From a bacterium (GTDB taxonomy: Bacteria; Patescibacteriota; Patescibacteriia; Patescibacteriales; GWC2-42-12), in contig JAUSEG010000042.1 in assembly GCA_030650415.1 (NCBI GenBank), forward strand, positions 15,052-79,051: a stretch of DNA of 64,000 nucleotides, given 5' to 3'. Below the pieces are notes generated by a model, which had not been told where the DNA came from, made no database searches, and saw only the letters and a program-made list of their open reading frames with translations. This document shows, piece after piece, positions 1 to 64,000 of this stretch. The position numbers and the translations under genes were made by a program. Within the stretch, counting starts at the first letter, position 1. The number at the start of each line of letters is the position of its first letter.

Positions 1-129
1 CGAAACTTCCGAATTTTTTATAACTACCAGCTGATCATCTTTAATAAATCTCGGCTCGTGAGCCCAAACATTTAATCCAATAGCAAAGCTAAAAACAATT
101 AGAAAAAATGTTATAAAAAATTTTTTCAT
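1..129 (-). CDS. hypothetical secreted protein, N-terminal part (ORF runs off left edge)
   Basis: ATG at 129-127, 6 nt after the prfB stop. By-eye translation MKKFFITFFLIVFSFAIGLNVWAHEPRF... is signal-peptide-like and open to position 1. Too short for the ORF track. Confidence 0.4.
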   Translation of the reverse strand, partial: MKKFFITFFLIVFSFAIGLNVWAHEPRFIKDDQLVVIKNSEVS

Positions 130-134
130 AATAT

Positions 135-1251
135 TTAATTTTTAGTTCGTAATTTTCTTAAATACGCTTCCATAAACCCCTCCAGATCGCCGTCCAGAAC
201 CTTTTGAATACCCGAAGTCTCATATTCGGTGCGGTGATCCTTTACCAGCTGATACGGCTGCATGACATAAGAACGTATTTGCTTGCCCCATTCGGCTTTT
301 TGCGCCGCGCCGCGCAAATTTTTCTCTTCGCCGACTTTTTTTTCCTCTTCCAGCTTAAATAATTTTGATTTTAAAATACGCAAGGCGGTTTCTTTATTTT
401 GATGCTGCGATCTTTGAGTCTGGCAACTAACGACTAGGCCGCTCGGCTTATGCAAAACGCGCACCGCGGTTTCCACTTTATTAACATTCTGCCCGCCCGC
501 GCCCGAGGAGCGAAAAGTGGTAATTTCCAAATCAGCGTCTTTAATTTCCACTTCTGCCGTTTCCGGCAGCTCCGGTATAACCTCAACCAAAGCAAACGAG
601 GTATGGCGCATCTGCTCGGCATCGAAGGGCGAAATGCGCACTAAGCGATGCACGCCGGATTCACTTTTTAAGTAGCCATAAGCCCAATTGCCGATAATCC
701 TGTAACTCGCGCTCTTTATTCCGGCTTCATTGCCAATATTTCGATCGGCCAACTCGGCTTGCCAATTTTTCTTTTCGGCGAAACGCAAAAACATGCGCTC
801 TAAAATTTGCGCCCAGTCTTGCGCGTCGACTCCGCCCGTGCCGGCATGAAGGGAAATTATGGCGTTAGAGCGGTCATATTTTCCGGAAAACAAAACAAAA
901 AACTCAAACTCCTCATATTGGCGCTTGAGTTCGTCGTATTTTTTATTAACATAATCGTCAAGCGAATTATCGTCTTTCTCGGCCTGCCCTGAGCTTTGCC
1001 GAAGGGCCACAAATTGCTCTAAATCGGTAATTTCTTTTTTTAAATCCTCCCATTTTGTAACTTCAGATTCATACTCTTCGGCCTGCTTGCTTAAAACTAC
1101 GGCGCGTTCCTGATCATGCCAAAAATTCGGTTTGGACATTTCTACTTTTAGCTCATTAACTTTTTCCTTCTGCCGGTCCAAGTCAAAGCAACCTCCAAGT
1201 ATCCAGGAGCTGCTCTCTCAAAATTTCCAGTTGTTTTAATAGATTTTCCAT
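135..1251 (-). CDS. prfB: peptide chain release factor 2 (two frames joined by programmed +1 frameshift)
   Basis: The track ORF 135..1181 carries the SPF (RISPFD) and GGQ ([10 protein letters not shown]) motifs. A short upstream frame, ATG 1251-1249, reads [22 protein letters not shown] and ends at in-frame TGA 1185-1183. Confidence 0.93.
1182..1197 (-). promoter_or_regulatory. programmed +1 ribosomal frameshift site of prfB
   Basis: The minus-sense sequence tGGAGGttgCTT TGA C has an SD-like GGAGG 3 nt upstream of CUU-UGA-C, the same architecture as the E. coli prfB autoregulatory site. Confidence 0.85.
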
Positions 1252-1303
1252 AATATAATGTTACTCTTTTACAGTCTTAAAATCAAGCTATTATACATAA
1301 AAT

Positions 1304-1331
1304 TTGTTTTTATTTACAAAAATGCTATAAT
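1304..1331 (+). promoter_or_regulatory. candidate sigma70-type promoter (TTGTTT-N16-TGcTATAAT)
   Basis: -35-like hexamer at 1304-1309 and extended -10 TGnTATAAT at 1323-1331, about 38 nt upstream of the small ORF at 1369. Confidence 0.3.
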
Positions 1332-1368
1332 AATAGCACAGAGAAGATTAATTATTAACCAATAAATT

Positions 1369-1512
1369 ATGCCCGAAAAAAAAATGAACCCTTTTAATCC
1401 GGAGGTAAAACGAAGCATCGATCCTCAAACCGGAGTTATACTCACACCGGAAGAAGAAGCTGTGCAAAAAAGAGAAAGAAATAACCCGATGGAAGAGAGA
1501 GAACAGAAATAA
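1369..1512 (+). CDS. small hypothetical protein (47 aa)
   Basis: ATG..TAA ORF read by eye (MPEKKMNPFNPEVKRSIDPQTGVILTPEEEAVQKRERNNPMEEREQK), followed by a hairpin plus T-run. No recognisable family. Confidence 0.3.
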   Translation: MPEKKMNPFNPEVKRSIDPQTGVILTPEEEAVQKRERNNPMEEREQK

Positions 1513-1533
1513 CTTAAATTTAAAACGCGATAA

Positions 1534-1565
1534 AAAAGCCACCCTTTTTTCGGGCGGCTTTTTTA
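1534..1565 (+). terminator. rho-independent terminator-like hairpin
   Basis: AAAAGCCACCC-tttttt-cGGGCGGCTTTTTT: GC-rich stem with one mismatch, followed by a T-run. Confidence 0.5.
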
Positions 1566-1795
1566 TATAAATTTATTTTTTGATTTTTTAGGTTACTGAA
1601 AAGCCAGCCGCCTGAGCAGGTAGTAACAATAAGACAACTAACAATAGACTTTGGCTAATGGCTAGCTTCATATGTAATTGAGTATAGCAAGGCAATAAAA
1701 ATGGTCAACTTGCAGAACTTACTGCTTATTTAACAAACTTTTGATTTGATTAACGTCTAAATTATTAAGATCAAATCCGCCCGATTACTCTTTAA

Positions 1796-2062
1796 TCAAA
1801 CGGAATTAATCTCGCCCGCCCCAACGCCCAAAACGTCTTTATATTGGTCAAAGACGCCTTTTAAGAGCGGCGGCAAATAAAGAATGCTTAAAATAATCGG
1901 CACGATAATCAATAAAATATAAATCACGCTCATGACTTTTTGAAAAGTAATGTAGCTCTTTATTTTCCTGGTCATGGTATAAATCTCCTTGCTATACTCC
2001 AGGTTTTCTTCCAATAATTTCTTAATCTGTTCAGTCTCACTAATTTTATTTTCTTCGTTCAT
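1796..2062 (-). CDS. small membrane protein, hypothetical
   Basis: Track ORF 1796..2089. The first 9 codons are a translation of the adjacent repeat, so the internal ATG (MNEENKISETEQ...) is the likelier start. One strongly hydrophobic segment (VMSVIYILLIIVPIILSILYL). Confidence 0.5.
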   Translation of the reverse strand: MNEENKISETEQIKKLLEENLEYSKEIYTMTRKIKSYITFQKVMSVIYILLIIVPIILSILYLPPLLKGVFDQYKDVLGVGAGEINSV

Positions 2063-2072
2063 AATATTAATT

Positions 2073-2230
2073 GTCATTCCCGAAGCCAAAGGCTATCGGG
2101 AATCCAGGAGGGAAAGGTAAAAATGTTTTTTACTTTCGCCCGCTGGTTCAAGTTATTATATTAAACAGAGTTGAAGGGAAAAACACATTTTTGCTACTCA
2201 CTCCTGGATTCCCGCCTGCGCGGGAATGAC
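2073..2230. mobile_element. 158-bp MITE-like element, GTCAT...ATGAC family
   Basis: The left end is GTCATTCCCGAAGCCAAAGGCTATCGGGAATCCAGG and the right end is CCTGGATTCCCGCCTGCGCGGGAATGAC, with an AT-rich core. It has the same architecture and length as 23099-23256 and 44739-44895. Confidence 0.7.
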
Positions 2231-2238
2231 AAAATAAT

Positions 2239-3063
2239 TTATCTAACTTCACAAATTTTCGCGTATTTCCGTCCAATCTCGGCCATTTCATTCATCTGCC
2301 GGGAATTATACGGCACCTTGCCCTTTAGCTTCTGATTTACCAACTCGCTTTGGCTTTTAAAATTTTGCAGATACCATTTTCCCGCCCCCTTAATTATTTT
2401 TCCCATCTCGTTGATATCGTTTTTATCCAAGAGGTCGGGCACCACCGTAGTTCTAAATTCATAGGGCAAGCCGCTAGCTCTTATTATCTTAACACTTTTT
2501 TTTACCCCGTCAAATAATTTTGCCACGGGCAAAATTCGTTCCGCTTGGCGGGACGATTTGACGGGGTGAATATAATTAAAATCCACGCTAACTTCCGTAA
2601 CCTCGCCATACTTATATTCGGGCGCCTTTAAATCCATGGCAATATAGTCTATTAATTTCTCTTTAACCAATTCGGCTAAAACTTCCGGATAACTGCCGTT
2701 AGTATCGAGCTTTATTAAATAACCCAGAGCCTTGATTTTTTTAATAAACTCGACCAAATCTTTTTGCAAACATGGCTCGCCGCCGGTTATAACCACGGCG
2801 TCCAGCTTGCCTGACCGATCTTTCAAAAAAACAAAAAAGTCATCCTGATTTATAATCGGATGAGCTTTTTGTTGCTCGATTTCTCTTCCGCTCTCGCGAA
2901 TAAGCTCTCGAACATATTTTAACTTGCTACCCTTAACGGGCCAGACAAGCATGGGGTTATAGCAAAACTGGCAGCGGAAATTACAACCTTGGGTAAAGAC
3001 TATGGCGCTAATTTTCCCCGGGTAATCCAACAAACTGAATTTTTGCAAGCCGCCGATAATCAT
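2239..3063 (-). CDS. nrdG: anaerobic ribonucleoside-triphosphate reductase activating protein (radical SAM)
   Basis: N-terminal CNFRCQFCYNP radical-SAM CxxxCxxC motif. It lies downstream of nrdD. Confidence 0.88.
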   Translation of the reverse strand: MIIGGLQKFSLLDYPGKISAIVFTQGCNFRCQFCYNPMLVWPVKGSKLKYVRELIRESGREIEQQKAHPIINQDDFFVFLKDRSGKLDAVVITGGEPCLQKDLVEFIKKIKALGYLIKLDTNGSYPEVLAELVKEKLIDYIAMDLKAPEYKYGEVTEVSVDFNYIHPVKSSRQAERILPVAKLFDGVKKSVKIIRASGLPYEFRTTVVPDLLDKNDINEMGKIIKGAGKWYLQNFKSQSELVNQKLKGKVPYNSRQMNEMAEIGRKYAKICEVR

Positions 3064-3084
3064 GAAATTTATAAAATATTCCGA

Positions 3085-3225
3085 TTAATTTTCATTAACC
3101 TTAAAAGTCTTGCGATTGCGGTACTCCGATTGCTTGCCGTCATTCCATTGCTGAACCGGCCTTAGGTAGCCGACCACTCTTGAATAAACTTCGCAAGCTG
3201 TTCTCTTGGTTTCGATGGGGCTCAT
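3085..3225 (-). CDS. stand-alone glycyl-radical C-terminal segment of class III RNR (46 aa)
   Basis: By-eye translation MSPIETKRTACEVYSRVVGYLRPVQQWNDGKQSEYRNRKTFKVNEN. It matches the conserved NrdD C-terminus around the radical glycine (SRvxGY...WNxGKxxE...R). It is in the same frame as nrdD but separated from it by stops. Confidence 0.7.
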   Translation of the reverse strand: MSPIETKRTACEVYSRVVGYLRPVQQWNDGKQSEYRNRKTFKVNEN

Positions 3226-3291
3226 AAACAATTATCAATTATCAATTAACAATTTTCAATTGTGGATTGATAATTTTATTTTAATTTTTAT
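3226..3291. repeat. 66-nt AT-rich spacer of AATTGATAATTG / CAATTGAAAATTG repeats that splits nrdD
   Basis: Minus sense: ataaaaattaaaataaaattatcaatccacaattgaaaattgttaattgataattgataattgttt. It is in frame with nrdD and contains TGA, TGA and TAA. It is related to the GAAAATT x4 array in leuS. Confidence 0.7.
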
Positions 3292-5358
3292 TTAAATTAA
3301 TATATTTTCCGCTTGTTTAATCATCTCCTCTTTGGGCGTATAGCCGATTTCCTCGTCGCATTTCGGGCAGAAGAAATGTTCTCCGGCCAGATAACCATGC
3401 TTCGGGCAGACCGAGAAAGTCGGAGTAATAGTAAAGTAAGGCAGATGATATTTATAGGCGATTTTTTTAACCAGCGCTTTAACCGACTCAACCGAGGGCA
3501 GAGCTTCGCCGATAAAACCATGTAAAACCGTTCCGCCCGTATATTTAACCTGTAAATCATCCTGTAAATCCAGAGCCTCAAAAATATCCTGAGTGTAATT
3601 TACCGGCAGTTGGCTGGAATTAGTGTAATATGGCGCGGCGTTATTGGCCTGGAAGGCTGCCTCATTGGCCACGATAATATCGTTGTATTTATCTTTATCG
3701 ATTCTGGACAGGCGCCTGGTTACGCCTTCGGCCGGCGTGGCTTCCAAATTATATAAATGGTTGGTCTTGCCCTGATAATCCAAAACTTTGTTTCTCATGT
3801 AATCCAGAACCTGCAAAGCAAATTCTTTGCCCAGCGGATCGGCGATATTTTTTCTGACCGGCGCGAAATTCAGTAGAGCTTCATTCATGCCGATAATGCC
3901 GATCGTCGAAAAATGATTTTTCCAGTAGCCGCCGAAACGCTCTTTAATGCCATTTAAATAATACTTAGCATAGGGATAGAGGCCGTTGTCGGTTAGGTTT
4001 TCCAGAACCGTGCGTTTTATTTCCAGGCTTTCCGAAGCGATCTGCATTAAATTATTTAAGCGCTCAAAAAATTCTTCTTTAGTTTTTGCCAAGTAGCCGA
4101 TGCGCGGCAAATTAATCGTTACTACGCCGATTGAACCGGTTAAGGGATTGGCTGCGAATAAACCGCCGCCGCGTTTTCTTAATTCCCGGTTATCCAGGCG
4201 CAAGCGGCAGCACATTGAGCGCGCGTCTTCCGGATTCATGTCGCTATTAATAAAATTGGAAAAATATGGAATGCCGTATTTAGCGGTCATTTCAAAAATC
4301 TTGTTGGCTACCGGCGAATCCCATTTAAAATCCTTGGTAACATTATAGGTCGGGATCGGAAAAGTAAAAACTCTGCCCTTGGCGTCGCCTTCCATCATTA
4401 ATTCGGCAAAAGCCAAGTTAATCATGTCCATTTCGTTCTGGAATTCTTTATACTTCTCCGGCATGACCTTGCCGCCGATGATTACATTCTCTTCGCTCGT
4501 AGTCGGACCCGGAGTTAAATCCATAGTAATATTGGTAAACGGCGTCTGAAAACCCACCCGAGTCGGGACGTTAATATTAAACAAGAACTCCTGGATGGCC
4601 TGCTTTACATCTTTGTAGCTTAAATTGTCATACTTAATAAACGGCGCCAGATAAGTATCAAAATTAGAGAAAGCTTCGGCGCCGGCCACTTCGCCCTGTA
4701 AAGTATAAAAAAAGTTAACAATCTGGCCTAGAGCGGTTCTTAAGTGCTTGGCCGGCTTGGCTTCAACCTTGCCGGAAACGCCGCCGAAACCGCGAATTAG
4801 CAATTCCCTTAAATCCCAGCCGGCGCAATATGGCGCTAATAATTGCAGATCATGCAAATGCAAATCCCCGCTCTTATGAGCATCTCTAATATTCTGGCTA
4901 TAGACTTGGTTCAACCAATAATTTGAAGAAATCGCCGAGGCCAAGTGGTTATTTAAGCCCTGGAGCGAGTAGCTCATATTGGAATTCTCTTTTACTCGCC
5001 AATCGCTTTGCTTTAAGTAGCCTTCCATTAATTCATCCGAGTTAATCATAGACTTCATCTCGCGGAGCCGAGCCTGCTGATCACGGTATAGAATATAAGC
5101 CTTAGCGGTTTTAATCTGGCGATTTTTAATCAAAATTTCTTCCACCAGATCCTGTACCTCTTCAACCGCCGGAATGCTCCGGGCATGAAATTTTTCATTT
5201 AAAATGGCTACCACCTGGTCGGAAAGCTTCTGCGCCAGAAACATATCCGGCTTACCCACCGCTTCAGTCGCCTTATAAATCGCGTTAACCAGCTTTGCCT
5301 GATCAAAGGGCGCGATTTCGCCGGAACGTTTCAAAATTTGAGTTATGGTATTTTGCAT
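3292..5358 (-). CDS. nrdD: anaerobic ribonucleoside-triphosphate reductase (class III), lacking the glycyl-radical tail
   Basis: 688-aa ORF with an ATP-cone-like N-terminus and NrdD core motifs. It ends just after the C-terminal Zn-ribbon (CPKHG...CPKCDEEI). Confidence 0.92.
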   Translation of the reverse strand: MQNTITQILKRSGEIAPFDQAKLVNAIYKATEAVGKPDMFLAQKLSDQVVAILNEKFHARSIPAVEEVQDLVEEILIKNRQIKTAKAYILYRDQQARLREMKSMINSDELMEGYLKQSDWRVKENSNMSYSLQGLNNHLASAISSNYWLNQVYSQNIRDAHKSGDLHLHDLQLLAPYCAGWDLRELLIRGFGGVSGKVEAKPAKHLRTALGQIVNFFYTLQGEVAGAEAFSNFDTYLAPFIKYDNLSYKDVKQAIQEFLFNINVPTRVGFQTPFTNITMDLTPGPTTSEENVIIGGKVMPEKYKEFQNEMDMINLAFAELMMEGDAKGRVFTFPIPTYNVTKDFKWDSPVANKIFEMTAKYGIPYFSNFINSDMNPEDARSMCCRLRLDNRELRKRGGGLFAANPLTGSIGVVTINLPRIGYLAKTKEEFFERLNNLMQIASESLEIKRTVLENLTDNGLYPYAKYYLNGIKERFGGYWKNHFSTIGIIGMNEALLNFAPVRKNIADPLGKEFALQVLDYMRNKVLDYQGKTNHLYNLEATPAEGVTRRLSRIDKDKYNDIIVANEAAFQANNAAPYYTNSSQLPVNYTQDIFEALDLQDDLQVKYTGGTVLHGFIGEALPSVESVKALVKKIAYKYHLPYFTITPTFSVCPKHGYLAGEHFFCPKCDEEIGYTPKEEMIKQAENILI

Positions 5359-5371
5359 GGGGGTTGTATTG

Positions 5372-5402
5372 CCCTCTTTAACAAAGGGGGTGAGGGGGAT
5401 TT
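5372..5402 (+). repeat. hairpin+G-run repeat (CCCTCTTTAACAAAGGGGGTGAGGGGGATTT)
   Basis: Same unit as 51590-51621, 48780-48808 and 61293-61321. Lies between nrdR and nrdD. Confidence 0.8.
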
Positions 5403-5414
5403 AATTTTTTATTT

Positions 5415-5480
5415 GTCATACCTGACTTAACCGGAATCCCCGCCCGCCATCGCTACGCTCAGGCGTTAGCGGGCGCGGCA
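5415..5480. repeat. degenerate GTCAT-type palindromic unit
   Basis: GTCATACCTGACTTAACCGGAATCC followed by CCGCCCGC...GCGGGCGCGG inverted arms. Confidence 0.5.
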
Positions 5481-5491
5481 GAATTTTATTA

Positions 5492-5989
5492 TTATTTTTT
5501 AACCGATCTCGCCGAGACTTTAGCTATGGCGGACTTGCCTGTCTTCAATAACTTGTTCAACTCCCGCTTAAATTCATGCGCGTCTTTAAATGATTCATAA
5601 ACGCTGGCAAAACGGATATAGGCCACTTGATCGAAGCGCTTAAGGTTTTTCATGACGATCTGACCGATTTCGCCGGCTGTTACCTCATTCTTCCTTAAAA
5701 TCTGCAAATCGCGTTCAATCGAATTAATCAATTTTTTAAAACTATCGTCAGTTACCGGCCTTTTCTCTAGAGCCCGCTTTAAACCCTTAACAATTTTCTC
5801 CCGTGAGTAAGATTCTTTGCGGCCATCGCGCTTAACTACCGCTAAATCCAAAATTTCCACTTCTTCATAGGTCGAGAACCTAAAGCCGCACTTCAGGCAC
5901 TCCCGTCGCCTTCTGATAGACAGGCCGTCTAAAGCCACCCTAGAGTCGGTTACCTTTGAATCTTCATAGTAGCAGACCGGACATCTCAT
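5492..5989 (-). CDS. nrdR: transcriptional repressor NrdR
   Basis: N-terminal Zn-ribbon MRCPVCYYEDSKVTDSR...CLKCGFRFSTYE plus an ATP-cone. Strong SD (aaggaggag) upstream. Confidence 0.93.
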   Translation of the reverse strand: MRCPVCYYEDSKVTDSRVALDGLSIRRRRECLKCGFRFSTYEEVEILDLAVVKRDGRKESYSREKIVKGLKRALEKRPVTDDSFKKLINSIERDLQILRKNEVTAGEIGQIVMKNLKRFDQVAYIRFASVYESFKDAHEFKRELNKLLKTGKSAIAKVSARSVKK

Positions 5990-6099
5990 AATTTTCTCCT
6001 CCTTGGAGGTTTAGCCCCGAAAATCGGGGCCCTGACTGGATAATTTAAGGTCAAACAAAAAAGCACTTATAATACCGACTATTCATTGAAAGTGCTTTT

Positions 6100-6155
6100 C
6101 CCCGTTAAATAAACTGCTTGGCAGTTTAAAATTTTAACAAATTTTATTAAACGGG
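6100..6155. repeat. CCCCGTTA...TAACGGGG family palindromic element
   Basis: CCCCGTTAAATAA...TTATTAAACGGGG followed by TAAA. Located in the nrdR leader. Confidence 0.6.
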
Positions 6156-6205
6156 GTAAACCTGGAATCTCTAAGCTTTATCCATATCTTGTGGTTGTTG
6201 ATTTA

Positions 6206-6233
6206 ATTATACCACTATATATAGTATGGTCAA
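6206..6233 (-). promoter_or_regulatory. candidate nrd operon promoter with an NrdR box as its spacer
   Basis: Minus sense reads TTGACC-N16-TATAAT. The 16-nt spacer ATACTATATATAGTGG (plus strand 6212-6227) matches the NrdR-box consensus acaCwAtATaTwGtgt at about 14/16. A weaker second box near 6181-6196 has its centre about 31 bp away. Confidence 0.55.
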
Positions 6234-6342
6234 ATTAATTTACTTTGGCTAATTTTAGATTACTTTTTCTAAAAAATTATGACATTTTATATTTTAAAAA
6301 TTTATTTTCCGTTTGGGGCTGTGGATATGTGGATATGTTGCT

Positions 6343-6406
6343 GTCATCCCCGCGTAGGCACCCTGTTTTCTTTTTCTGCGCCGAGGTCAGCGCCGAGGAG
6401 CAATCC
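6343..6406 (+). repeat. 64-bp repeat (copy 1 of 2)
   Basis: GTCATCCCCGCGTAGGCACCCTGTTTTCTTTTTCTGCGCCGAGGTCAGCGCCGAGGAGCAATCC, near-identical to 9387-9450. Confidence 0.8.
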
Positions 6407-6453
6407 AAAAGCCGTGGCACTTGCATTTTCCTCTCTTAATTTAAAAAAAATTA

Positions 6454-6711
6454 TTAAAGATACAGCCGTTTTACTCTAATAAATTTTATTTTTTCCAATC
6501 TGGTCAGATTTTTTATCCGGCATTCCTTTTTGGCGGCTAAAGATTTGCTTTTTGCTTTAAAATAGCCGGCCAGCTTCACCGGCCGCCTGCCTCTCGTATA
6601 TTTCGCGCCTAAAATCGAGCTATTATGCTCCTTAACCCGCCTTTTTACGTCCGTCGTTATACCTGTATAGAAAGTTCCGTCCGCGCATTTTAAAATATAG
6701 ACAAACCACAT
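6454..6711 (-). CDS. GIY-YIG nuclease family protein (small, COG2827/UPF0213-like)
   Basis: MWFVYILKCADGTFYTGITTDVKRRVKEHN has the GIY..YIG-type N-terminal motifs. The track ORF is extended to 6807 only by translating repeats. Confidence 0.85.
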   Translation of the reverse strand: MWFVYILKCADGTFYTGITTDVKRRVKEHNSSILGAKYTRGRRPVKLAGYFKAKSKSLAAKKECRIKNLTRLEKIKFIRVKRLYL

Positions 6712-6744
6712 AATTATTTTGCCCCCTTTTAACAAACAGTTTTT

Positions 6745-6805
6745 GTCATTCCGGCCTCCGCCAGCTGGCGGAGAGCCTGCCTGCTGGCAGGCGAAGCTGG
6801 AATCC
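6745..6805. repeat. GTCAT-type composite palindromic unit
   Basis: GTCATTCCGGC..CCGCCAGCTGGCGG..GCCTGCCTGCTGGCAGGC..GCTGGAATCC. Sub-blocks recur at 43141-, 47363-, 59092- and 59859-. Confidence 0.75.
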
Positions 6806-6814
6806 ATTTCCTTA

Positions 6815-7009
6815 TTACTCCAAAATTTCCTGCACCCGCCCCACTTCCCCGCTCTCTAACCGCACCTTTATGCCATGCGGATGGGTCGGCGAGTTGGTTA
6901 AAATCTCGGCGACTAAGCCTATGGTCAATTCACCCGTAGCCTGATGGCGCTTTTGCACAATCGCCACCCTAGCCCCTGGTTTTATGTCATCGCGATTTTG
7001 TCCGTCCAT
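6815..7009 (-). CDS. YwbE-family small protein
   Basis: GQNRDDIKPG...TGELTIG.V.EILTNSPTHPHGIKVRLESGEVGRVQ matches my memory of the B. subtilis YwbE family. Confidence 0.75.
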   Translation of the reverse strand: MDGQNRDDIKPGARVAIVQKRHQATGELTIGLVAEILTNSPTHPHGIKVRLESGEVGRVQEILE

Positions 7010-7021
7010 AGTTAAATTTCA

Positions 7022-7405
7022 TTATTTTATTTCCGGTGAAAAGTCCACCTGATATCCTGGTATACCTAAAGCTATCCCATATTCCTTGGCTTTGCGGTAC
7101 TGCTCTTTGCTCTGACGATCAATTTTAAATATTTTATTTGGAAAAATAATATAATGGGTCGTCGAATTTTTATAGTCAGCGTACCAGGAATGGTGAGTAT
7201 TCTCTAAAGCTAAACTCAAGGCTTTGGCAATCGCTTCTGCTCTCTGGTCCAAAATTTCAACTTTATGTAAAGTCCGTTGCTTTAGCCATGGCGTCTGATG
7301 CTTTTCCACCACCGCCTCAACCTTGGTGCTTAAAATTTTTACCTGTTTAAGCACCGACGACTTATCATCTAAACTCTCCTCAATTATTGTACCTTGATAA
7401 TTCAT
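7022..7405 (-). CDS. hypothetical protein
   Basis: Track ORF. The ATG at 7405 (MNYQGTIIEESL...) is preferred over the TTG at 7417. No family recognised. Confidence 0.5.
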   Translation of the reverse strand: MNYQGTIIEESLDDKSSVLKQVKILSTKVEAVVEKHQTPWLKQRTLHKVEILDQRAEAIAKALSLALENTHHSWYADYKNSTTHYIIFPNKIFKIDRQSKEQYRKAKEYGIALGIPGYQVDFSPEIK

Positions 7406-7409
7406 AGAT

Positions 7410-7517
7410 TTACCCAATCGTTATCTCTTCTATTCCAACGCCGAGTTTTTCGGCCAGCAACCCGGCTATTTTTTTAGTTACCCCGGTTCGGGAATAAAAA
7501 ACGATGAGAGTTTTCAT
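7410..7517 (-). pseudogene. flavodoxin N-terminal fragment (35 codons)
   Basis: MKTLIVFYSRTGVTKKIAGLLAEKLGVGIEEITIG* is a typical flavodoxin N-terminus and phosphate-binding loop (SxTGxT). The rest of the protein is absent. Confidence 0.5.
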
Positions 7518-7521
7518 AAGT

Positions 7522-8340
7522 TCAAATTTGTTCAGCATTCTTTATTTTCCTGATTTTTTCCGCCTTTTTTATACGATTACGCGCTTTGCCAACGCCATCT
7601 GTGGTTGGTAAATTTTCCGGCATAGTGCCTCCTAAGCTGTTAATTGTATTTCTGACTTTCTGACCAACCTCGTAATGGGCTAAATTGGCGCTCGCTTCTC
7701 CTTTTATATTGTCCCTCCTTATTTTGGCGTCGGCTTGAGTAGCGCGGAACAAATTCGCCGCTAGCTCCTCGCTTTCCATATGGTCAAGGATGTGTTGCGA
7801 TTTCTTTAGCTTCTTGCGATTATGAATGTCTTGCATGGTCAGGCCGCCGTATAATCCCTTATATCCGTAATTTTGAAAAATAGCATAATGCTCCACTCCG
7901 GCCATTGAAGCCGCCTGCGTCAAGCTCACATTATGCTTTTTCATCTGCTCACGCAAAAATACTCTCTTATTATCCTCAATTAAATTATCCGTTTTTTCCT
8001 GCCGGCGCGTCTGAATGGCAAAATAAGTTTGGCCTTTGGCGACTACCACTTTTGTGGGGTCGGAATTCTGCACGATCAAATAGCAGGCATAACGCGAAAG
8101 ATATATTGTTTCCACCGGCTTTTCCGCACCGGAACCGATCTTAACCATTTCGTTGACTTCAACAAAATGGTTGTGGATAACCTCACCGCTATTTTCGCAA
8201 GCAGCTTTTGCTTTTTCAATAACTCCAAGAAAATTACGATAATCGGTATATTCCAATACTCCAGCCAAATCTCGCGACGACCAATATTCTTTACCATTAT
8301 CATCAATCCTCTTTATGATTTCGAATTGATTTTGACTCAT
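7522..8340 (-). CDS. dinD: DNA-damage-inducible protein D (DinD) family protein
   Basis: Collinear with E. coli DinD as I remember it: GKEYWSSRDL, SRYACYLIVQN.DP, GQTYFAIQTRRQE, FQNYGYKGLYGGL, ELAANLFRATQ. Confidence 0.85.
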   Translation of the reverse strand: MSQNQFEIIKRIDDNGKEYWSSRDLAGVLEYTDYRNFLGVIEKAKAACENSGEVIHNHFVEVNEMVKIGSGAEKPVETIYLSRYACYLIVQNSDPTKVVVAKGQTYFAIQTRRQEKTDNLIEDNKRVFLREQMKKHNVSLTQAASMAGVEHYAIFQNYGYKGLYGGLTMQDIHNRKKLKKSQHILDHMESEELAANLFRATQADAKIRRDNIKGEASANLAHYEVGQKVRNTINSLGGTMPENLPTTDGVGKARNRIKKAEKIRKIKNAEQI

Positions 8341-8355
8341 ATTCTAGAATTTTAA

Positions 8356-8430
8356 TTATATTTTTTTAGCGCTTTTAATCTCCTCGTCTGTTAACCCATA
8401 TAACTCATAAAATTTTTTATCTGTTTTATT
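8356..8430 (-). pseudogene. remnant of a restriction-modification methyltransferase C-terminus
   Basis: 24 codons NKTDKKFYELYGLTDEEIKSAKKI* carry the [VF]YxLYGLTxEEI C-terminal signature common in type I/IIG/BREX-type N6 methylases. There is a stop immediately upstream. Confidence 0.4.
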
Positions 8431-8444
8431 TCATTACACTCTTT

Positions 8445-9278
8445 TTAGCTCAATCTTTTTTTATCCTCCGGCTTTAACAAATAATTTTTATTGGTTGAAA
8501 CTTTTTTACCGCTTTTCTTTTCCAAATCCTCTCTCGCTTTGCCTGCCACATTTCCGCCCTCTCGCGCAACACGCTTATTCTCATTAAAACCTTCGGAATT
8601 TTTATTTTTTGCGATTTCTATTGTTGACGCTTCGCCAAGCATGGCAAATATTAATTCCAAATCGTTCATATGGTCTCGCAAATTTTCTCTTTTTAATCCT
8701 TTGAATTTTTGATATTCGCTTGGCGTCATCCCGAATGTCGCTTTAGAAATTTCAGCCGTTAAAATGGAATATTCTTGGCCTTCTTTCACTCCCCGATTTT
8801 TCCATTCGTTTGTTAAAGTTTCTCTAACTTCAATACCTCGCATTCTTTTTTCTATCCACGCGTCGGAATATCCTTTAGCTTTATAGAGCGCGCGAGTTCT
8901 TTTGGTGGCCAACTCCGGATCTTCAATCTCTTGTATTCTTTCATAGCCAACTCTAGCTAACCAACGTTTGAATGGCTCGGCTTTTGGCGAGGGAATTGAT
9001 TGGATAATGCGAAAAATACCTTCGGTGTTAGCGCTAGTTATCTTTCTTTTTTTACCATCTTTAGCCATCATTTCAAGCAGGGGACAATTTGTCCCCCAGT
9101 AGATATTTAACTCTTTATCCCTCTTTTTCATCTTTTTTATATAATCCCTAACATCAATTGTATTAGTAAGCGCCTCAATTACATCCGCAACCGAAAACCA
9201 CCATTCATTAATATAAATAACTTTACGAATTTCTTTTTTTTGAAAAATCGCTATTTTCGTTGTAATTTCCTGAGTCAT
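8445..9278 (-). CDS. Bro-N domain protein (antirepressor-like)
   Basis: From MTQEITTKIAIFQKKEIRKV...WWFSVADVIEALT...IQSIPSPKAEPFKRWLARVGYERIQEIEDPELA...NLRDHMNDLELIF. The track ORF is extended to 9452 by repeat translation. Confidence 0.85.
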   Translation of the reverse strand: MTQEITTKIAIFQKKEIRKVIYINEWWFSVADVIEALTNTIDVRDYIKKMKKRDKELNIYWGTNCPLLEMMAKDGKKRKITSANTEGIFRIIQSIPSPKAEPFKRWLARVGYERIQEIEDPELATKRTRALYKAKGYSDAWIEKRMRGIEVRETLTNEWKNRGVKEGQEYSILTAEISKATFGMTPSEYQKFKGLKRENLRDHMNDLELIFAMLGEASTIEIAKNKNSEGFNENKRVAREGGNVAGKAREDLEKKSGKKVSTNKNYLLKPEDKKRLS

Positions 9279-9386
9279 GATTTTAAAAATTAATCGTGAA
9301 TAAATATTTTTGTTCGATGATATCATTAAAACATCCGCTGATAACCATATTATACGCGAACAAAATACGAAAGTCAATAATTCTTT

Positions 9387-9450
9387 GTCATTCCCGCGAA
9401 GACACCCTGTTTTCTTTTTCTGCGCCGAGGTCAGCACCGAGGAGCAATCC
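9387..9450 (+). repeat. 64-bp repeat (copy 2 of 2)
   Basis: GTCATTCCCGCGAAGACACCCTGTTTTCTTTTTCTGCGCCGAGGTCAGCACCGAGGAGCAATCC. See 6343-6406. Confidence 0.8.
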
Positions 9451-9462
9451 ATTCCCTTATAA

Positions 9463-9522
9463 TCATCTATTCACCTCCTCTTCCCCCAACCCATACAACC
9501 TATAAACTTCCTCATCTATTTT
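9463..9522 (-). pseudogene. second methyltransferase C-terminal remnant
   Basis: 19 codons KIDEEVYRLYGLGEEEVNR* with the same VYxLYGL..EE signature. The DNA is visibly homologous to 8356-8430. Confidence 0.35.
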
Positions 9523-9628
9523 TTATCAGTTTTAGCGATTTAGTCTTTACCGGTTAAAGTGCTAAAACCCTTTTTAATAAGTTTGGCTCGGATATAAATA
9601 AATTACTAATAATTTCTCAATTAATCTT

Positions 9629-10075
9629 TTACACTTTATCAACTGCTACTTTATTAAATATTCTAAATTCAATATCCTCACCAACATTTCCGGCATCCCA
9701 AACGATAATTCCTTCATACCCATCTTTTACTAAAAGTTTATAAGCTTTTTTTGATGTTGCCCAATCTTTAATACTTCTAACGATGTCCATTCTTTTTAAC
9801 TCTTTGTTGTTTATTTTAATATATTTCTCGGCATTATCAGATAAATTTTCATCTATAAGACTTAATAAATTAAAATTATCTTTAATTTTATACACATTTG
9901 CGTTACCATTTTTCGCTGATTTTTTGTTATCATAAAAAGATATGCTTGGTTGAACTTTTTGTTTTACGCTATCGGAAAAATTCCAATTTATTGTTGGGTT
10001 TCTTGGCTCTAATTCCCCATCAGTTACATTTTTGTTCGTTCCGTGGTATAAAAAATATTTGGTTGGCTTAAACAT
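9629..10075 (-). CDS. hypothetical protein (AT-rich island gene)
   Basis: Track ORF of 148 aa, no family recognised. It contains an LYHGT motif (see findings). Confidence 0.5.
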   Translation of the reverse strand: MFKPTKYFLYHGTNKNVTDGELEPRNPTINWNFSDSVKQKVQPSISFYDNKKSAKNGNANVYKIKDNFNLLSLIDENLSDNAEKYIKINNKELKRMDIVRSIKDWATSKKAYKLLVKDGYEGIIVWDAGNVGEDIEFRIFNKVAVDKV

Positions 10076-10096
10076 AAAAATTTTATTTTAAAATAT

Positions 10097-10462
10097 CTAA
10101 GATGCTATTTCAAAAATCTTTTTTACTAAATCAGTCCTGGCATAAAAAGCTCGGCTCGTTGATCCGTGGCCGGAACCTTTCGTTCTGGCCTGTATCCATT
10201 TGCCATCTGCGCCAGTTAATGCTTCAAATCCCTGCATAATAAGTTTTTCTCTGATCAAATCATAATCTGCCTTTATTTCTTTAATAAGTTCGTCATCTTC
10301 TGTAAAATCTAAGCTGGCAACTTTCAATAGCTCTCCGCTCTCTGCATTTTTACCATGCCACGCCACCGCGCAAAAAACTATGGACTTTAATTTTGCCCAA
10401 CAATGACTTTCAAAAAATGAGTGTTTTTTAAATTCACCGGGGTTAATCATTGTTATGGCCAT
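10097..10462 (-). CDS. MutH/Sau3AI-like endonuclease, C-terminal-half fragment (possibly pseudogene)
   Basis: WIQARTKGSGHGSTSRAFYARTDLVKKIF resembles the MutH C-terminus (LQIRPKAAN...RGFYLKKNF). The N-terminal catalytic D..ExK region is not present. Confidence 0.35.
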   Translation of the reverse strand: MAITMINPGEFKKHSFFESHCWAKLKSIVFCAVAWHGKNAESGELLKVASLDFTEDDELIKEIKADYDLIREKLIMQGFEALTGADGKWIQARTKGSGHGSTSRAFYARTDLVKKIFEIAS

Positions 10463-10483
10463 TGTTTCTTTCGGCTTCGTATC

Positions 10484-10687
10484 TCAATAAATCCATAATT
10501 GAAACTGAGGATATGTTTCTGCGTCGTAAAATTCTAAATATTTGTCGTCTTCCCAAACGAGCTCGGTAAAATTTTCCAGGTCCTCGCTATATCCTCTGCA
10601 CATAACTAAAACCTTTCTGAGTGGGTTTATTCTTAAAATTATTTTTGCCAAAAATGGGCTCAAATTTATTGCTCCATCAAAAATCAT
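10484..10687 (-). CDS. hypothetical small protein
   Basis: Track ORF of 67 aa between the DpnI-like and MutH-like genes. No family recognised. Confidence 0.3.
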   Translation of the reverse strand: MIFDGAINLSPFLAKIILRINPLRKVLVMCRGYSEDLENFTELVWEDDKYLEFYDAETYPQFQLWIY

Positions 10688-10692
10688 AATTT

Positions 10693-11466
10693 TTAATTTA
10701 ATTTATATTTTCCTTTCGATATAAAATATAAATATCCTTTATCTCTCAAAAATTGCAGCTGCTGACGAATTTTGTCTTTAATATGCTTGTTTTCTGGGTG
10801 TAATTTACTGAGTTCACTTTCAAATCTATAAACATCATCAAGCACAAACTCGTTTTTATTTAATTTATCAACACACCGCATTATATCAAGTAGCCAGCCT
10901 TTTGCCGAAATTTCTTTTTCTTCCCTCAAAAATAAAGTTTTTTGCCAATTTTCTAAAACCCTATTTTTTGGCTCAACAATTTTATTTTTTACAAAAAATA
11001 TTTTTCCGGTTTGAGGAATCCCTGATGTTAGAATATTGCAGCCAACATAACCCGCTCTGCGAGCGTTTTCTGATAACGGTTTCCTTTTTTCGATAATATC
11101 TGGGGTAAAAAAGTGTTTCGGTATAACAAAAAAATTTAAAACCTCGAATTTTGTCTTATCATAATTAAGAAAGAAAAAATTTGGGTTATTGCTTTCTTGC
11201 AATCTTTCCACCATTGTCCGATATGCTCCGTCAAGAATTTTTGAGCCCATTGAATCTTTCTTGCTTTTTAATTCATATTCTTCCTTGCAATGAGAGCAGA
11301 AAAAATCAGCAACGGGTCTGCTATCTTCGTATTTATTTATTTTCAATTCGCCACAATTAGGACAAAATATTTGTTTATCAACCCAATCTTCAGTTAAAAA
11401 TCCTATCTTTTTAGGCTGACTTTTGTATTCTTTTGATAATATTTTTAAATCAAAAAATAAATTCAT
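10693..11466 (-). CDS. DpnI-like methyl-directed (GmATC) type IIM restriction endonuclease
   Basis: Collinear with S. pneumoniae DpnI as I remember it: LTEDWV, CPNCG, RPVADFFCSHCKEEYELKSKK, DGAYRTM, NPNFFFLNY, RKPLSENARRAGYVGCNI, YRFES.L, HIKDKIRQQLQFLRDKG. Confidence 0.85.
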   Translation of the reverse strand: MNLFFDLKILSKEYKSQPKKIGFLTEDWVDKQIFCPNCGELKINKYEDSRPVADFFCSHCKEEYELKSKKDSMGSKILDGAYRTMVERLQESNNPNFFFLNYDKTKFEVLNFFVIPKHFFTPDIIEKRKPLSENARRAGYVGCNILTSGIPQTGKIFFVKNKIVEPKNRVLENWQKTLFLREEKEISAKGWLLDIMRCVDKLNKNEFVLDDVYRFESELSKLHPENKHIKDKIRQQLQFLRDKGYLYFISKGKYKLN

Positions 11467-11735
11467 AAATGAAATTCAAAGTCTTTCTTTAGTCCATTAC
11501 TAACATCCCATTTTCCTTTATCAACGCTAACCATCTTGCCGTTTTGACAGGTAAAACCGCCGTTTGACAATAGATACGGAGGGTCGGCAAAAATCATATC
11601 AACGGAATTTTCTGGTAATTCATTTAAAATTTTTAAGCTATCTTCTTTGTATAAAACAAAATCATTAGAAACAAAATAGGGTCTTTCTTTAATTGTAGAC
11701 AAAATTTTCTTATTTTTTATATTTTGATTATTCAT
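11463..11735 (-). pseudogene. truncated N6-adenine DNA methyltransferase (DpnA/Dam-like, first ~90 aa only)
   Basis: VDMIFADPPYLLSNGG...VSVDKGKWD matches the DpnA N-terminus including motif IV DPPY. The ORF stops (TTATGA overlap) exactly where the DpnI-like gene begins. The SAM-binding half is missing. Confidence 0.7.
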
Positions 11736-11837
11736 GTTTTTACTCTACCACTTCTCCGCTAATATTTCAACTTCATTAAATATAAAAAAATACCGCGATA
11801 AGAGCGGTATTTTTTATCGTGCGAAGCCAACTATTTT

Positions 11838-12683
11838 TCAATTTTTTAACAATTTTTTCTTCTCGCTTTTTAATTTTTGCTTTTTTTCTTTTTCCAACTC
11901 TTTAATATGTTTTTCGGGTAATAAATTTTCCGGCATAACTCCGCCAATATCTTCAATCGCTTTTCTTACTTTTCTTCCAACCGTAAAATGCGTGAAATTA
12001 GCTTTCTTTTCTCCGGCTATTTTTTCATTTCTGATTTTTTCATCGGTCTGGGTAATTCTGAATAAATTAGCGGCTAGCTCGGTCGTTCCGGCCCTATCCA
12101 ATATATCATCTTTGCCGATGCCCTTTTTCTTTTGCGCGTCCTGCTTATACATATTATACAATCCTAAATATCCAGCGTTATTAAATTTTCCAAAATTACT
12201 CACTCCGGCCTTTTGAGCGGTGGCAAAAAGTTTTTTATTATGATTCTTCACTTCGCCTCTAATGTATAATCTTTTCTCATCCGCTTCCATTTGCTGAAAA
12301 ATTTCTTGTTTTCTGGTTTGAATCGCGAAGTAGGTCTGCGCCATGGCGATTTCCGGCTTTCTTGGATCGCCGTTTTGAGCGATCAAATAACAGGCGTAGC
12401 GAGAAAGATTGTAATCACTAATTTGCCGGCTAGCTTCTTTTGCTGTTCCTTTAGCTAATTTTATCATTTTGGCGGCGCCGACAAAATGATCGCTAATGTT
12501 TTGATCGCTAAATTTACAGGCATTTTTTGCCTTTTCAATCGTGCCTTCGAACTTGCGCCATTCAACATATCCCAATAAAGGCATTAATTCCCTGGCCTCC
12601 CAGTATTCAACGCCATTTTCATTAATCTTTTTAATGCTCTCAAAATTTTTATTTAATGAGGCGACAATAATTTCGTTGGACAT
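11838..12683 (-). CDS. dinD: DinD family protein (second paralog)
   Basis: GVEYWEARELM, SRYACYLIAQNGDP, AQTYFAIQTRKQE, FNNAGYLGLY, ELAANLFRITQ. Confidence 0.85.
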   Translation of the reverse strand: MSNEIIVASLNKNFESIKKINENGVEYWEARELMPLLGYVEWRKFEGTIEKAKNACKFSDQNISDHFVGAAKMIKLAKGTAKEASRQISDYNLSRYACYLIAQNGDPRKPEIAMAQTYFAIQTRKQEIFQQMEADEKRLYIRGEVKNHNKKLFATAQKAGVSNFGKFNNAGYLGLYNMYKQDAQKKKGIGKDDILDRAGTTELAANLFRITQTDEKIRNEKIAGEKKANFTHFTVGRKVRKAIEDIGGVMPENLLPEKHIKELEKEKKQKLKSEKKKLLKN

Positions 12684-12758
12684 ATTTTTTATAAAAATTT
12701 ATCGGGCGAAATTTAATTATTTTTTAAATTCTAGCAAACACCGCTCTCTTACAGTTTT

Positions 12759-13112
12759 TTAATAACTGATTCCGTGGCGCAAGGAAAACGCTATATAAAA
12801 AACAAGACCGTTAATTATTGATATCACAAGAAGTATAAAAATTATCAATGATTTAAGCCAAATATTTATGTTTAACTTGGATCTTAATGCCATAATTAAG
12901 CTACTCACAATTCCAACCAGCTGAAAGGCTAAAAAATATAATAACAAATTTGTATTATCAGAATCTGTTAGAAAATTAGGTCTGAAAATTTGTACATTAT
13001 TACTATTTTGCAATAAATCATAAACTAAATTACTTACGGGACTCCACAACACCTCTGGCACGATAAACATCGCCAATGAAATCCAAAACCAAATTTTTTG
13101 AATTTTTGTCAT
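12759..13112 (-). CDS. integral membrane protein, hypothetical
   Basis: 117 aa with 3-4 hydrophobic spans. Confidence 0.5.
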   Translation of the reverse strand: MTKIQKIWFWISLAMFIVPEVLWSPVSNLVYDLLQNSNNVQIFRPNFLTDSDNTNLLLYFLAFQLVGIVSSLIMALRSKLNINIWLKSLIIFILLVISIINGLVFYIAFSLRHGISY

Positions 13113-13124
13113 AGAATTATTTCT

Positions 13125-16097
13125 TTAATTATTAATCAACCAATTAATATCGTCTGATAAAATTTGATAGGCCCGGTCATTTAACATTTTACCATTTTTA
13201 TAGAATTTTAGCTCGGCCAGAATAAGGCGGCCCAAAACCTTGTCAATTCTTTCCTTAAATTTCTCAATTTTTTTGACAATCTTTTTGCCATTCAATTTTT
13301 CTTCAATGGTTTCTATTTTCTTGTCAATTCTGACAGCAATTTTTAGCTTATTGATTAAGGAATTTTTGGTATTTTTATTTTTAAACCAACCGAGAGCATA
13401 AGCCCGTTCAATGTCTGAAATGGCGCTTTCCGGCGTGGCGATTATTCTAAATTGAACGATTAAAGTCGCCGGGTTACCGATGAAATCGGTTGAACTGGCG
13501 ATTAGAGAATGATTGCCTAATTTTTCGTAAAATGGGTCAATAATATCACCATTTTTGACTTGCTTGCTATCAAAAGCCAAACCTAAAGAAAAAACGCCTG
13601 TGCCGGTGTCGGTTGAGGCGGCGTTTATGGCGATTGTGTCGGAGCGGAGATAATCTTTTGGTTGCGGAGAAGTAATCATTATTGTTGGCGGAGTAAAATC
13701 GTCCGGCAAATTTCCCTCGACGATAATTGACGGTTTGATAATTTGGCTTTGGCCGCTGCCGTTTTGATCAAGCGATAGCGTCGCGACATTGCTTTCTCCG
13801 CTCTCATTCAAAATTAGCTGGCCGATTGAACTTGCGGTTATCGGCACATTGCCCCAGATTGCGGTTTTAACCGGTACGCCATCGGAAATAGTCTGATCTT
13901 TCAAGGTGAATACGCCGTTACCGGTGCCCTGCAAATTGATTGCGTAAGTTTGATTTTCGTCAGTCGGCACAAAAATAAATTTGTGTTCACCCATCACTTG
14001 ATAATCGGCTCCCGGAATATCATTTTGAACGCTGCCGTCGCTGGCGATTCCGGCGCGGTTGCCATTTTGGTCGACGATTTCAATGGAAACCGGACTGAAA
14101 ATTCCAAACCAGCGGCCATTTAACCGGCACTTTGCTGGGTTACTATCTAAATCGCTTTTGGCGATGATGCCGTTGCCGACGCTCAAAGTTGTGCTGGCTA
14201 TGATGTTAACGATTTTTTGGCGGATACCGTCGGCGCTTAACATTTTACCGTGGTTTGCTTTGATGGCGTAAAAAATATTGCTGTCGTTCGCGGGAAGGCT
14301 GTCCGCGCTGGCCATTGGAACGGTGCCGTCGCCGGTGATGTCATCGGTCGTATAACCGTTCGTTGAAATTACTCCATCACCGCTGACATTTCGGTATTCG
14401 GTAATCTTGCCGAGCGTTCCGCTCTTGCAGCCGACGATTGAATACTGATCAATACCAACGGTTCGCAAATCAAAATTATCAAAGTCTGACGAGCGCAAGG
14501 CGGTAGCGTTCGTAAAAGCTTGGCTGTTTAAATTATGCTCGGTAAGAAACCCGCCCATTTGGCTGAAATCAAGGCTTTTTATTAAGAAGCCGCCGCTTTC
14601 CGTGGTAACTGTCGTCATATAACCGCCATTTTTGGTTAGATATTCATTGCTCGGAGAAAGATCATAGGAAACCGGCGAATTTGCGGAAATCTTTTTCATT
14701 TCTTGGTCAGCTAAAAAAGGAATACCGAAATTGTCTCCTTGGAGCAAAACCTTGGTGGCTTTCGGAGCGCCTAGATTGGGCACACCGACGAAAACCGCCT
14801 TGCCGATATGGTTGTCGGCCTGATAATCCATCGCGTATTTCTTAACCAATAGGCCGCCGGTTGAGTGCGCGATGATGTTCACTTTATTGCTACCGGTTAA
14901 AGCGCGAACGGCTTCAATTTTTTCCCGTAAAGCATCAACATTGCTTTTGCCATCGCTAAAAATTCCGCTCGCGCCATAGCGCCAGTCGTAGGGGAAGGTG
15001 AAAAGGGTTGAGGTAGTAGTGTTGCCTTCGGCATAGCCTGCTGATTTAAACTCGTTGATAAGGCCGTCGGTGTAGTCAAATAAAATACTTGGTTTTCTAA
15101 CTATATCACCTGAAATTACTGCGGTATCTGATGGTTGTAAATTTGTATTAAAAGACAAAGGATCCATAAATTCATCCCCAATGTCGGTAAAATTATGCCC
15201 CAAATCTAACCATAATTTATCATTTCCTTTGACTAAGTCAACCCCTAAGATCCCCGGCACAATTATCACCGGATTAATTTCAGCCGCTACCGCTTCCGGC
15301 CACTGGGTTAAAAATGGTTCATAAACCACGCCTAAATCCACTAACGGCCTGCCGCCGCAGAGCGCTTCTATATCCACTTCCCAAATCGGCACGCCCGCAG
15401 GTATAAGCTGACGCCAAGGGCATGGGCCGTCCGCCGTTCCCCACCAGTTATCCGAGGCGTTAACGACTCTGTCTGCCCGAGCGTTATTGCTTATGCCGGC
15501 GTCAATAAAAACCCCGCCAATAAAAGGGATCTTATTATCATAAATAAACGAATGGCTAACCGTGGTTGTGCTTTGATCTGAGGCAATCGCCGCGTTATTC
15601 TTAGTGATAATCGAATTAATAATGTTCAGCTTACCTCTATATGATAAAATCGCTCCGGTATAATATTGGCTGCCGCCATATTGAACTAAAACATTATCTA
15701 AATTCGCTTCGCCTCCCGGATTAACCGATAAATATGACCAATCGCCTTGCGCCGGCGCGCTGGCCGAACCGTCGCCGTTAGTATCGCCGCCATAGGCGTC
15801 ATCTTTTATGGAAGTAAAAATAATCGGTTCAGCTTTCGCGCCAACGGCGATAAGCCTGCCGGAAATAATCAGCAGGCCGTTCGGGCCGAACTTAACCACC
15901 GCGCCTTTTTCAATCGTTAAATTAACTCCGGCCTTTAGCCAGATGTAATCATTAATAATAATCGGGCTCTGTGCCTTAGTCCAAACCGCGTCCGCTTCAA
16001 TCGGCAAGGTCGCCGCCCGCGCCGCTTGCCCGAATACAAAAAACCATGCCAATAAAAAAATCGGCATGATAAATAAAAACAATCCCCTCCTAAGCAT
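13125..16097 (-). CDS. secreted multidomain protein with alpha/beta-hydrolase (lipase/LCAT-like) domain
   Basis: Signal peptide MLRRGLFLFIMPIFLLAWFFVFGQAARA. N-terminal beta-helix-like repeats. PVIIVPGILG ... NIIAHSTGGLL is a GxSxG nucleophile elbow. Confidence 0.65.
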   Translation of the reverse strand: MLRRGLFLFIMPIFLLAWFFVFGQAARAATLPIEADAVWTKAQSPIIINDYIWLKAGVNLTIEKGAVVKFGPNGLLIISGRLIAVGAKAEPIIFTSIKDDAYGGDTNGDGSASAPAQGDWSYLSVNPGGEANLDNVLVQYGGSQYYTGAILSYRGKLNIINSIITKNNAAIASDQSTTTVSHSFIYDNKIPFIGGVFIDAGISNNARADRVVNASDNWWGTADGPCPWRQLIPAGVPIWEVDIEALCGGRPLVDLGVVYEPFLTQWPEAVAAEINPVIIVPGILGVDLVKGNDKLWLDLGHNFTDIGDEFMDPLSFNTNLQPSDTAVISGDIVRKPSILFDYTDGLINEFKSAGYAEGNTTTSTLFTFPYDWRYGASGIFSDGKSNVDALREKIEAVRALTGSNKVNIIAHSTGGLLVKKYAMDYQADNHIGKAVFVGVPNLGAPKATKVLLQGDNFGIPFLADQEMKKISANSPVSYDLSPSNEYLTKNGGYMTTVTTESGGFLIKSLDFSQMGGFLTEHNLNSQAFTNATALRSSDFDNFDLRTVGIDQYSIVGCKSGTLGKITEYRNVSGDGVISTNGYTTDDITGDGTVPMASADSLPANDSNIFYAIKANHGKMLSADGIRQKIVNIIASTTLSVGNGIIAKSDLDSNPAKCRLNGRWFGIFSPVSIEIVDQNGNRAGIASDGSVQNDIPGADYQVMGEHKFIFVPTDENQTYAINLQGTGNGVFTLKDQTISDGVPVKTAIWGNVPITASSIGQLILNESGESNVATLSLDQNGSGQSQIIKPSIIVEGNLPDDFTPPTIMITSPQPKDYLRSDTIAINAASTDTGTGVFSLGLAFDSKQVKNGDIIDPFYEKLGNHSLIASSTDFIGNPATLIVQFRIIATPESAISDIERAYALGWFKNKNTKNSLINKLKIAVRIDKKIETIEEKLNGKKIVKKIEKFKERIDKVLGRLILAELKFYKNGKMLNDRAYQILSDDINWLINN

Positions 16098-16201
16098 AAA
16101 TTTTTATTTAAAAATTAATTATACTGTCATTGACATCACTATATTTTAATTATAGCACAAATTGTTTGTAGTATGTAAAAAACTCTTCAGTAGCGCGAAA
16201 T

Positions 16202-17920
16202 CTAGTTAATTTCAATCACCTCTCCCTGGCAATAACTCCCCAACGAATGGCAAATCCGCTCGATTATTTTCTGCCGGTCCGCGCCGCGCATGATTTCCGG
16301 CTTCATTTTTTTACTGACTATCGGCGTTAAAACGATCTTTAATTTATCATCGCCGATTAAACCGCTAATAATTACTCCCTGCTGGGTCTCGGCGGAAAAC
16401 ATCTGATCAAAAATAAAATTGCCTAAGGAGTAAAAAACTAATTTGCCATTAATGATCTGCGCATCCTGCACGACATGCGGATGAGAACCGATAATTAAAT
16501 CCGCGCCGGATTCTATCCATGCTTTGGCCAGTTCTTCTTGATAGGCATTATGAAATATTTCATATTCATTTCCCCAATGCGGCAGAACTATAACGAAATT
16601 ATTCTTAACTTTCTCCTGTTTAATCAATTCTTTAATATCACCCGTATCAGCCAGAGTATTAACCGGCAAGAGCGCTACGGTTATCTTGCCTTGCTTATAG
16701 CGTTTTATGCCAGTACTAGCATTTTTATTAGGATCGCCGCTCCAATCAATCCCGGCCTTTTCTAAAATTTCTTTGGTTTTTTCTAAACCGGCCGCGCCCT
16801 GATTCAGAGTATGATTATTCGCCAGCCCAGCCACGGTAATTTTTAAATATTTAAGTGCTTCAATAGTCTGACGGGAAAAATTAAAAACCAGACTATGCTC
16901 TTGAGGGTTTTGCTCAACATTTTTATCGTTAATCGGGCCTTCTAAATTTAGCCACGATATATCCGTACCCCAGAGCGTCCGATTCCCTAAATTAGCAAAC
17001 ATATCCAAAAAATTGTTTTTTTGAAAATCATAACCCACGTTCCGCCCAAACATCGCGTCGCCGGCGAAGGAAAAACTTAGCTCATCTTTAATTTTTACCG
17101 CTTCGCCCGCGCGGTAATTACCGAAAATATGAGTCGTGGTTTCGGTTTCCATATTCCCTGCCAAGAGTCCGGAATTAGTGTGAGCGAAAATATTAAAACT
17201 ATTCAGATTTTTAGTTTTGGAAAAATTAATTAACATGGCCAACGCGGCGTTAGAATCGGTTTCGGTCTGCCGAGCCTGTTCTCCATCAAGAGCCGCCAAA
17301 ACTCTAAGAGTTTTAACGTCATGAATCTCGGCGAGCCTGGCCGGCTGATAATGCGACATATCAACCGAAGCTAAAAGACCGCAAGCCGGACAGCTCTTCT
17401 CCAGAATCTCTGATAGTTTATCAATTTCTTCCCGATCGGCCGGCTCTTTAATAATTAACGGCACCAGCTTCGCCTCAGGAAAAAATTCTTTGATCTCGCC
17501 GAGCAAGTTTTTTATACCATGCTCGCTTAAAAAAGCGGCCGGTTCAATTTTAACCAATCCGCTTTTTTCCAGCGCGCCAATTACGGCTAAATCAGCGCTA
17601 ATTTTTTTCTCGCCATTGGCTACCAGCCATTCCTGGTCGCTCGTCAGAATATCTCCTGAACCGCTATTAAAATGATTGACTGAAACTAGAATAATTGTCT
17701 TGGGTTGCGACTCCAGACTTAATTTCTTCATGAACCCTTGCCTAGTCTCTTTCACTAAATCATGATGCGGAAGAACGGCGGCGAGAGGAATATTTTTTTT
17801 ATTAAAACGAAGCGAAGAAAAACTATTTTCATTTTTTAAAATTTCAACGGAAAAATATACAATAACCGATACTAGTGCGATGGCTATCGCCACACTTAAG
17901 GCAATCTTATATATTTTCAT
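16202..17920 (-). CDS. fusion protein: MEMO1/AmmeMemoRadiSam-B-like N-domain + CapA-family metallophosphoesterase C-domain
   Basis: N-terminal TM. The N-domain shows LPHHDL...VSVNHF...SEHGIKNLL (Memo-like). The C-domain shows FAGDAMFGRNV...ANNHTLNQG...PHWGNEY...GSHPHVVQ...YSLGNFIFDQ (CapA/PGA_cap). Confidence 0.65.
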   Translation of the reverse strand: MKIYKIALSVAIAIALVSVIVYFSVEILKNENSFSSLRFNKKNIPLAAVLPHHDLVKETRQGFMKKLSLESQPKTIILVSVNHFNSGSGDILTSDQEWLVANGEKKISADLAVIGALEKSGLVKIEPAAFLSEHGIKNLLGEIKEFFPEAKLVPLIIKEPADREEIDKLSEILEKSCPACGLLASVDMSHYQPARLAEIHDVKTLRVLAALDGEQARQTETDSNAALAMLINFSKTKNLNSFNIFAHTNSGLLAGNMETETTTHIFGNYRAGEAVKIKDELSFSFAGDAMFGRNVGYDFQKNNFLDMFANLGNRTLWGTDISWLNLEGPINDKNVEQNPQEHSLVFNFSRQTIEALKYLKITVAGLANNHTLNQGAAGLEKTKEILEKAGIDWSGDPNKNASTGIKRYKQGKITVALLPVNTLADTGDIKELIKQEKVKNNFVIVLPHWGNEYEIFHNAYQEELAKAWIESGADLIIGSHPHVVQDAQIINGKLVFYSLGNFIFDQMFSAETQQGVIISGLIGDDKLKIVLTPIVSKKMKPEIMRGADRQKIIERICHSLGSYCQGEVIEIN

Positions 17921-17935
17921 AAAATTGTGTACTTA

Positions 17936-18043
17936 GCCGGACAAAGATTTTGGTTTTGAGCGCATATGAAATCGTCGCATTTTTCTCTCAAAGAAAAATG
18001 TCCAGATTTCATCTTAAGCGAAAAACCAAAACCTTTGTCCGGC
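17936..18043. repeat. 108-bp near-perfect long hairpin (four stacked stems)
   Basis: GCCGGACAAAG/CTTTGTCCGGC, ATTTTGGTTTT/AAAACCAAAA, ATGAAATC/GATTTCAT, CATTTTTCT/AGAAAAATG, with a 5-nt loop. Confidence 0.7.
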
Positions 18044-18133
18044 GCTTTACGACAGAGAGGCGCAACAAAAAAATTAATTATTCCAGCCAACTGCCTTAAG
18101 CGAGAAACAAAAAAACCTTGCCCAGCTAAACCA

Positions 18134-19822
18134 TTACTTACCGCCAACGAGCAATCCGCCCCACTCCACAACCGTGAAACCTTTTCTCTCAAAGCCTTGG
18201 AGCTGTTGCGGCTTTAAATTAGTCACTTCGGTGTCCTGACCGACAAAATCCAAGAAGACGCGAGCTACCGTCTCCGGCCTGGGCAAAATAAAGAGCGGCG
18301 CCAATTCATTCATCTCAGAGGTATTAAGCCAGGTTAAACGGACGAAGGGCGTTGCCGGCATTTTCGGCAGCCAAAATTCCATAAAATCTTCCGCTTCATT
18401 TTTATTTAAACCAAGCGCAGCTAAATCACGACGCAGCTCGGCTTCTATATTTACCGTTTTTACCACACGGCCGGAAGTTATGACCGGATACTCTCCCCGA
18501 CCCAAGCCTTCCCAATATAAGTTTTCATAAACCGCGCCGTCAGAATTAATAATTCTGCCGTCCGGATAAGCGGTAACTCGCCAGCCCGCGCCATAATTCG
18601 GTTCGCTAATCCTGACATTAGCGCCAACCTTCACCTTAACATTAGTTTTACTTTCCGGGTAAAGATAAATTACCGGCTTGCCGCATTCAGCTAAGGTGCT
18701 GTAGTTACTATCGTATAAAATATGATAATCACCCAGAGCGTCGCGCCAGATAACCGCTGGCTTCTTGGCTGCTAATTCTTCATAAGTTAGGACTGGCTGG
18801 TCATCATAGTCGACCGTGCCGGTTCGGCCAATTTTATAATAGTCAAATATCACCTTAAACAATTCATCATTAGCAGCTTTAGGCGCATATAAGGCGCCAC
18901 CGACACTAGTCGTGCCAATTAAAGATAAACGATCAGTTAAATCGCCGGTCGCAATAACCGGAGCGGAGATGGAACAACCACTAGACATAGTGTCATTAAA
19001 TTTTTTGGCTTTAAACTCTTGGCTGGCGCTATTAAAGGTGGCGATTAAAGATTTGTCATCGGCCAAAAAAGCTAGGGGCATATAATAATGCCAGGCGGTA
19101 GAATCAGGGAGTTTAAGGACATATTCCGCGAAAAACAAATTATGATCCTTAGCGGTTAATTTTTTATAGAAATCGCCGCTGGCGGTTCTGCCAATTTTTT
19201 CCAATTTATTCGAAGATAACTCTTCCTGATTATTCCAGTCTAACGGCATTTTATCAGACCATTCTTGCTTAATGAAAGTTATACCGCTTAAGGTTACTTT
19301 TTTTGGCGCGTTCAATGAAATAAAATTGCTCATTCTATCAACCGCCGCCTTGTTTATCATCTCCGCTTCGTTGCCTTGAAACTCGGAATTTTTACTGATT
19401 AAAAAATATTTTCCTTGCGCCGTTTTATGAAAACGCATGATTTGCTTGCCGCCCGGATTCTGCGGTTGAATAAATTCGTTAATAATCTCGCCGCCGTTTT
19501 TTACCGTCGCCACCCGATAGTATTCCCGCTCCGGCAGGCCGGTTGGATCGGTAGTTGAAGCATAGTCCACCAATTTTAAATCATTAAGTTTAACCGGATC
19601 GATCAGCCACTCCACATCAGAGTCATAAAGCACTTTGGCCATCGTCTGGTCAGTGGGTTTATCTTTTCCGGCGGTCGGCACAGTCGGAAAATCGTCCTTA
19701 ACCGAAACATCGACCTTGGCATTTTCAATCTTCAAATTATTCAAGGTTAAGATGCCTAAATAAACCGAGCCAGCCAAAAGAAAAGCGCAAAGCAGAATGA
19801 TTAAAATTTTGTTTGATGTCAT
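18134..19822 (-). CDS. hypothetical exported/anchored protein
   Basis: 562 aa with an N-terminal TM/signal (ILIILLCAFLLAGSVYLGIL). No family recognised. Confidence 0.6.
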   Translation of the reverse strand: MTSNKILIILLCAFLLAGSVYLGILTLNNLKIENAKVDVSVKDDFPTVPTAGKDKPTDQTMAKVLYDSDVEWLIDPVKLNDLKLVDYASTTDPTGLPEREYYRVATVKNGGEIINEFIQPQNPGGKQIMRFHKTAQGKYFLISKNSEFQGNEAEMINKAAVDRMSNFISLNAPKKVTLSGITFIKQEWSDKMPLDWNNQEELSSNKLEKIGRTASGDFYKKLTAKDHNLFFAEYVLKLPDSTAWHYYMPLAFLADDKSLIATFNSASQEFKAKKFNDTMSSGCSISAPVIATGDLTDRLSLIGTTSVGGALYAPKAANDELFKVIFDYYKIGRTGTVDYDDQPVLTYEELAAKKPAVIWRDALGDYHILYDSNYSTLAECGKPVIYLYPESKTNVKVKVGANVRISEPNYGAGWRVTAYPDGRIINSDGAVYENLYWEGLGRGEYPVITSGRVVKTVNIEAELRRDLAALGLNKNEAEDFMEFWLPKMPATPFVRLTWLNTSEMNELAPLFILPRPETVARVFLDFVGQDTEVTNLKPQQLQGFERKGFTVVEWGGLLVGGK

Positions 19823-19892
19823 AAGTTTCTCTTATTTTTTATAATTAAATTTTACCACTTCTTAGCTAATCTTTCAACTTTGCTAAAATATC

Positions 19893-19918
19893 AAGAGCAC
19901 CCTTTTTGGGGTGCTCTT
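19893..19918 (-). terminator. rho-independent terminator after ftsZ
   Basis: AAGAGCACCC-ttttt-GGGTGCTCTT, a perfect 10-bp stem 23 nt downstream of the ftsZ stop. Confidence 0.6.
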
Positions 19919-19940
19919 ATAAAATTCATTCAATAAATTT

Positions 19941-21119
19941 TTACATCATTTTCTTCCTGATAAACGCCGGAATGCCCAATTCATCATCTTCCAATTCGCT
20001 AGCGCCTTTCTTCTGCGCCGGTTCGGCTTGAGCCTGCTTTAAGGGAGAAATTTTGCTTTTCTTTTTGGCAATCTCTTTTTTTTCATTATCCTCTTCGGCC
20101 ATGATATAGGGATTAGGAGTATAAACTCTTTCCGCTTGAATCGCTTCGCCGCTGACGCCGATGCGACGGCCATCAAAACCGGTCGCCACGACGGTTATCT
20201 TAATTTCATCTTTATATTTTTCATCAATCACGGCGCCAAAAATAATCTTCGCGTCTTCATCAGCCGAAGAAGTAATCACCTTAGCCGCTTCGTTCACTTC
20301 GTTCATGGTTAAATTAAGGCCGCCGACAATCGTAAAGAGTATGCCCCGAGCGCCTTCAATCGACATCTCTAAGAGTGGCGAGCTGATGGCCATTTTGGCC
20401 GCTTCAATGGCTTTATTTTCTCCCGAGGCCTGGCCGATGCCCATTAGCGCCGAGCCGGCGTTAGCCATGACCGCCTTCACATCGGCAAAGTCCACGTTAA
20501 TTAAAGCCGGAATGGTAATTATTTCGGAGATGCCCTGGACGCCCTGTCTTAAAACTTCGTCCACTATCATAAAAGCGTCGAGTAGCGAAGTTTTTTTATC
20601 TATCACCTGCAATAATTTATCATTAGGAATCGTAATAATCGCGTCCACTTTATCGGCTAATTCAGACAATCCTCGTTCCGCGATATTCTTTCTTTGCGCG
20701 CCTTCAAAAGCAAAAGGCTTAGTTACCACGGCCACGGTCAAAGCGCCTAAATCTCGGGCAATCTCGGCGATAATCGGCGAAGCCCCCGTGCCTGTCCCGC
20801 CGCCCAGGCCGCAAGTTATGAAAACCATGTCAACGTCTTTCAAAATATCTCTGATTTCATTTTGCGCCTCTTCGGCCGAACGCTTGCCTAGTTCCGGATT
20901 CATGCCGGCGCCGAGTCCGCGAGTAATGGTCTTGCCGATATGGATTTTTTTCGAGGCTTTATTGGCATGCAGAGCCTGGACATCGGTATTAACCGCGATG
21001 AATTCCACGCCTCTAATCCCGCAATCAATCATGCGATTAACCGCGCTGCCGCCGGAACCGCCCACGCCGATGACTTTTATTTTGGCAAATGTTTCAACGA
21101 TTGGTTTTACTTCGGCCAT
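19941..21119 (-). CDS. ftsZ: cell division protein FtsZ
   Basis: [22 protein letters not shown] and [13 protein letters not shown] motifs. The start is taken at [21 protein letters not shown]. The 25 upstream codons of the track ORF are repeat translation. Confidence 0.95.
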
Positions 21120-21123
21120 AGAG

Positions 21124-21213
21124 TATGAATAATGAATTATGAATAACGAATTATGAATAACGCCAACCGCCCCATTTCCTCCTCCGTAATTCATGATTCA
21201 TAATTCATGATTC
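21124..21213. repeat. inverted pair of ATGAAT/ATTCAT arrays in the ftsZ leader
   Basis: Arms at 21124-21160 (tatgaataatgaattatgaataacgaattatgaataacg) and 21186-21213 (gtaattcatgattcataattcatgattc). The loop carries GGAGGAGG plus an ATG. Confidence 0.75.
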
Positions 21214-21224
21214 TCTGCTTTTAT

Positions 21225-21251
21225 ATTATAACATTATTTTAAATATAGCAA
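21225..21251 (-). promoter_or_regulatory. candidate ftsZ promoter (TTGCTA-N15-TGtTATAAT)
   Basis: Minus-sense ttgctatatttaaaataatgttataat lies just upstream of the ATGAAT hairpin. The short spacer lowers confidence. Confidence 0.3.
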
Positions 21252-21340
21252 GTATTGTCTTCCATAGGTAACTTTCAATGCGTTCATGCGACTGTACAAA
21301 AGTTTTATACACCCTACATTCTTTTTTGCATTTGCATTTA

Positions 21341-21381
21341 CCATTATTCCTTATTCATAATTCATAATTCATTATTCATTT
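21341..21381. repeat. ATTCAT array element
   Basis: ccattattccttattcataattcataattcattattcattt, abutting the ftsA stop codon. Confidence 0.7.
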
Positions 21382-22650
21382 TCACGGTATCAGCGACTTA
21401 AACCAATCCTTAACTTTTTCAATGCCCTTGCCGGCCGCGCCGCCGAGGCGCCAATTCGATTTAGAACCTTTTTTATTTCGTCCGGTTAATTGATTGCCCC
21501 AAACCGCCAGGCCGAGGGCCGTTAAATAATTTATATCGTTCACTTTATCAATCGCCAGCATAACGTTTTTATTGGAGCCTAAGCAAGCCGGCAAGCGCAA
21601 ACGATTTTTCGCGGTTTCAACTATATCGGTAAGTTTAGCGCCGCCGCCGATTAAAAAAACTCCGGCCGGCAGCATGCCTGAACGATCAATTTTTTTTAAT
21701 TCATTATCAATTTTATCAAAAATTTCTTCAACTCTGGCTTCAATAATTTCCGCCACGTATTTTCTGGAAATAACCAGGCTCTCCTCGCTGATATTTTCTT
21801 CCTTGGCCAATTCGCTAATATCCACTTCGTCTTTTTTTGTATATTTCGCGCTCGTTGAAGAGCCATATTCCAATTTAATTCTTTCCGCTAAATTAATCGG
21901 GCATCTAAGACCAATCGCTATATCAGCCGTTATATGTTCGGAGCCGATCGGAATGACCGCCGCGTGAAGCAACTCGCCTTCCTCAAAAACCGCTAAGCTG
22001 GTTGTAGCCGAACCGATATTAATTAAAGCCGCGCCCAATTCCTTTTGTTTTGGGGCAATAACCACCTCGGCCGCGGCTAAAGGCGATAAAATCAAATCGT
22101 TAATTTCCAAACCGGTATGATAAATCGCTTTGGTTAAATTTTTTATCTGGCTGGAAAAGCCCTGAATGATCAGAGTCTCGACCTCCAGCCTGACTCCGGT
22201 CATGCCAATCGGGTCTTTAACATCTTCCTGATTATCCACGCTGAATTTAACCGGTATGACATGAAGAATCTCGTAATTCGGCGGCACTGATAAAGCTTGC
22301 GCGGCCTCAATCGCCCGATTGACATCATCTTCGGTTATTTCGTTATCGCTTCGGCCGACCGCTACCACGCCCCGGCTTTTCTCGCATTTTAAATTCGGCC
22401 CGTTAATACCCACCCAAACGTTAGCCAGAGGCACGCCGATTAATCTCTCGGCTTTCTCGAGGCACGCCGAAATAGCCGAAGTAGCGTCTTCAATGCTATT
22501 AACCACTCCTCGATTTATGCCTTGGGACGGCACGATAACCGCGCCTAAAATTTGCAATTGTTCTCCTGATTCATTCGCCGTTCTCTGGCCAACTACCAGC
22601 CTAACGGCTGTCGAGCCGATGTCCAGGCCGGCAATAATATTTTCTTTCAT
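21382..22650 (-). CDS. ftsA: cell division protein FtsA
   Basis: Actin-fold motifs (GLDIGSTAVRLVVG, IGSATTSLAVF, GGGAKL). Located upstream of ftsZ. Confidence 0.92.
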   Translation of the reverse strand: MKENIIAGLDIGSTAVRLVVGQRTANESGEQLQILGAVIVPSQGINRGVVNSIEDATSAISACLEKAERLIGVPLANVWVGINGPNLKCEKSRGVVAVGRSDNEITEDDVNRAIEAAQALSVPPNYEILHVIPVKFSVDNQEDVKDPIGMTGVRLEVETLIIQGFSSQIKNLTKAIYHTGLEINDLILSPLAAAEVVIAPKQKELGAALINIGSATTSLAVFEEGELLHAAVIPIGSEHITADIAIGLRCPINLAERIKLEYGSSTSAKYTKKDEVDISELAKEENISEESLVISRKYVAEIIEARVEEIFDKIDNELKKIDRSGMLPAGVFLIGGGAKLTDIVETAKNRLRLPACLGSNKNVMLAIDKVNDINYLTALGLAVWGNQLTGRNKKGSKSNWRLGGAAGKGIEKVKDWFKSLIP

Positions 22651-22691
22651 AAAAAACGATTATATTTGTATTTCAATTATACTAAAATATT

Positions 22692-23066
22692 TTAAAACTG
22701 TCCAAATCTTTCTGCCAAGTATGGCCAAAACACTAACAGGCCGACGATAACGGCCGCGGCCGACGATAAGAGAACCGCCGCCGCCATAATGTCTTTTATC
22801 TCCTTAACATAGCTATTAATTCTCGGCTTTAAAACATCGGTAATTCTTTCCACCGCGCTGTTAGTAACTTCGACAACTAAGACTAAGGCCATAACCAGAG
22901 TAAGTAAAATCCATTCTAAGTGATTAATTCCAAAATAGATCCCTAAAATTATAACTAGCAGGCTGGCGGTTGTCTGAATTTTTAAATTCTGCTCTTCGCG
23001 AAAAACTTTAAATAAACCCTTAAAAGCATAACCGAAACTTTTTATTAGTCTGCCGACTCTTATCAT
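22692..23066 (-). CDS. dgkA: diacylglycerol/undecaprenol kinase family membrane protein
   Basis: 124 aa with 3 TM spans. EQNLKIQ...VVEVTNSAVERITD matches the prokaryotic DAGK family. Confidence 0.8.
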   Translation of the reverse strand: MIRVGRLIKSFGYAFKGLFKVFREEQNLKIQTTASLLVIILGIYFGINHLEWILLTLVMALVLVVEVTNSAVERITDVLKPRINSYVKEIKDIMAAAVLLSSAAAVIVGLLVFWPYLAERFGQF

Positions 23067-23098
23067 AAAAATGTAAAGTTTAAAATATATTATTTTTT

Positions 23099-23256
23099 GT
23101 CATTCCCGAAGCCACAGGCTGTCGGGAATCCAGGGGTAAAATGTATAATTTTCATCTGTAAGTATATACTCACCAAATAAATAGTCTCTTATTTAATTTT
23201 TTTATTTTTATTGTTCCTGCTGTTCCCTCCTGGATTCCCGCTTGCGCGGGAATGAC
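23099..23256. mobile_element. 158-bp MITE-like element, GTCAT...ATGAC family
   Basis: GTCATTCCCGAAGCCACAGGCTGTCGGGAATCCAGGGGTAAAATGTATAATT...CCTCCTGGATTCCCGCTTGCGCGGGAATGAC. The subterminal sequence resembles the GIY-YIG element at 33139-33538. Confidence 0.7.
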
Positions 23257-23290
23257 AAAAAATGGTCTTTGTCATTTTGCATTTTGAGAT

Positions 23291-23767
23291 TTATATTTCA
23301 AAATTTTTAATAAACTCCTCCCCGATTTTTATCATTTCTTTCTTAGTCTTCACGGTCTGATCGTTATAACCTAAGAGATGCAATAACCCATGGACTAAAA
23401 TGAAAACTAATTCCTCTTGAGCGCTATGATTAAATTTACCGGCTTGCCGTTTAATTTGGCTGTAATCAATAATAATTTCGCCAAAAAAATCGCCTTCTCC
23501 TGCTTGCCCCGTCAAATTGCCCTCGGCACTATTTGATGGGGTGAAACTTAAAACATCTGTTGGCTTATTTAACTTGCGATAAGCCTGATTAATTTTTTTT
23601 ATTTCAGCGTCGGAAACGAAAGCGATAGAAACTTCTTTATGTTTTAACTTATAAACGCGCGCGAATTCGGCCGTTACTCGTTTAATTAAATTTAAATCTA
23701 TCTTATGTTCGGTCCGATTATTAATTTCTATTATTATATTTCTATCGTTCGTATTTGCATTTTCCAT
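23291..23767 (-). CDS. ybeY: rRNA maturation endoribonuclease YbeY
   Basis: HGLLHLLGYND zinc-binding motif (HGxLHLxGYDH) and the expected size. Confidence 0.88.
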   Translation of the reverse strand: MENANTNDRNIIIEINNRTEHKIDLNLIKRVTAEFARVYKLKHKEVSIAFVSDAEIKKINQAYRKLNKPTDVLSFTPSNSAEGNLTGQAGEGDFFGEIIIDYSQIKRQAGKFNHSAQEELVFILVHGLLHLLGYNDQTVKTKKEMIKIGEEFIKNFEI

Positions 23768-23795
23768 AATTCATGATTCATAATTCATTATTCCT
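23764..23795. repeat. ATTCAT array element overlapping the ybeY start codon
   Basis: ccataattcatgattcataattcattattcct. The terminal CCAT is the ybeY ATG(G) on the minus strand. Confidence 0.7.
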
Positions 23796-23851
23796 CGACT
23801 TAGCATCACTAAAATATTATTTACCACCTGAAACCTTAATAAAAATAACTA

Positions 23852-24862
23852 CTATTTTAGAGTAAAAGACTTGATCATCATGTTAAAGATATTTATATAT
23901 TCCAAAATATTATTTTCTCCGGGATTATAAGCCAGAGTAAAAATATTCTTTTGATTTAAATCCATTAAATATAGAGTCAAGCCGTCCGAGCTCTTTATGC
24001 CCTGCCAATTAACACCGTTTAATCGATCGATGTCGTTTATAAACGTAACGCCGAGCTGATCCATATACCATTCATCAAGCGGCTGCCCGGCTGCGTTAGG
24101 CTGGACGATAATCTGAAAAAATTGGTTATCGGCGGTTTTAAACATAATCGAATCATCGCCGCCGTTAACGGTTGACTGCCAAGCGTTAGGATAAAGCACG
24201 CTATAATTAAAAGTTTTATTTTCATAAGCCGCGATGCTGGGATTAGCAGCCAATTTATCCGAACCGGCCGGATTATATAAATTTAACATTTCAGCGCCAT
24301 CGAGATAAAGATCGCCGTCCGTATCCGGAGTTGAAGTGCCGGAGCCTAAAAGAATTTCTTCCGCGTCGGTTAAGCCATCGCTATCGCCATCTAAGCCGGG
24401 CGTTAAACCAACGGTTAAATCTTCTTCGACTGCCTCAGGAGTGCTGGTGGCTGTTGAGGTGGCTATATCGTCAATCGGTAAAATCACCGGCTCGATCGCA
24501 GACCCGTTTAGGGTTCCCGATTCTGGTATATTTTGATTAGCTTCCGGCTGGTTTTGACTTTGATCAACGGGTTTTGCAACTTCAGCGGCCGGCGGTTCAG
24601 ATTTAACGGTAACGGACGGCTGCCTAAATAAAAAATAATATACTCCGGCCGAAACTAAAATTAAAACCACTACGCCCCCGCCGATAATTATTATGCCGGT
24701 AGTTTTAGCGCTACTGGCTCTGACCGGCTGATGCCTGAAACGCTCCGGCATAGTATGAATAGCAATATCATCAATTTGAATTTGCTTTTCTAAAACCGGC
24801 GCTGGAACCGCATCTTCAATAGCGGGCTGTTCGTCTGGTTTTTTCTTAAAAAAATTAAACAT
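23852..24862 (-). CDS. bitopic membrane protein with Asp-rich calcium-binding-like (TSP3-like) repeats
   Basis: A single TM (GIIIIGGGVVVLILVSAGVYYFLF) followed by DGDSDGLTDAEEILLGSGTSTPDTDGD. Confidence 0.6.
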   Translation of the reverse strand: MFNFFKKKPDEQPAIEDAVPAPVLEKQIQIDDIAIHTMPERFRHQPVRASSAKTTGIIIIGGGVVVLILVSAGVYYFLFRQPSVTVKSEPPAAEVAKPVDQSQNQPEANQNIPESGTLNGSAIEPVILPIDDIATSTATSTPEAVEEDLTVGLTPGLDGDSDGLTDAEEILLGSGTSTPDTDGDLYLDGAEMLNLYNPAGSDKLAANPSIAAYENKTFNYSVLYPNAWQSTVNGGDDSIMFKTADNQFFQIIVQPNAAGQPLDEWYMDQLGVTFINDIDRLNGVNWQGIKSSDGLTLYLMDLNQKNIFTLAYNPGENNILEYINIFNMMIKSFTLK

Positions 24863-24897
24863 AATTAATGGATACTTGCGCTTAAATAAATTATCTT

Positions 24898-25560
24898 TTA
24901 TTGCGCTATCTCTAACAACTTTCCCGATCCCTTGGGATTATAGCCACTTTTAATTTCGTCGCCATCCTTAAAGCCGTCGCCGTCAGTATCCGGTTTTAAC
25001 GGATCCGTAAGATAAACCTTAACCTCTTCCCTATCGGTCAAACCATCCTGATCGGTATCTGGATTATTGGAATCGGCGCCAAGAGCCGCTTCTTCAGTAT
25101 CGGTCAAACCATCCTGATCGCTGTCTATGGGCGTATTTTCTATCGGCTGAATTGGCGGAATTCCTATTTCGTTAACTTCTGCGGCGGGCGTAATTACCGG
25201 AGCTTCAGTTTCCGGAACGCTTATCGGCTGTTCTTGAATAACCGCGTTATCGGTCGAAGGTTTAGCCGTAGTCGCTAATTTTAAACCGACATAGCCTCCG
25301 GCCGCGACAATAACCAAGCCGCCAAACATTAAGCCAATCATCAACATTTTTTTACTTTTTCTGCTTACTTCCTCGGGTATTACTGTCCCGCGAGGCGGAT
25401 TGGAGCTATCCTGGCTTGGCATAAAGACCTCCGGCTTAACGGTTTTATCGACTTCAGAAAAAATATCTTCCGCTCTGGCCGGCGCGGGCGGAAGCGGCGC
25501 GCCCAAGGGTCTCTGATTAACCGGGGGCGTGGCTTGGTTGTTTTTTACTTCATCAAACAT
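24898..25560 (-). CDS. bitopic membrane protein with TSP3-like repeats
   Basis: A TM (MLMIGLMFGGLVIVAAGGYVGL) followed by DSDQDGLTDTEE...NPDTDQDGLTDREE...PDTDGDGFKDGDEIKSGYNPKGSGK. Confidence 0.6.
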   Translation of the reverse strand: MFDEVKNNQATPPVNQRPLGAPLPPAPARAEDIFSEVDKTVKPEVFMPSQDSSNPPRGTVIPEEVSRKSKKMLMIGLMFGGLVIVAAGGYVGLKLATTAKPSTDNAVIQEQPISVPETEAPVITPAAEVNEIGIPPIQPIENTPIDSDQDGLTDTEEAALGADSNNPDTDQDGLTDREEVKVYLTDPLKPDTDGDGFKDGDEIKSGYNPKGSGKLLEIAQ

Positions 25561-43297: not shown

Positions 43298-44728
43298 ATG
43301 GTAGAAACTAAAAAAAAGAAAAAGCCCCTGCCCCTGGTCGTCATCTTCGGCCGCACCAATGTCGGTAAATCCACTTTATTCAATTGCCTGATTGAAAAAC
43401 GCCAAGCCCTGGTTTCGGATATGGAAGAAACCACCCGAGACAGCAACCTCGGAGAAATTTCTTGGTCCGGCCGTAAATTTACCCTAGTGGACACCGGCGG
43501 CATGGTTGATCTAAAACATTTGTCAAACAAAACAAAAACCACGGACGAAGTTGGAGTCCAAGTGCAAAAACAGGCTTTTAAATATCTAAAACAAGCCGAC
43601 TTGGTTTTATTTCTGCTTGATAATAAATCCGGCCTCATGCCCCAAGATAAAGAACTGGCGCTCATAATTAAAAAAAATGTTGACTCAAAAAAAATTATTT
43701 TAACGGTCAATAAGGTTGACGCGCCGAAAGACCGGCTAAGAATTTCCGAATTTTATAAATTATCTTTCGGCGAACCCTCCTTGGTCTCGGCCGCCAACGG
43801 CTCGGGCACGGGCGACTTACTGGATTTAATCGCCAAAAAACTTAGATTTAAAAAAATTAAAAGCGATAAAGATAAAAAATACTTAAATAAAGAACTGCCC
43901 CTGCCGGTTGCGGACAACTTAATTAAAGTTTGTATCATCGGCAAACCAAATGTCGGAAAATCCAGCCTGTTTAATTCCCTTCTGGGCTATGAACGAGTAA
44001 TTGTCAGCCCGACTCCGCATACGACCCGCGAACCCCAGCATACAAGAATAACTTACGAAGACCGGCCATTACTCTTAATTGATACGGCCGGCATAAGCCA
44101 CAAGGGCGCCAAGACTTACGGTTTGGAAAAATTCAGTATAGGCAAATCTTTATCCACTCTGGCTAAGAGCGATATTGCTTTATTAATCATGGACATAAAT
44201 CAAGAACTCACTCATCAAGACGCCCGGCTCGTGCAAGAAATAGTTGACCGCAATAAAAGTTTTATTTTCATCGCCAATAAGTGGGACTTAGTTCCCGAAC
44301 GGGACACAAAAAAATATACGAATTATCTTTACGGTAAAATGCCTTTCGCCCGCTACGCGCCAGTCCAATTTATTTCCGCCAAGACCGGAGAAAAAGTTAA
44401 AAAGATCTTTGATTTAATTTTGCAAATCGACCAGCAAAAAAATATAACCTTAAGCGACTCTACTCTGGCTCATTTCCTCTCGCGCATCGTTAAAACACAC
44501 CGCCCGACCAGAGGAAAAGGCGTCCGACATCCCAGAATTCGCGACTTTACTCAAATCAGCGTTAACCCGCCAAGATTTGAAATAAGAATCGGCCCGCAGG
44601 AAGATCTGCATTTTTCTTACATTCGTTTCATTGAAAACCGCTTAAGAGAAACTTATGGTTTTTTAGGCACGCCTTTAACCGTGCAAATCGCCAAGAATAA
44701 AACCACCCATGGTTTGCATCAAGAATAA
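43298..44728 (+). CDS. der: ribosome-biogenesis GTPase Der (EngA)
   Basis: Two G domains (GRTNVGKSTLFN; GKPNVGKSSLFN; DTGG/DTAG; NKVD/NKWD) plus a KH-like C-terminus. Confidence 0.92.
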   Translation: MVETKKKKKPLPLVVIFGRTNVGKSTLFNCLIEKRQALVSDMEETTRDSNLGEISWSGRKFTLVDTGGMVDLKHLSNKTKTTDEVGVQVQKQAFKYLKQADLVLFLLDNKSGLMPQDKELALIIKKNVDSKKIILTVNKVDAPKDRLRISEFYKLSFGEPSLVSAANGSGTGDLLDLIAKKLRFKKIKSDKDKKYLNKELPLPVADNLIKVCIIGKPNVGKSSLFNSLLGYERVIVSPTPHTTREPQHTRITYEDRPLLLIDTAGISHKGAKTYGLEKFSIGKSLSTLAKSDIALLIMDINQELTHQDARLVQEIVDRNKSFIFIANKWDLVPERDTKKYTNYLYGKMPFARYAPVQFISAKTGEKVKKIFDLILQIDQQKNITLSDSTLAHFLSRIVKTHRPTRGKGVRHPRIRDFTQISVNPPRFEIRIGPQEDLHFSYIRFIENRLRETYGFLGTPLTVQIAKNKTTHGLHQE

Positions 44729-44738
44729 CCCCCTTGTT

Positions 44739-44895
44739 GTCATTCCCGAAGCCGAAGGCTGTCGGGAATCCAGGAGTTAAATGTGCTATTATTATTTATA
44801 ACATACATCTGCCAGATAAATATTCTTTTAATTAATTTTATTCTTTAATATTACTCCTGCTTTCTCTCATGGATTCCCGCCTTCGCGGGAATGAC
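44739..44895. mobile_element. 157-bp MITE-like element, GTCAT...ATGAC family
   Basis: GTCATTCCCGAAGCCGAAGGCTGTCGGGAATCCAGGAGTTAAATGT...CATGGATTCCCGCCTTCGCGGGAATGAC, followed by a CTCGCAATGAC half-unit. Confidence 0.7.
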
Positions 44896-44927
44896 AAGGA
44901 GGCTCTCGCAATGACATCCACAATATT

Positions 44928-45479
44928 ATGCGCATTATCGTCGGCCTGGGCAATCCGGGCGAACAATATGCCAACACCCGCCATAACGCCGGCTTTATGG
45001 CCATCGATTCCTTAGCCAAGGAGTTAGATCTCGCTTGGGAAAACAACAAAAAATTTAAAGCCGAAATAGCTAAAAATGACAGCCTAATTTTAGTTAAACC
45101 ATTGGATTTTATGAATAACTCCGGCCGGTCTGTGGCCGCGGTTATGTCATATTTTAAATTACTGCCGAAAAAACTCGGTCTCATAAAAACCGCCAACGCC
45201 GATTTATCGGAAATTTTAACCGTCATTCATGATGACTTGGATATAGAAATGGGAAAATTTAAAGTTTCGATAGATTCAAGGAGCGCCGGCCATCGAGGCG
45301 TGAAATCAATCATCAATCATCTCAAAACCAAGAACTTTAAACGCTTAAGAATCGGCATTAAGACGCCCCTGCTCGAAAAAATTCCGACGGATAAATTTGT
45401 TTTGATGAAATTAAACACCGAAGAGAAAAAAATAATTGATATCACCATATTCGCGGCGTTAAAGGATATTAAAAACTAA
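44928..45479 (+). CDS. pth: peptidyl-tRNA hydrolase
   Basis: IVGLGNPG..Y..TRHNAGF and the HDDLD motif. Confidence 0.9.
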   Translation: MRIIVGLGNPGEQYANTRHNAGFMAIDSLAKELDLAWENNKKFKAEIAKNDSLILVKPLDFMNNSGRSVAAVMSYFKLLPKKLGLIKTANADLSEILTVIHDDLDIEMGKFKVSIDSRSAGHRGVKSIINHLKTKNFKRLRIGIKTPLLEKIPTDKFVLMKLNTEEKKIIDITIFAALKDIKN

Positions 45480-45539
45480 TACCTTTTAATATAAATTTAA
45501 TTTATTTATATATTAATTAACACATTTAACAAAAAATGT

Positions 45540-45896
45540 ATGAATACAAATGAAATGCCACCAATCAAAAAAAATCTGGTTAAAAACACAATGGGCAACA
45601 AAGACCTTGAAAAATCATATGAAGAATTTGCCAAACAAGCTGGTGTCGAAAACTTAGATGATTTAAATGATAAACGCAGTGGCGGTTTTAGCGCCAAAGG
45701 TAAAGAAATTCATGCCGCTTGGTTAATAAATAACCCTGATTCTTCGCCAGAATTAAATAATGAAATACTTCAATCCGTTGAAGAACAAGGTGGGAGATTA
45801 AACCGCGTAATTCGTGAAGGTAATCAGGAAGAGACTCTCGCGACTATCGAAAGACTAAAACAACTGCTCAGCAAACTTGAACAAGGAGTAAAATAA
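45540..45896 (+). CDS. hypothetical protein
   Basis: Track ORF of 118 aa, followed by a good terminator. No family recognised. Confidence 0.5.
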   Translation: MNTNEMPPIKKNLVKNTMGNKDLEKSYEEFAKQAGVENLDDLNDKRSGGFSAKGKEIHAAWLINNPDSSPELNNEILQSVEEQGGRLNRVIREGNQEETLATIERLKQLLSKLEQGVK

Positions 45897-45912
45897 ATTT
45901 CTATTTAAAAAC

Positions 45913-45945
45913 GCCCCTTACCAAAACTGGTGAGGGGTGTTTTTT
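45913..45945 (+). terminator. rho-independent terminator
   Basis: GCCCCTTACC-aaaac-tGGTGAGGGGT followed by TTTTTT (one G-U pair). Confidence 0.65.
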
Positions 45946-46224
45946 ATAATATCCAAAATTCTGGCTAGAAGCCCGGGATAAACCCGATTGAAGACGTTGG
46001 CCAAACCAGGAGGGAGGTTTAACCGCCATCACTCCTAGACAGAATCCTAAATACTATTCTACGAACGTGAAATATGTTATTATTAAAAATAACCATTGCA
46101 AAAATTTAATGTCATAATATATTATCATAACCGATTTTCTCTGTCAAGGGTTAAAATAAATTAAAAAAAGCGAATTGCTCAATGAAATAAGCTAAAATAA
46201 AAGCCATCTCTTTGACGACATTTC

Positions 46225-46261
46225 CCATAATTCATGATTCATTATTCATAATTCATTCCTT
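46225..46261. repeat. ATTCAT array element abutting the dprA start codon
   Basis: ccataattcatgattcattattcataattcattcctt, then ATG. Near-identical to 57950-57983 and 23764-23795. Confidence 0.7.
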
Positions 46262-47353
46262 ATGGAGGATCTAAAATATTGGCTGGCTCTAAGCCAGTTT
46301 TATAAATTTGGCCCGGTTAAATTTAAAAAAATAAAAAAATATTTTCCAAATATGGAGGCGGCTTTTAAAGCTCCCTACGAAGAATATCTTCGCGCCGGCA
46401 TCGATGAAAAAACCGCCGAAGAATTTACAATTTTTAAACATCAAGTTGAACCGGATCGGCTCTTAGAAAATTTAAACAAAGAAAAAATTAAAGTTTTAAC
46501 CATCGATGACCCCGCCTATCCAAAACTTTTAAAACAGATTTATGATGCGCCTCTCTTAATTTACTATCGAGGTGATCTAAAGGCTTTTAGCGAATTCGCG
46601 CTGGCGATCGTGGGTACAAGAAAATATACTCATTACGGCCAGCAAGTCACGGAAAAAATTACCAGAGACTTAGTCGCCAACGGCTTAACTATCGTCAGCG
46701 GTCTGGCTTTAGGCGTAGATGCTATCGCTCATTCGGCGGCCGTAGAGGCGGGCGGAAAAACCATCGCGGTCCTAGGCTGTGGAATCGACCGGCAAAGTAT
46801 CTACCCTTCGCAGAATCGCTATCTAGCGGATAAAATAGAGGCTCATGGCGGTATCATTTTAACCGAATATCCGCTTGGCGCCATGCCGTTAAAACAGAAC
46901 TTCCCCCAACGAAACCGCTTAATTTCCGGCCTATCGCTCGGTACTTTAGTGATTGAAGCCGGGGAAAAATCCGGCTCCATTATCACGGCCATGCACGCCT
47001 TAGAGCAAAATCGTGACGTCTTCGCCATTCCGGGCAGTATTTACTCCGCTTACTCGGCCGGCACCAACAGTTTAATTAAACTTGGAGCTAAACTTGTCTC
47101 CGGCGCAGGAGACATCCTTGAATCGCTTGATTTAACCCAGGCCGTCGCCTATACGGAAAACAAAAAAATCATTCCCGAATCAAACGAAGAAGGATTAATT
47201 TTAAGCAAATTAAATTACGAACCGGTCCATATTGACGAGCTGGTTCGTTTGACAAAACTTGACGCTTCAATTATAAATAGTACACTTACTATGATGGAAA
47301 TGAAGGGCATGATAAAAAATCTTGGCGGCATGCAGTATGTTTTAGCGCGATAA
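46262..47353 (+). CDS. dprA: DNA processing protein DprA (Smf)
   Basis: IVGTRK.T.YG, SGLALGVDAIAH, VLGCGID and FPQRNRLISGLS motifs. Confidence 0.9.
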   Translation: MEDLKYWLALSQFYKFGPVKFKKIKKYFPNMEAAFKAPYEEYLRAGIDEKTAEEFTIFKHQVEPDRLLENLNKEKIKVLTIDDPAYPKLLKQIYDAPLLIYYRGDLKAFSEFALAIVGTRKYTHYGQQVTEKITRDLVANGLTIVSGLALGVDAIAHSAAVEAGGKTIAVLGCGIDRQSIYPSQNRYLADKIEAHGGIILTEYPLGAMPLKQNFPQRNRLISGLSLGTLVIEAGEKSGSIITAMHALEQNRDVFAIPGSIYSAYSAGTNSLIKLGAKLVSGAGDILESLDLTQAVAYTENKKIIPESNEEGLILSKLNYEPVHIDELVRLTKLDASIINSTLTMMEMKGMIKNLGGMQYVLAR

Positions 47354-47362
47354 ATCATTATT

Positions 47363-47563
47363 GTCATTGCGAGGAGCGAGTGAATCCGCCAGCTGGCGGA
47401 GCAACGAGCGACGCGGCAATCTCTGGTTAGAAAAACTTAACTAATCTAATGCCAAAAACTCTTTAAGCAAAATTTAACTTATTAATATAAGCATTTCCTA
47501 TTATTTTGTCTTTCTTTTTAACCATAGATTGCCACGCCTGCCTGTTGGCAGGCTCGCAATGAC
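47363..47563. mobile_element. ~200-bp MITE-like element (GTCATTGCGAGG...GCTCGCAATGAC)
   Basis: Composite palindromic ends (CCGCCAGCTGGCGG on the left, GCCTGCCTGTTGGCAGGC on the right) flank an AT-rich core. It fills the dprA-topA spacer. Confidence 0.65.
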
Positions 47564-47572
47564 ATCTAAAAT

Positions 47573-49858
47573 ATGAAACTAGTTATCGTCGAATCACCAA
47601 CCAAAGCCAAAACCATTACTAAATTCTTAGGTTCCGATTATACTGTCGAATCTTCTTTCGGGCATGTCCGCGATTTGCCGGTCAGTAAAATGGGTATTGA
47701 TATTGAACATGATTTTGAACCGAAGTATGTGGTGCCGAAAAAAGCCAAGGTTAACTTAAAAAAACTTCAAGAATTAGCTAAAAAATCAGACTTGATAATT
47801 CTCGCAACCGACGAAGACCGCGAAGGCGAAGCGATCGCCTGGCATCTGGCCGAAGCGCTTAAAGTTGATCCGAAAGATACTAACCGCATCGTCTTTCATG
47901 AAATTACCAAAACGGCAATCGCGGAAGCTATCGAGCATCCGAGAAAAATCGATATGAAACTGGTAAACGCCCAGCAGGCTAGAAGAATTCTTGATCGCTT
48001 GGTCGGCTACGAACTCTCCCCTTTCCTCTGGAAAAAAGTCGCTAAAGGCTTATCGGCCGGACGCGTGCAATCAGTGGCGGTTCGTTTAATTATTGAACGA
48101 GAACGAGAAATTAAAAAATTTAATATTGAAGAATATTGGTCGGTTTCGGCTAATCTGTCTCCCTACGAGAGATCTGGCGTAGCCAGACAGAACGGCGAAA
48201 AGCTCCCCTTCTTGGCTCGGCTAAATAAAGTTGACGGCAAAACCATTGATAAGCTGGAAATTAAAAATGAAAGTCAGGCGGCGGAAATTCTCACCGCGCT
48301 AAAAGGCGCGAAATATCTGGTGACTGATCTGGAAAAAAAGCAAACTAAGAAGCAACCGCCCAAACCATTTATCACTTCGAGCCTCCAGCAAACCGCCAAC
48401 CGCTGGCTCGGCTTTTCGGCTAAGCAGACTATGATGGTAGCGCAGCAGCTTTACGAAATGGGCTTTATAACTTACATGAGAACCGACTCTTTGAACCTGG
48501 CTGACAAATTTTTAAGCGAGGCGGCCGAATATTTAAAAACTAATCTGGGCGAGAAATATAGCCTAGCTACGCCGCGCCGCTTTAAAACTAAGGATAAAGG
48601 CGCGCAAGAAGCGCATGAAGCCATTCGCCCATCCGAAGCGTCGCGCGCGCCGGAAGCGGCAGCCGCCGACCTGAATCCTAACCAGAATAAACTCTATAAA
48701 TTGATTTGGCAGAGAGCCGTAGCTTCGCAGATGACCGAGGCCATCGTGGATGCTACGGTAGTTGATATCGACACTATTACCCCCTTGATAAAGGGGGCTA
48801 GGGGGATTAATCGCCAATTTCAATTCCGCGCCAACGGCCAAGTTATAAAATTCGACGGCTACCTTAAAATTTATCCGGAAGCCAGCCAGGAAATAATCTT
48901 GCCGGAAATTAAAGTTAAAGAAGAATTGGAACTCCTGGAATTAAAACCCGAACAACATTTTACCAAACCGCCGGCCAGATACTCGGACGCCGGTTTAGTT
49001 AAAGAACTGGAAAAACACGGCATTGGCCGACCTTCTACTTACGCGCCGACTATTAACACAATTATTGACAGAAATTATGTCCAGCGCGACGAAAATAAAC
49101 GCTTAGGCCCGACCGATATCGCCTTCGTAGTAATCGATTTATTGGTTGAGCACTTTCCCAAAATTGTAGATTACGAATTTACCGCTAAAATGGAAAATGA
49201 TTTGGACACAATTGCCGAAGGCGGAGCTAAGTGGCAGCCGATCATTAAAGAATTCTACGACCCTTTCCATGCCAATTTGGAAAATAAATATGAGTCCATT
49301 AATAAAAATGATATCGTGCCGGAAGAAAAAACCACCGAGATTTGCGATAAGTGCGGCGCGCCTATGATCATAAAAACCGGCCGTTATGGAAAATTTTTGG
49401 CTTGCAGCGCCTTTCCCGAATGTAAAAACATAAAATCCCTGCCCGGAACCGATAAAAACAAAAACGGCCTAGCTGATAGTAAAGAAATTGATGAATTAAA
49501 AGAAAAGTATAAAACCGAAGTTTGCGGTAAATGCGGCGCGCCCATGGCGGTTAAAGTCGGAAAATTCGGCCCCTTCCTTGCCTGCTCCGCTTACCCGAAA
49601 TGCAAAAATATTAAGAGCATAAACGGCCCGAGCCAACAAACCGGCATAACTTGCCCGGTCTGCAAAAAAGGCGAAATCGTGCAAAAACGCAGCCGCCGCG
49701 GCATCTTCTACGCTTGCAACCAATATCCTGACTGCAAAACCGCTTTCTGGGGAAAACCAACCGGCGAAAAATGCCCTGACTGCGATAGTTTACTAATTGA
49801 AGACGCTAAAAAGGGCGAAGTTAAATGCTCAAATAAAGAATGCGGGTATATTAAATAG
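47573..49858 (+). CDS. topA: DNA topoisomerase I
   Basis: TOPRIM (LVIVESPTKAKTI; ATDEDREGEAIAW), active-site region (ITYMRTDS) and several C-terminal CxxC Zn ribbons. Confidence 0.93.
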   Translation: MKLVIVESPTKAKTITKFLGSDYTVESSFGHVRDLPVSKMGIDIEHDFEPKYVVPKKAKVNLKKLQELAKKSDLIILATDEDREGEAIAWHLAEALKVDPKDTNRIVFHEITKTAIAEAIEHPRKIDMKLVNAQQARRILDRLVGYELSPFLWKKVAKGLSAGRVQSVAVRLIIEREREIKKFNIEEYWSVSANLSPYERSGVARQNGEKLPFLARLNKVDGKTIDKLEIKNESQAAEILTALKGAKYLVTDLEKKQTKKQPPKPFITSSLQQTANRWLGFSAKQTMMVAQQLYEMGFITYMRTDSLNLADKFLSEAAEYLKTNLGEKYSLATPRRFKTKDKGAQEAHEAIRPSEASRAPEAAAADLNPNQNKLYKLIWQRAVASQMTEAIVDATVVDIDTITPLIKGARGINRQFQFRANGQVIKFDGYLKIYPEASQEIILPEIKVKEELELLELKPEQHFTKPPARYSDAGLVKELEKHGIGRPSTYAPTINTIIDRNYVQRDENKRLGPTDIAFVVIDLLVEHFPKIVDYEFTAKMENDLDTIAEGGAKWQPIIKEFYDPFHANLENKYESINKNDIVPEEKTTEICDKCGAPMIIKTGRYGKFLACSAFPECKNIKSLPGTDKNKNGLADSKEIDELKEKYKTEVCGKCGAPMAVKVGKFGPFLACSAYPKCKNIKSINGPSQQTGITCPVCKKGEIVQKRSRRGIFYACNQYPDCKTAFWGKPTGEKCPDCDSLLIEDAKKGEVKCSNKECGYIK
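48780..48808 (+). repeat. hairpin+G-run repeat inserted in frame in topA
   Basis: CCCCCTTGATAAAGGGGGCTAGGGGGATT is translated as PLIKGARGI. Confidence 0.75.
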
Positions 49859-49880
49859 TTAAAAGTCATAATCTAAAACA

Positions 49881-49907
49881 AAAAAACCGTCACTTAGACG
49901 GTTTTTT
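49881..49907. terminator. bidirectional terminator between convergent genes
   Basis: AAAAAACCGTC-actta-GACGGTTTTTT. Confidence 0.65.
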
Positions 49908-49924
49908 CTATATAAACCTATTTT

Positions 49925-50248
49925 TTATACTTCCTTCTTAGTTTTCTTCTTCTTTTCTCCCCGATCCTTCATAATTTCAATCAATTTTTTAACTCCCTCG
50001 CCGATCAGCATTAAATATGACGCGCTATGTTCAATTTTTTCTTTTAAAGAATTAATCATGCCCTCAACCGAATTGATGATTCCGTCAACTTTATGCAACC
50101 GATCGCGCATTTCTTTCGTAACTTGGAAGGCCTGCTGCAAAATTCTGGCTAAATAATAAATCGCCCAGCAAACAAAAAAAGTTAGCCCTAAAATAGAAAT
50201 GGAAATTACCATGTATAAGAGATCTTGATTGTCATTGATTGATGGCAT
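49925..50248 (-). CDS. small membrane protein, hypothetical
   Basis: 107 aa with one TM near the N-terminus and a Lys-rich tail. Confidence 0.5.
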   Translation of the reverse strand: MPSINDNQDLLYMVISISILGLTFFVCWAIYYLARILQQAFQVTKEMRDRLHKVDGIINSVEGMINSLKEKIEHSASYLMLIGEGVKKLIEIMKDRGEKKKKTKKEV

Positions 50249-50269
50249 AATTTTTTAATATTTTATTAT

Positions 50270-50623
50270 TTAATTTTTATTTGTATCGTCGGTTTTTTCT
50301 TCCGCTTTCTCAATCACCTCAACCAATTCAATTTTTATTCCGCCGGTTCTTTTAGCCAGCCGATTATATATTCCGGCCATTATATAACCGATAATCCAGC
50401 CGATTAGCGCGGTTAATAGCGCGGTTAAAACTCCTAAGAGCAGGCCGGCGCCAATGTTGAATGAAGTTACTAAAATAACCGAGCCCTGAAAATCTTTTCG
50501 CGCGATAATATTAATTATGGTTAATACGGCTACAACTAAGGCCATAAAAAAACCCACCAAGCCGTAAATTAAGGCCATCATTTTCGCCAGTGATTTCTTG
50601 TTAATACTTTTTATTTCTTTCAT
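50270..50623 (-). CDS. membrane protein, hypothetical
   Basis: Start taken at MKEIKSINKKSLAKMMALIYG. Three hydrophobic spans. Confidence 0.5.
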   Translation of the reverse strand: MKEIKSINKKSLAKMMALIYGLVGFFMALVVAVLTIINIIARKDFQGSVILVTSFNIGAGLLLGVLTALLTALIGWIIGYIMAGIYNRLAKRTGGIKIELVEVIEKAEEKTDDTNKN

Positions 50624-50695
50624 AAAATAAAAAACGAATAATCTTCTATTTTTTCTATAATCACGCGGATTAACGACGTAAATATTATACCACAC

Positions 50696-51583
50696 CTACT
50701 TAAAAACGCTAAGCAGCTTTAACCAATCATCAACCGATAATTCCTGGGCTCTAATCTTACCGTTAAACCCGGCCTGAATAATTTTATTTTCCGCATCAGC
50801 TTGATCTATCTTAAAACCGGCGGCTAGATTATTTTTTAGCATCTTTCTTCTGGCGCTAAAGCCGAATTTCACCAATTGAAAAAAGTTTTTTTCTCTCTCT
50901 ATCCCCCCTGACAAGGGGGGAAGAAGGGGGGTTTTATGGGGTATAATTTTTATTATAGCACTATCGACCTTCGGTTCCGGCCAAAAAAATTCCTTGGGCA
51001 CGAGTTTAATAATCTCCGCTTGAGCGTAAAATTTAACCGAAACGGAAAGTAAACTCATTTTCCCGGGCTTGCCCCGTGAAATGCGCTTCGCGCCCCGACT
51101 TATTGCCGGGATTTCACGGGGTGAAGCGGTAATTCTTTCCGCCACTTCCTTTTGCAGCATGAGCGCCATTAAATCGGGCTTTATTTCCGCCTCAAGAAAC
51201 TTTCTTAAAAATATGGAAGTAATGTTATATGGCAGATTCGCCACAACTTTAAATTTTGAAATTGGAAATTTTAATATGTCGCCATTTACTACTTCGACAT
51301 TCTCAATCTTCCGCGCGGCCAGTCCGATCTCTAAAACCTCGGCCAATTTATCGTCTAACTCCACGGCGATTACTTTTTTAACTCGAGCTGCTAGCTTAAA
51401 CGTCAAAAAACCTAAACCCGGTCCAACTTCTAAAACTATGTCATCAATTTTTAAATCGGCCGCGGCCACCATCTCGTCGTAAGCTTCTTCTCTAATTAAA
51501 AAATTCTGCCCTTTTGAGCGGGCAGGAATTATCTGATGCAGTTTGCACAAATTTTTAGTTTGTTCGAGTAAATCCATATACAT
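50696..51583 (-). CDS. rsmA: 16S rRNA (adenine1518/1519-N6)-dimethyltransferase
   Basis: KGQNFL, VLEVGPGLGFLT, ANLPYNI and FSARRK motifs. Contains two repeat-derived in-frame insertions. Confidence 0.9.
   Translation of the reverse strand: MYMDLLEQTKNLCKLHQIIPARSKGQNFLIREEAYDEMVAAADLKIDDIVLEVGPGLGFLTFKLAARVKKVIAVELDDKLAEVLEIGLAARKIENVEVVNGDILKFPISKFKVVANLPYNITSIFLRKFLEAEIKPDLMALMLQKEVAERITASPREIPAISRGAKRISRGKPGKMSLLSVSVKFYAQAEIIKLVPKEFFWPEPKVDSAIIKIIPHKTPLLPPLSGGIEREKNFFQLVKFGFSARRKMLKNNLAAGFKIDQADAENKIIQAGFNGKIRAQELSVDDWLKLLSVFK
50903..50931 (+). repeat. hairpin+G-run variant inside rsmA
   Basis: CCCCCCTGACAAGGGGGGAAGAAGGGGGG, read on the minus strand as PLLPPLSGG. Confidence 0.6.
51072..51121. 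repeat. 50-bp CCCCGTGAAAT...ATTTCACGGGG element inserted in frame in rsmA
   Basis: Perfect 11-bp inverted arms. It is translated as part of PREIPAISRGAKRISRGK, an 18-aa block that interrupts the usual KsgA ...A.PG.K.Y..LSV... region. Confidence 0.75.
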
Positions 51584-51589
51584 TTACTA

Positions 51590-51621
51590 CCCCCTTTAAC
51601 AAAGGGGGACAAGGGGGATTT
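51590..51621 (+). repeat. hairpin+G-run repeat
   Basis: CCCCCTTTAACAAAGGGGGACAAGGGGGATTT. Confidence 0.8.
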
Positions 51622-51627
51622 ATATTT

Positions 51628-52119
51628 TTATTTGCCCCTAATTCCTGCTATAATATATTTATCAAACCAATTAATAATCTTATCCTTAAAACCGGCTTTA
51701 GCCATACAGCCATAACAACCGCCGGCTGACGCTAAAACTCCGCTGTCCATTTGTGTCATGGTCATACCTCCGGCGATTAGTTGTCCGCCAGAAGTTAAAC
51801 CGGCTTGGGCGATAGCTGTAATTAAAAAAAGCGCGTTACTACCCATGCCGCCGGCAGGTGAGCCGCTAACGTCAGAATACAAAGCGCATCTACCGACATC
51901 TAGTAAATTGCACAAAGTTCCTCCGGTACAGATAGGCGGCACTCCAGTTGTTACGCAGGGTATTACAATTACGTTAGTTAGTCCAATTTGATAGGGATAG
52001 CCGCCGGCCGATTGCGCGGCCTTAATTAAAGGAGCTTCGGGCCAGAAATAGTAAAATCCGCTGACTGAGATAATAGCAACAAAAATTAAAAATATAATGA
52101 CTTTTCTCATAGTAGTCAC
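51628..52119 (-). CDS. small secreted Cys/Gly-rich protein, hypothetical
   Basis: Signal/TM (VIIFLIFVAIISVSGFYYF). No family recognised. Confidence 0.5.
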   Translation of the reverse strand: MTTMRKVIIFLIFVAIISVSGFYYFWPEAPLIKAAQSAGGYPYQIGLTNVIVIPCVTTGVPPICTGGTLCNLLDVGRCALYSDVSGSPAGGMGSNALFLITAIAQAGLTSGGQLIAGGMTMTQMDSGVLASAGGCYGCMAKAGFKDKIINWFDKYIIAGIRGK

Positions 52120-52147
52120 ATTATACCATTTTTTAATAAAATTTTCA

Positions 52148-52228
52148 CCCCGTTAGAAATTAATCCATATTAACGGACTGTAAATCGCTTATATATCTAT
52201 AATTTTATGAATAATATTTCTAACGGGG
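52148..52228. repeat. 81-bp element with perfect 13-bp TIRs CCCCGTTAGAAAT/ATTTCTAACGGGG enclosing a start codon
   Basis: Left TIR at 52148-52160, right TIR at 52216-52228, and the ATG at 52207 inside. The outer flanks TTTTCA/TAAAAA extend the inverted repeat. Confidence 0.75.
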
Positions 52229-53196
52229 TAAAAAAATTTCTCTTAATCGGCTTAATTTTTTACCTAATATTGCCTAAGATTGCTGAAGGCGGTGGAACGC
52301 TTACCGGCAGAATATTATTGCAAGTTGAAGACAAAGGCCAAGCCTGGTATGTCAATCCGGCCGATGAAAAAAGATACAGTCTGGGCAGACCGGATGACGC
52401 TTATAATTTAATGCGAAAATTAAGTATTGGTATCAGCAACGAAGATTTAAAAAAAATACCAGTCGGTTTATCGTCTAGTAATTATCCGGACAGCGATGAA
52501 GATGGCCTTAATGATAATCTAGAAGACGCTCTAGGCACGGACAAAAATAAAACCGACACAGACGCGGACGGCTATGATGATAAAACCGAATTAACTAACG
52601 GTTATAATCCTCTTGGCTCGGGCAAACAACCGATTGATGAAAAATTCACTCGCAGTAATTCCGGCAAAATATTTTTGCAAGTGCAAAAAAATGGTGAAGC
52701 TTGGTACGTCGAACCGGTAACGCAAAAACGATATTCCCTGGGACGGCCTGGCGATGCTTTTCAGATTATGAGAACTTTCGGACTGGGTATAACCAACGCC
52801 AACTTAGAAAAAATTCCAGTCGGCCAATTGCCGATTGATCTGGATCCTACCGACCTTGACCCAATTGATCCAGACCCGTTTGATCCCGACCCGATAGATA
52901 CACTTTCCGATGATGCGTTGCAGTCAGCGGCTTCGGCTATAAGAGCAGCTGACGGTCCTAGCGCCATTTCATTTTTTACGCCGAACATGCAAAAATCAAT
53001 TGAATATTCTGTCGAGCATATGCCAAAAGAAAGCTTATTAATACTCGCCAATATCCTTTCCGGCAGTACTTTAGAATCTTCCGCAGAAACCACCAATACT
53101 TATTCCAACGAAGTTTACTTCCAAGGCGAAAAACACACGGTATATTTTTATGTGGAAAAACAGCCGGACGAAACTTGGCTCTTAACAAATCTATAA
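52207..53196 (+). CDS. secreted protein with duplicated domain, TSP3-like repeats and a (D-P-x) tract
   Basis: A signal peptide, then two copies of G.I.LQV...G.AWYV.P...KRYSLGRP.DA..., DSDEDGLNDNLED...DTDADGYDD...GYNPLGSGK, and PIDLDPTDLDPIDPDPFDPDPID. Confidence 0.65.
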   Translation: MNNISNGVKKFLLIGLIFYLILPKIAEGGGTLTGRILLQVEDKGQAWYVNPADEKRYSLGRPDDAYNLMRKLSIGISNEDLKKIPVGLSSSNYPDSDEDGLNDNLEDALGTDKNKTDTDADGYDDKTELTNGYNPLGSGKQPIDEKFTRSNSGKIFLQVQKNGEAWYVEPVTQKRYSLGRPGDAFQIMRTFGLGITNANLEKIPVGQLPIDLDPTDLDPIDPDPFDPDPIDTLSDDALQSAASAIRAADGPSAISFFTPNMQKSIEYSVEHMPKESLLILANILSGSTLESSAETTNTYSNEVYFQGEKHTVYFYVEKQPDETWLLTNL

Positions 53197-53240
53197 AAAA
53201 ACCTTAATTTTAACGCGAACAAAAAAATAGAAAATAAAAA

Positions 53241-53397
53241 GACTCTTAGCTATATTGCAAGCATAGAAAGATTTAGGATTAGATTTAGCCTGAAATTTAT
53301 TTACAAACATTTCTTTCTCCTTTTCTCATAGAAATTTTGTTAAAAATTTCAGGCTAAATCCCTAAATTTTTCGTGGCAAACAATATAGCTAAGAGCC
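53241..53397. repeat. ~157-bp long imperfect inverted repeat between convergent genes
   Basis: CTCTTAGCTATATTG...ATTTAGCCTGAAATTT // AAATTTCAGGCTAAAT...CAATATAGCTAAGAG. Confidence 0.65.
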
Positions 53398-53439
53398 TTT
53401 TTATTAAATTTGTGACGAGCGATATAGTTAAGGTCTTTT

Positions 53440-56232
53440 TTATATAACTATATTTACTAATTTCCCTTTAACAAAAATAACTTTAATAATTTCCTTATAT
53501 TCAAGCCATTTCTTTATTTTTTCGCTTTCTAAAGCGATTTTTTTAGCTTCTTCTTCGCTAATCTCAGCCAAAACTTTAAGAGTGTCGCGCACCTTGCCGT
53601 TTATCTGAATCACTAGATTTATGGTTTCATCCTTAACTAATTCCGGATTATATTTCGGCCACGGCTGTTTAAAAATACTTTCTTTATTGCCCAGTTCCGA
53701 CCACAGTTCCTCGCATAAATGCGGCGCGAACGGCGCTAAAATCTTTAAAAAATTCTCCAACGCTCCGCGCGGCATAGCATCAAGCTTGCCGGCGAAATTT
53801 ACAAAAATCATCATGGCGCTAATCGCCGTGTTGTAATGAAAATCTTCTATATCTTGCGTGACTTTTTTTATTGTTTTGTGAAGCAGCTTTGGCAAGCCCG
53901 ACTCTTTAATCTTGCAGTCGCCGCCCTGGCAATCGTATAATTTTTTATCTTTTAATTTATAAACATTTTCCAAAAATCTTCTGGCGCCGATCACGCCGTT
54001 GGTGCTCCAGGCGCAAGGCTGGTTAAACGGCCCCATGAACATTTCATAAACGCGCAGCGAATCCGCGCCGAATTTTTCCACTATTTCGTCCGGGTTAATA
54101 ACATTACCCCAACGTTTTGACATCTTGCGCCCGTCCTCGGCCATGATTAAACCAACCTGCTGCAGCCGCGTGAACGGCTCATCGTAATTTACCGCGCCGA
54201 TATCATATAAGAACTTATGCCAGAAGCGCGCGTAAATCAGATGTCGCGTAGCATGCTCGGCGCCGCCGACATAAAAATCCACCGGCGACCAATATTTTTC
54301 TTTGACTTTATCGACCAGCGCTTTCTTATTTTTGGGATCAATATATCTTAAATAATACCAGCTTGACCCTGCCCATTGCGGCATAGTATTGGTTTCGCGC
54401 AAAGCCTTACCGCCGCACTTCGGGCACTTGGTATTCACCCACTCTTTAATATTAGCCAGTGGCGACTCGCCCGTGCCGGTCGGCTGGTAATTTTTCACTT
54501 CGGGTAATTTCAAAGGTAATTCTTTCTCCGGCACCGCCACATTACCGCATTTCTCGCAATGGATAATCGGGATCGGCTCGCCCCAGTAGCGCTGACGGGA
54601 AAACACCCAGTCACGGAGTTTATAGTGCACAGTTAATTTGCCAAACTCTTTAGCCATTTTTGATCTTGCCTGATTGGATTTCATTCCGGTAAAATCTCCT
54701 GAGTTTATCACAACCCCTTCGCCAATATAACAAACGAACTCTTCATAAAATGAATTATGCCACAACATTTCCCAAATACTATTATACTTTCTGACTAACG
54801 GTTCAGTCCGTTTTAGCCTTTCAAATAATTTTAAATCATTAAATTGAAAATTTTCAAACACTTTATCTTTGAAAACCAAAATATTTCTAGCCCCGATGAT
54901 ATCTACCCAACCATCTCCTTTTAAATAGCTCTGGACCATCTTTATAAATTTATTAATCTGGTATTCTTTTAGAACTATTCGAATATGTTCTCTCCCGTTT
55001 CTACTTAGTCCAATCGTAAATTCAATTTTACTTTTTACAAGCTCATCCTTTAGGCCTTTTTCTACGGTTTCAGTAACTATGATTGATTTCAAAATATCTT
55101 CTGGCCTGACAACTTGTTTGATTGGTAAATTATATTTAATAGCAAATTCAAAGTCCCTCTGGTCATGCGCCGGCACGGCCATAATCGCGCCTGTGCCATA
55201 CCCAGTTAGTACATAATCGGCTACGAAGATTGGAATTTCTTCATTGTTAACCGGATTAATCGCCATTATGCCTTCTAACTTAATACCGGTTTTTTCTTTG
55301 TTTAAATCAGTTCGCTCCAGGTCGCTCTTATTTTTAGCCGCGTTTATGTATCCTTCCACTTCGGCCCAGTTCTTAATCTCGCTTTTTAAATCTTGGATTA
55401 ATTTATGCTCCGGCGAGATTACCATGAAGGTCGCGCCGAAAAGAGTGTCCGGCCGCGTAGTAAAAACTTCTATAAATTTTTGGCAATTTGATTTTTTAGA
55501 TTTATTTGAAAATTGAAAATTGAAAATTGAAAATTTAACTATTGCCCCTTCGCTCCGCCCGATCCAATTTCTCTGCATTTCCTTAATCGACTCTTCCCAG
55601 TCCGGCAATTTTTCCAAATCGTTAAGCAGGCGATCGGCGTAATCGGTAATTTTTAAAACCCACTGGCGCATCGGCTTCCTTTCCACCGCCGTGCCGCAGC
55701 GCTCGCACAAGCCACCCTCCAAATCTTCGTTAGATAAAACCGTTTTACATGACGGGCACCAATTCACGGGCTCGTTCGATTCATAAGCCAGCCCGCGTTC
55801 AAACATTTTTATGAAAGTCCATTGCGTCCATTTATAATATTCCGGATCGGTGGTATTTATTTCCCGCTCCCAATCATAGGTGAAGCCCAATTTCCCCAGC
55901 TGATTTTTAAAAGTGGCAATATTTTTTTCCGTGGCGGCTCGCGGATGAATTTTATTGGCGATGGCGTAATTTTCCGCCGGCAGGCCGAACGCGTCCCAGC
56001 CCATAGGGTGAAGCACATTATAGCCTTGCATCATTTTGGCGCGGGCAAAAATGTCCGTGGCGATATAGCCCTTAGGATGGCCGACATGAAGGCCGGAGCC
56101 GGAAGGGTAAGGAAACATATCCAAAATATAATATTTCGGTTTGGCTTTATCTTCGGAAGTTCTGTATAACTTGGTTTTTTTCCAGCTCTTGATCCACTTC
56201 TCTTCTATTTTTTTGTGATCATACTTTTCCAT
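53440..56232 (-). CDS. leuS: leucine--tRNA ligase
   Basis: HVGHPKGY (HIGH), FTTRPDTLFGAT, KMSKRWGN (KMSKS). 930 aa with extra inserted segments. Confidence 0.93.
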   Translation of the reverse strand: MEKYDHKKIEEKWIKSWKKTKLYRTSEDKAKPKYYILDMFPYPSGSGLHVGHPKGYIATDIFARAKMMQGYNVLHPMGWDAFGLPAENYAIANKIHPRAATEKNIATFKNQLGKLGFTYDWEREINTTDPEYYKWTQWTFIKMFERGLAYESNEPVNWCPSCKTVLSNEDLEGGLCERCGTAVERKPMRQWVLKITDYADRLLNDLEKLPDWEESIKEMQRNWIGRSEGAIVKFSIFNFQFSNKSKKSNCQKFIEVFTTRPDTLFGATFMVISPEHKLIQDLKSEIKNWAEVEGYINAAKNKSDLERTDLNKEKTGIKLEGIMAINPVNNEEIPIFVADYVLTGYGTGAIMAVPAHDQRDFEFAIKYNLPIKQVVRPEDILKSIIVTETVEKGLKDELVKSKIEFTIGLSRNGREHIRIVLKEYQINKFIKMVQSYLKGDGWVDIIGARNILVFKDKVFENFQFNDLKLFERLKRTEPLVRKYNSIWEMLWHNSFYEEFVCYIGEGVVINSGDFTGMKSNQARSKMAKEFGKLTVHYKLRDWVFSRQRYWGEPIPIIHCEKCGNVAVPEKELPLKLPEVKNYQPTGTGESPLANIKEWVNTKCPKCGGKALRETNTMPQWAGSSWYYLRYIDPKNKKALVDKVKEKYWSPVDFYVGGAEHATRHLIYARFWHKFLYDIGAVNYDEPFTRLQQVGLIMAEDGRKMSKRWGNVINPDEIVEKFGADSLRVYEMFMGPFNQPCAWSTNGVIGARRFLENVYKLKDKKLYDCQGGDCKIKESGLPKLLHKTIKKVTQDIEDFHYNTAISAMMIFVNFAGKLDAMPRGALENFLKILAPFAPHLCEELWSELGNKESIFKQPWPKYNPELVKDETINLVIQINGKVRDTLKVLAEISEEEAKKIALESEKIKKWLEYKEIIKVIFVKGKLVNIVI
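55508..55535. repeat. GAAAATT x4 tandem heptamer inside leuS
   Basis: gaaaattgaaaattgaaaattgaaaatt, translated on the minus strand as FSIFNFQFS. Confidence 0.8.
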
Positions 56233-56275
56233 AATAGACTAATTTTAACCTAAAATTGGCGAAAAGGCAAGAAAA

Positions 56276-56719
56276 TTATTTTTTATAAATCAGCCAATTC
56301 TTTTTGTCTTTTAACCGAACTAGTACATATTCTCCCTTTAATTTTTCGCCAACTAAATTAAATTTCATGCTGCCTTTCTCCAGGTCGCCGTCCAGTGTCT
56401 GCCATTTGCCTTTATCATAAATTTCCACTGTGCCGGCGCCATACTCGCCTTCGGGAATCGTACCGGAAAAATTTATATATTCCACCGGATGATCTTCTAC
56501 CGCTATGGCTAACCGCTTAATCCCCGCTTCTTCCGGCACGCCTTTGGGTACGGCCCAAGATTTTAGAACCCCTTCATGCTCTAACCGAAAATCATAATGC
56601 AGGTGGCTGGCCTGATGTTTTTGCACGACGAAACGCGATAAACTTTTTTTCTTAACCGTGCCTTTAGGTTCGGAGGTTTTATTAAATTTTCTTTTGGCTT
56701 GATATTTTTCTAAGGCCAT
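56276..56719 (-). CDS. stand-alone DNA ligase D 3'-phosphoesterase (LigD-PE)-like protein
   Basis: YQAKRKFNKTSEPKG...FVVQKHQASHLHYDFRLE..GVLKSWAVPKG...VEDHP.EY..F.G.IP.GEYGAG.V. The ATG at 56719 is preferred over the GTG at 56731. Confidence 0.8.
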   Translation of the reverse strand: MALEKYQAKRKFNKTSEPKGTVKKKSLSRFVVQKHQASHLHYDFRLEHEGVLKSWAVPKGVPEEAGIKRLAIAVEDHPVEYINFSGTIPEGEYGAGTVEIYDKGKWQTLDGDLEKGSMKFNLVGEKLKGEYVLVRLKDKKNWLIYKK

Positions 56720-56724
56720 ATAAT

Positions 56725-57021
56725 TTTTCACCCCGTGAAATAAGATTTGAGCCTTTTTCTTAAAAACATTTTACCGTAATGAGTTTTTAAATGCTTTTCG
56801 CGTCGAGTAGCATCTTGTTGATTTAAACAACTTTCGTAATAAATCAACTTCAATGGTCTTCGATTCATTGTCGACTCTACTAACCCCATAGCATGTTGCT
56901 CAAATCTTAATTTTAAATTTTTAGTATATCCAACATATTGTTTTTTATCCTTTAAACTTAACAAAACATAAGTATGATACATATTAAAACAAAATTTAAA
57001 ATTATTTCACGGGGTAAAAAC
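56725..57021. mobile_element. GIY-YIG gene bracketed by inverted repeats TTATTTCACGGGGTrAAAA
   Basis: A perfect 13-bp IR (56731-56743 CCCCGTGAAATAA; 57003-57015 TTATTTCACGGGG) extends to about 19 bp with one mismatch. The same termini occur in cargo-less elements at 51072-51121 and 52148-52228. Confidence 0.55.
56728..56982 (-). CDS. GIY-YIG nuclease family protein (84 aa)
   Basis: YHTYVLLSLKDKKQYVGYTKNLKLRFEQH...RREKHLK. The last codons (YFTG*) are encoded by the left inverted repeat. Confidence 0.85.
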   Translation of the reverse strand: MYHTYVLLSLKDKKQYVGYTKNLKLRFEQHAMGLVESTMNRRPLKLIYYESCLNQQDATRREKHLKTHYGKMFLRKRLKSYFTG

Positions 57022-57214
57022 GGGCTTAACCCTAGAGCCTATCTTAAAAATAATCTCTGGATCGTTTTCGGTCTTTTTTGGCTACAAAATTATAAAATTT
57101 TGTCGAAATAATTTATTATTCCTCCTTAATTTTCTAATTTTTCGCTCAAAAAATCCTCGAAAACGACTTAGAGCTATTTTTAAGATAGGCTCCTGAAGAA
57201 TTAAGCCCGCTTTT
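57017..57214. repeat. ~200-bp long imperfect inverted repeat
   Basis: Arms of about 50 bp (AAAACGGGCTTAA..GAGCCTATCTTAAAAATA...CGTTTTCG // CGAAAACG...TATTTTTAAGATAGGCTC..TTAAGCCCGCTTTT). Confidence 0.65.
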
Positions 57215-57232
57215 AATGAAATTAACAATTTT

Positions 57233-57880
57233 TTAACTCTTGCTGACCGCGCCGGCGCCATTAGCATTGTTGCCGTTATCTTTATTTTGCATTTCGTCCT
57301 TAATCAGCGGGGCGATAACGTCCTTATGCATGCTATATTCGCAGAAAACCGCTAAGGCGATTACCGTGGTCCAAAGGCCGTCCTTATTGCCTTCCGCCGA
57401 CTGGGTGACGTTTGAGGTCTTAAAAATATTGCCGCTGGCTTTATAGATCTGTTCTCTTTCTTCCCAAGCCTTGGCCGAATCGAACTCAATGCCTAAGGTT
57501 GTAGCTAACATGGTAGCAGCCAAATCTTCGGCATATTCGCCGGTTTTTTTCGCCACCTCGCCGAAAGCGTGATGCTCGGATAAATAACCGTAGTTATTTT
57601 CATCGCTTGGCCTGGCCACGCCGATAGAGGCGGAAATTAATCGGTTTGGTTCATTAGTTTCGCTTCTGGCTAAAACGCAAAAAACTATTTGTCCCGGATG
57701 AAGCATTCTCTCGCCTTTTTCTTTAGAAGTAACATGGCAATTAGGCGGCATGATGCTGGAAACGGTTACTAGGTTATGCTTTTCAATGCCGGCATCCCTA
57801 AGCGCCAGCTCAAAAGACGCTAGTTTGTCCTTATGAACACCGACTCCTTTAGTAAAAAACATTTTCTTTGGCGTGAACAT
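57233..57880 (-). CDS. pdaD: pyruvoyl-dependent arginine decarboxylase
   Basis: [39 protein letters not shown], including the conserved self-cleavage Ser-Ser region. Confidence 0.85.
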
Positions 57881-57893
57881 ACTTTAAAATGCT

Positions 57894-57983
57894 AGAATTA
57901 TGAATAAAGAATTATAAATTATGAGCCGTAAATTCTATTTGGCCTTTTTCCATAATTCATGATTCATTATTCATAATTCATTT
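57894..57983. repeat. inverted pair of ATGAAT/ATTCAT arrays in the pdaD leader
   Basis: Arms at 57894-57925 and 57950-57983, the same layout as the ftsZ leader. Confidence 0.7.
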
Positions 57984-58069
57984 TTAATTTTAGTTAAGTA
58001 ATCCAATTATACATCTTTACTATTTTTTTGTCATGGCTACGCCAGATCTCGCGAAGCGAGACAATAAAT

Positions 58070-58204
58070 TCAGCCGATAATAATTTTCTGCAGTTTTTTT
58101 ACCCCCGAACCGCTAACCTTCATCCGTTTTCTCTTGCTTTTTTCCCGTATTTTTAGGCGTTTCTCCACTTCCTCGGCCAACTGGTCGAAATTTTGTTTAT
58201 TCAT
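58070..58204 (-). CDS. small basic hypothetical protein (44 aa)
   Basis: By-eye ORF MNKQNFDQLAEEVEKRLKIREKSKRKRMKVSGSGVKKLQKIIIG*. No family recognised. It is weakly supported. Confidence 0.25.
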   Translation of the reverse strand: MNKQNFDQLAEEVEKRLKIREKSKRKRMKVSGSGVKKLQKIIIG

Positions 58205-58250
58205 AAAATAAATGCTATAATACCTATAACATTATCATAAAGCAGACAGG

Positions 58251-58346
58251 CCCCGTTAAATTAAAATGAATTTAAACTTAATATCTATTACTAATGTAAT
58301 ACTCGTTCACCTCTTCGTCAAGGTATTTAGCTTCTATTTAACGGGG
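58251..58346. repeat. 96-bp element with perfect 11-bp TIRs CCCCGTTAAAT/ATTTAACGGGG
   Basis: Ends 16 nt upstream of the dsbA-like start codon and is followed by TAAA like the other copies. Confidence 0.7.
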
Positions 58347-58361
58347 TAAACGAAAATATCA

Positions 58362-59072
58362 ATGGAATATTCAAACAAAATTTGGTTTAAGCGCTGGTGG
58401 GGCGTCTTAATAATCATAATTATCGCCATAATTTTATTTTTCCTGGCAGTCAGCGCTTCTTATTTTGTCGGAGAAATAAAAAATGCCAAGCTTAAACTTA
58501 ATCAGGCTGAACCAATCCGCCAGCTAAAGGAAAGCGGCCAGAAATATGACGCCGCCTCGGGCGATAATTATTGGCTGGGTTCGGCTAACGCCAAAATCAC
58601 CATCGTTGAATTCGGCGATTTTGCCTGTCCGGTTTGCTTGCAATCGTTCCCGACTGTCAGAGAAATTAGTTTAAGGTATAAAAATGATATTAAATTAATT
58701 TGGCGGGATTATCCGGTAGTCTCTGATTATTCAGCCAATCTGGCCTTAGCGGCCAGGTGCGCGGGCGAGCAGGGTTTGTTCTGGCCCATGCATGATAAAT
58801 TATTTCAAAACCAGGGCGTAGGCCAAACTGATGACAAAATCGCGCAATTTGACGAGTTAGCCGCCTTAGCCAATCAAATCGGCGCCAACCAAGCTAAATT
58901 TAAAGATTGCTTTGATAGGCAAAAATACTTGCCCCAAATTCAAAAAGACTTAACCGACGGGCAGGCTTTCGGCATTGCCGGCACGCCAACCTATTTTATC
59001 GATGGCTATAAGCTTGAAGGCGATGTGCCGCTTGATATTTTTATTAAAATGATTGAGCAGCTTAAAAAATAA
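58362..59072 (+). CDS. DsbA-family thiol:disulfide oxidoreductase (membrane-anchored)
   Basis: N-terminal TM, FGDFACPVC CxxC motif, and a GTPTYFIDG cis-Pro region. Confidence 0.8.
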   Translation: MEYSNKIWFKRWWGVLIIIIIAIILFFLAVSASYFVGEIKNAKLKLNQAEPIRQLKESGQKYDAASGDNYWLGSANAKITIVEFGDFACPVCLQSFPTVREISLRYKNDIKLIWRDYPVVSDYSANLALAARCAGEQGLFWPMHDKLFQNQGVGQTDDKIAQFDELAALANQIGANQAKFKDCFDRQKYLPQIQKDLTDGQAFGIAGTPTYFIDGYKLEGDVPLDIFIKMIEQLKK

Positions 59073-59091
59073 TATCTTATTGTCATTGCGA

Positions 59092-59292
59092 GGATCCGCC
59101 AGCTGGCGGAGACGAAGCAATCTTCTTAATTGTCATCCCCGACCTGATCGGGGATCCAGAAATATAGCCAGAGTATACAATTTTGGATTCTCATGGCTAC
59201 GCCAGATCTCGCATAGCGATGACCGCCTGCGCGGGAATGACAGAAACGGTGAGATTCCCGGGTCATGCCCGGGACTAAAGGCTCGCAATGAC
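59092..59292. repeat. nested repeat cluster upstream of porG
   Basis: Outer GTCATTGCGAGG...GCTCGCAATGAC. Inner 78-bp-type unit at 59132-59241, itself interrupted at 59191-59222 by a 32-bp unit that also occurs at 58029-58062. Confidence 0.75.
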
Positions 59293-59304
59293 AAAGATAA
59301 ATTT

Positions 59305-59844
59305 ATGATCGAAATAAGAATCCATGGCCGCGGCGGCCAAGGCGTGGTAACGGCCGCGGAACTAATCGCTATCGCCGCGTTTAAAGATGGGAAGCAGGCG
59401 CAGGCCTTCCCCTCTTTCGGCGTAGAAAGAACCGGCGCTCCGGTTGAATCGTTCGCCAGGATTGACGAGCAGCCGATTATTATTAGACAGCAGATTTTAG
59501 AGCCAAATATTCTGATTATCCAGGACGCAACTCTGCTGGACTCGATTGATGTAACTAAGGGCTGCGATAAAAAAACTATTGTCATTATCAACTCGACAAG
59601 ATCAAAAAATGAACTTAAAATAAATTTACCGGAAAAAAATCTTCATGTTATTGACGCCTCGAAAATCGCCATGGAAATCATCGGCAAAAACATTGTTAAT
59701 ACGGTTATTCTGGGCGCTTTCGCCAAAGCCACTAACTTAGTCAGCTTAGAATCGCTAAATCTGGCGGTCAAAGAAAAATTTTCCGGCCACGAAGATTTAA
59801 TCGCTAAAAATATTGCCGCCATGGCCGAAGCTTATCAAATTTAA
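59305..59844 (+). CDS. porG: pyruvate/2-oxoacid:ferredoxin oxidoreductase gamma subunit
   Basis: MIEIRIHGRGGQGVVTAAELIA.AAF.DGK.AQAFPSFG.ERTGAP. The 84 upstream codons of the track ORF are repeat translation. Confidence 0.88.
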   Translation: MIEIRIHGRGGQGVVTAAELIAIAAFKDGKQAQAFPSFGVERTGAPVESFARIDEQPIIIRQQILEPNILIIQDATLLDSIDVTKGCDKKTIVIINSTRSKNELKINLPEKNLHVIDASKIAMEIIGKNIVNTVILGAFAKATNLVSLESLNLAVKEKFSGHEDLIAKNIAAMAEAYQI

Positions 59845-59858
59845 CCTTTCTCTAATCT

Positions 59859-59947
59859 GTCATTCCGGCCTCCACAGGAAAGCCTGCCTACTGGCGGGCG
59901 AAGCCGGAATCCACCCCGCAAATGCGGGACGCCTGCGCGGGAATGAC
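59859..59947. repeat. GTCAT-family composite unit filling the porG-porD spacer
   Basis: GTCATTCCGGCCTCC...GAAGCCGGAATCC...CGCCTGCGCGGGAATGAC. Confidence 0.7.
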
Positions 59948-59962
59948 AAAAAAGTGTAATGT

Positions 59963-60235
59963 ATGAAAATACCGATTAGCACAAAACCAAATACCACTAT
60001 TTCCAATAAGACCGCCGGCTGGAGCAATTTCAAACCGAAATTTCTTCATGAAAAATGCACGGCTTGCGGTATTTGCCCGCGCGTCTGCCCCGAAGGCATA
60101 ATTTATCAAACCGCTAAAACCAATTCGGCCGGTAAAAAATATTTTGATTACGATTCTGATTATTGCAAAGGCTGCGGCCTTTGCGCCATTGAATGCCCGT
60201 TCGAGGCGATTAAAATGGAAAAAGAAGAGAAATAG
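59963..60235 (+). CDS. porD: PFOR delta subunit (2x[4Fe-4S] ferredoxin-like)
   Basis: CTACGICPRVCP and CKGCGLCAIECP cluster motifs. Confidence 0.85.
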   Translation: MKIPISTKPNTTISNKTAGWSNFKPKFLHEKCTACGICPRVCPEGIIYQTAKTNSAGKKYFDYDSDYCKGCGLCAIECPFEAIKMEKEEK

Positions 60236-60244
60236 CCTCATGCT

Positions 60245-64000: not shown

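What the first reader, a model, noticed from the sequence alone, without database searches (positions are those of the whole stretch)
3085..3294. Class III RNR is split: the glycyl-radical tail is a separate in-frame 46-codon ORF behind a 66-nt repeat spacer with stops
Seen in sequence:
- nrdD ends (TAA 3294-3292) right after its Zn ribbon.
- Exactly 66 nt later, in the same frame, an ATG opens MSPIETKRTACEVYSRVVGYLRPVQQWNDGKQSEYRNRKTFKVNEN. This contains the conserved radical-glycine motif that is normally the C-terminus of NrdD.
- The spacer holds three more in-frame stops. It is made of AATTGATAATTG/CAATTGAAAATTG repeats related to the GAAAATT x4 array that is tolerated in frame in leuS.
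- nrdG (the activase) and nrdR are intact.

Inference, in three options:
1. A genuine two-piece enzyme with a detachable radical peptide, reminiscent of the GrcA/YfiD spare-part idea for PFL.
2. A very recent repeat insertion that killed the gene.
3. Removal or bypass of the spacer at the RNA or translation level.
Basis: partly seen in the sequence, partly recalled or inferred. Interest (0 to 1): 0.62.

Follow-up and report, generated by a model that had tools for sequence, protein, structure and literature searches.

The report
Two-gene anaerobic ribonucleotide reductase
This bacterium's oxygen-sensitive DNA-precursor enzyme keeps its radical-carrying tail on a separate, conserved 46-residue protein, an arrangement that turns out to be widespread in uncultured microbes and phages yet was not found in the searchable literature.

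Summary
nrdD (3292..5358, minus strand) stops at TAA. After 66 nt, an ATG opens a 46-codon ORF carrying the glycyl-radical motif. The Pfam NRDD profile is cut cleanly: positions 1-531 lie in the large ORF and 532-562 in the small one.

This is a genuine two-gene class III ribonucleotide reductase. It is not a lesion, a recoding site or an assembly error.
- All 28 classifiable Parcubacteria/Falkowbacteria relatives (64-92% identical) have the same split. Spacers run 28-355 nt and all three relative frames occur, so the in-frame spacing here is coincidence.
- The identical peptide is encoded on 15 independently assembled contigs.
- The small ORF is under strong purifying selection (pN 0.10, pS 0.75).
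- Other lineages are split at the same joint. In two of them nrdG lies between the pieces.
- Nearly all of the 150 best 50%-identity cluster representatives are stand-alone tails.
- 68 of the 80 best viral loci carry a tail with no reductase core in the fetched flanks.

The spacer is an ordinary, fast-evolving hairpin of heptamer repeats.

The peptide most likely docks non-covalently into the barrel and is activated by NrdG. A replaceable-part role is plausible but untested. No paper describing a split class III enzyme was found.

The parts
6180..6233 (-). Promoter-like site of the nrdR-nrdD-tail-nrdG cluster (TTGACC-16-TATAAT, 6233..6206). An NrdR-box-like palindrome sits between the hexamers (6227..6212). 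A weaker second box-like site (about 6195..6180) lies 32 bp downstream.
   Evidence: The first box has 2 mismatches to the consensus. The second was read by eye and is weak (about 10 of 16 matches).
5492..5989 (-). nrdR, the transcriptional repressor of RNR genes (Zn ribbon plus ATP-cone)
   Evidence: PF22811 at 2.7e-19 and PF03477 at 7.8e-21.
3292..5358 (-). nrdD large subunit, 688 aa: ATP-cone, barrel core and Zn ribbon (CPKH...CPKC), with no glycyl-radical loop
   Evidence: PF13597 positions 1-531 of 562; NF006126 at 1051.6 bits (cutoff 548) covering profile positions 2-652 of 684.
3295..3351 (-). Clade-specific C-terminal extension of the large subunit (residues 670-688, EIGYTPKEEMIKQAENILI), lying beyond the family profile
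   Evidence: conserved as EEIGYxxKEE..E..LI in relatives; pN 0.22 against pS 0.70.
3226..3291 (-). 66-nt intergenic spacer, 14% G+C when its flanking stop and start codons are counted, made of AATTGAWAATTG-type heptamer repeats
   Evidence: not conserved in sequence or length among relatives. L082 shares the first 29 nt (counted from the TAA stop) and then has a different repeat number.
3230..3275 (-). Hairpin formed by the inverted repeat arrays inside the spacer
   Evidence: I3: 18-nt arms, 89% complementary. (MFE -13.3 kcal/mol, z -3.2, 0 of 200 shuffles fold as well).
3231..3259 (-). Promoter-like site TTGAAA-17-GATAAT whose -10 element ends 5 nt before the ATG. This suggests a possible internal promoter or leaderless start for the small ORF (speculative).
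   Evidence: Relatives without a Shine-Dalgarno site have TTTTAAAYT 7-12 nt before the ATG.
3085..3225 (-). Small subunit (46 aa): the glycyl-radical loop and C-terminal tail of NrdD as a separate gene
   Evidence: PF13597 positions 532-562; dN/dS 0.01-0.14; the identical product is on 15 independent contigs.
3169..3171 (-). Codon GGC for Gly19, the predicted radical glycine in the RVVGY motif
   Evidence: Sequence. G19 is invariant in alignment A1 of 60 stand-alone tails.
2239..3063 (-). nrdG, the radical-SAM activase, starting 21 nt after the small ORF
   Evidence: TIGR02495 NrdG2 at 209.4 bits (cutoff 131.15).

Best explanation
The locus encodes an obligately two-subunit class III ribonucleotide reductase.

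The 688-residue large subunit carries the ATP-cone, the catalytic barrel and the Zn ribbon. The 46-residue small subunit is translated from its own ATG and carries the radical glycine (Gly19 in RVVGY) and the C-terminal tail.

The break lies at the surface joint between the Zn ribbon and the inward-dipping radical loop.

Inferred mechanism:
1. The peptide binds non-covalently and its loop inserts into the barrel next to the finger-loop cysteines.
2. NrdG, encoded 21 nt downstream, abstracts the Gly19 hydrogen, either on the free peptide or on a loosely bound one.
3. Catalysis then proceeds as in fused NrdD.

Because the radical element is a separate, cheap polypeptide, it can leave the barrel for activation without a large domain movement. 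It can also be replaced after oxygen cleavage without remaking the large subunit.

The 66-nt spacer is an ordinary intergenic hairpin of this genome. It plays no part in joining the two pieces.

Shown: two separately constrained genes, conserved synteny with nrdG, and recurrence of the split at the same joint.

Inferred: docking, activation in trans, and the replaceable-part advantage.
For: Position of the break:
- The family profile is cut cleanly between the ORFs.
- The break falls between CPxC and the radical strand, which are 3 residues apart in tmNrdD.

Conservation of the split:
- 56 of 79 classifiable cellular loci (window included), among them all 28 Parcubacteria/Falkowbacteria ones, have a separate tail ORF with a conserved start (MSPIE...). 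Spacers run 28-355 nt in that clade and all three relative frames occur.
- Clean AGGAG sites precede the small ORF in Elusimicrobia and in some Parcubacteria.
- The gene order is large-nrdG-tail in L039 and L058.
- Large and tail genes lie about 30 kb apart on one viral contig.
- The identical 46-aa product is found on 15 contigs from different samples and assemblers, always as its own gene.

Selection:
- Small ORF: pN 0.10 against pS 0.75. The L001 peptide is identical in sequence at pS 0.62.
- Large-subunit extension: pN 0.22 against pS 0.70.

Breadth:
- 147 of the 150 best 50%-identity cluster representatives are under 200 aa. 135 of them start with Met and only 12 have an upstream CxxC.

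Integrity of the partners:
- The large subunit is otherwise an intact NrdD (1051 bits against a cutoff of 548) and NrdG is intact.

Published background:
- The Gly loop is buried and must move out for activation (PMC4493059).
- The GRD is highly mobile (PMC11226230).
- A radical domain can work in trans, as GrcA/YfiD does with PFL (PMC13450708, PMC8683613).
Against: - There is no direct evidence of expression, complex formation or activity.
- A crude hydrophobic-moment test gave no support for the idea that the flanking extensions are amphipathic tether helices.
- Only 64 kb of this genome is visible, so a second, fused nrdD or another RNR class elsewhere cannot be excluded. Within the window there is none.
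- This exact large-subunit sequence is not on record elsewhere, so the 66-nt spacer itself has no independent assembly.
- The replaceable-part advantage is an argument from analogy only.
Confidence: 0.85

Rival explanations
1. Accessory spare part. The small ORF is a GrcA-like rescue peptide for a different, fused NrdD encoded elsewhere in the genome. The tail-less large ORF would then be non-functional, or would work only after rescue.
For: - Only 64 kb of the genome is visible.
- Orphan tails on phage contigs show that tails can exist apart from a large subunit.
Against: - The tail-less large ORF is intact and conserved across the whole clade. Its extension is under purifying selection.
- Large ORF, tail and nrdG are always syntenic in this clade.
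- No second nrdD is present in the window.
- None of the 23 fused loci has an extra tail ORF nearby.
Confidence: 0.07
2. Recoding. The two ORFs are joined into one polypeptide by translational bypass, readthrough, or removal of the spacer from the mRNA.
For: - In this window the ORFs share a frame at exactly 66 nt.
- A hairpin sits in the spacer.
Against: - Relatives use relative frames 0, 1 and 2, with spacers of 4 to 355 nt of unrelated sequence.
- The window's spacer holds four in-frame stops, counting the terminal TAA.
- Relatives have their own start codon and Shine-Dalgarno site.
- nrdG or 30 kb can separate the pieces.
- No Rfam family, intron or otherwise, matches the region.
- The flanking extensions (21 and 10 residues) are far too short for a split intein (own knowledge).
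Confidence: 0.03
3. Recent inactivating insertion. A repeat element landed in a contiguous nrdD and made it a pseudogene.
For: The spacer is made of repeats that also occur elsewhere in the window.
Against: - The split is shared by relatives down to 64% identity, each with a different spacer filling.
- Synonymous sites are saturated while the peptide is nearly invariant.
- The extensions on both sides of the break are conserved coding sequence.
Confidence: 0.02
4. Assembly or sequencing artefact at an AT-rich repeat.
For: The spacer is 14% G+C and repetitive. This exact large-subunit sequence has no second record.
Against: Fifteen contigs from ENA, NCBI, JGI and Logan assemblies encode the identical tail as a separate gene after a large ORF of about 688 aa that ends in the same ...ENILI stop.
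Confidence: 0.01

Closest known systems
GrcA/YfiD of E. coli and Y06I of phage T4 (autonomous glycyl radical cofactors for pyruvate formate-lyase)
   Same: Each is a small stand-alone protein homologous to the C-terminal radical domain of a glycyl radical enzyme. It is activated by the cognate activase and works in trans with a large subunit that lacks a functional radical domain. A phage-encoded version exists (PMC13450708, PMC8683613).
   Different: - GrcA belongs to the PFL family (about 127 aa). The peptide here is NrdD-type (46 aa) and hits only the NRDD profile.
- GrcA is a spare for a full-length enzyme damaged by oxygen. Here the large subunit never has its own radical loop, so the peptide is an obligate subunit.
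- A 2026 review states that spare-part proteins are known only for formate lyases.
Split class II RNR NrdJa/NrdJb (Pseudomonas aeruginosa and relatives)
   Same: An RNR catalytic polypeptide is divided into two consecutive genes near its C-terminus. The split is conserved in a subclade, and the C-terminal piece carries a functional module needed for turnover (PMC9669993, citing Crona et al. 2015).
   Different: - It is a different class (B12-dependent).
- The split-off piece carries Zn-finger, IscU-like and Cys-pair modules for re-reduction, not the radical site.
- NrdJb is a folded protein, not a 46-residue peptide.
Canonical fused NrdD (phage T4, T. maritima, P. copri structures)
   Same: It has the same core, Zn ribbon, radical motif and NrdG partner. 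The large ORF passes the NF006126 equivalog cutoff. The break maps to the linker between the Zn ribbon and the Gly loop (PMC4493059).
   Different: In the fused enzymes, the radical loop is covalently attached 2-10 residues after the Zn ribbon.
Genes-in-pieces RNR of phages (Aeromonas phage Aeh1 nrdA split by the mobE homing endonuclease; group I intron in T4 nrdD). Cited from own knowledge, not checked here.
   Same: An RNR gene is interrupted yet functional.
   Different: Those interruptions are caused by, and contain, mobile elements (a homing endonuclease gene or a self-splicing intron). Here no mobile element or intron is present, and the break is ancient and clade-wide.

Membership tests
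Class III RNR catalytic subunit NrdD (PF13597 / TIGR02487 / NF006126) | Ten-stranded barrel core with finger-loop cysteines, scoring above the curated cutoff | tested here: met
   NF006126 at 1051.6 bits (cutoff 548) and TIGR02487 at 526 bits (cutoff 326). The SMCCRLRLD finger-loop motif is present.
Class III RNR catalytic subunit NrdD (PF13597 / TIGR02487 / NF006126) | Zn ribbon between the last barrel strand and the radical loop | tested here: met
   CPKH-x9-CPKC lies at the end of the large ORF and aligns to the tmNrdD Zn site (PMC4493059).
Class III RNR catalytic subunit NrdD (PF13597 / TIGR02487 / NF006126) | Glycyl-radical motif (RVxGY) on the same polypeptide as the core | tested here: not met
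   Profile positions 532-562 lie in a separate ORF behind four stops.
Class III RNR catalytic subunit NrdD (PF13597 / TIGR02487 / NF006126) | Cognate radical-SAM activase NrdG | tested here: met
   TIGR02495 at 209 bits (cutoff 131), encoded 21 nt downstream of the small ORF.
Class III RNR catalytic subunit NrdD (PF13597 / TIGR02487 / NF006126) | Ribonucleoside-triphosphate reduction dependent on a glycyl radical | not testable with these tools
   Needs anaerobic biochemistry and EPR.
[quoted passage not shown] | Small stand-alone protein homologous to the radical domain of a glycyl radical enzyme | tested here: met
   A 46-aa ORF with its own start, matching only the last 31 profile positions of NRDD.
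[quoted passage not shown] | Homology to the PFL-type radical domain (Pfam Gly_radical) | tested here: not met
   Only PF13597 NRDD is hit. There is no PFL-family hit at E<=0.1.
[quoted passage not shown] | Coexists with a full-length enzyme that has its own radical domain, which it replaces after oxygen cleavage | tested here: not met
   The partner large ORF has no radical loop, and there is no second nrdD in the window. The rest of the genome was not visible.
Split RNR of the NrdJa/NrdJb kind | Catalytic polypeptide divided into two adjacent, conserved genes | tested here: met
Split RNR of the NrdJa/NrdJb kind | Class II (adenosylcobalamin) chemistry and sequence family | tested here: not met
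   The best models are all class III. Class II models hit only the ATP-cone.
Programmed translational bypass or readthrough (T4 gene 60 type) | Conserved frame or spacing relation between the two coding segments, and no independent initiation of the second | tested here: not met
   Relative frames 0, 1 and 2; spacers of 4-355 nt; Shine-Dalgarno sites and a conserved Met start.
Self-splicing intron in nrdD (T4 nrdD group I intron type) | Structured intron RNA between the exons | tested here: not met
   Rfam scan of 2900-3600 at E<=1 gave only a spurious Plasmodium sRNA hit (19 bits against a threshold of 70). The spacer is 66 nt.

The most novel reading that the evidence does not exclude
The NrdD tail is a diffusible, exchangeable protein cofactor. 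NrdG charges the free 46-residue peptide with the radical. The peptide then plugs into any compatible tail-less large subunit and is discarded after oxygen damage.

Phages exploit this by carrying only the tail gene. 68 of the 80 best viral loci have no reductase core and no nrdG in the fetched flanks. Several have the MSP... leader typical of Parcubacteria hosts. On this reading the phages re-arm or take over the host's large subunit during infection.

This would be the first radical 'spare part' or auxiliary metabolic gene system for ribonucleotide reduction.
Probability: 0.35. Interest if true: 0.85.

Novelty: new variant of a known kind. Interest (0 to 1): 0.68.

Why it matters
All biochemistry and structures of class III RNR come from fused enzymes. 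In those, the buried radical loop must somehow leave the barrel to meet the activase. A natural enzyme whose radical loop is a free 46-residue peptide turns that step into an experiment. Each of these could be tested:
- whether the activase charges the free peptide;
- how the radical peptide docks;
- whether it exchanges;
- whether fresh peptide rescues an oxygen-damaged enzyme.

A June 2026 review of glycyl radical enzymes says spare-part proteins are known only for formate lyases. Hundreds of clusters of stand-alone NrdD tails, recurrent fission at the same joint, and orphan tails on phage contigs would revise that view.

The finding also matters for annotation. Tail-less NrdD genes and 45-75-residue 'anaerobic ribonucleoside-triphosphate reductase' or 'hypothetical' ORFs are likely being discarded as fragments, for example by the 400-residue length filter used in a recent RNR phylogeny (PMC9531940). 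Metabolic reconstructions of CPR genomes may wrongly score them as pseudogenes.

Tried and rejected
- Exact-sequence look-up of the 688-aa product: not on record. The small ORF was used instead.
- Amphipathic-helix or coiled-coil tether idea for the extensions on both sides of the break (Parcubacteria, Elusimicrobia, Deferribacteraceae, viral): the hydrophobic-moment shuffle test gave z<1 for all 14 segments. This remains speculation.
- Rfam scan of the spacer region: nothing credible.
- Terminator scan: no intrinsic terminator in the spacer.
- NrdR box in the spacer: none. The only good box lies in the nrdR promoter.
- P0142, a 1498-aa protein with six tail-like stretches: an unrelated repeat protein that resembles the motif by chance.
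- Single-protein scan of viral contigs with the large subunit: too specific, 1 hit. It was repeated with an alignment.
- Search for a cultured organism with the split, using the Elusimicrobia tail: only MAG-derived or unnamed records were listed.
- Seven literature searches and eight papers read for a described split class III RNR or an NrdD-type spare part: none found. The library lacks most subscription-journal papers, so absence is not proof.
- Split-intein reading: rejected because the flanking segments are only 21 and 10 residues (own knowledge of intein sizes).
Full report
**1. The observation.**

On the minus strand the window carries nrdR (5492..5989), a 688-codon nrdD (3292..5358), a 46-codon ORF (3085..3225) and nrdG (2239..3063).
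- nrdD ends at TAA 3294-3292.
- The next 66 nt are 22 codons in the same frame, with three more stops.
- ATG 3225 then opens MSPIETKRTACEVYSRVVGYLRPVQQWNDGKQSEYRNRKTFKVNEN.

The Pfam NRDD profile is divided cleanly. Positions 1-531 align to residues 124-669 of the large ORF, and positions 532-562 align to residues 9-41 of the small ORF. NCBIfam gives the same picture. The large ORF scores 1051.6 bits on NF006126 (cutoff 548), and nrdG passes TIGR02495.

Against T. maritima NrdD, only three residues separate CPVCG from the radical strand. Here about 50 codons do: a 21-residue extension of the large ORF, the stop and spacer, and a 10-residue leader on the small ORF. So the gene does not stop immediately after the Zn ribbon, and the extra material is about 150 nt, not 66.

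**2. The split is old and conserved.**

A scan of one genome per GTDB species returned 80 loci. With the window included, 79 of 81 loci could be classified, and 56 of those have the radical motif in its own ORF.

All 28 classifiable members of the Parcubacteria/Falkowbacteria clade that contains the window (64-92% identity) are split.
- The large ORF ends with a conserved ...CPKCDEEIGYxxKEE..E..LI.
- The small ORF begins MSPIE(T/V)KRTxCEVYSR.
- The spacer ranges from 28 to 355 nt.
- The small ORF lies in relative frame 0, 1 or 2.

The shared frame in this window is therefore chance.

The identical 46-residue product is on record from 15 contigs in ENA, NCBI, JGI and Logan assemblies. It is always a separate gene between a ~688-aa NrdD and nrdG. 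Spacers there are 107 or 251 nt, and in one case a 122-aa membrane-protein ORF is inserted. That excludes an assembly artefact for the architecture. The window's own 66-nt version, however, has no second record.

**3. Both pieces are under selection.**

Among 19 clade members the small ORF has mean pN 0.10 against pS 0.75. Against L001 the peptide is identical in sequence while 62% of synonymous sites differ (dN/dS 0.007). The extension of the large ORF has pN 0.22 against pS 0.70.

The spacers are unrelated in sequence.

**4. Other lineages, other layouts.**

Separate tail ORFs also occur elsewhere.
- Elusimicrobia: about 30 loci, with AGGAG 6-9 nt before the ATG.
- Micrarchaeota, a Deferribacteraceae MAG, a Spirochaetes MAG and an FCPU426 MAG.
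- Woesearchaeota, where the break falls inside the second Zn knuckle (large ORF CPY..., small ORF CxxxC-EV(Y/M)SR).
- A Bacillota MAG and a Synergistales MAG, where nrdG lies between the large ORF and the tail ORF.

On a neighbour-joining tree of the cores, split forms fall in at least five clades interleaved with fused ones. This suggests recurrent fission at the same joint. Deep nodes of that tree are not reliable, and the sample is biased towards relatives of a split query.

**5. How common is it?**

A search of 1.84 billion cluster representatives with the 46-residue peptide gave 3424 hits at E<=0.001.
- Of the best 150, 147 are shorter than 200 residues.
- 135 of those start with Met.
- Only 12 have a CxxC upstream of the motif. 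These are fragments of fused enzymes or Cys-rich leaders.

Public annotations call these ORFs 'anaerobic ribonucleoside-triphosphate reductase' or 'hypothetical protein'. NCBIfam and PHROGs have no family for them. They hit only the C-terminal end of the full-length models.

**6. Viral contigs.**

An alignment of 60 tails found at least 529 tail-encoding stretches in IMG/VR. Of the best 80 loci:
- 9 are fused genes;
- 2 are contig-edge fragments;
- 1 is split with an adjacent large ORF;
- 68 have no NrdD core and no NrdG in the fetched flanks, by tblastn and by profile HMM.

Of those 68, 53 have at least 3.2 kb of upstream sequence and 39 also have at least 3 kb downstream. Their neighbours are phage genes: terminase, portal, RecA, primase and RNase H.

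One orphan's contig carries a tail-less large ORF about 30 kb away. Several viral tails share the MSP... leader of the Parcubacteria type. Some have their own N-terminal Zn-ribbon-like domain.

Whether the other orphan contigs carry a core farther away was not testable, because only the flanks could be fetched.

**7. The spacer.**

AATTGAWAATTG occurs five times in the window against 0.08 expected. Three copies are in the spacer and two are in the (GAAAATT)x4 array that leuS reads through as FSIFNFQFS.

The repeats form an inverted array that folds into a hairpin (-13.3 kcal/mol, z -3.2).

Relatives have hairpins built from other units (ttgaaaa, aattagg, gcaaaatg, gtcattgcgag). L082 shares the first 29 nt of the window's spacer (counted from the TAA stop) and then has a different repeat count. 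The spacer therefore evolves by repeat expansion and contraction.

Only 3 of 40 long ORFs in the window have a Shine-Dalgarno-like site, and many have a hairpin element ending about 10 nt before the ATG. The region thus looks like a normal intergenic spacer of this genome.

A promoter-like TTGAAA-17-GATAAT ends 5 nt before the ATG. A leaderless start is possible but unproven.

**8. Mechanism.**

Published structures show three things.
- The Zn ribbon is inserted between the last barrel strand and the C-terminal Gly loop.
- The glycine is buried and must move out to be activated (PMC4493059).
- The whole radical domain is highly mobile (PMC11226230).

The break here leaves the Zn ribbon on the large chain and puts the loop and tail on the peptide.

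The best-supported reading is a non-covalent two-subunit enzyme. The peptide is charged by NrdG and inserts its loop next to the finger-loop cysteines.

That a radical domain can act in trans is established for PFL and GrcA/YfiD (PMC8683613, PMC13450708). The advantages, easier access for the activase and cheap replacement after oxygen cleavage, are inferences.

**9. Comparison and novelty.**

The nearest precedents are these.
- GrcA/YfiD and T4 Y06I: the same logic, but in the PFL family, and a spare rather than an obligate subunit.
- The split class II NrdJa/NrdJb: a different class, and the split-off module does not carry the radical.
- Fused NrdD.

A June 2026 review states that formate lyases are the only glycyl radical enzymes with known spare-part proteins. 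None of seven literature searches found a description of a split class III enzyme. One large RNR phylogeny removed all sequences under 400 residues, which would hide the tails. The library lacks most subscription-journal papers, so prior description cannot be excluded.

I class the finding as a new variant of a known kind.

Noticed in passing
L089-L168 (IMG/VR viral contigs), e.g. L090:3501-3635, L091:3501-3635, L152:3501-3623: 68 of the 80 best viral loci encode a stand-alone NrdD-type radical tail with no NrdD core and no nrdG in the fetched flanks. The surrounding genes are phage genes (terminase, portal, RecA, primase). These may be phage 'spare parts' for host class III RNR.
   Followed up: partly
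L132:3501-3602 and L235:1501-3462 (same contig, IMGVR_UViG_3300014204_007706): A tail-less NrdD large ORF and a stand-alone tail ORF lie about 30 kb apart on one 71.6-kb viral contig.
   Followed up: partly
L104, L110, L115, L116, L135, L143, L162 (tail ORFs around position 3200-3620): Some viral tails are 80-160 aa long. They carry their own N-terminal CxxC...CxxC Zn-ribbon-like domain ahead of ...NYQxCEVYSRVVGY, so the whole radical domain, Zn ribbon included, stands alone.
   Followed up: no
L023:2507-2803 and L078:5022-5220 (Woesearchaeota): Here the break falls inside the second Zn knuckle (large ORF ...CPYEV..., small ORF M(S/A)KCxxxCEV(Y/M)SR). The Zn site may therefore be assembled from both chains. 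In L023 the two ORFs overlap.
   Followed up: no
L039:4883-5740 and L058:5019-5726: In a Bacillota MAG and a Synergistales MAG, nrdG lies between the large ORF and the tail ORF.
   Followed up: partly
L071:2938-5481 and L079:712-3165 (archaeal MAGs): Fused NrdD with an extra C-terminal thioredoxin-like domain (...HCPHCPAVKLYL...GTPTVILLD...) after the radical tail.
   Followed up: no
L088:522-890: A 122-aa predicted membrane-protein ORF is inserted between the large ORF and the (identical) 46-aa tail ORF in one assembly.
   Followed up: no
window 55508-55535 (within leuS 53440..56232, minus strand): A (GAAAATT)x4 heptamer array lies inside leuS and is read through as FSIFNFQFS. It is the same repeat type as in the nrdD spacer.
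   Followed up: partly
window 1182-1188 (minus strand); prfB 135..1250: prfB has the classic programmed +1 frameshift site CTT TGA C, preceded by GGAGG. The ATG is at 1250-1248. This is notable in a genome where few genes have a Shine-Dalgarno site.
   Followed up: no
window-wide; e.g. 2148-2335, and upstream of many start codons: Only 3 of 40 long ORFs have a Shine-Dalgarno-like motif. Many genes are preceded by hairpin-forming REP-like elements ending ...cgcaatgac about 10 nt before the ATG. The same element fills the nrdD-tail spacer in relatives L005 and L008.
   Followed up: no
window 6180-6233 (minus strand): The nrdR promoter-like site has an NrdR-box-like palindrome between its -35 and -10 elements. 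A weaker second site lies 32 bp downstream. This suggests autoregulation of the whole cluster.
   Followed up: partly
L099:1047-2114: A radical-SAM domain protein (phrog_9298, E 3.7e-85) lies 1.3 kb upstream of an orphan viral tail. It could conceivably be an alternative activase.
   Followed up: no
P0005, P0022, P0062 (database proteins): Some short tail proteins contain an internal tandem duplication of the radical motif (e.g. ...EVYSRVVGYLSPVSHWNEGKKEEWEVYSRVVGYLSPV...). This may be an assembly artefact or a real duplication.
   Followed up: no

What the first reader, a model, noticed from the sequence alone, without database searches (positions are those of the whole stretch)
48780..48808. 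Same hairpin+G-run repeat inserted in frame in topoisomerase I, giving the same peptide as in porA
Seen in sequence:
- CCCCCTTGATAAAGGGGGCTAGGGGGATT in topA is translated as PLIKGARGI. The porA copy gives PLIKGVRGI in the same relative frame.
- Both coding copies have the loop TTGATAA (18-nt hairpin). The intergenic copies have TTTAACAA, which would give a TAA stop in that frame.

This suggests either selection on inserted copies to stay open or frame-specific tolerated insertion.
Basis: partly seen in the sequence, partly recalled or inferred. Interest (0 to 1): 0.6.

Follow-up and report, generated by a model that had tools for sequence, protein, structure and literature searches.

The report
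Tiny hairpin repeat inside essential genes
A 30-base selfish hairpin repeat has landed, in frame, in surface loops of topoisomerase I and other housekeeping genes of a small-genome (Patescibacteria/CPR-type) bacterium. In other phyla the same repeat forms the two ends of a mini-element that encodes only a DUF559 nuclease.

Summary
CCCCCTTGATAAAGGGGGCTAGGGGGATT sits in topA (48780-48808) and reads TPLIKGARGI. A near-identical copy in porA (61293-61321) reads SPLIKGVRGI. The window holds five copies, all on the + strand, against 0.1 expected by chance.

The TopA residues are an insertion, not ancestral. The closest orthologs lack exactly 30 nt here, and 88 of 120 orthologs have the short loop. 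The other 32 carry varied inserts at this site; the four compared as DNA are differently sequenced hairpin elements with intact or near-intact stems.

The shared peptide is forced: the other two sense frames contain TGA and TAG. The TTTAACAA variant is open in the same 5'-anchored frame, and TTGATAA copies occur in apparently intergenic DNA of related genomes.

The thing is a REP/MITE-like hairpin element filtered by selection.

New lead: the motif recurs across many phyla. In Bacteroidota, Cyanobacteria and Nitrospirota it forms inverted terminal repeats around a roughly 125-aa DUF559 (Vsr-like) nuclease gene. Motif density is 18-fold higher beside 80 independently sampled DUF559 genes than farther away. 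No DUF559 gene was found in the CPR DNA I held, so the mobiliser here is inferred.

The parts
48779..48808 (+). topA copy. It is a 30-nt in-frame insert (codons T403-I412, TPLIKGARGI). The core 48780-48808 is a hairpin CCCCC-TTGATAA-AGGGGG, then spacer CTA, then GGGGGATT.
   Evidence: It is absent from L121 and L122 by exactly 30 nt. It lies in the loop between predicted strands 390-402 and 416-425, with pLDDT below 50 at residues 406-412.
61292..61321 (+). porA copy, in frame (SPLIKGVRGI). The hairpin is the same and the spacer is TTA. Degenerate C-run and G-run remnants flank it (CCTCCCTTGAGCGG upstream, GGGGGAATT downstream).
   Evidence: This PorA loop is empty in many orthologs (TIG-KSNKIGILKIK) and carries inserts of at least 4 aa in 38 of 114.
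50903..50935 (+). Divergent copy CCCCCCTGACAAGGGGGGAAGAAGGGGGGTTTT inside rsmA (gene on the - strand). It is antisense to the gene and in frame (TPLLPPLSGG).
   Evidence: There is a net +8 aa relative to the L122 RsmA.
51590..51620 (+). Intergenic copy with the TTTAACAA loop and ACAA spacer. On the - strand its G arm sits 6-7 nt upstream of the rsmA start codon.
   Evidence: It is absent from the orthologous spacer of L122.
5372..5401 (+). Intergenic copy with one stem mismatch (CCCTC...), between nrdR and the nrdD start.
   Evidence: Its fold is weaker, -4.8 kcal/mol.
47573..49858 (+). Host gene topA (761 aa, against 741 aa in most orthologs).
60335..61621 (+). Host gene porA (428 aa, against about 385-388 aa in the shortest orthologs).
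50696..51583 (-). Host gene rsmA/ksgA (295 aa, against 276 aa in L122).

Best explanation
The stretch is one copy of a roughly 30-nt non-autonomous mobile (selfish) DNA element. It consists of a 5-7-bp G+C hairpin, a 3-4-nt spacer, a second G-run and ATT.

Shown:
- Copies have entered this lineage's genome at intergenic sites and inside genes.
- The topA, rsmA and 51590 copies are absent from orthologous sites of close relatives. For porA, the loop is empty in many orthologs, though P0125 shares the window's insert.

Inferred:
- Inside essential genes only some copies persist. They must add a whole number of codons, fall in the one stop-free sense frame (or one of two antisense frames), and land in a tolerant surface loop.
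- That filter is why topA and porA carry the same PLIKG.RGI peptide, and why the same few loops are hit again and again in different Patescibacteria.

Shown in other phyla, inferred for this genome:
- The element is the structured terminal inverted repeat of a 0.41-0.57-kb unit whose only gene is a DUF559 (Vsr-like PD-(D/E)XK) nuclease.
- Solo copies and short inverted doublets are then the MITE/REPIN-like derivatives of that unit, moved in trans by such a nuclease or left behind by it.
For: Insertion, not ancestry:
- TopA orthologs at 90% and 85% amino-acid identity lack exactly 30 nt here.
- 88 of 120 orthologs have the 5-6-aa loop.
- The rsmA copy and the 51590 copy are absent from syntenic L122.

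A DNA-level element rather than a protein motif:
- The same sequence occurs in intergenic DNA.
- Orthologs carry different sequences at the same TopA site, with intact or near-intact stems: L124, L125 and L126.
- L125 carries an in-frame inverted doublet that folds into one long hairpin of -37 kcal/mol, z -8.3.

Hot spots:
- TopA site 2 carries inserts in 32 of 120 orthologs.
- PorA site B carries inserts in 38 of 114. These include 3-5 tandem ITPLIKGD.G units in P0203 and P0204.
- Enolase in L062 carries an antisense copy.

Frame filter: stops in two of three sense frames, read directly from the sequence.

Surface loop: the insert is the low-confidence loop between two strands of the model. 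It aligns to a turn in E. coli TopA.

Family and partner:
- The motif scan hit at least 120 loci in many phyla. My own uniform-composition estimate is about 0.3 expected by chance.
- Inverted doublets are common.
- In 7 of the 120 loci a DUF559 ORF lies beside the motif, and in 5 of these it is bracketed by inverted copies. Pfam E-value is 4e-30.
- Reverse test on 80 DUF559 genes sampled without regard to the motif: 49 have an inward-pointing copy within 250 nt, and 20 have one on both sides. Density is 2.41 per kb near the gene against 0.135 per kb farther away. Inward copies number 72, outward 18.
- The tail variants of the terminal repeat (GGGGGATT, GGGGGAGGTT, GGGGTG..) recur in the CPR topA inserts.
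Against: - No DUF559 gene was found in the window or in roughly 0.2 Mb of CPR DNA held. The named DUF559 clusters are Algoriphagus and Thermodesulfovibrionales, not CPR.
- No exact target-site duplication was defined. The flanks show only a loose A-Y-T ... ATT pattern.
- No filled/empty pair above 95% identity was available, so recent movement is not shown. L122 and L123 are identical.
- Recurrent same-site inserts could partly reflect old insertions kept uniform by gene conversion. The window and P0125 share PLSGSPLIKGVRGI in PorA.
- The intergenic status of L067 and L040 rests on ORF maps only.
- The shared orientation of the five copies is only weakly significant (p about 0.06).
Confidence: 0.75

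Rival explanations
1. It is a classical REP/REPIN element mobilised by a RAYT (HUH Y1 tyrosine transposase) through single-stranded intermediates.
For: - It is a short G+C palindrome of 20-40 nt.
- Inverted doublets 27-55 nt apart are common (and L125).
- All five window copies are on one strand while GC skew is uniformly negative. That is what strand-specific ssDNA transposition would give.
- The loose A-Y-T before the element and ATT at its end resemble the target and cleavage-site logic of IS200/IS605.
- Intragenic REPs in DNA-metabolism genes are on record (PMC3733652).
Against: - There is no GTAG or CGTC tag.
- Clustering of 3011 ORFs from the 120 motif loci found only one recurrent motif-adjacent small ORF family, and it is DUF559, not Y1_Tnp.
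- Ten ORFs lying between repeat pairs were read by eye only, not scanned against Pfam. They look like ordinary genes or other nucleases (lspA, Rpn-, Mrr- and Uma2-like), with no obvious Y1 transposase.
Confidence: 0.08
2. DUF559 is a free-standing homing endonuclease, and the hairpin/G-run motif is its recognition or cleavage site. On this view solo copies are target sites or repair scars, not transposed units.
For: - Vsr-family nucleases act as homing endonucleases in phages and inteins (bioRxiv 10.1101/2022.08.31.505936, read).
- The DUF559 gene sits exactly where the 15-55-nt spacer of the inverted doublets sits.
- One unit is in frame inside an hsdR-like ORF (L168).
Against: - Homing copies an element into one cognate site. 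It does not explain de novo appearance of 30-nt copies at unrelated sites in topA, porA, rsmA and eno that are empty in relatives.
- Each unit carries both ends as clean inverted repeats. That is more typical of a transposon-like unit.
Confidence: 0.1
3. It is a host-selected structural signal, such as an RNA stability element, terminator or ribosome-binding element. The coding copies would be incidental.
For: Intergenic copies sit immediately upstream of start codons with a G-run at Shine-Dalgarno-like distance. Examples are rsmA in the window, dut in L090 and rpmE in L002.
Against: - Three of five window copies are inside genes, in both orientations.
- There is no U-tract after the hairpin.
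- Rfam returned no match over the window.
- Orthologous sites in relatives lack the element with no other change.
Confidence: 0.05
4. The PL.KG.RG peptide is a selected protein feature, an ancestral variable loop of TopA and PorA, and not inserted DNA.
For: The same loops vary in many orthologs. Several inserts share the PL.KG pattern.
Against: - The minimal loop is the majority state (88 of 120).
- The nearest relatives lack the insert.
- DNA hairpin complementarity is kept while the amino acids differ.
- Identical DNA occurs outside genes.
- The antisense reading gives an unrelated peptide in rsmA and eno.
Confidence: 0.02

Closest known systems
Rickettsia palindromic elements (RPE; Ogata et al. 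2000, recalled from memory; RPE-4 and RPE-6 are discussed as intragenic REPs in PMC3733652)
   Same: Both are palindromic selfish DNA inserted in frame into housekeeping genes of a reduced genome. Both add short peptide segments that the protein tolerates.
   Different: RPE-1 is about 100-150 nt and specific to Rickettsia. This element is about 30 nt, has a hairpin plus second G-run architecture, and its motif occurs in many phyla. I found no sequence relationship.
Intragenic REPs of the GTAG and CGTC superfamilies (Di Nocera et al. 2013, PMC3733652)
   Same: Both are 20-40-nt palindromes, mostly intergenic, often in inverted dimers. Some are inside ORFs, notably genes of DNA synthesis and repair. 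Different REPs can sit at the same site in orthologous genes (recB in Xanthomonas).
   Different: This element has no GTAG or CGTC tag. Its conserved unpaired part is N3-4 + GGGGG + ATT, located 3' of the hairpin.
REPIN/RAYT systems, also called REPtrons (Bertels & Rainey 2011, PMC3116915; Quentin et al. 2018, PMC6006769)
   Same: The layout is the same. A single-copy-type enzyme gene is bracketed by inverted copies of the repeat, and many solo copies and inverted doublets are scattered around the genome.
   Different: The bracketed gene here is a DUF559 Vsr-like PD-(D/E)XK nuclease, not an HUH Y1 transposase.
Small dispersed repeats (SDR) of Nostoc and other cyanobacteria (Elhai et al. 2008, Genome Res 18:1484)
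   Same: Both are very small (21-27 nt) hairpin-forming mobile repeats that can be nested and can lie in genes. This is from memory and from citations in PMC3116915. My motif scan hit Calothrix, Dulcicalothrix, Chamaesiphon and other cyanobacteria.
   Different: I could not read the paper, so sequence identity with any SDR family is untested. To my recollection no enzyme partner was reported.
MITEs inserted in frame in Coxiella burnetii genes (PMC5896051) and prokaryotic MITEs in general (PMC10969869)
   Same: Both are non-autonomous inverted-repeat elements that can extend or interrupt ORFs.
   Different: Those MITEs are larger and derive from DDE-type insertion sequences with target-site duplications. 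Here the unit is a single 30-nt end or a doublet, and no duplication was shown.
Vsr-family homing endonucleases (phage and intein examples in bioRxiv 10.1101/2022.08.31.505936)
   Same: Both involve a small Vsr-fold nuclease acting as the sole gene of a selfish cassette.
   Different: Those cassettes lack hairpin terminal repeats and home to one cognate site.

Membership tests
REP/REPIN-RAYT | Short (20-40 nt) G+C-rich imperfect palindrome, repeated and dispersed | tested here: met
   There are five copies in 64 kb against 0.1 expected. Many copies occur per genome in other MAGs.
REP/REPIN-RAYT | Conserved GTAG (or CGTC) tetranucleotide at one end of the palindrome | tested here: not met
   Alignments of the five window copies and of 135-145 copies from other genomes show N3-4 + GGGGG + ATT 3' of the stem and a loose A-Y-T 5' of it. 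No GTAG or CGTC is present.
REP/REPIN-RAYT | Inverted doublets (REPINs) as a frequent arrangement | tested here: met
   Among 110 neighbouring pairs, 39 are +- and 41 are -+, with typical gaps of 27-55 nt and 10-21 nt. An in-frame doublet sits in L125 topA. No doublet occurs in the window itself.
REP/REPIN-RAYT | A Y1 HUH transposase (RAYT) gene flanked by the repeats | tested here: not met
   ORF clustering over the 120 motif loci found DUF559 as the only recurrent repeat-flanked small ORF. No Y1-like ORF was apparent among ten repeat-bracketed ORFs, which were read by eye only. Whole genomes were not searched.
Rickettsia palindromic elements | In-frame insertion into conserved protein-coding genes, absent from orthologs | tested here: met
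   Shown for topA, rsmA and porA in the window and for eno in L062.
Rickettsia palindromic elements | Family sequence and length (about 100-150 nt for RPE-1), Rickettsia lineage | tested here: not met
   The element is 29-31 nt and the host is Patescibacteria-like. No sequence comparison with RPE was run.
MITE (deletion derivative of an autonomous element) | Terminal inverted repeats shared with an autonomous, enzyme-encoding element | tested here: met
   DUF559 units of 410-570 nt end in inverted copies of the motif. This was shown only outside CPR.
MITE (deletion derivative of an autonomous element) | Target-site duplication of fixed length | tested here: inconclusive
   The topA copy is flanked by ATTA on both sides but other copies are not. 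The population shows only A-Y-T / ATT tendencies.
MITE (deletion derivative of an autonomous element) | Autonomous partner present in the same genome | not testable with these tools
   Only 64 kb of this genome was available, and attempts to extend the contig failed. No DUF559 was found in the CPR DNA held.
Cyanobacterial SDR (Elhai 2008) | Match to one of the eight published SDR consensus sequences | not testable with these tools
   The paper is not held.
DUF559 (PF04480) nuclease unit | ORF matches PF04480 above the gathering score | tested here: met
   E-values are 3.5e-31 to 6.5e-30 and scores 104-108 bits, against a cut-off of 20.6. These are ORFs of L024, L034 and L045, not of the window.

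The most novel reading that the evidence does not exclude
The hairpin + G-run + ATT motif marks a cross-phylum family of minimal mobile elements that, as far as my searches show, has not been described. The autonomous form is a 0.41-0.57-kb unit holding nothing but a DUF559 (Vsr-like PD-(D/E)XK) nuclease gene between structured inverted repeats. This is a REPtron-like system built on a different enzyme. Its 30-nt solo ends and inverted doublets spread through genomes. In Patescibacteria they persist in frame in surface loops of essential enzymes, making those loops hypervariable.
Probability: 0.4. Interest if true: 0.8.

Novelty: new variant of a known kind. Interest (0 to 1): 0.6.

Why it matters
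In-frame selfish palindromes are textbook only for Rickettsia and a few proteobacteria. Here the same process repeatedly remodels loops of TopA, PorA, RsmA and enolase in Patescibacteria. These are organisms with minimal genomes that are usually thought of as streamlined.

There are practical consequences. These inserts inflate apparent protein divergence. They create PL.KG-type low-complexity segments in annotations. They probably also break short-read assemblies.

The wider value is the link to DUF559, a very large family of unknown function: 7901 of 8000 candidates scored in one search. The link offers a concrete, testable role for that family as the enzyme of a hairpin-ended mini-element. 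It also offers a second enzyme class, besides RAYTs, behind REP-like repeats.

Tried and rejected
- Rfam over the whole window at gathering thresholds gave no match.
- A literature search for the sequence string GGGGGATT gave 580 irrelevant papers.
- Searches for CPR MITEs or palindromic elements, for DUF559, and for Vsr-like mobile elements found no description of this element.
- Elhai 2008 could not be read.
- RAYT idea: no Y1-like ORF recurs near the motif.
- DGR idea: L122 has an RT and a bAvd gene near leuS. The repeats are dispersed and unrelated to it, so I dropped this.
- Looking for DUF559 in CPR failed in three ways. An hmmsearch of all held CPR loci and the window found none. A profile search returned only Algoriphagus-like proteins. 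Cluster names gave Thermodesulfovibrionales.
- Extending the window's contig through end genes failed. One protein was not on record, and two returned only Logan contigs of 1-1.5 kb.
- L122 and L123 are 99.995% identical, so they give no presence/absence polymorphism.
- The AlphaFold model is mediocre (mean pLDDT 67.8). I used it only to place the insert in a loop and ran no fold search.
Full report
**1. What is at the coordinates**

Window 48780-48808 reads CCCCCTTGATAAAGGGGGCTAGGGGGATT. It lies in a 761-aa ORF, 47573-49858, that is topoisomerase I by Pfam (Toprim, Topoisom_bac, three Zn ribbons). The local translation is DTITPLIKGARGINRQ. A copy differing only in the spacer (TTA for CTA) lies at 61293-61321 in porA and reads GSPLIKGVRGIFN.

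A scan for the architecture found five copies, all written on the + strand:
- 5372-5401, intergenic, upstream of nrdD.
- 48780, in topA.
- 50903-50935, inside rsmA, antisense to the gene.
- 51590-51620, intergenic, upstream of rsmA.
- 61293, in porA.

The hairpin alone, with up to 3 mismatches, gives 8 matches against 0.10 expected. The repeat is confined to about 30 nt. Flanks do not align. As single-stranded DNA the stems fold at -7.6 to -8.1 kcal/mol, and -4.8 for the degenerate 5372 copy.

**2. Insertion or ancestral?**

Among the 120 best TopA homologs most are 741 aa, so the window protein is 20 aa longer. The excess is two 10-aa blocks.

At the finding's site, site 2, orthologs of 90% (P0002, L121) and 85% (P0004, L122) identity read VVDISAQGTTYQFRANG where the window has VVDIDTI-TPLIKGARGI-NRQFQFRANG. 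The DNA difference is exactly 30 nt. In total 88 of 120 orthologs have the 5-6-residue loop, and 32 have +6 to +28 residues. The residues are therefore inserted.

The window is syntenic with L122 from 38.3 to 57.6 kb. A global alignment shows that the rsmA copy and the 51590 intergenic copy are also absent from L122.

For PorA, 114 orthologs show an empty form (TIG-KSNKIGILKIK). Inserts of at least 4 aa occur in 38 of them at the window's site.

**3. It behaves as DNA, not as a peptide motif**

The inserts at TopA site 2 in other lineages differ in sequence, but the stems are intact or nearly so:
- L124: CCCCCCTTGCAAAGGG..CCCCCTCCTTACGAAGGAGGGG-CC-GGGGGAGGTT.
- L126: CCCCTCTCCTTACTAAGGAGAGGG-CT-GGGGTGAGG.
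- L125: an inverted doublet, C6TTGTAAAG6-TGTA-G6TT, then 22 nt, then AAC5-TTAA-C6TTTACAAG6. It stays in frame and folds as one hairpin of -37 kcal/mol, z -8.3.

Other observations point the same way:
- P0037 has SPLIKGVRGI at the TopA site, which is the window's PorA peptide.
- In another Patescibacterium the PorA site holds three tandem ITPLIKGD.G units (L088/P0203). P0204 has five.
- Enolase in L062 carries an antisense copy, KSPRPPLSRG.

Retained complementarity with changing amino acids, identical DNA outside genes, and both orientations in genes all indicate an element selected or renewed at the nucleic-acid level.

**4. Why the same peptide**

Read directly from the sequence:
- Frame 1 of the sense strand is CCC CCT TGA.
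- Frame 2 runs into GGC TAG (topA) or GGT TAG (porA).
- Only frame 3 (CC CCC TTG ATA AAG GGG G.T AGG GGG ATT) is open.

Any sense copy that survives in a gene must therefore read PLIKG.RGI. On the antisense strand two frames are open, and these give the NP..PPL..GG type seen in rsmA and eno.

- In the register used in topA, the TTTAACAA copy reads TPFNKGGQGG with no stop. The TAA is in frame only if one anchors at the 3' end.
- Copies with the TTGATAA loop occur in apparently non-coding DNA of other Patescibacteria. L067:3100-3125 is identical to the topA copy and lies between ORFs. L040:2126-2151 is another.
- Coding copies elsewhere carry many different loops.

**5. Where in the protein**

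Against E. coli TopA (4RUL), the insert falls in the turn TLT..VGAG..DFRLKARG. The second window-specific block (SPYERSGVAR, 48158-48187) falls in ASTTT..PSGEAL. From memory of the E. coli structure, both are beta-hairpin turns of domain II.

The AlphaFold model is mediocre (mean pLDDT 67.8). It places residues 403-415 as a loop between strands 390-402 and 416-425, with pLDDT below 50 at 406-412. This fits a tolerated surface extension.

**6. The family is far wider than this genome**

An exact scan of one genome per species, with CCCCCTT-N3-4-AAGGGGG-N3-4-GGGGGATT, stopped at its 120-locus limit. My uniform-composition estimate of chance hits is about 0.3.

Hits come from Patescibacteria and Peregrinibacteria, Bacteroidota (Algoriphagus, Cyclobacterium), Cyanobacteria (Calothrix, Dulcicalothrix, Chamaesiphon), Nitrospinota, Myxococcota, Desulfobacterota, Chloroflexota and others. 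There are often several per genome.

Across 135-145 copies the flanks are unrelated. Loops and spacers vary. C5TT..AAG5, the second G-run and ATT are constant by construction of the search. Outside the pattern there is a loose A-Y-T before the C-run (T at -1 in 98 of 145) and a T after ATT.

Neighbouring copies are mostly inverted. There are 39 +- and 41 -+ pairs, against 30 direct pairs. Preferred gaps are 27-55 and 10-21 nt, and there are symmetric overlapped forms. This is the REPIN pattern.

**7. A candidate autonomous partner**

Clustering all ORFs of the 120 loci gave one small family that sits right next to the motif in seven loci from Bacteroidota and Calothrix. It is DUF559 (PF04480, E about 1e-30), a Vsr-like PD-(D/E)XK nuclease.

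In five of the seven loci the ORF is bracketed by inverted copies with the G-run/ATT ends pointing inward. Examples are L024 990-1541, L069 204-706, L110 396-962, L045 6837-7332 and L034 1690-2429.

Reverse test: 80 DUF559 genes were fetched from metagenome contigs by protein similarity alone.
- 49 have an inward-pointing copy within 250 nt on at least one side.
- 20 have one on both sides.
- Motif density is 2.41 per kb within 250 nt, against 0.135 per kb farther out.
- Inward copies outnumber outward ones 72 to 18.

The units are 410-570 nt with clean ends. Their terminal repeats fall into subfamilies by the tail after the second G-run: GGGGGATT, GGGGGTTGT, GGGGTGTGT and GGGGGGAGGTT. At least three of these tail types recur in the CPR topA inserts.

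The layout (enzyme gene between inverted repeat copies, plus many solo copies and doublets) is that of REPtrons (PMC3116915, PMC6006769). The enzyme, however, is not a Y1 transposase. No Y1-like ORF recurred near the motif. Vsr-family nucleases are known as homing endonucleases (10.1101/2022.08.31.505936).

I found no paper describing DUF559 in this role. The library does not hold most subscription journals.

**8. Limits**

- No DUF559 gene is present in the window or in the CPR loci I held. Names attached to DUF559 clusters were Algoriphagus and Thermodesulfovibrionales. The partner is therefore shown outside CPR and only inferred for this genome.
- I could not extend the contig or find strain-level filled and empty alleles. 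Recent mobility, exact ends and target duplication remain open.
- The common orientation of the five copies, against a uniformly negative GC skew, is suggestive of strand-specific insertion, but n = 5.

**9. Verdict**

It is wrong on the loop/stop argument.

The phenomenon is a new variant of a known kind, namely intragenic REP/RPE-like selfish palindromes (PMC3733652). It is notable for its very small size and its recurrence in hot-spot loops of essential Patescibacteria enzymes. Above all it links to DUF559-encoding mini-elements, which deserves direct testing.

Noticed in passing
window 48158-48187: There is a second 30-nt in-frame insert in topA (SPYERSGVAR) from a different palindromic element, TCTCCCTACGAGAGATCTGGCGTAGCCAGA (fold -8.5 kcal/mol). 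It is absent from L121 and L122. The same loop (site 1) carries other inserts in many orthologs (P0005, P0009, P0031, P0036, P0101).
   Followed up: partly
window 51071-51124: A 54-nt strongly palindromic insert (CCCCGTGAAAT...ATTTCACGGGG; -21.6 kcal/mol, z -5.2) lies in frame in rsmA. It adds SPREIPAISRGAKRISRG and is absent from L122.
   Followed up: partly
window 40541-40706, 43114-43279, about 44793-44915, 47363-47563, 59082-59292, 62748-62981: A MITE-like family of about 165-235 nt has GTCATTGCGAG...CTCGCAATGAC inverted ends (12 end matches against 0.6 expected). The four copies that fall in the stretch aligned to L122 (40541, 43114, 44793 and 47363) are absent from it. The copies at 59082 and 62748 lie outside that alignment.
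   Followed up: partly
window 61091-61144 (porA residues about 253-270): PorA has a further 17-aa insert (GAKRPIGSHGKLQELRD). It lies within a palindromic stretch of about 90 nt, TGTCATCCTGGAG...CTCCAGAATGACA. This loop carries inserts in 36 of 114 orthologs.
   Followed up: partly
window 52148-52228 and 41542-41617: An 81-nt element has perfect CCCCGTTAGAAAT / ATTTCTAACGGGG ends, with a shorter relative elsewhere in the window. The first is absent from L122.
   Followed up: no
L168:46-3360: A complete DUF559 unit (end repeat, ORF, end repeat) lies in frame inside an hsdR-like ORF of more than 1100 aa, between GGVIFTTIEKF and the DEAH box. In L140 the unit is fused in frame to the C-terminus of the upstream ORF.
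   Followed up: no
window 51584-51620 (- strand); L090:6341-6366; L002:2535-2560: Intergenic copies sit directly upstream of start codons (rsmA, dut, rpmE), with a G-run 3-8 nt from the ATG. They may have been co-opted as ribosome-binding sites.
   Followed up: no
P0158, P0197, P0198, P0213, P0217, P0218 (PorA orthologs, about 710 aa): Some Patescibacteria PorA genes carry an intein with a LAGLIDADG homing endonuclease. This is another class of in-frame selfish insert in the same gene.
   Followed up: no
L122:18238-19619: The syntenic relative has a reverse transcriptase (RVT_1) and a bAvd gene, which is DGR-like, next to leuS. The alignment between the window and L122 is interrupted here.
   Followed up: no
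window 1-64000: GC skew is negative in every 4-kb bin. All five hairpin/G-run copies are on the + strand, and most genes before 40 kb are on the - strand. The window appears to lie within one replichore.
   Followed up: partly
TopA site 2 in P0053, P0063, P0064, P0071, P0086, P0095, P0107: A recurrent +6-aa insert of the type GTQN(L/I)AS(L/I)Q suggests yet another small element family using the same loop.
   Followed up: no

What the first reader, a model, noticed from the sequence alone, without database searches (positions are those of the whole stretch)
50903..51121. Two palindromic repeats inserted in frame in the essential rRNA methyltransferase rsmA (RPE-like behaviour)
Seen in sequence:
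- The 50-bp CCCCGTGAAAT..ATTTCACGGGG unit (51072-51121) is translated without stops as part of PREIPAISRGAKRISRGK. This is 18 extra residues (54 nt) in the otherwise conserved ERITA-PGxK-Y-LSV region of KsgA/RsmA.
- A second unit, CCCCCCTGACAAGGGGGGAAGAAGGGGGG (50903-50931), contributes PLLPPLSGG.

Established knowledge: in-frame colonisation of conserved proteins by palindromic selfish repeats is known from Rickettsia palindromic elements.

Inference: the same thing is happening here in a different lineage, with different repeats, and those repeats are linked to GIY-YIG elements.
Basis: partly seen in the sequence, partly recalled or inferred. Interest (0 to 1): 0.7.

Follow-up and report, generated by a model that had tools for sequence, protein, structure and literature searches.

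The report
Mobile palindromes translated inside rsmA
A candidate-phyla-radiation bacterium carries short hairpin-forming DNA repeats, one kind sharing its ends with a tiny GIY-YIG nuclease gene cassette, inserted in frame in its conserved 16S rRNA methyltransferase gene, so that repeat DNA is read as extra protein loops.

Summary
Observation confirmed. rsmA (50696-51583, minus strand) is an intact KsgA/RsmA under strong purifying selection. A 54-nt block (51071-51124) holds a perfect palindrome with 11-bp arms. It is missing, with no footprint or target duplication, from a sister lineage (L002) and from 117 of 120 close orthologue clusters. It adds 18 residues, predicted disordered, in loop12, the rRNA-contacting loop. 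Its arms equal the inverted repeats around an 84-aa GIY-YIG gene 5.6 kb away. That 288-bp cassette is itself absent from the syntenic site of a relative. The same arms bracket this GIY-YIG clade in other lineages, encode its C-terminus (YFTG-stop), and delimit over 115 short palindromes in many phyla, some in frame in cytidylyltransferase and SecA genes. Across three lineages the insert is 87-94% identical while flanks are 63-75% with saturated synonymous sites, so the constraint is on the nucleic acid. Unit 2 (50903-50931) belongs to a C-run/G-run hairpin family; a near-identical copy sits at another site and frame in a relative's rsmA. Its borders are fuzzy, it is older, and no GIY-YIG link was found. 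Closest known: Rickettsia palindromic elements and the Ssn/NTS system. 'Essential' is overstated.

The parts
50696..51583 (-). rsmA/ksgA gene, 295 aa, intact, host of both insertions
   Evidence: Pfam RrnaAD 2e-49. TIGR00755 above cut-off. AF2 model pLDDT 86 with KsgA fold, TM about 0.8 to 6ift/7v2p. dN/dS 0.07-0.13 against relatives.
51071..51124 (.). Unit 1: 54-nt in-frame insertion coding SPREIPAISRGAKRISRG (residues 154-171), with no target-site duplication
   Evidence: Codon alignment with the empty orthologue L002 and the filled L001 and L003. Only 3 of 120 orthologue clusters are filled. Residues 159-173 have pLDDT below 50. The position falls in KsgA loop12.
51072..51082 (+). Left 11-nt arm CCCCGTGAAAT
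   Evidence: Identical to the arm at 56731-56741 of the GIY-YIG cassette.
51111..51121 (+). Right 11-nt arm ATTTCACGGGG. With the following TGA it matches the 3' end of the GIY-YIG gene family, ...TTCACGGGGTGA = F-T-G-stop.
51083..51110 (+). Two inner mini-hairpins: GCGC-TTC-GCGC at 51083-51093 and CCCGAC-TTATT-GCCGGG at 51094-51110. With the arms they form a predicted three-way junction.
   Evidence: Fold of -35 kcal/mol, z -4.6. Substitutions between lineages fall in loops or keep pairing. 18 of 50 distinct short family members fold as two tandem hairpins.
50903..50931 (+). Unit 2: C6-TGACAA-G6-AAGAA-G6 hairpin element, read on the minus strand as (T)PLLPPLSGG, in the interdomain linker (hot spot HS3)
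   Evidence: HS3 length ranges from 11 to 55 aa among 120 orthologues with a mode of 13. Homologous, partly decayed copies occur at the same site in L123 and L124, and a 27/29-identical copy lies at another site in L001.
51590..51617 (+). Intergenic copy of the unit 2 family, 7 nt upstream of the rsmA start codon
56729..57016 (-). 288-bp GIY-YIG cassette: 84-aa ORF (56728..56982, minus strand) between inverted repeats TTTTCACCCCGTGAAATAA / TTATTTCACGGGGTAAAAA. Presumed source or partner of the unit 1 arms.
   Evidence: Pfam GIY-YIG 1.2e-15. Inverted repeat I24. Absent from the syntenic site of L001, CCGTTTT^AAAAAG, with no duplication.
2505..2566 (.). Related 62-bp palindrome (arms CCCCGTCAAAT/ATTTGACGGGG) in frame in an NrdG-type radical SAM gene (2239..3063, minus strand), read as HPVKSSRQAERILPVAKLFDGV
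48780..48805 (+). Unit 2 family copy in frame in topA (TPLIKGARGI)
   Evidence: Shared with L001 topA.
61293..61318 (+). Unit 2 family copy in frame in a POR alpha-type gene (SPLIKGVRGI)

Best explanation
Both units are copies of short, hairpin-forming repeat DNA that entered rsmA and survived because they keep the frame, contain no stop codon, and sit in permissive loops.

Unit 1 is a 54-nt non-autonomous palindrome. Its 11-bp ends are those of a small cassette made of inverted repeat, 84-aa single-domain GIY-YIG nuclease gene, and inverted repeat. It was inserted without a target-site duplication and without a footprint, between Ala153 and Lys172. This position is in loop12, the loop that touches h45/h27 of 16S rRNA in KsgA-30S structures. 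There it is translated as an 18-residue, probably disordered, basic loop.

The peptide is a passenger. What is conserved is the nucleic-acid structure: the arms plus two G-C-closed mini-hairpins.

By analogy with the Ssn/NTS system and with IS200/IS605-REP systems, I infer two things. The arms are the single-stranded-DNA recognition hairpins of the GIY-YIG nuclease. Spread, loss or homogenisation of the palindromes depends on that nuclease acting on ssDNA together with host repair.

Unit 2 is a member of a second family of C-run/G-run hairpins with no partner gene identified. That family repeatedly occupies two other RsmA loops in this clade.

Shown: the insertion anatomy, empty and filled sites, family membership, the arm-GIY-YIG linkage, and nucleic-acid-level constraint.
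Inferred: the mobility mechanism, nuclease specificity, translation, and retained enzyme activity.
For: - Exact 54-nt in-frame indel with no duplication.
- Only 3 of 120 orthologue clusters are filled.
- Gene and flank identities give ((L001,L002),window), yet L002 is empty.
- Arms identical to those of the GIY-YIG cassette.
- The cassette is a discrete 288-bp indel relative to L001.
- 104 of 120 GIY-YIG homologues end in YFTG/YLTG-stop, which is the arm sequence.
- Both arms are present around cassettes in an Elusimicrobia MAG and in another metagenome. One of these cassettes carries the same base change in both arms, which keeps them complementary.
- More than 115 palindromes with these arms occur in many phyla, in several copies per genome. 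Some lie in frame in cytidylyltransferase, SecA, amidohydrolase and PDDEXK genes.
- A second in-frame copy lies in the window's NrdG-type gene.
- rsmA dN/dS is 0.07-0.13 with dS above 1. The insert is 87-94% identical against 63-75% for the flanks.
- There are zero changes in the 22 arm nucleotides where 5-6.6 synonymous changes are expected.
- The insert is modelled as a disordered loop, pLDDT below 50, in an otherwise confident KsgA fold.
- 12 of 150 distant representatives carry other insertions at the same loop.
- Unit 2: 4 elements in the window against 0 expected, and the same element at another site and frame in L001 rsmA.
- Precedent: Ssn GIY-YIG nucleases cut ssDNA next to the hairpin repeats that flank their genes (PMC11893778). 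Canonical repeats of that type occur 10 times in this window.
Against: - No transposition event or within-population polymorphism was observed.
- The particular inner-hairpin subfamily of the rsmA insert occurs nowhere else in 0.94 Mb of held sequence. The three filled alleles may therefore descend from one old event, and the patchy distribution then needs seamless losses or lateral exchange.
- GIY-YIG nucleases are hydrolytic and have no known strand-transfer activity.
- No GIY-YIG gene lies within the 8-kb stretches around the short palindromes of other phyla.
- The arms do not match the published SRM motif, and membership of the 84-aa protein in the Ssn family (cd10448) could not be tested.
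- Loop12 contacts rRNA, so neutrality of the insert is not shown.
- Unit 2 has no clean borders and no partner gene.
- Only 64 kb of this genome was seen, and all data are metagenome assemblies.
Confidence: 0.72

Rival explanations
1. The palindrome inside rsmA is kept by host-level selection, not as junk. It could serve as a recognition site for the GIY-YIG ssDNA nuclease, controlling recombination or transformation as NTS does in Neisseria. It could act as an mRNA structure that tunes rsmA expression. Or the basic 18-residue peptide could extend loop12 to grip rRNA.
For: The arms are frozen while synonymous sites of the gene are saturated. Inner stems are kept through loop-only or pair-preserving changes. 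This subfamily is seen only at this site. The insert sits in the rRNA-contacting loop12 and carries a net charge of +4 in the window and L001. NTS/Ssn modulates transformation, and DprA is encoded nearby.
Against: Only 3 of 120 close orthologue clusters carry it, and a sister lineage lacks it. The peptide changes freely: A/T, I/E, G/S, K/E, with net charge +1 in L003. It is predicted to be disordered. Other lineages carry unrelated inserts at the same loop.
Confidence: 0.2
2. Site-specific homing. The filled allele spreads between lineages, or the element re-inserts at the same position. A nuclease would cut the empty rsmA site, and repair would copy the palindrome, as with homing endonuclease elements.
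For: The same nucleotide position and the same subfamily occur in a distant lineage, L003, which is 64% identical at the nucleotide level and ranks 118th of 120 by protein identity. The insert is far more similar than the flanks. Junctions are footprint-free. The empty site AAACCCGGTAAGAT resembles the arm at 8 of 11 positions, a post hoc reading.
Against: There is no raised identity in the immediate flanks beyond what protein conservation explains. The 84-aa nuclease lacks the DNA-binding domain of known homing enzymes. Other repeat families occupy the same loop, which fits a permissive-site filter instead. A metagenome scan for the junction found only the L001 lineage.
Confidence: 0.15
3. 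An ordinary ancestral, lineage-specific loop of RsmA that only happens to be palindromic at the DNA level. Under this reading no mobile DNA is involved.
For: For unit 2 only: homologous residues (PPLSGG/PRLSGG) occur at the same site in more distant orthologues.
Against: Unit 1 is absent from 117 of 120 clusters, including a sister lineage. Its arms are identical to a repeat found elsewhere in the genome and in many phyla. Unit 2 recurs in topA, in a POR gene and in intergenic DNA, and at a different site and frame in L001 rsmA.
Confidence: 0.04
4. The gene is a pseudogene or the insert is an assembly artefact. Alternatively, the 54 nt are removed from the RNA as a mini-intron and are never translated.
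For: Palindromes can cause misassembly, and a -35 kcal/mol structure sits within the ORF.
Against: The same insert is seen in independent assemblies from NCBI, Logan, ENA and JGI. The frame is intact, all invariant KsgA positions are kept, and dN/dS is 0.07-0.13. The insert is a multiple of three and free of stop codons in all three lineages. There is no Rfam match.
Confidence: 0.03

Closest known systems
Rickettsia palindromic elements (RPEs; reviewed in PMC10969869)
   Same: Short palindromic repeats inserted in frame in unrelated conserved genes, translated as extra peptide segments compatible with the host fold. Several families occur per genome, in a reduced-genome, host-dependent lineage.
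   Different: RPEs are about 100-150 bp, are specific to Rickettsia, and have no known partner gene. Unit 1 is 54 bp with arms shared with a GIY-YIG cassette and is found across phyla. Its conservation here is at the DNA/RNA level, not as a conserved peptide.
Ssn / NTS (SRM) system: single-domain GIY-YIG ssDNA nucleases flanked by hairpin repeats (Chenal et al. 2025, PMC11893778)
   Same: A GIY-YIG protein of about 90 aa whose gene is bracketed by inverted hairpin repeats that are also dispersed through the genome. The authors noted the IS-like architecture. Canonical NTS-like repeats (TGTCATTCCCGCGMAGGCGGGAATCCAG) occur 10 times in this window, next to a second GIY-YIG gene.
   Different: Unit 1 arms do not match the SRM motif. 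The partner is a distinct 84-aa clade whose C-terminus is encoded by the arm. NTS are rarely intragenic (2% in N. meningitidis), and no in-frame colonisation or empty-site evidence was reported. Here both the cassette and the mini-palindrome show empty sites.
REP/REPIN-RAYT and IS200/IS605 with their palindrome-derived MITEs
   Same: Hairpin repeats in inverted pairs, a small partner gene flanked by the same repeats, no target-site duplication, seamless junctions, and presumed ssDNA intermediates.
   Different: The partner is a HUH Y1 transposase in those systems and a GIY-YIG nuclease here. REPs are extragenic by definition.
Classical bacterial MITEs (Correia, ERIC, BOX, Nezha)
   Same: Short, non-coding, with terminal inverted repeats, multi-copy, and occasionally fused in frame to host ORFs.
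   Different: Those have target-site duplications and derive from DDE-transposase IS elements. No duplication and no transposase are seen here.
GIY-YIG homing endonucleases (I-TevI, Seg proteins)
   Same: A GIY-YIG catalytic domain, and insertion sites in conserved motifs of conserved genes, with the element more conserved than the host gene.
   Different: Those enzymes carry DNA-binding domains and live in introns or as free-standing genes. Here a nuclease-less 54-nt palindrome stays in the mature coding sequence.

Membership tests
KsgA/RsmA 16S rRNA dimethyltransferase | Match to family profiles above curated cut-offs | tested here: met
   Pfam RrnaAD 168.5 bits against a cut-off of 24. TIGR00755 215.9 bits against 171.
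KsgA/RsmA 16S rRNA dimethyltransferase | Rossmann methyltransferase domain plus helical C-terminal domain, with the SAM motif and NLPY motif kept | tested here: met
   AF2 model pLDDT 86, TM 0.77-0.82 to B. subtilis KsgA. G54-G58, N116, P118 and Y119 are invariant in the alignment.
KsgA/RsmA 16S rRNA dimethyltransferase | Dimethylation of A1518/A1519 with the insert present | not testable with these tools
   Only indirect evidence: dN/dS 0.13 between the two insert-bearing lineages.
Rickettsia palindromic elements | In-frame, stop-free insertion of a palindromic repeat in a conserved gene, at a position compatible with the fold | tested here: met
Rickettsia palindromic elements | Sequence membership in RPE families (about 100-150 bp, Rickettsia) | not tested
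   No RPE consensus was available. The size (54 nt) and the host (Patescibacteria) differ. No Rfam hit.
MITE | Short, non-coding, terminal inverted repeats, multi-copy | tested here: met
   11-bp perfect arms. Five related short palindromes in the window and more than 115 loci elsewhere.
MITE | Target-site duplication | tested here: not met
   GCT|insert|AAG has no repeat and the borders cannot be shifted. The cassette junction CCGTTTT^AAAAAG likewise has none.
MITE | Autonomous partner IS with the same ends encoding a transposase | tested here: not met
   The partner with the same ends encodes only a GIY-YIG domain.
REPIN-RAYT | Partner gene is a Y1 HUH transposase (RAYT) flanked by the repeats | tested here: not met
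   The flanked gene is PF01541 GIY-YIG.
Ssn / SRM system | Single-domain GIY-YIG protein of about 90 aa | tested here: met
   84 aa, with GIY-YIG covering residues 1-71 and no other domain.
Ssn / SRM system | Gene flanked on both sides by inverted hairpin repeats that are also dispersed in the genome | tested here: met
   Also seen in L120 and L121.
Ssn / SRM system | Repeats match the published SRM motif HGTCWY...RNCYNB | tested here: not met
   The regex gives 10 hits in the window, all of the TGTCAT type. None falls on unit 1, on unit 2 or on the arms of the 84-aa cassette.
Ssn / SRM system | Protein belongs to CDD cd10448 | not testable with these tools
   No CDD search was available. The 84-aa protein is 36% identical to the window's NTS-flanked GIY-YIG and gives weak hits to UPF0213 structures.
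Ssn / SRM system | Site-specific cleavage of ssDNA next to the hairpin | not testable with these tools
   Needs biochemistry.
GIY-YIG homing endonuclease | Nuclease domain joined to a DNA-binding domain | tested here: not met
   84 aa, catalytic domain only.

The most novel reading that the evidence does not exclude
Minimal GIY-YIG (Ssn-like) cassettes would be true footprint-free mobile elements working through ssDNA hairpins. Their nuclease-less mini-palindromes (terminal arms plus two mini-hairpins) would spread across bacterial phyla, enter conserved genes in frame, and then be held under nucleic-acid-level selection or nuclease-driven homogenisation. The same palindrome would then persist at one codon position of rsmA across lineages whose synonymous sites are saturated. 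This would make the Ssn-type nuclease/hairpin pair a new class of mobile element that also shapes proteins in candidate-phyla-radiation bacteria.
Probability: 0.3. Interest if true: 0.8.

Novelty: new variant of a known kind. Interest (0 to 1): 0.6.

Why it matters
- It extends RPE-type protein colonisation by repeat DNA to candidate-phyla-radiation bacteria. There it appears common: RsmA orthologues carry repeat-derived peptides at three loops, and topA, POR and NrdG-type genes in the same window are also hit.
- It ties one such repeat family to a small GIY-YIG cassette. It also supplies empty-site evidence that both the cassette and its mini-palindrome are discrete insertions. The mobility of the related Ssn/NTS system was only hypothesised when it was described.
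- A palindrome frozen inside a gene whose synonymous sites are saturated is a clean natural test case for selection acting on DNA or RNA structure within coding sequence.
- In practice, these inserts inflate and fragment protein alignments of core marker genes in these lineages.

Tried and rejected
- Rfam scan of 50600-57300 at E<=1: nothing on the elements.
- Scan of 2.9 million viral contigs for the palindrome: 0 hits, so there is no sign of a phage vector.
- Third protein search with a 50-aa junction peptide: the word index returned nothing, so the search was wasted.
- Metagenome scan for the rsmA/arm junction: only the L001 lineage was re-found.
- Look-up of P0124: not on record.
- tblastn for GIY-YIG genes within the stretches of up to 8 kb holding the short palindromes of other phyla: none, so these copies are dispersed.
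- Ribozyme or mini-intron reading: rejected. No family match was found, and the insert is in frame and stop-free in three lineages.
- Protein-level conservation of SPREI/ISRG as the cause of arm identity: rejected. No synonymous change occurs where 5-6.6 are expected, while the loop codons change non-synonymously.
- Resemblance of the empty target to the arm (8 of 11): noted post hoc and not tested, so given no weight.
- Literature searches for the arm sequence, for GIY-YIG with MITE or inverted repeats, and for Patescibacteria with in-frame palindromes: no prior description of these elements. The Ssn paper was found only with the REP query.
Full report
**The gene and the observation.** The ORF 50696..51583 on the minus strand encodes a 295-aa protein. 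It matches Pfam RrnaAD at 2e-49 and NCBIfam TIGR00755 (ksgA) above its cut-off. An AlphaFold model built on 44 orthologues has mean pLDDT 86 and superposes on B. subtilis KsgA and on KsgA bound to 30S, with TM 0.77-0.82. The 50-bp palindrome CCCCGTGAAAT-N28-ATTTCACGGGG lies at 51072-51121 and has no match in shuffled sequence. The element CCCCCCTGACAAGGGGGGAAGAAGGGGGG lies at 50903-50931. The nearest named relatives are Candidatus Falkowbacteria / Parcubacteria. NCBI annotates the product as an intact protein, and an identical 295-aa product is on record from an independent Logan assembly.

**Unit 1 is a clean insertion.** I aligned the codons of rsmA from the window and from three other assemblies. 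L002, which encodes P0003, reads ...ATT ACG GCT | AAA CCC GGT.... The window, L001 (P0002) and L003/L004 (P0040) carry exactly 54 extra nucleotides at that point: TCA CCCCGTGAAAT ... ATTTCACGGGG C. The borders cannot be shifted, and there is no duplicated target. Among the 120 closest RsmA clusters only the window's own protein, P0002 and P0040 have residues at this position. Independent assemblies from NCBI, Logan, ENA and JGI carry the insert, so it is not an assembly artefact.

**Distribution does not follow relatedness.** In rsmA itself and in the flanking genes, L001 and L002 are closest to each other. Flank identity is 82-83% between them against 72-74% to the window, and rsmA identity is 78.3% against 75-76%. 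Yet L002 is empty while L001 and the window are filled. P0040 ranks 118th of 120 in identity to the window, and its nearest neighbours are empty. This requires either two or more insertions at one nucleotide position, seamless losses, or lateral spread of the filled allele.

**The constraint is on the nucleic acid.** rsmA is under strong purifying selection: dN/dS is 0.07-0.13 with dS of 1.1-1.9, and synonymous sites are saturated against L003. Outside the insert the genes are 75%, 64% and 63% identical in the three filled pairs. The insert itself is 94%, 89% and 87% identical. The 22 arm nucleotides show no change at all, where 5-6.6 synonymous changes are expected (P about 4e-4 to 7e-7). The changes that do occur are mostly non-synonymous (A/T, I/E, G/S, K/E). 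Three of the six window-L003 changes fall in hairpin loops, two keep or improve a pair, and one breaks a terminal pair. Each version is predicted to fold into an 11-bp stem closing two mini-hairpins, at -33 to -35 kcal/mol with z of -4.6 to -7.5. The peptide is therefore a passenger. The palindrome is either selected, recently acquired, or homogenised. The particular inner-hairpin subfamily occurs only at this rsmA site in the 0.94 Mb of sequence held. That favours a single origin for the three filled alleles and makes the frozen arms harder to explain.

**Position in the enzyme.** The insert forms residues 154-171. Residues 159-173 have pLDDT below 50, between helix 145-151 and helix 178-186. 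In the alignment to B. subtilis KsgA it falls inside AADPSSKEYG. That segment is loop12, whose K169 contacts h45 and A901 of h27 in the 30S complex, and it is described as a specificity loop (bioRxiv 10.1101/2021.09.15.460497). The inserted peptide has a net charge of +4 in the window and L001 and +1 in L003. Among 150 representatives of more distant RsmA clusters, 133 have the baseline length here and 12 carry other, unrelated inserts at this loop. The loop is thus a permissive hot spot. [quoted passage not shown]

**Link to a GIY-YIG cassette.**
- The same 11-nt arms, extended to 19 nt, bracket an 84-aa ORF at 56728..56982. Its only domain is GIY-YIG.
- Comparison with L001 shows that this unit, 56729-57016 (288 bp), is a discrete insertion. 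L001 reads CCGTTTT^AAAAAG at the syntenic point, again with no duplication.
- The protein has thousands of homologues; the 120 closest clusters are 73-100% identical. Of these, 104 end in YFTG or YLTG followed by a stop codon. This is ...TTCACGGGGTGA or ...TTAACGGGGTAA, the arm and its variants seen in the window.
- Cassettes in an Elusimicrobia MAG (L120) and in another metagenome (L121, two copies) have the upstream arm about 28 nt before the ATG and the downstream arm at the stop codon. One copy has CCCTGTG/CACAGGG in both arms, a compensatory pair of changes. A neighbouring GIY-YIG gene of another subfamily has different inverted repeats.

**The family is widespread.**
The hosts include Bacteroidota, Verrucomicrobiota, Cloacimonadota, Binatia, Marinimicrobia, several proteobacterial groups, several Patescibacteria and one Pacearchaeota bin. 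Single genomes often hold many copies.
- The four bases outside the arms are often complementary as well: TTTA/TAAA, TTCA/TGAA, CTCG/CGAG.
- Of 50 distinct short interiors, 18 fold as exactly two tandem hairpins with different sequences. These are typically G-C-closed three-base loops such as GCGAAGC.
- Some copies lie inside genes and are read through: a cytidylyltransferase (L016), SecA (L108), an amidohydrolase (L089) and a PD-(D/E)XK protein (L067). In each case the Pfam match spans or is split by the element.
- No GIY-YIG gene lies in those stretches of up to 8 kb.
- No copy is found in 2.9 million viral contigs, and Rfam has no matching family.
- In the window, related palindromes lie in frame in an NrdG-type gene at 2505-2566 and next to three gene starts.

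**Unit 2.**
- The window holds four full copies of C5-6 / loop / G5-6 / spacer / G5-6, all on the plus strand: in topA, in rsmA, 7 nt upstream of the rsmA start codon, and in a POR alpha-type gene. None is expected by chance. A fifth, degenerate copy lies near 5367.
- In rsmA it sits in the linker between the two domains. That linker is 13 aa in the modal orthologue and ranges from 11 to 55 aa.
- The gain over L002 is only 5 codons, and the borders are not clean.
- L123 and L124, which are more distant orthologues, carry homologous and partly decayed versions at the same site and frame. This insertion is therefore old.
- L001 has a 27/29-identical element at another hot spot, before the NLPY motif, in another frame, read as PPLFPPYQGG. 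L124 shares that one.
- By a rough peptide pattern, about 50 of 120 orthologues carry peptides of this type.
- Unit 2 is therefore repeat-derived, but I found no partner gene and no GIY-YIG link for it.

**Comparison with what is known.**
- In-frame fusion by intragenic MITEs is described as not unusual, with RPEs as the extreme case (PMC10969869).
- The closest mechanistic precedent is the Ssn family (PMC11893778). These are single-domain GIY-YIG proteins of about 94 aa that cut ssDNA next to the hairpin repeats (NTS/SRM) flanking their own genes. The authors noted an IS-like architecture but did not demonstrate mobility. They report that NTS are rarely intragenic.
- The published SRM motif matches 10 TGTCAT-type repeats in this window, against 0.15 expected. 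These sit beside a second GIY-YIG gene at 33184..33477. The motif matches neither unit 1, nor unit 2, nor the arms of the 84-aa cassette.
- Unit 1 fails the MITE test on target duplication and on a transposase partner. It fails the REPIN-RAYT test on the partner gene. It fails the SRM motif test.
- It therefore works like these systems without being a member of any of them as currently defined.
- I found no paper describing these arms, or in-frame repeat colonisation in Patescibacteria.

**Verdict.** The mobility mechanism, the nuclease's specificity, translation of the insert and retained RsmA activity are inferences. The unexplained core is the frozen palindrome at one codon position in non-sister lineages.

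Noticed in passing
window 2239-3063 (element 2505-2566): An NrdG-type radical SAM activase gene carries a 62-bp palindrome of the same arm family (CCCCGTCAAAT/ATTTGACGGGG) in frame, read as HPVKSSRQAERILPVAKLFDGV. It was not delimited against orthologues.
   Followed up: partly
window 47573-49858 (48158-48187 and 48780-48805): topA has a unit 2 copy (TPLIKGARGI) shared with L001. It also has a window-specific 30-nt insert made of two mini-hairpins (SPYERSGVAR) that L001 lacks.
   Followed up: partly
window 60335-61621 (about 61081-61171 and 61293-61318): A pyruvate:ferredoxin oxidoreductase alpha-type gene contains, in frame, an inverted pair of TGTCAT-type (NTS-like) ends and a unit 2 copy.
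   Followed up: partly
window 33137-33540, plus ten sites (2204, 23230, 39037, 39079, 40603, 40655, 44869, 59131, 60244, 62784): A second GIY-YIG gene (33184..33477, 97 aa) sits inside a perfect 31-nt inverted repeat. Ten repeats match the published Ssn-related motif and are nearly identical to the Neisseria NTS. The known Ssn/NTS system is therefore present in a Patescibacteria genome.
   Followed up: partly
window 41542-41617, 52142-52234, 58251-58346: Three arm-family palindromes lie immediately upstream of, or across, the start codons of LytR-type, unknown secreted, and DsbA-type genes. One of them would supply the start codon of ORF 52207.
   Followed up: no
window 53233-53277 / 53361-53405: A 45-nt inverted repeat (82% complementary) between ORF 52207..53196 and LeuRS is conserved in L001 and L002. 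Only sub-threshold Rfam matches were found.
   Followed up: no
L001 5147-8167; L003 6470-9463; window 53440-56232: LeuRS of the relatives carries different inserted domains: alpha/beta hydrolase hits in L001 and NUDIX in L003. The window's LeuRS is 930 aa.
   Followed up: no
window 48780, 50903, 51590, 61293 (and the degenerate copy near 5367): All unit 2 copies have the same orientation on the plus strand, whatever the orientation of the host gene. With only five copies this is not significant.
   Followed up: no
L003 10001-10957 (hot spot before NLPY): The rsmA gene that shares unit 1 also has a 27-codon TGTCAT-type insert (ACT GTC ATT CTG ... AGG ATG ACA) in frame at another loop.
   Followed up: no
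window 56728-56730: The TGA stop codon of the 84-aa GIY-YIG gene is completed by the first base of the flanking DNA. The inserted cassette ends ...GGGGTG and the flank supplies the A.
   Followed up: no
window 21125-21380 and 57895-57979: Inverted arrays of AATTATGAATAA-like units lie in intergenic DNA. They may be another repeat family.
   Followed up: no

What the first reader, a model, noticed from the sequence alone, without database searches (positions are those of the whole stretch)
52148..52228. Miniature TIR elements enclose the start codons of envelope/secreted protein genes and donate a shared N-terminus MN.(.)SNGV
Seen in sequence:
- The 81-bp unit 52148-52228 (perfect 13-bp TIRs) contains the ATG at 52207.
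- The 76-bp unit 41542-41617 (perfect 11-bp TIRs) contains the ATG at 41599 of the LCP gene.
- Both proteins therefore begin MNNISNGV / MNTSNGV, with SNGV encoded by the right TIR TCTAACGGGGTA.
- A third unit (58251-58346) ends 16 nt before the dsbA-like ATG. A fourth lies in the nrdR leader (6100-6155).
- All four right ends are followed by TAAA.

Inference, with two possibilities:
- The element has been exapted as a portable 5' UTR and start codon.
- The TIR stem, which would sequester the RBS and ATG in mRNA, acts as a shared post-transcriptional control for cell-envelope genes.
Basis: partly seen in the sequence, partly recalled or inferred. Interest (0 to 1): 0.68.

Follow-up and report, generated by a model that had tools for sequence, protein, structure and literature searches.

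The report
Miniature copies of a GIY-YIG cassette
The small inverted-repeat units at these gene starts are gene-less miniature copies of a roughly 290-bp selfish DNA cassette that encodes an 84-residue GIY-YIG nuclease; in two genes they landed in the start codon and now supply a replacement start and a few extra N-terminal residues, which looks like a side effect and not a shared control system.

Summary
The window holds seven inverted pairs of the type (T)TYA-CCCCGT-N-AAAT ... ATTT-N-ACGGGG-TRA, not four.

- Two pairs enclose the ATGs at 52207 and 41599.
- Two pairs lie in frame inside rsmA and an nrdG-like gene.
- One pair (56730-57017) encloses an 84-aa GIY-YIG gene.

The right arm equals that gene's last codons plus stop (TAT TTN ACG GGG TRA, i.e. 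Y-F/L-T-G-stop). More than 3,000 homologues were found, and 19 of the 20 fetched end in SY(F/L)(T/S)G. In 34 unique cassettes the gene is preceded by the complementary arm, and synonymous changes are compensated in that arm. The short units are therefore ORF-less derivatives of this cassette. I found more than 100 of them across many phyla.

Orthologous loci show empty and filled sites:
- Orthologues lacking the element start MKK... or M(N/D)... exactly where the window proteins have the V of ...SNGV.
- In the cleanest comparison the insertion splits AT|G and recreates an in-frame GTG.
- In the window that codon is GTA, so the element's internal ATG must serve as start.

The closest known system is Ssn nucleases with NTS hairpin repeats (Chenal 2025). 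These arms do not match the published repeat motif, and the architecture differs. A regulon for envelope genes is not supported.

The parts
52145..52229 (+). ORF-less miniature copy (85 nt, TCA-CCCCGTTAGAAAT ... ATTTCTAACGGGG-T). It is inserted in the start codon of the 329-aa secreted protein gene. Arms are 52147-52160 and 52216-52229; the replacement ATG is at 52207.
   Evidence: Searches show the sequence and arms. Empty orthologous sites L121 and L123 read ...TATAAAAT ATG AAA AAA. Filled sites L122 and L125 and the window read AT[TCACCC(C)GT...GGGGT]G/A AAAAAA.
52207..53196 (+). Gene for a 329-aa secreted protein with no Pfam family. Its first 7 codons (MNNISNG) and the V codon GTA come from, or abut, the element.
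   Evidence: Eight of the 30 closest listed homologues (P0122-P0151) start M..ISNGVKK-type; the other 22 start MKK.
41539..41618 (+). ORF-less miniature copy (80 nt) at the start of the LCP gene. Arms are 41542-41552 and 41607-41617, with an extra internal partial arm at 41558-41566. The replacement ATG is at 41599.
   Evidence: The empty orthologue L206 reads ...ATAAAT ATG AAT GAG ATA GAT CTG, against ...ACGGGGTA AAT GAG ATA GAT CTG in the window. The promoter-like TTGTCA-17-TATAAT at 41486-41514 lies upstream.
41599..43107 (+). LCP (LytR-CpsA-Psr) family gene. MNTSNGV precedes the conserved NEIDLLNSKINPP N-terminus.
   Evidence: PF03816, PF13399.
58248..58347 (.). ORF-less miniature copy (100 nt, arms 58251-58261 and 58336-58346), 14 nt upstream of the DsbA-like ATG at 58362.
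6097..6157 (.). Degenerate ORF-less copy (61 nt). It lies between an NrdR-box-like palindrome (6211-6229) and the nrdR start (5989, minus strand).
51071..51124 (-). 54-nt in-frame copy inside rsmA/ksgA, with an outer stem and two 3-nt-loop hairpins. It is translated as SPREIPAISRGAKRISRG.
   Evidence: The stretch is inserted relative to PDB KsgA. It is absent from orthologues L121, L122 and L123 and present in L125. The junction is GCT^[TCACCCCGT...ACGGGGY]^AAG. The RNA fold is -35.4 kcal/mol, z = -5.7.
2502..2569 (.). 66-nt copy (outer bounds given) lying in frame inside the nrdG-like radical-SAM activase CDS, with an outer stem and two hairpins. It is translated as ...HPVKSSRQAERILPVAKLFDGV...
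   Evidence: The fold is -35.1 kcal/mol, z = -6.7. It has not been verified as an insertion, because the PDB alignment did not reach this region.
56730..57017 (-). Full-length cassette of 288 nt: TTA-CCCCGTGAAATAA, a 20-nt spacer, the 84-codon GIY-YIG ORF (56728-56982), and a right arm formed by TAT TTC ACG GGG T(GA).
   Evidence: Homologous cassettes with the same anatomy occur in L114-L120 and L126-L205.
23507..23517 (.). Orphan arm CCCCGTCAAAT with no partner, inside ORF 23291-23767.
   Evidence: not followed up.

Best explanation
The units are non-autonomous, ORF-less miniature derivatives of a very small selfish cassette of about 290 bp.

Anatomy of the cassette:
- a left arm, TYA-CCCNGT-N-AAAT;
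- a spacer of about 20 nt;
- an 84-codon single-domain GIY-YIG nuclease gene;
- a right arm that is the gene's own last codons and stop (TAT TTN ACN GGG TRA = Y-F/L-T-G-stop) and is complementary to the left arm.

Shown:
- The arms of the short units are the two ends of this cassette.
- Arm variants follow synonymous or conservative codon variants (TTC, TTA, TTG, CTA; ACG, ACA, ACT), and the upstream arm compensates for them.
- Copies are present or absent at identical positions in orthologous loci. They lie after a T and before RA, with no evident target duplication.
- At start codons of the type ATG-AAN or ATG-GAN, the cleanest comparison shows the insertion splitting AT|G. The element's terminal GT plus the target G recreates an in-frame GTG.
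- In the window that codon has become GTA. The in-frame ATG inside the element (52207, 41599) is therefore the only start, which gives the shared MN..SNGV N-terminus.

Inferred, by analogy with SsnA (a hairpin-guided nuclease specific for single-stranded DNA):
- In single-stranded DNA the two arms pair into a 12-16-bp stem. The ORF, or 0-2 small hairpins, sits in the loop.
- The GIY-YIG nuclease recognises this stem and nicks beside it.
- That nick starts seamless excision, copying or insertion.

The position at envelope-gene starts is most simply explained by target preference (T^RAA fits ATG-AAA and ATG-AAT) plus tolerance of such insertions, not by a regulatory role.

The confidence given applies to the identity and origin of the units; I would put the inferred single-strand nicking mechanism at about 0.4.
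For: - Seven pairs in the window, with the variable base matching between arms.
- One pair encloses the GIY-YIG ORF, whose stop codon lies in the arm.
- Homologues: 3,198 proteins, most of them 84 aa, and 19 of the 20 fetched end in ...RLKSY(F/L)(T/S)G (the 20th carries the motif followed by an 18-residue extension).
- Across the 75 fetched loci scanned, I extracted 34 unique cassettes from other organisms. All carry the complementary upstream arm. The F/L codon's third base pairs Watson-Crick with the left arm in 34 of 34. The Thr codon's third base is Watson-Crick in 24 and a transition mismatch in 10, never a transversion.
- The same short elements occur in more than 112 loci from Patescibacteria, WOR-3, Stahlbacteria, Cloacimonadota, Bacteroidota, Verrucomicrobiota, Gammaproteobacteria and Omnitrophota. 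Copies within one genome share internal sequence.
- Empty versus filled sites: the 329-aa gene, rsmA and LCP.
- N-termini of orthologues.
- The GIY-YIG protein is 36% identical to a second GIY-YIG protein in the window that is bracketed by canonical NTS hairpins.
- Ssn biology is taken from PMC11893778.
Against: - No biochemical or read-level evidence of movement. Presence and absence could also come from recombination with empty alleles.
- No 84-aa GIY-YIG gene lies within the 8-kb loci that carry short elements in other phyla, so co-occurrence in the same genome is untested outside this window.
- GIY-YIG enzymes are hydrolytic and have no known strand-transfer activity, so the mobility mechanism is unknown.
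- The arms might originally be a target palindrome that the nuclease gene invaded, and not the ends of a transposon.
- The nrdG copy is not verified as an insertion.
- The L207/L208 LCP junction is too diverged to fix to the nucleotide.
Confidence: 0.8

Rival explanations
1. Shared post-transcriptional control. The arm-arm stem in the mRNA sequesters the start region of cell-envelope genes, so the elements define a regulon.
For: - Stems are predicted at -20.9 to -24.1 kcal/mol with the ATG inside.
- For LCP a conserved promoter-like site lies upstream, so both arms would be transcribed.
- Three of the seven copies abut envelope or secretory genes.
Against: - The same element lies in frame in rsmA and an nrdG-like gene, upstream of nrdR, and around its own nuclease gene.
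- Most orthologues of both genes lack it.
- In other phyla there is no bias towards gene starts over gene ends.
- The interior sequence is not conserved between copies.
Confidence: 0.07
2. A structured non-coding RNA, a three-way junction with a conserved closing stem, that acts at the RNA level, for example as a processing or stability element. On this view the DNA-level mobility is secondary.
For: - Forty of 105 unique short elements fold as an outer stem plus two hairpins whose sequences differ between loci.
- Fold z-scores are -5.7 and -6.7 for the two in-CDS copies.
- T.G combinations would be G.U pairs in RNA.
Against: - No Rfam family matches.
- The element and its reverse complement are equally structured, and copies occur in both orientations relative to neighbouring genes.
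- Loops are mostly 3 nt with C-G closure and no strand bias (GAA about as common as TTC). This is typical of DNA palindromes, not of GNRA or UNCG RNA loops.
- C.A mismatches are as common as T.G.
- Sixty of 105 have an unstructured interior.
Confidence: 0.07
3. Invertible segments (invertons). A site-specific recombinase would flip the DNA between the inverted repeats and switch the downstream genes on and off.
For: - Perfect inverted repeats flank promoter-proximal DNA and start codons of surface-protein genes.
- Relative to the asymmetric outer triplets, the nuclease gene occurs in both configurations (TCA...TAA 19, TTA...TGA 11).
Against: - The segments of 28-74 bp are very short for intramolecular recombination.
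- The three orthologous filled sites (window, L122, L125) all have the same internal orientation.
- Copies inside coding sequences would be destroyed by inversion.
- Empty sites exist, which inversion does not produce.
Confidence: 0.03
4. Paired operator half-sites for a DNA-binding regulator that loops the promoter DNA.
For: A conserved 10-16-nt motif in inverted orientation lies in divergent promoter regions.
Against: - Spacing varies from 28 to 258 bp.
- The variable positions co-vary between the two arms, which a protein-binding site does not predict.
- Copies lie inside coding regions.
- The right arm is the 3' end of a gene in the full-length form.
Confidence: 0.02

Closest known systems
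Ssn nucleases and their NTS/SRM hairpin repeats (Chenal et al. 2025, Nat Commun, PMC11893778)
   Same: - A single-domain GIY-YIG protein of about 85-95 aa whose gene is bracketed by a cognate repeated sequence.
- The repeat is dispersed in many copies through the genome and across many phyla.
- The repeats are predicted to form stems in single-stranded DNA.
- The authors already noted that NTS-ssnA-NTS looks like an insertion sequence.
- The window itself also carries 10 canonical NTS-type repeats and an NTS-bracketed GIY-YIG gene.
   Different: - The arms do not match the published SRM pattern HGTCWY....
- Each arm is not a hairpin on its own. The two arms pair with each other, so the gene, or 0-2 small hairpins, sits in the loop.
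- The right arm is the gene's C-terminal codons and stop.
- Short ORF-less units with both ends exist.
- Copies are inserted in frame in genes and in start codons.
- Membership of the 84-aa clade in cd10448 was not testable here.
IS200/IS605 elements and REP/RAYT repeats
   Same: - Very small elements or repeats whose ends are recognised as DNA secondary structures.
- Insertion next to a short specific sequence without target duplication.
- Seamless excision.
- Abundant non-autonomous palindromic derivatives.
   Different: - The enzyme here is a GIY-YIG hydrolase, not a Y1 (HUH) transposase.
- The ends form one long inter-arm stem, not two subterminal hairpins.
- No transposition chemistry is known for GIY-YIG.
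Rickettsia palindromic elements (RPE); from my own knowledge, Ogata et al. 2000
   Same: Short palindromic selfish repeats found in frame inside protein-coding genes and translated as extra peptide segments, as in rsmA here.
   Different: - No sequence relation was tested.
- To my knowledge, no RPE family has been linked to an autonomous element whose ends match.
- The Ssn paper lists Rickettsia among SRM-rich genera.
Bacterial MITEs such as Neisseria Correia elements
   Same: Small, ORF-less, inverted-repeat-bounded, multi-copy elements that often sit in 5' regions, where they can change expression or the coding ends of neighbouring genes.
   Different: Classical MITEs derive from DDE-transposase insertion sequences and make target-site duplications. 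Here the matching full-length element encodes a GIY-YIG nuclease, and no duplication is seen at the two clean junctions.

Membership tests
MITE (miniature inverted-repeat transposable element) | Small (under about 300 bp), no ORF of its own, terminal inverted repeats, multiple copies | tested here: met
   Units of 54-100 nt with 7-14-nt perfect arms; six ORF-less copies in 64 kb; more than 100 elsewhere.
MITE (miniature inverted-repeat transposable element) | A full-length element with the same ends exists | tested here: met
   The 288-nt cassette at 56730-57017 and 34 unique homologous cassettes.
MITE (miniature inverted-repeat transposable element) | Target-site duplication flanking the insertion | tested here: not met
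   The empty/filled comparisons give AT^G and GCT^AAG with at most a 1-nt ambiguity and no direct repeat.
MITE (miniature inverted-repeat transposable element) | Mobilised by a transposase (classically DDE) encoded by the parent insertion sequence | tested here: not met
   The only protein in the parent cassette is an 84-aa GIY-YIG domain (PF01541).
Ssn / SRM system | Single-domain GIY-YIG protein of about 90-100 aa | tested here: met
   84 aa with PF01541 only. Nearest solved structures are the UPF0213 proteins 1zg2 and 1ywl. It is 36% identical to an NTS-bracketed GIY-YIG in the same window.
Ssn / SRM system | Protein falls in the CDD family cd10448 | not testable with these tools
   No CDD search is available. 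NCBIfam gives only a weak hit, below threshold, to a group I intron endonuclease model.
Ssn / SRM system | Gene flanked on both sides by its cognate repeat | tested here: met
   All 34 unique cassettes have the arm on both sides, but as two halves of a single stem.
Ssn / SRM system | Repeat matches the SRM pattern HGTCWYN(0-2)YYVSBRHN(0-5)WNVSBRGN(0-2)RNCYNB | tested here: not met
   The ten SRM matches in the window are all NTS-type hairpins elsewhere. None overlaps a CCCCGT/ACGGGG arm.
Ssn / SRM system | Site-specific cleavage of single-stranded DNA only, guided by the folded repeat | not testable with these tools
   This needs biochemistry.
IS200/IS605 | Y1/HUH transposase TnpA and subterminal imperfect hairpins | tested here: not met
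   There is no such ORF in the cassette, and the ends pair with each other.
Inverton (invertible promoter) | Both orientations of the segment are found at the same locus | tested here: not met
   The window, L122 and L125 share one orientation, and L121 and L123 are empty. Read-level data were not available.
Any Rfam RNA family | Covariance-model match | tested here: not met
   No match at gathering threshold in the window. No match at the element positions at E <= 5 in nine loci.

The most novel reading that the evidence does not exclude
The arm-GIY-YIG-arm unit of about 290 bp would be an autonomous mobile element of a new class and among the smallest known.

- Its 84-aa nuclease would recognise the stem formed by the element's own two ends in single-stranded DNA.
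- The stem would be marked by a conserved T.G or C.A mismatch three pairs from the end, which tells the two strands apart.
- The nuclease would drive seamless excision and insertion at T^RA sites, and would mobilise ORF-less copies in trans.
- Because T^RAA overlaps ATG-AAN, the element would repeatedly enter start codons while regenerating a GTG, an insertion mode that is nearly neutral by construction.
Probability: 0.3. Interest if true: 0.85.

Novelty: new variant of a known kind. Interest (0 to 1): 0.6.

Why it matters
- It links a widespread, unannotated class of small palindromic repeats to a specific 84-aa nuclease gene. The repeats occur in Patescibacteria, WOR-3, Bacteroidota, Verrucomicrobiota and other phyla.
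- It supplies comparative evidence that such GIY-YIG/repeat units come and go at precise positions, in the form of empty and filled orthologous sites. The Ssn paper could only suggest this from the gene architecture.
- It explains odd gene starts and in-frame peptide insertions in genomes of uncultivated bacteria. This matters for annotation, because gene callers place false GTG starts in the arm and extend N-termini.
- It offers a defined enzyme-substrate pair, with natural sequence variants, for the single-stranded-DNA tool development proposed for Ssn nucleases.

Tried and rejected
- **Known RNA genes.** Rfam at gathering threshold on the window, Rfam at E <= 5 on nine loci, and a tRNA scan gave nothing at the elements.
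- **Integron attC sites.** Rejected by inspection. attC has the AAC half on the left and the GTT half on the right. Here the order is reversed, and the variable base also gives GTC/GAC and GTG/CAC.
- **dif/Xer sites.** The resemblance to GTTAAAT is limited to 7 nt and the orientation is wrong.
- **Intrinsic terminators.** No T-run follows the stems.
- **A promoter inside the element.** TATAAT lies 4 nt before the ATG at 52207, too close to serve that ATG.
- **GIY-YIG genes near short elements in other phyla.** None within the 8-kb loci.
- **Look-up of P0004.** Not on record.
- **PDB alignment of the nrdG-like protein.** It did not reach the element, so that insertion is unverified.
- **The L207/L208 LCP junction.** Too diverged upstream to place the boundary to the nucleotide.
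- **My first orientation rule** (TTTA on the left, TGAA on the right). It turned out not to define polarity, because both TCA...TAA and TTA...TGA occur in the gene's orientation.

Full report
**1. The observation**

The sequence statements hold.
- Unit 52148-52228 has arms that are perfect over 14 nt (52147-52160 / 52216-52229) and contains the ATG at 52207.
- Unit 41542-41617 has perfect 11-nt arms and contains the ATG at 41599.
- In both units TCT AAC GGG GTA encodes SNGV.
- A third unit ends about 15 nt before the ATG of a DsbA-type gene, and a fourth, degenerate unit lies upstream of nrdR.
- All four right ends continue with TAAA.
- Pfam confirms the LCP, DsbA-like and NrdR identities.

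The motif is over-represented: TAACGGGG occurs 10 times against 2.4 expected, and no shuffle out of 100 reached 10.

Relaxing the motif to its core ACGGGG showed seven inverted pairs, not four. The extra three are:
- 2504-2567, inside an nrdG-like radical-SAM gene;
- 51072-51121, inside rsmA;
- 56730-57015, which encloses a whole 84-codon ORF.

In each pair the variable base next to the core is the same in both arms (TTTG/TTTG, TTTC/TTTC, TTTA/TTTA, TCTA/TCTA). The sequences between the arms are unrelated across most pairs.

**2. What the arms are**

The enclosed ORF (56728-56982, minus strand) is a GIY-YIG nuclease. Its last codons and stop, TAT TTC ACG GGG TGA, are the arm itself.

A protein search found 3,198 homologues. 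Most are 84 aa and 75-92% identical. Of the 20 I fetched, 19 end in ...RLKSY(F/L)(T/S)G and the 20th carries the motif followed by an 18-residue extension.

This explains the arm variants seen in the window:
- ATTT-C, -A or -G-ACGGGG corresponds to Phe TTC or Leu TTA/TTG.
- The ATCTAACGGGG form found at the two gene starts corresponds to Leu CTA.
- The following TRA is the stop codon, TGA or TAA.

In homologous loci from other organisms the gene is always preceded, about 20-25 nt before its ATG, by the complementary arm T(C/T)A-CCCNGT-N-AAAT. The loci come from an Elusimicrobia MAG and many metagenomes (L114-L120, L126-L205), and across the 75 fetched loci scanned they yield 34 unique cassettes.
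- The third base of the F/L codon pairs Watson-Crick with the upstream arm in 34 of 34 cassettes, across two to three variants.
- The third base of the Thr codon (ACG, ACA, ACT, ACC) is matched by CCCCGT, CCCTGT or CCCAGT in 24. It forms a transition mismatch in 10 and never a transversion mismatch.

Complementarity between the two ends is therefore under selection. The short units in the window are ORF-less versions carrying both ends of this cassette.

**3. Distribution**

I scanned one genome per species with CCCCGTNAAAT-N(26-56)-ATTTNACGGGG. The loci come from:
- Patescibacteria (Moranbacteria, Parcubacteria, Gracilibacteria, Saccharibacteria);
- WOR-3, Stahlbacteria, Cloacimonadota and Bacteroidota;
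- Verrucomicrobiota, Gammaproteobacteria, Omnitrophota and others.

Further points:
- Several genomes have many copies that share internal sequence, which is the signature of amplification.
- Of 105 unique short elements, 40 fold as an outer stem plus two small hairpins, 5 have one hairpin, and 60 have an AT-rich, weakly structured interior. Loops are mostly 3 nt.
- The two in-CDS copies in the window belong to the two-hairpin type (z = -5.7 and -6.7). The copies at gene starts belong to the AT-rich type.
- No Rfam family matches.
- The elements are mostly intergenic. About one in five lies inside a long ORF. They are about as often within 30-40 nt of a gene end (19) as of a gene start (17).

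**4. Empty and filled sites**

(a) The 329-aa secreted protein.
- Orthologous loci are syntenic (rsmA, a 163-171-aa gene, this gene, then leuS).
- L121 and L123 read ...TTTTATAAAAT ATG AAA AAA.
- L122, L125 and the window read ...AAAAT AT[TCACCC(C)GTTAGAAAT ... ATTTCTAA(C/T)GGGGT](G/A) AAA AAA.
- The element therefore sits between AT and G of the start codon, with a 1-nt ambiguity. Its terminal GT plus the target G gives an in-frame GTG, which L122 still has.
- In the window and in L125 the codon is GTA, which cannot initiate. The in-frame ATG inside the element must then be the start.
- At the protein level, 8 of the 30 closest listed homologues (P0122-P0151) begin with an M..ISNGVKK-type extension (for example MNNISNGVKK, MNQISNGVKK, MNIISNGVKK). 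The other 22 begin MKK.
- L121 (empty) and L122 (filled) are each other's closest relatives, at 84% nucleotide identity. So there have been either repeated gains at the same nucleotide or precise losses.

(b) rsmA.
- The window and L125 carry a 54-nt in-frame insertion, GCT^[TCACCCCGT...ACGGGGY]^AAG, which encodes SPREIPAISRGAKRISRG.
- It is absent from L121, L122 and L123, and from solved KsgA structures.

(c) LCP.
- Orthologues begin MNEIDLLNSKINPP or MDKKIDLLNS. The window has MNTSNGV-NEIDLLNSKINPP.
- Four other diverged lineages have MKISNGV-(D/S/N)..I(D/N)LL.
- At the DNA level, L206 has ATAAAT ATG AAT GAG where the window has ...ACGGGGTA AAT GAG. L207 keeps GTG.

From the two clean junctions, the element is 5'-TYA CCCNGT ... 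ACNGGG Y-3'. It is inserted after T and before RA, without an evident duplication. The base before TYA is T in 34 of 34 cassettes.

**5. Relation to gene starts**

- In 13 of 34 unique cassettes a co-oriented ORF of at least 60 codons starts between -4 and +6 nt from the nuclease's stop codon.
- Some left flanks look like ribosome-binding sites: GAGGT|TTA, GGGAGGT|TTA, AAGAGGT|TCA.

A target of the form RT^RAA fits both ...GGT^GAA near ribosome-binding sites and AT^GAA(A/T) at start codons followed by Lys or Asn codons. That would explain why two envelope genes were hit in the same way.

I see no evidence for a regulon:
- The hosts of the seven copies are functionally unrelated.
- Most orthologues lack the element.
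- The interiors are not conserved.

The mRNA stem is plausible. For LCP a conserved TTGTCA-17-TATAAT lies upstream of the insertion, so both arms would be transcribed. Its effect is unknown.

**6. Comparison with what is known**

The closest described system is the Ssn family (Chenal et al. 2025, PMC11893778).
- Ssn proteins are single-domain GIY-YIG proteins of about 94 aa.
- They cut single-stranded DNA next to a hairpin repeat (NTS or SRM).
- Their genes are bracketed by those repeats. The authors noted that this architecture resembles an insertion sequence.

The window itself holds 10 canonical SRM matches against 0.08 in shuffles. It also holds a second GIY-YIG gene (33184-33477) bracketed by NTS-like hairpins. 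That protein is 36% identical to the 84-aa one.

The element studied here differs in five ways:
- Its arms do not match the SRM pattern.
- Neither arm is a hairpin alone. The two arms pair across the gene.
- The right arm is coding sequence.
- Two-ended ORF-less derivatives exist.
- Copies enter coding sequences and start codons.

I could not test membership in cd10448 or single-strand specificity. The library searches found no other paper describing this architecture.

In behaviour it also resembles IS200/IS605 and REP elements (structure-defined ends, no duplication, seamless sites) and Rickettsia palindromic elements (in-frame insertions).

**7. Mechanism and confidence**

Shown:
- the anatomy of the cassette;
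- the derivation of the short units from it;
- selection for complementarity between the arms;
- precise presence/absence polymorphism;
- the origin of the MN..SNGV N-terminus.

Inferred by analogy with SsnA:
- the arms pair in single-stranded DNA;
- the nuclease recognises and nicks the stem foot;
- this drives mobility.

How a hydrolytic GIY-YIG enzyme would achieve excision or insertion is unknown. I put the identity and origin of the units at about 0.8 and the inferred nicking mechanism at about 0.4.

**8. An unexplained regularity**

The third pair from the outer end is almost always a transition mismatch: TCA with TAA 19 times, TTA with TGA 11 times, and Watson-Crick combinations only 4 times. 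The same holds in the short elements. One strand's stem therefore has a T.G and the other a C.A, which could mark the processed strand.

**9. Verdict**

The regulon idea is not supported.
- The novelty class is a new variant of a known kind (Ssn-type GIY-YIG nucleases with cognate repeats, behaving like MITEs).

Noticed in passing
window 2204-2231, 23230-23257, 39037-39064, 39079-39106, 40603-40631, 40655-40682, 44869-44896, 59131-59159, 60244-60272, 62784-62811: Ten matches to the published Ssn-related motif, nearly identical to the Neisseria NTS consensus (TGTCATTCCCGCGMAGGCGGGAATCCAG), against 0.08 expected in shuffles. The genome therefore hosts a second, canonical GIY-YIG/hairpin-repeat system.
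   Followed up: partly
window 33184-33477 (-) with 33139-33165 and 33512-33538; window 6454-6807 (-): Two further small GIY-YIG ORFs. The first is bracketed on both sides by NTS-like hairpins (GTCATTGCGGCCTCCGAGCCGCAATCC). The second has degenerate NTS-like sequences on both sides.
   Followed up: partly
34 unique cassettes in L114-L205 and window 56730-57017: The third base pair from the outer end of the arms is systematically a transition mismatch: TCA with TAA 19 times, TTA with TGA 11 times, Watson-Crick combinations 4 times. The gene occurs in both configurations. This remains unexplained.
   Followed up: partly
window 6211-6229: An NrdR-box-like palindrome, ACCACTATATATAGTATGG, lies about 220 nt upstream of nrdR. 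The degenerate element at 6097-6157 sits between the box and the gene.
   Followed up: no
L123, L125, L122 and window rsmA (50696-51583): rsmA orthologues carry several other lineage-specific in-frame insertions, for example RFARSGEARQIRNP and segments of the type PLVRGGI, PPCQGGV, PPLSGGI and SPFVKGGI. They look like translated palindromic repeats of other families.
   Followed up: no
window 53233-53405, 53282-53360, 57035-57192, 17936-18043, 47412-47536: Other long inverted repeats lie in intergenic DNA: 45-nt arms at 82%, and 17-nt, 18-nt and 22-nt near-perfect arms. They are unrelated in sequence to the CCCCGT element.
   Followed up: no
window 21117-21213 and 57895-57979: AT-rich repeats of the type GAATTATGAATAA form inverted arrays in two intergenic regions.
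   Followed up: no
window 56728-56731; L114 5258, L115 5259, L116 5259: Public gene calls, and simple ORF rules, start the gene downstream of a cassette at the GTG inside ACGGGGTGAA or directly after the stop. A conventional ATG lies 2-10 nt further on. This is probably a systematic annotation artefact caused by the arm.
   Followed up: partly
window 52091-52148 (-) and 41486-41514 (+): The minus-strand gene 51628-52110 has an extended -10 (TGgTATAAT) only 9 nt before its ATG, so its mRNA would be nearly leaderless. In orthologues without the element, the LCP promoter-like site leaves a leader of only about 7 nt.
   Followed up: no
window 23507-23517: An orphan arm, CCCCGTCAAAT, with no partner lies inside ORF 23291-23767. 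It may be a remnant of a decayed copy.
   Followed up: no

What the first reader, a model, noticed from the sequence alone, without database searches (positions are those of the whole stretch)
56725..57021. Second GIY-YIG gene bracketed by a different inverted repeat (TTATTTCACGGGGTrAAAA) that also has miniature copies
Seen in sequence:
- CCCCGTGAAATAA (56731-56743) and TTATTTCACGGGG (57003-57015) are perfect 13-bp inverted repeats. They extend to about 19 bp with one mismatch and bracket the 84-aa GIY-YIG ORF.
- The last four codons of that ORF (YFTG) and its adjacent stop codon are supplied by the repeat.
- The same termini bound cargo-less units. One is the 50-bp copy in rsmA (51072-51121, CCCCGTGAAAT...ATTTCACGGGG).
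- With a G-to-T change in the arm (CCCCGTTA...TAACGGGG), they also bound the units at 6100-6155, 41542-41617, 52148-52228 and 58251-58346. The 52148 copy even shares the outer TTTTCA/TAAAA flanks.

This is a second, independent pairing of a GIY-YIG gene with a TIR family that has miniature derivatives. It strengthens the idea that the association is functional rather than coincidental.
Basis: partly seen in the sequence, partly recalled or inferred. Interest (0 to 1): 0.78.

Follow-up and report, generated by a model that had tools for sequence, protein, structure and literature searches.

The report
Tiny nuclease gene folded as junction
A 288-base mobile cassette carries an 84-residue GIY-YIG nuclease gene whose own DNA folds into a conserved three-way junction, and it has gene-less miniature copies; it is a new variant of the recently described Ssn nuclease-plus-hairpin-repeat systems, and here there is direct evidence that it moves.

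Summary
An 84-aa GIY-YIG ORF (56728-56982, minus strand) is bracketed by CCCCGTGAAATAA / TTATTTCACGGGG. The last four codons and the stop codon lie in the repeat. Seven gene-less units with the same arms occur in the window.

The repeat is one stem (P1) of a three-way junction spanning the whole gene. Two further stems pair the 5' leader with codons 21-24, and codons 26-28 with codons 78-80. Across 62 loci, 95% of cells pair and 16 of 35 pairs show compensatory changes. Synonymous variation collapses exactly where the stems lie.

Short gene-less units are the same junction in miniature. A related metagenome contig lacks exactly the 288-nt cassette. RsmA homologues show a clean 54-nt in-frame insertion of a miniature.

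The kind is known: Ssn nucleases, small GIY-YIG single-strand DNA nucleases flanked by dispersed hairpin repeats (Chenal 2025). That family's repeat is also in this window, next to another GIY-YIG gene.

This clade differs. None of 62 cassettes matches the published Ssn repeat motif. The cognate structure is a junction interwoven with the coding sequence. The protein's nearest structures are UPF0213 and Slx1. That the nuclease cuts its own folded single-stranded DNA is inferred, not shown.

The parts
56729..57016 (-). Inserted cassette block, 288 nt (sense strand 5'-TACCCCGTG...CACGGGGTG-3')
   Evidence: It is absent from the otherwise colinear metagenome contig L082. The empty site reads ...GTCCGTTTT|AAAAAGATATATGG. 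The window reads ...GCCCGTTTT[cassette]AAAAATTATATGG.
56728..56982 (-). 84-aa stand-alone GIY-YIG nuclease ORF
   Evidence: Pfam PF01541, E 1e-15. AlphaFold2 pLDDT 91.7. Nearest folds are UPF0213 BH0048 and the Slx1 nuclease domain. Homologues are 70-85% identical and nearly all 84 aa long, ending RLKSY[FL]TG.
57002..57018 (-).
   Evidence: Alignment A3 columns 55-71; 93% of cells paired and 6 pairs with compensatory change.
56727..56743 (-).
   Evidence: A3 columns 345-361. Low synonymous entropy at codons 78-84.
56992..57001 (-). P2, 5' strand (sense TTTTAAATTT) in the 37-nt leader
   Evidence: A3 columns 72-81; 8 of 10 pairs show changes on both sides.
56911..56920 (-). P2, 3' strand (sense AAATTTAAAA, codons 21-24)
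   Evidence: A3 columns 168-177. It covaries with the leader even through synonymous and amino-acid changes, e.g. GCTTGAGG/CCTCAAGC and TGATGGCAAAT/ATTTGCCATCA.
56899..56906 (-). P3, 5' strand (sense GATTTGAG, codons 26-28)
   Evidence: A3 columns 182-189; 98.8% of cells paired. Phe27 is TTT in 100% and Arg26 is AGA in 87% of sequences.
56744..56751 (-). P3, 3' strand (sense CTCAAATC, codons 78-80)
   Evidence: A3 columns 337-344. Leu78 is CTC in 93% and Lys79 is AAA in 100% of sequences.
2505..2566 (.). Gene-less miniature three-way junction, in frame inside a radical-SAM ORF (2239-3063, minus strand)
   Evidence: It folds as a perfect junction as DNA, -27.2 kcal/mol, z -7.9. It is translated as HPVKSSRQAERILPVAKLFDGV.
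6100..6156 (.). Gene-less miniature three-way junction, intergenic
   Evidence: P1 plus two hairpins separated by TTAA, z -5.2.
23507..23541 (.). Shortest unit (P1 plus one small hairpin), in frame inside ybeY
   Evidence: It lies in a loop about 7 aa longer than in E. coli YbeY.
41542..41617 (.). Longer unit with P1 arms only; the interior is not structured
   Evidence: z -3.1. No interior similarity to the cassette.
51071..51124 (.). 54-nt in-frame insertion of a miniature junction in rsmA (18 aa, SPREIPAISRGAKRISRG)
   Evidence: 56 of the 59 closest RsmA homologues have a clean 18-aa gap here. At nucleotide level the empty site L169 reads GCT|AAA.
52148..52228 (.). Longer unit with 15-nt P1 arms and the same TTTTCA/TAAAA flanks as the cassette
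   Evidence: (I23). The interior is unrelated to the cassette.
58251..58346 (.). Longer unit with P1 arms, upstream of a DsbA-like gene
   Evidence: It is absent from the corresponding spacer of L082, but that alignment is not clean.

Best explanation
This is a compact mobile cassette of the Ssn type. It is a promoter-less, 84-aa single-domain GIY-YIG nuclease gene whose entire 288 nt fold, as a single strand, into a three-way junction.

- P2 pairs the 5' leader with codons 21-24.
- P3 pairs codons 26-28 with codons 78-80.

Shown here:
- The junction is conserved by covariation across phyla and constrains synonymous sites.
- The ORF is kept intact in most copies.
- The cassette is a discrete insertion with a precise empty site and no target duplication.
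- Gene-less 50-65-nt units reproduce the same junction (the P1 sequence plus two hairpins of free sequence) and are themselves insertions, including in-frame ones in essential genes.
- The cassette almost always lies co-directionally inside gene strings.

Inferred:
- By analogy with SsnA, which binds its hairpin repeat only on single-stranded DNA and cuts beside it, and from the Slx1/UPF0213-like fold, the nuclease probably recognises the folded junction on one DNA strand (the gene-sense strand) and nicks at its base.
- This activity, with host repair or ligation, would drive or have driven spread of the cassette and, in trans, of the miniatures into T^A steps of A/T-rich or palindromic sites.
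- Expression would depend on read-through from the host operon.
For: **Structure**
- 95% of 2158 cells are paired, against 27-55% when the partners are slid. 16 of 35 pairs (98 cells) changed on both sides. 0 of 500 shuffles reached any measure.
- distinct P2 haplotypes are compensated in the leader.
- codon entropy falls to 0-0.9 bits at codons 22-28 and 78-84, against 1.5-2.3 bits for the same amino acids elsewhere.
- the RNA minimum-free-energy fold reproduces the junction, z -7.1.
- 10 of 15 short units fold as perfect junctions as DNA, z -5 to -10.

**Mobility**
- L082 is 80-83% identical in both flanks and lacks exactly the 288 nt.
- the 54-nt miniature is absent from 56 of 59 closest RsmA genes. 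The copy in L167 is 89% identical in nucleotides although the host RsmA is only 58% identical in protein.
- there are 567 relatives at 70-83% identity, in unrelated contexts, in Patescibacteria, Bacteroidota (including the Ancylomarina isolate and a Roseivirga chromosome), Elusimicrobia, Cloacimonadota and others.
- only 3 of 80 copies carry internal stop codons.
- miniatures number 13 in 541 kb of cassette loci, 0 in 320 kb of control loci, and 7 in the 64-kb window.

**Strand and orientation**
- in the core helices G.T pairs number 34 against 15 A.C on the sense strand.
- both neighbours are co-directional in 53 of 66 loci and both opposite in 2.

**Protein**
- nearest structures are UPF0213 and then Slx1, a nuclease specific for branched DNA.

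**Precedent**
- PMC11893778.
Against: - No biochemical data exist for this clade.
- Membership in the Ssn clade (CDD cd10448) could not be tested, and the published Ssn repeat motif is absent (0 of 62).
- GIY-YIG nucleases are not known to carry out strand transfer, so insertion would need host functions.
- P2 and P3 enclose loops of about 85 and 147 nt (alignment columns). These loops, the sense-strand G.U bias and the co-orientation with transcription fit an RNA structure equally well.
- Only one cassette empty site was found, so the exact ends and the target rule (T^A) rest on two sites.
- The window's rsmA miniature has a decayed hairpin, so resident copies need not be functional.
- The three long units have no junction interior.
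Confidence: 0.55

Rival explanations
1. The junction is an mRNA structure. It would control translation or stability of the nuclease transcript and perhaps of the downstream host gene, and the miniatures would be RNA elements such as processing or termination signals. The nuclease would then be unrelated to the spread of the repeats.
For: - There is a sense-strand G.U excess (34 against 15).
- 53 of 66 cassettes are co-directional with both neighbours.
- 35 of 78 have a co-directional ORF starting within 14 nt of the stop codon.
- The RNA minimum-free-energy fold equals the junction.
- The large P2 and P3 loops are easier to form in RNA.
Against: - SsnA, the characterised relative, does not bind RNA (PMC11893778).
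- In the radical-SAM and ybeY miniatures, the strand that pairs through G.T is antisense to the host mRNA.
- Miniatures sit in frame inside ORFs and decay there.
- An RNA role does not explain why free-sequence hairpins with a fixed P1 sequence are dispersed and inserted.
- No Rfam family matches.
Confidence: 0.2
2. It is a domesticated Ssn-like host system. The nuclease would cut incoming or exposed single-stranded DNA that carries the junction, for example to modulate natural transformation as proposed for Neisseria. The repeats would spread by other means, and the cassette would no longer be a selfish element.
For: - There is a direct precedent.
- The ORFs are intact in most genomes.
- From my own knowledge, Patescibacteria carry competence-type DNA uptake machinery.
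Against: - The cassette is absent from a close relative at a precise site.
- The closest cassette relatives lie in unrelated contexts and in several phyla at 70-83% identity.
- Pseudogenised copies exist.
- This pattern is that of a horizontally moving element, not a vertically kept host gene. The two readings are not exclusive.
Confidence: 0.2
3. It is a classical cut-and-paste transposon. The 13-19-bp arms would be double-stranded terminal inverted repeats bound by a transposase, with the GIY-YIG protein acting as that transposase, and the small units would be its miniature non-autonomous derivatives (MITEs).
For: There are inverted termini, gene-less copies with the same termini, and presence/absence polymorphism.
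Against: - No target-site duplication is seen at either empty site.
- The two arms covary as base pairs, and so do leader/coding and coding/coding segments, which double-stranded protein-binding sites would not require.
- Miniatures conserve shape but not interior sequence.
- There is no DDE or other transposase domain.
Confidence: 0.07
4. It is a free-standing homing endonuclease gene. The nuclease would cut cassette-less alleles and the gene would be copied in by break repair, so the flanking repeat would belong to the target.
For: The GIY-YIG family includes homing enzymes. The same miniature sits at the same rsmA site in hosts only 58% identical.
Against: - The protein is 84 aa with no DNA-binding domain.
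- The fold is nearer Slx1/UPF0213 than I-TevI.
- The flanks of 62 loci are unrelated beyond TTY/RAA.
- The arms belong to the inserted block.
- No relatives were found in viral contigs, phage records or plasmid records.
Confidence: 0.05

Closest known systems
Ssn nucleases with NTS/SRM hairpin repeats (Chenal et al. 2025, Nat Commun 16:2388, PMC11893778)
   Same: - It is a small single-domain GIY-YIG protein.
- Its gene is bracketed by inverted structured repeats, and the same repeat is dispersed in gene-less copies.
- The architecture resembles an insertion sequence.
- The window itself holds 10 matches to the published SRM motif, and an SRM-type cassette at 33137-33540.
   Different: - The protein is a different clade: 36% identity, E 1e-9, to the window's SRM-flanked paralogue.
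- 0 of 62 cassettes match the SRM motif.
- In the Ssn system each flank has its own hairpin. Here the two flanks pair with each other and with coding sequence to form a three-way junction, and the miniatures are junctions rather than hairpins.
- Mobility was only hypothesised for Ssn. Here empty sites are shown.
IS200/IS605 insertion sequences and the REP/RAYT (REPIN) systems
   Same: Recognition depends on folded single-stranded DNA. No target duplication is made. Insertion is orientation-biased. One nuclease gene is accompanied by many short structured non-coding partners.
   Different: Those use an HUH/Y1 transposase that forms a covalent intermediate. Here the only protein is a GIY-YIG nuclease. 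The ends pair with each other rather than forming separate subterminal hairpins. The element is about 288 nt, whereas IS200 is about 700 nt (from my own knowledge).
Slx1 and bacterial UPF0213 proteins (BH0048, EF2693)
   Same: They are the nearest sequence and fold relatives. Slx1 is selective for branched DNA such as flaps, Y structures and junctions.
   Different: Slx1 needs Slx4 and a zinc-finger domain and is a repair enzyme. UPF0213 proteins have no known substrate. Neither is known to be tied to a cognate repeat.
Rickettsia palindromic elements
   Same: Short palindromic units are inserted in frame into essential protein-coding genes and are translated. This is established knowledge, and here it is seen in rsmA, ybeY and a radical-SAM gene.
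   Different: Sequence relatedness was not tested, and no nuclease gene has been assigned to those elements. The Ssn paper notes that Rickettsia is rich in SRM repeats.
Parvovirus (AAV) inverted terminal repeat, a T-shaped hairpin
   Same: The shape is the same: a long stem capped by two small hairpins forming a three-way junction in single-stranded DNA, recognised by a site-specific nicking enzyme (established knowledge).
   Different: It has an unrelated sequence, an unrelated HUH Rep enzyme and a different biology. The resemblance is one of shape only.

Membership tests
GIY-YIG nuclease superfamily | GIY-YIG catalytic domain with conserved Tyr, Tyr-x-Gly, Arg, His and Glu residues | tested here: met
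   PF01541 E 1.2e-15. Y5, G18, R26, H30, E50 and E62 are invariant in 20 homologues. AlphaFold2 pLDDT 91.7, with GIY-YIG folds as the top hits.
Ssn family (Chenal 2025) | Single-domain protein of about 90-100 aa with no extra domain | tested here: met
   84 aa, with one Pfam domain covering residues 1-71.
Ssn family (Chenal 2025) | Membership in the CDD cd10448 clade, or BLASTP E < 1e-10 with 75% coverage to N. meningitidis SsnA (CAX49033.1) | not testable with these tools
   Neither CDD nor the SsnA sequence is available here. Indirect evidence only: 36% identity, E 1e-9 over 66 aa, to the window's SRM-flanked 97-aa paralogue. Nearest solved structures are UPF0213 and Slx1.
Ssn family (Chenal 2025) | Gene flanked on both sides by SRM hairpins (HGTCWYN(0-2)YYVSBRHN(0-5)WNVSBRGN(0-2)RNCYNB) | tested here: not met
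   0 of 62 cassettes (with about 70 nt of upstream and 30 nt of downstream flank) match. The same pattern finds 10 sites elsewhere in the window, against 0.16 in shuffles.
Ssn family (Chenal 2025) | The cognate structured repeat is also present in gene-less copies in the same genome | tested here: met
   7 units in the window. 13 in 541 kb of other cassette loci against 0 in 320 kb of controls.
Ssn family (Chenal 2025) | Site-specific cleavage of single-stranded DNA only, directed by the folded repeat | not testable with these tools
   This needs purified protein.
IS200/IS605 and REP-associated transposases | HUH/Y1 transposase (TnpA or RAYT) | tested here: not met
   The only ORF is GIY-YIG.
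IS200/IS605 | No target-site duplication; folded single-strand ends | tested here: inconclusive
   No duplication is seen at two empty sites. However, the ends pair with each other rather than forming separate hairpins.
Cut-and-paste TIR transposon with MITEs | Target-site duplication and a DDE-type transposase | tested here: not met
   The sites read TTTT|AAAAA and GCT|AAA with no duplication. There is no transposase domain.
GIY-YIG homing endonucleases (I-TevI type) | A DNA-binding domain joined to the catalytic domain; residence in introns or phage genomes | tested here: not met
   84 aa only. The match to TIGR01453 scores 18 bits against a cut-off of 56. No relatives were found in IMG/VR viral contigs, phage records or plasmid records.
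Rfam RNA families | Match to any curated covariance model | tested here: not met
   There are no hits at gathering score in the window. Only sub-threshold microRNA-like hairpin hits appear on the units.

The most novel reading that the evidence does not exclude
The cassette is an autonomous transposable element of a new class. At 288 nt it would be the smallest self-mobilising DNA element known. A GIY-YIG nuclease would excise or nick and re-insert its own gene through a folded single-stranded three-way-junction intermediate, and would mobilise miniature junctions in trans. Other small GIY-YIG clades, including the Ssn family, would then be the same kind of element with different junction shapes.
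Probability: 0.3. Interest if true: 0.9.

Novelty: new variant of a known kind. Interest (0 to 1): 0.68.

Why it matters
The 2025 Ssn work showed that small GIY-YIG proteins cut single-stranded DNA next to their own hairpin repeat. It left open whether the gene-plus-repeat unit is a mobile element. This locus makes that question testable for four reasons.

- It has a precise empty site for the gene cassette.
- It has a codon-exact empty site for a miniature.
- It spreads across phyla.
- Its cognate structure, a three-way junction, is so tightly selected that it fixes synonymous codons inside the nuclease gene.

It also offers a candidate nuclease with a new, shape-defined single-strand DNA specificity. 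That is the property for which Ssn enzymes are being developed as tools. Finally, it explains a source of in-frame insertions in essential genes of Patescibacteria.

Tried and rejected
- **Rfam.** Three searches found no family.
- **Ribozyme core.** I looked for a hammerhead or other ribozyme core at the junction. There are no unpaired conserved junction bases apart from a TTAA linker, so I rejected this by inspection.
- **Vehicles.** Viral contigs, phage records and plasmid records hold no relatives, so no vehicle for horizontal transfer was identified.
- **Target-site duplication.** None is seen at either empty site. The exact ends remain ambiguous by 1-2 nt because the flanks are T and A runs.
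- **Long units as deletion derivatives.** Interior alignment scores for 41542, 52148 and 58251 lie within the shuffled range, so I rejected this.
- **Published Ssn motif on this clade.** 0 of 62 match.
- **Exact-protein look-ups of neighbours.** The LigD-PE look-up found nothing on record. The PdaD look-up returned one 1077-nt contig from another sample (SRR13727527) whose spacing matches the window, with a 28-aa partial ORF 251 nt after PdaD. This was no help for finding empty sites.
- **Arm matching within a genome.** Arms of cassette and miniatures in the same locus vary within CCCYGTKAAAT without strict matching, so a genome-specific pairing could not be shown.
- **L082 spacer at 58251-58346.** The unit is absent, but the alignment is too diverged to count as a clean empty site.
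- **Literature.** Eight full-text searches found the Ssn paper only through a search for the other repeat's sequence. Nothing describes this clade or a junction fold.
Full report
**1. Observation**

The ORF at 56728-56982 (minus strand) encodes 84 aa and is a GIY-YIG domain (PF01541, E 1.2e-15). CCCCGTGAAATAA lies at 56731-56743. The outer extension differs by a one-base indel. On the gene strand the 3' arm reads TAT TTC ACG GGG TGA (Y F T G stop).

The motif recurs well above chance. There are 10 matches to CCCCGTGAAAT with up to 1 mismatch against 1.5 expected, and 11 matches to ACCCCGTNA against 1.0 expected; no shuffle reaches either count. Every one of the 7 ACGGGG in the window has a CCCCGT partner 50-284 nt upstream. 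Two more were missed: 2505-2566 and 23507-23541.

**2. The repeat belongs to the gene everywhere**

The protein has thousands of relatives at 75-92% identity. Nearly all are exactly 84 aa and end in RLKSY[FL]TG. A scan of one genome per species found 567 relatives. The best 80 are 70-83% identical. They come from Patescibacteria, Bacteroidota (including the isolate Ancylomarina sp. DW003 and a Roseivirga chromosome), Elusimicrobia, Cloacimonadota, Bdellovibrionota-labelled bins and others.

In nearly all of them the gene is preceded by TTYACCCYGTKAAATAATTTTAAATTT and ends with CTCAAATCTTATTTMACRGGGTRAA. Changes are compensated: GTGAAA/TTTCAC, GTTAAA/TTTAAC, GTCAAA/TTTGAC, CTATG/CATAG and CCATG/CATGG. 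Conservation stops at TTY on the left and RAA on the right, and the flanks beyond are unrelated.

**3. The repeat is one stem of a three-way junction**

In the 62-sequence alignment A3 two further pairings appear. The leader TTTTAAATTT pairs with AAATTTAAAA (codons 21-24). GATTTGAG (codons 26-28) pairs with CTCAAATC (codons 78-80). A TTAA linker lies between them.

Variant lineages change both partners together. Deltaproteobacteria-labelled copies have GCTTGAGG in the leader and CCTCAAGC in the codons, which still encode N-L-K-L. Two other copies have TGATGGCAAAT and ATTTGCCATCA, which changes the peptide.

Counting pairs for P1+P2+P3 gives 95.0% of 2158 cells paired, against 27-55% when partners are slid by 1-3 columns. 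16 of 35 pairs and 98 cells changed on both sides. 0 of 500 shuffles reached any measure.

Synonymous-codon entropy drops to 0-0.9 bits at codons 22-28 and 78-84. The same amino acids elsewhere in the gene show 1.5-2.3 bits: for example, Leu78 is CTC in 93%, Gly84 is GGG in 94%, and Phe27 and Lys79 are invariant. The minimum-free-energy fold of the window cassette reproduces the junction (-80.7 kcal/mol, z -7.1). In the core helices G.T pairs outnumber A.C 34 to 15 on the gene-sense strand. This is a mild hint that the sense strand is the folded one.

**4. The miniatures are the same junction without the gene**

Short units occur in the window (2505, 6100, 51072) and in other genomes (L011, L041, L065, L075, L077). 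Each consists of the P1 arms plus two short hairpins with tri- or tetraloops, often separated by TT or TTAA. The hairpin sequences are unrelated between copies. As DNA, 10 of 15 fold into fully stacked junctions with z -5 to -10.

The three longer window units (41542, 52148, 58251) have only the arms. Their interiors are neither structured nor similar to the cassette. Units with these arms number 13 in 541 kb of cassette-bearing loci, 0 in 320 kb of unrelated control loci, and 7 in this 64-kb window.

**5. Both cassette and miniature are insertions**

A metagenome contig (L082) has a LigD-phosphoesterase gene 88% identical to the window's and flanks 80-83% identical in nucleotides. It is colinear with the window (arginine decarboxylase, a palindromic element, LigD-PE) but lacks exactly the cassette. 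L082 reads ...GTCCGTTTT|AAAAAGATATATGG. The window reads ...GCCCGTTTT[TACCCC...GGGGTG]AAAAATTATATGG. There is no duplication.

In RsmA, the 18-aa stretch SPREIPAISRGAKRISRG is present in only 3 of the 59 closest homologues, and the others show a clean gap. At nucleotide level the empty gene (L169) reads GCT|AAA. The filled genes read GCT[TCACCCCGTG...54 nt...CACGGGGY]AAR. The copy in L167 is 89% identical in nucleotides to the window's although the host protein is only 58% identical. This points to site-specific re-insertion or lateral transfer.

Two other miniatures lie in frame in a radical-SAM gene and in ybeY.

**6. Context**

The cassette has only 37 nt before its ATG and no room for a promoter. 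In 53 of 66 loci both neighbours are co-directional with it, and in only 2 are both opposite. In 35 of 78 loci a co-directional ORF starts within 14 nt of the stop codon.

Most copies are intact. Only 3 of 80 have internal stop codons (L003, L017, L072) and three have lost the stop codon. No relatives were found in IMG/VR viral contigs, phage records or plasmid records.

**7. Protein**

The nearest solved sequences are the UPF0213 proteins BH0048 and EF2693, followed by an SLX1 homologue. The AlphaFold2 model (pLDDT 91.7) is closest to BH0048 and to the Slx1 nuclease domain in its branched-DNA complexes (TM-score normalised to the query 0.6-0.66, rmsd 2.4 Å for 6seh). It ranks ahead of I-TevI.

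**8. What is known**

A full-text search for the other repeat family's sequence led to Chenal et al. 2025 (PMC11893778). SsnA is a 94-aa single-domain GIY-YIG protein of CDD family cd10448. It binds the hairpin repeat NTS (CGTCATTCCCGCGMAVGCGGGAATCYRG) only on single-stranded DNA and cuts upstream of it. The gene is flanked by these repeats, which are also dispersed in hundreds of copies. The authors noted the resemblance to an insertion sequence but did not show mobility.

Their degenerate motif finds 10 sites in this window against 0.16 in shuffles, and none in the 62 cassettes of the present clade.

The window's other GIY-YIG gene (33184-33477, 97 aa; 36% identical, E 1e-9) carries arms of the NTS design, TGTC-hairpin-CCAG. 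So do 4 of 4 foreign homologues, and the hairpin covaries among them. A third GIY-YIG gene, UPF0213-like, lies at 6454-6711 between similar repeats.

**9. Interpretation**

Shown:
- a conserved, covarying three-way junction interwoven with an intact nuclease gene;
- gene-less junction miniatures;
- precise insertion without duplication at T^A steps;
- wide horizontal distribution;
- strong co-orientation with host genes.

Inferred: the nuclease recognises its own folded single strand and nicks beside it, and this drives spread.

The main rival is an mRNA-level role for the fold. Sense-strand wobble and co-orientation fit both readings. Three points lean towards DNA: the SsnA precedent, the antisense-favoured G.T pairs in two intragenic miniatures, and the dispersal of shape-conserved units. 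A domesticated role, such as control of incoming single-stranded DNA, is compatible and not exclusive.

Classical TIR transposition and homing are disfavoured. Chance is excluded.

**10. Verdict**

This is a real, non-random feature. It is a new variant of the Ssn-type nuclease-plus-repeat system, with a different protein clade and a different, more elaborate cognate structure. It comes with the first direct sequence evidence I could find that such units are mobile.

Noticed in passing
window 2204-2231, 23230-23257, 39037-39106, 40603-40682, 44869-44896, 59131-59159, 60244-60272, 62784-62811: Ten matches to the published Ssn-related motif, for example TGTCATTCCCGCGCAGGCGGGAATCCAG. These are almost identical to the Neisseria NTS repeat, yet they sit in a low-GC genome whose closest relatives are Patescibacteria (shuffles give 0.16).
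   Followed up: partly
window 33137-33540: The other GIY-YIG cassette (97 aa) has perfect 31-nt arms, and each arm contains its own hairpin (ATTGCGGC/GCCGCAAT). Four foreign homologues have the same TGTC-hairpin-CCAG design with covarying hairpins. It lies between two giant ORFs (2513 and 1003 aa), both with T4SS-pilin-like N-terminal regions and Big_5 domains.
   Followed up: partly
window 6454-6711 (-): A third small GIY-YIG gene (about 86 aa, UPF0213-like, [25 protein letters not shown]...). It is preceded by GGATTCCAG...CCGGAATGACA and followed by GGATTGC...GCGGGGATGACA repeats. A miniature junction (6100-6156) lies 300 nt downstream.
   Followed up: no
window about 57017-57214: A roughly 200-bp palindromic element with imperfect terminal repeats of about 36 nt (AAAACGGGCTTAACCCTAGAGCCTATCTTAAAAATA...). 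It is also present in the related contig L082. The GIY-YIG cassette is inserted exactly at its end.
   Followed up: partly
L167:301-1257 and L168:301-1206 (rsmA of other Patescibacteria): The same 54-nt miniature sits at the same codon of rsmA in a host whose RsmA is only 58% identical, and the insert is 89% identical in nucleotides. The L167 copy has the better-formed hairpin (CCGACT GAA AGTCGG), while the window copy is decayed.
   Followed up: partly
RsmA homologues P0241-P0360: RsmA lengths among close Patescibacteria homologues range from 270 to 344 aa. This suggests that in-frame insertions at other positions are common in this essential gene.
   Followed up: no
window 21125-21380 and 57895-57979: A/T-rich arrays of GAATTATGAATAA-type units form long imperfect inverted repeats in two intergenic regions.
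   Followed up: no
L003, L017, L072 (cassette ORFs): These cassette copies have internal stop codons but still keep the P1-P3 pairings. L052, L058 and L066 show miniatures or partial 3' ends directly abutting or nested in other units, as if the ends attract new insertions.
   Followed up: no
window 53233-53405: The longest inverted repeat of the window (45-nt arms, 82% complementary) lies just downstream of leuS. It gave only sub-threshold microRNA-like Rfam hits.
   Followed up: no
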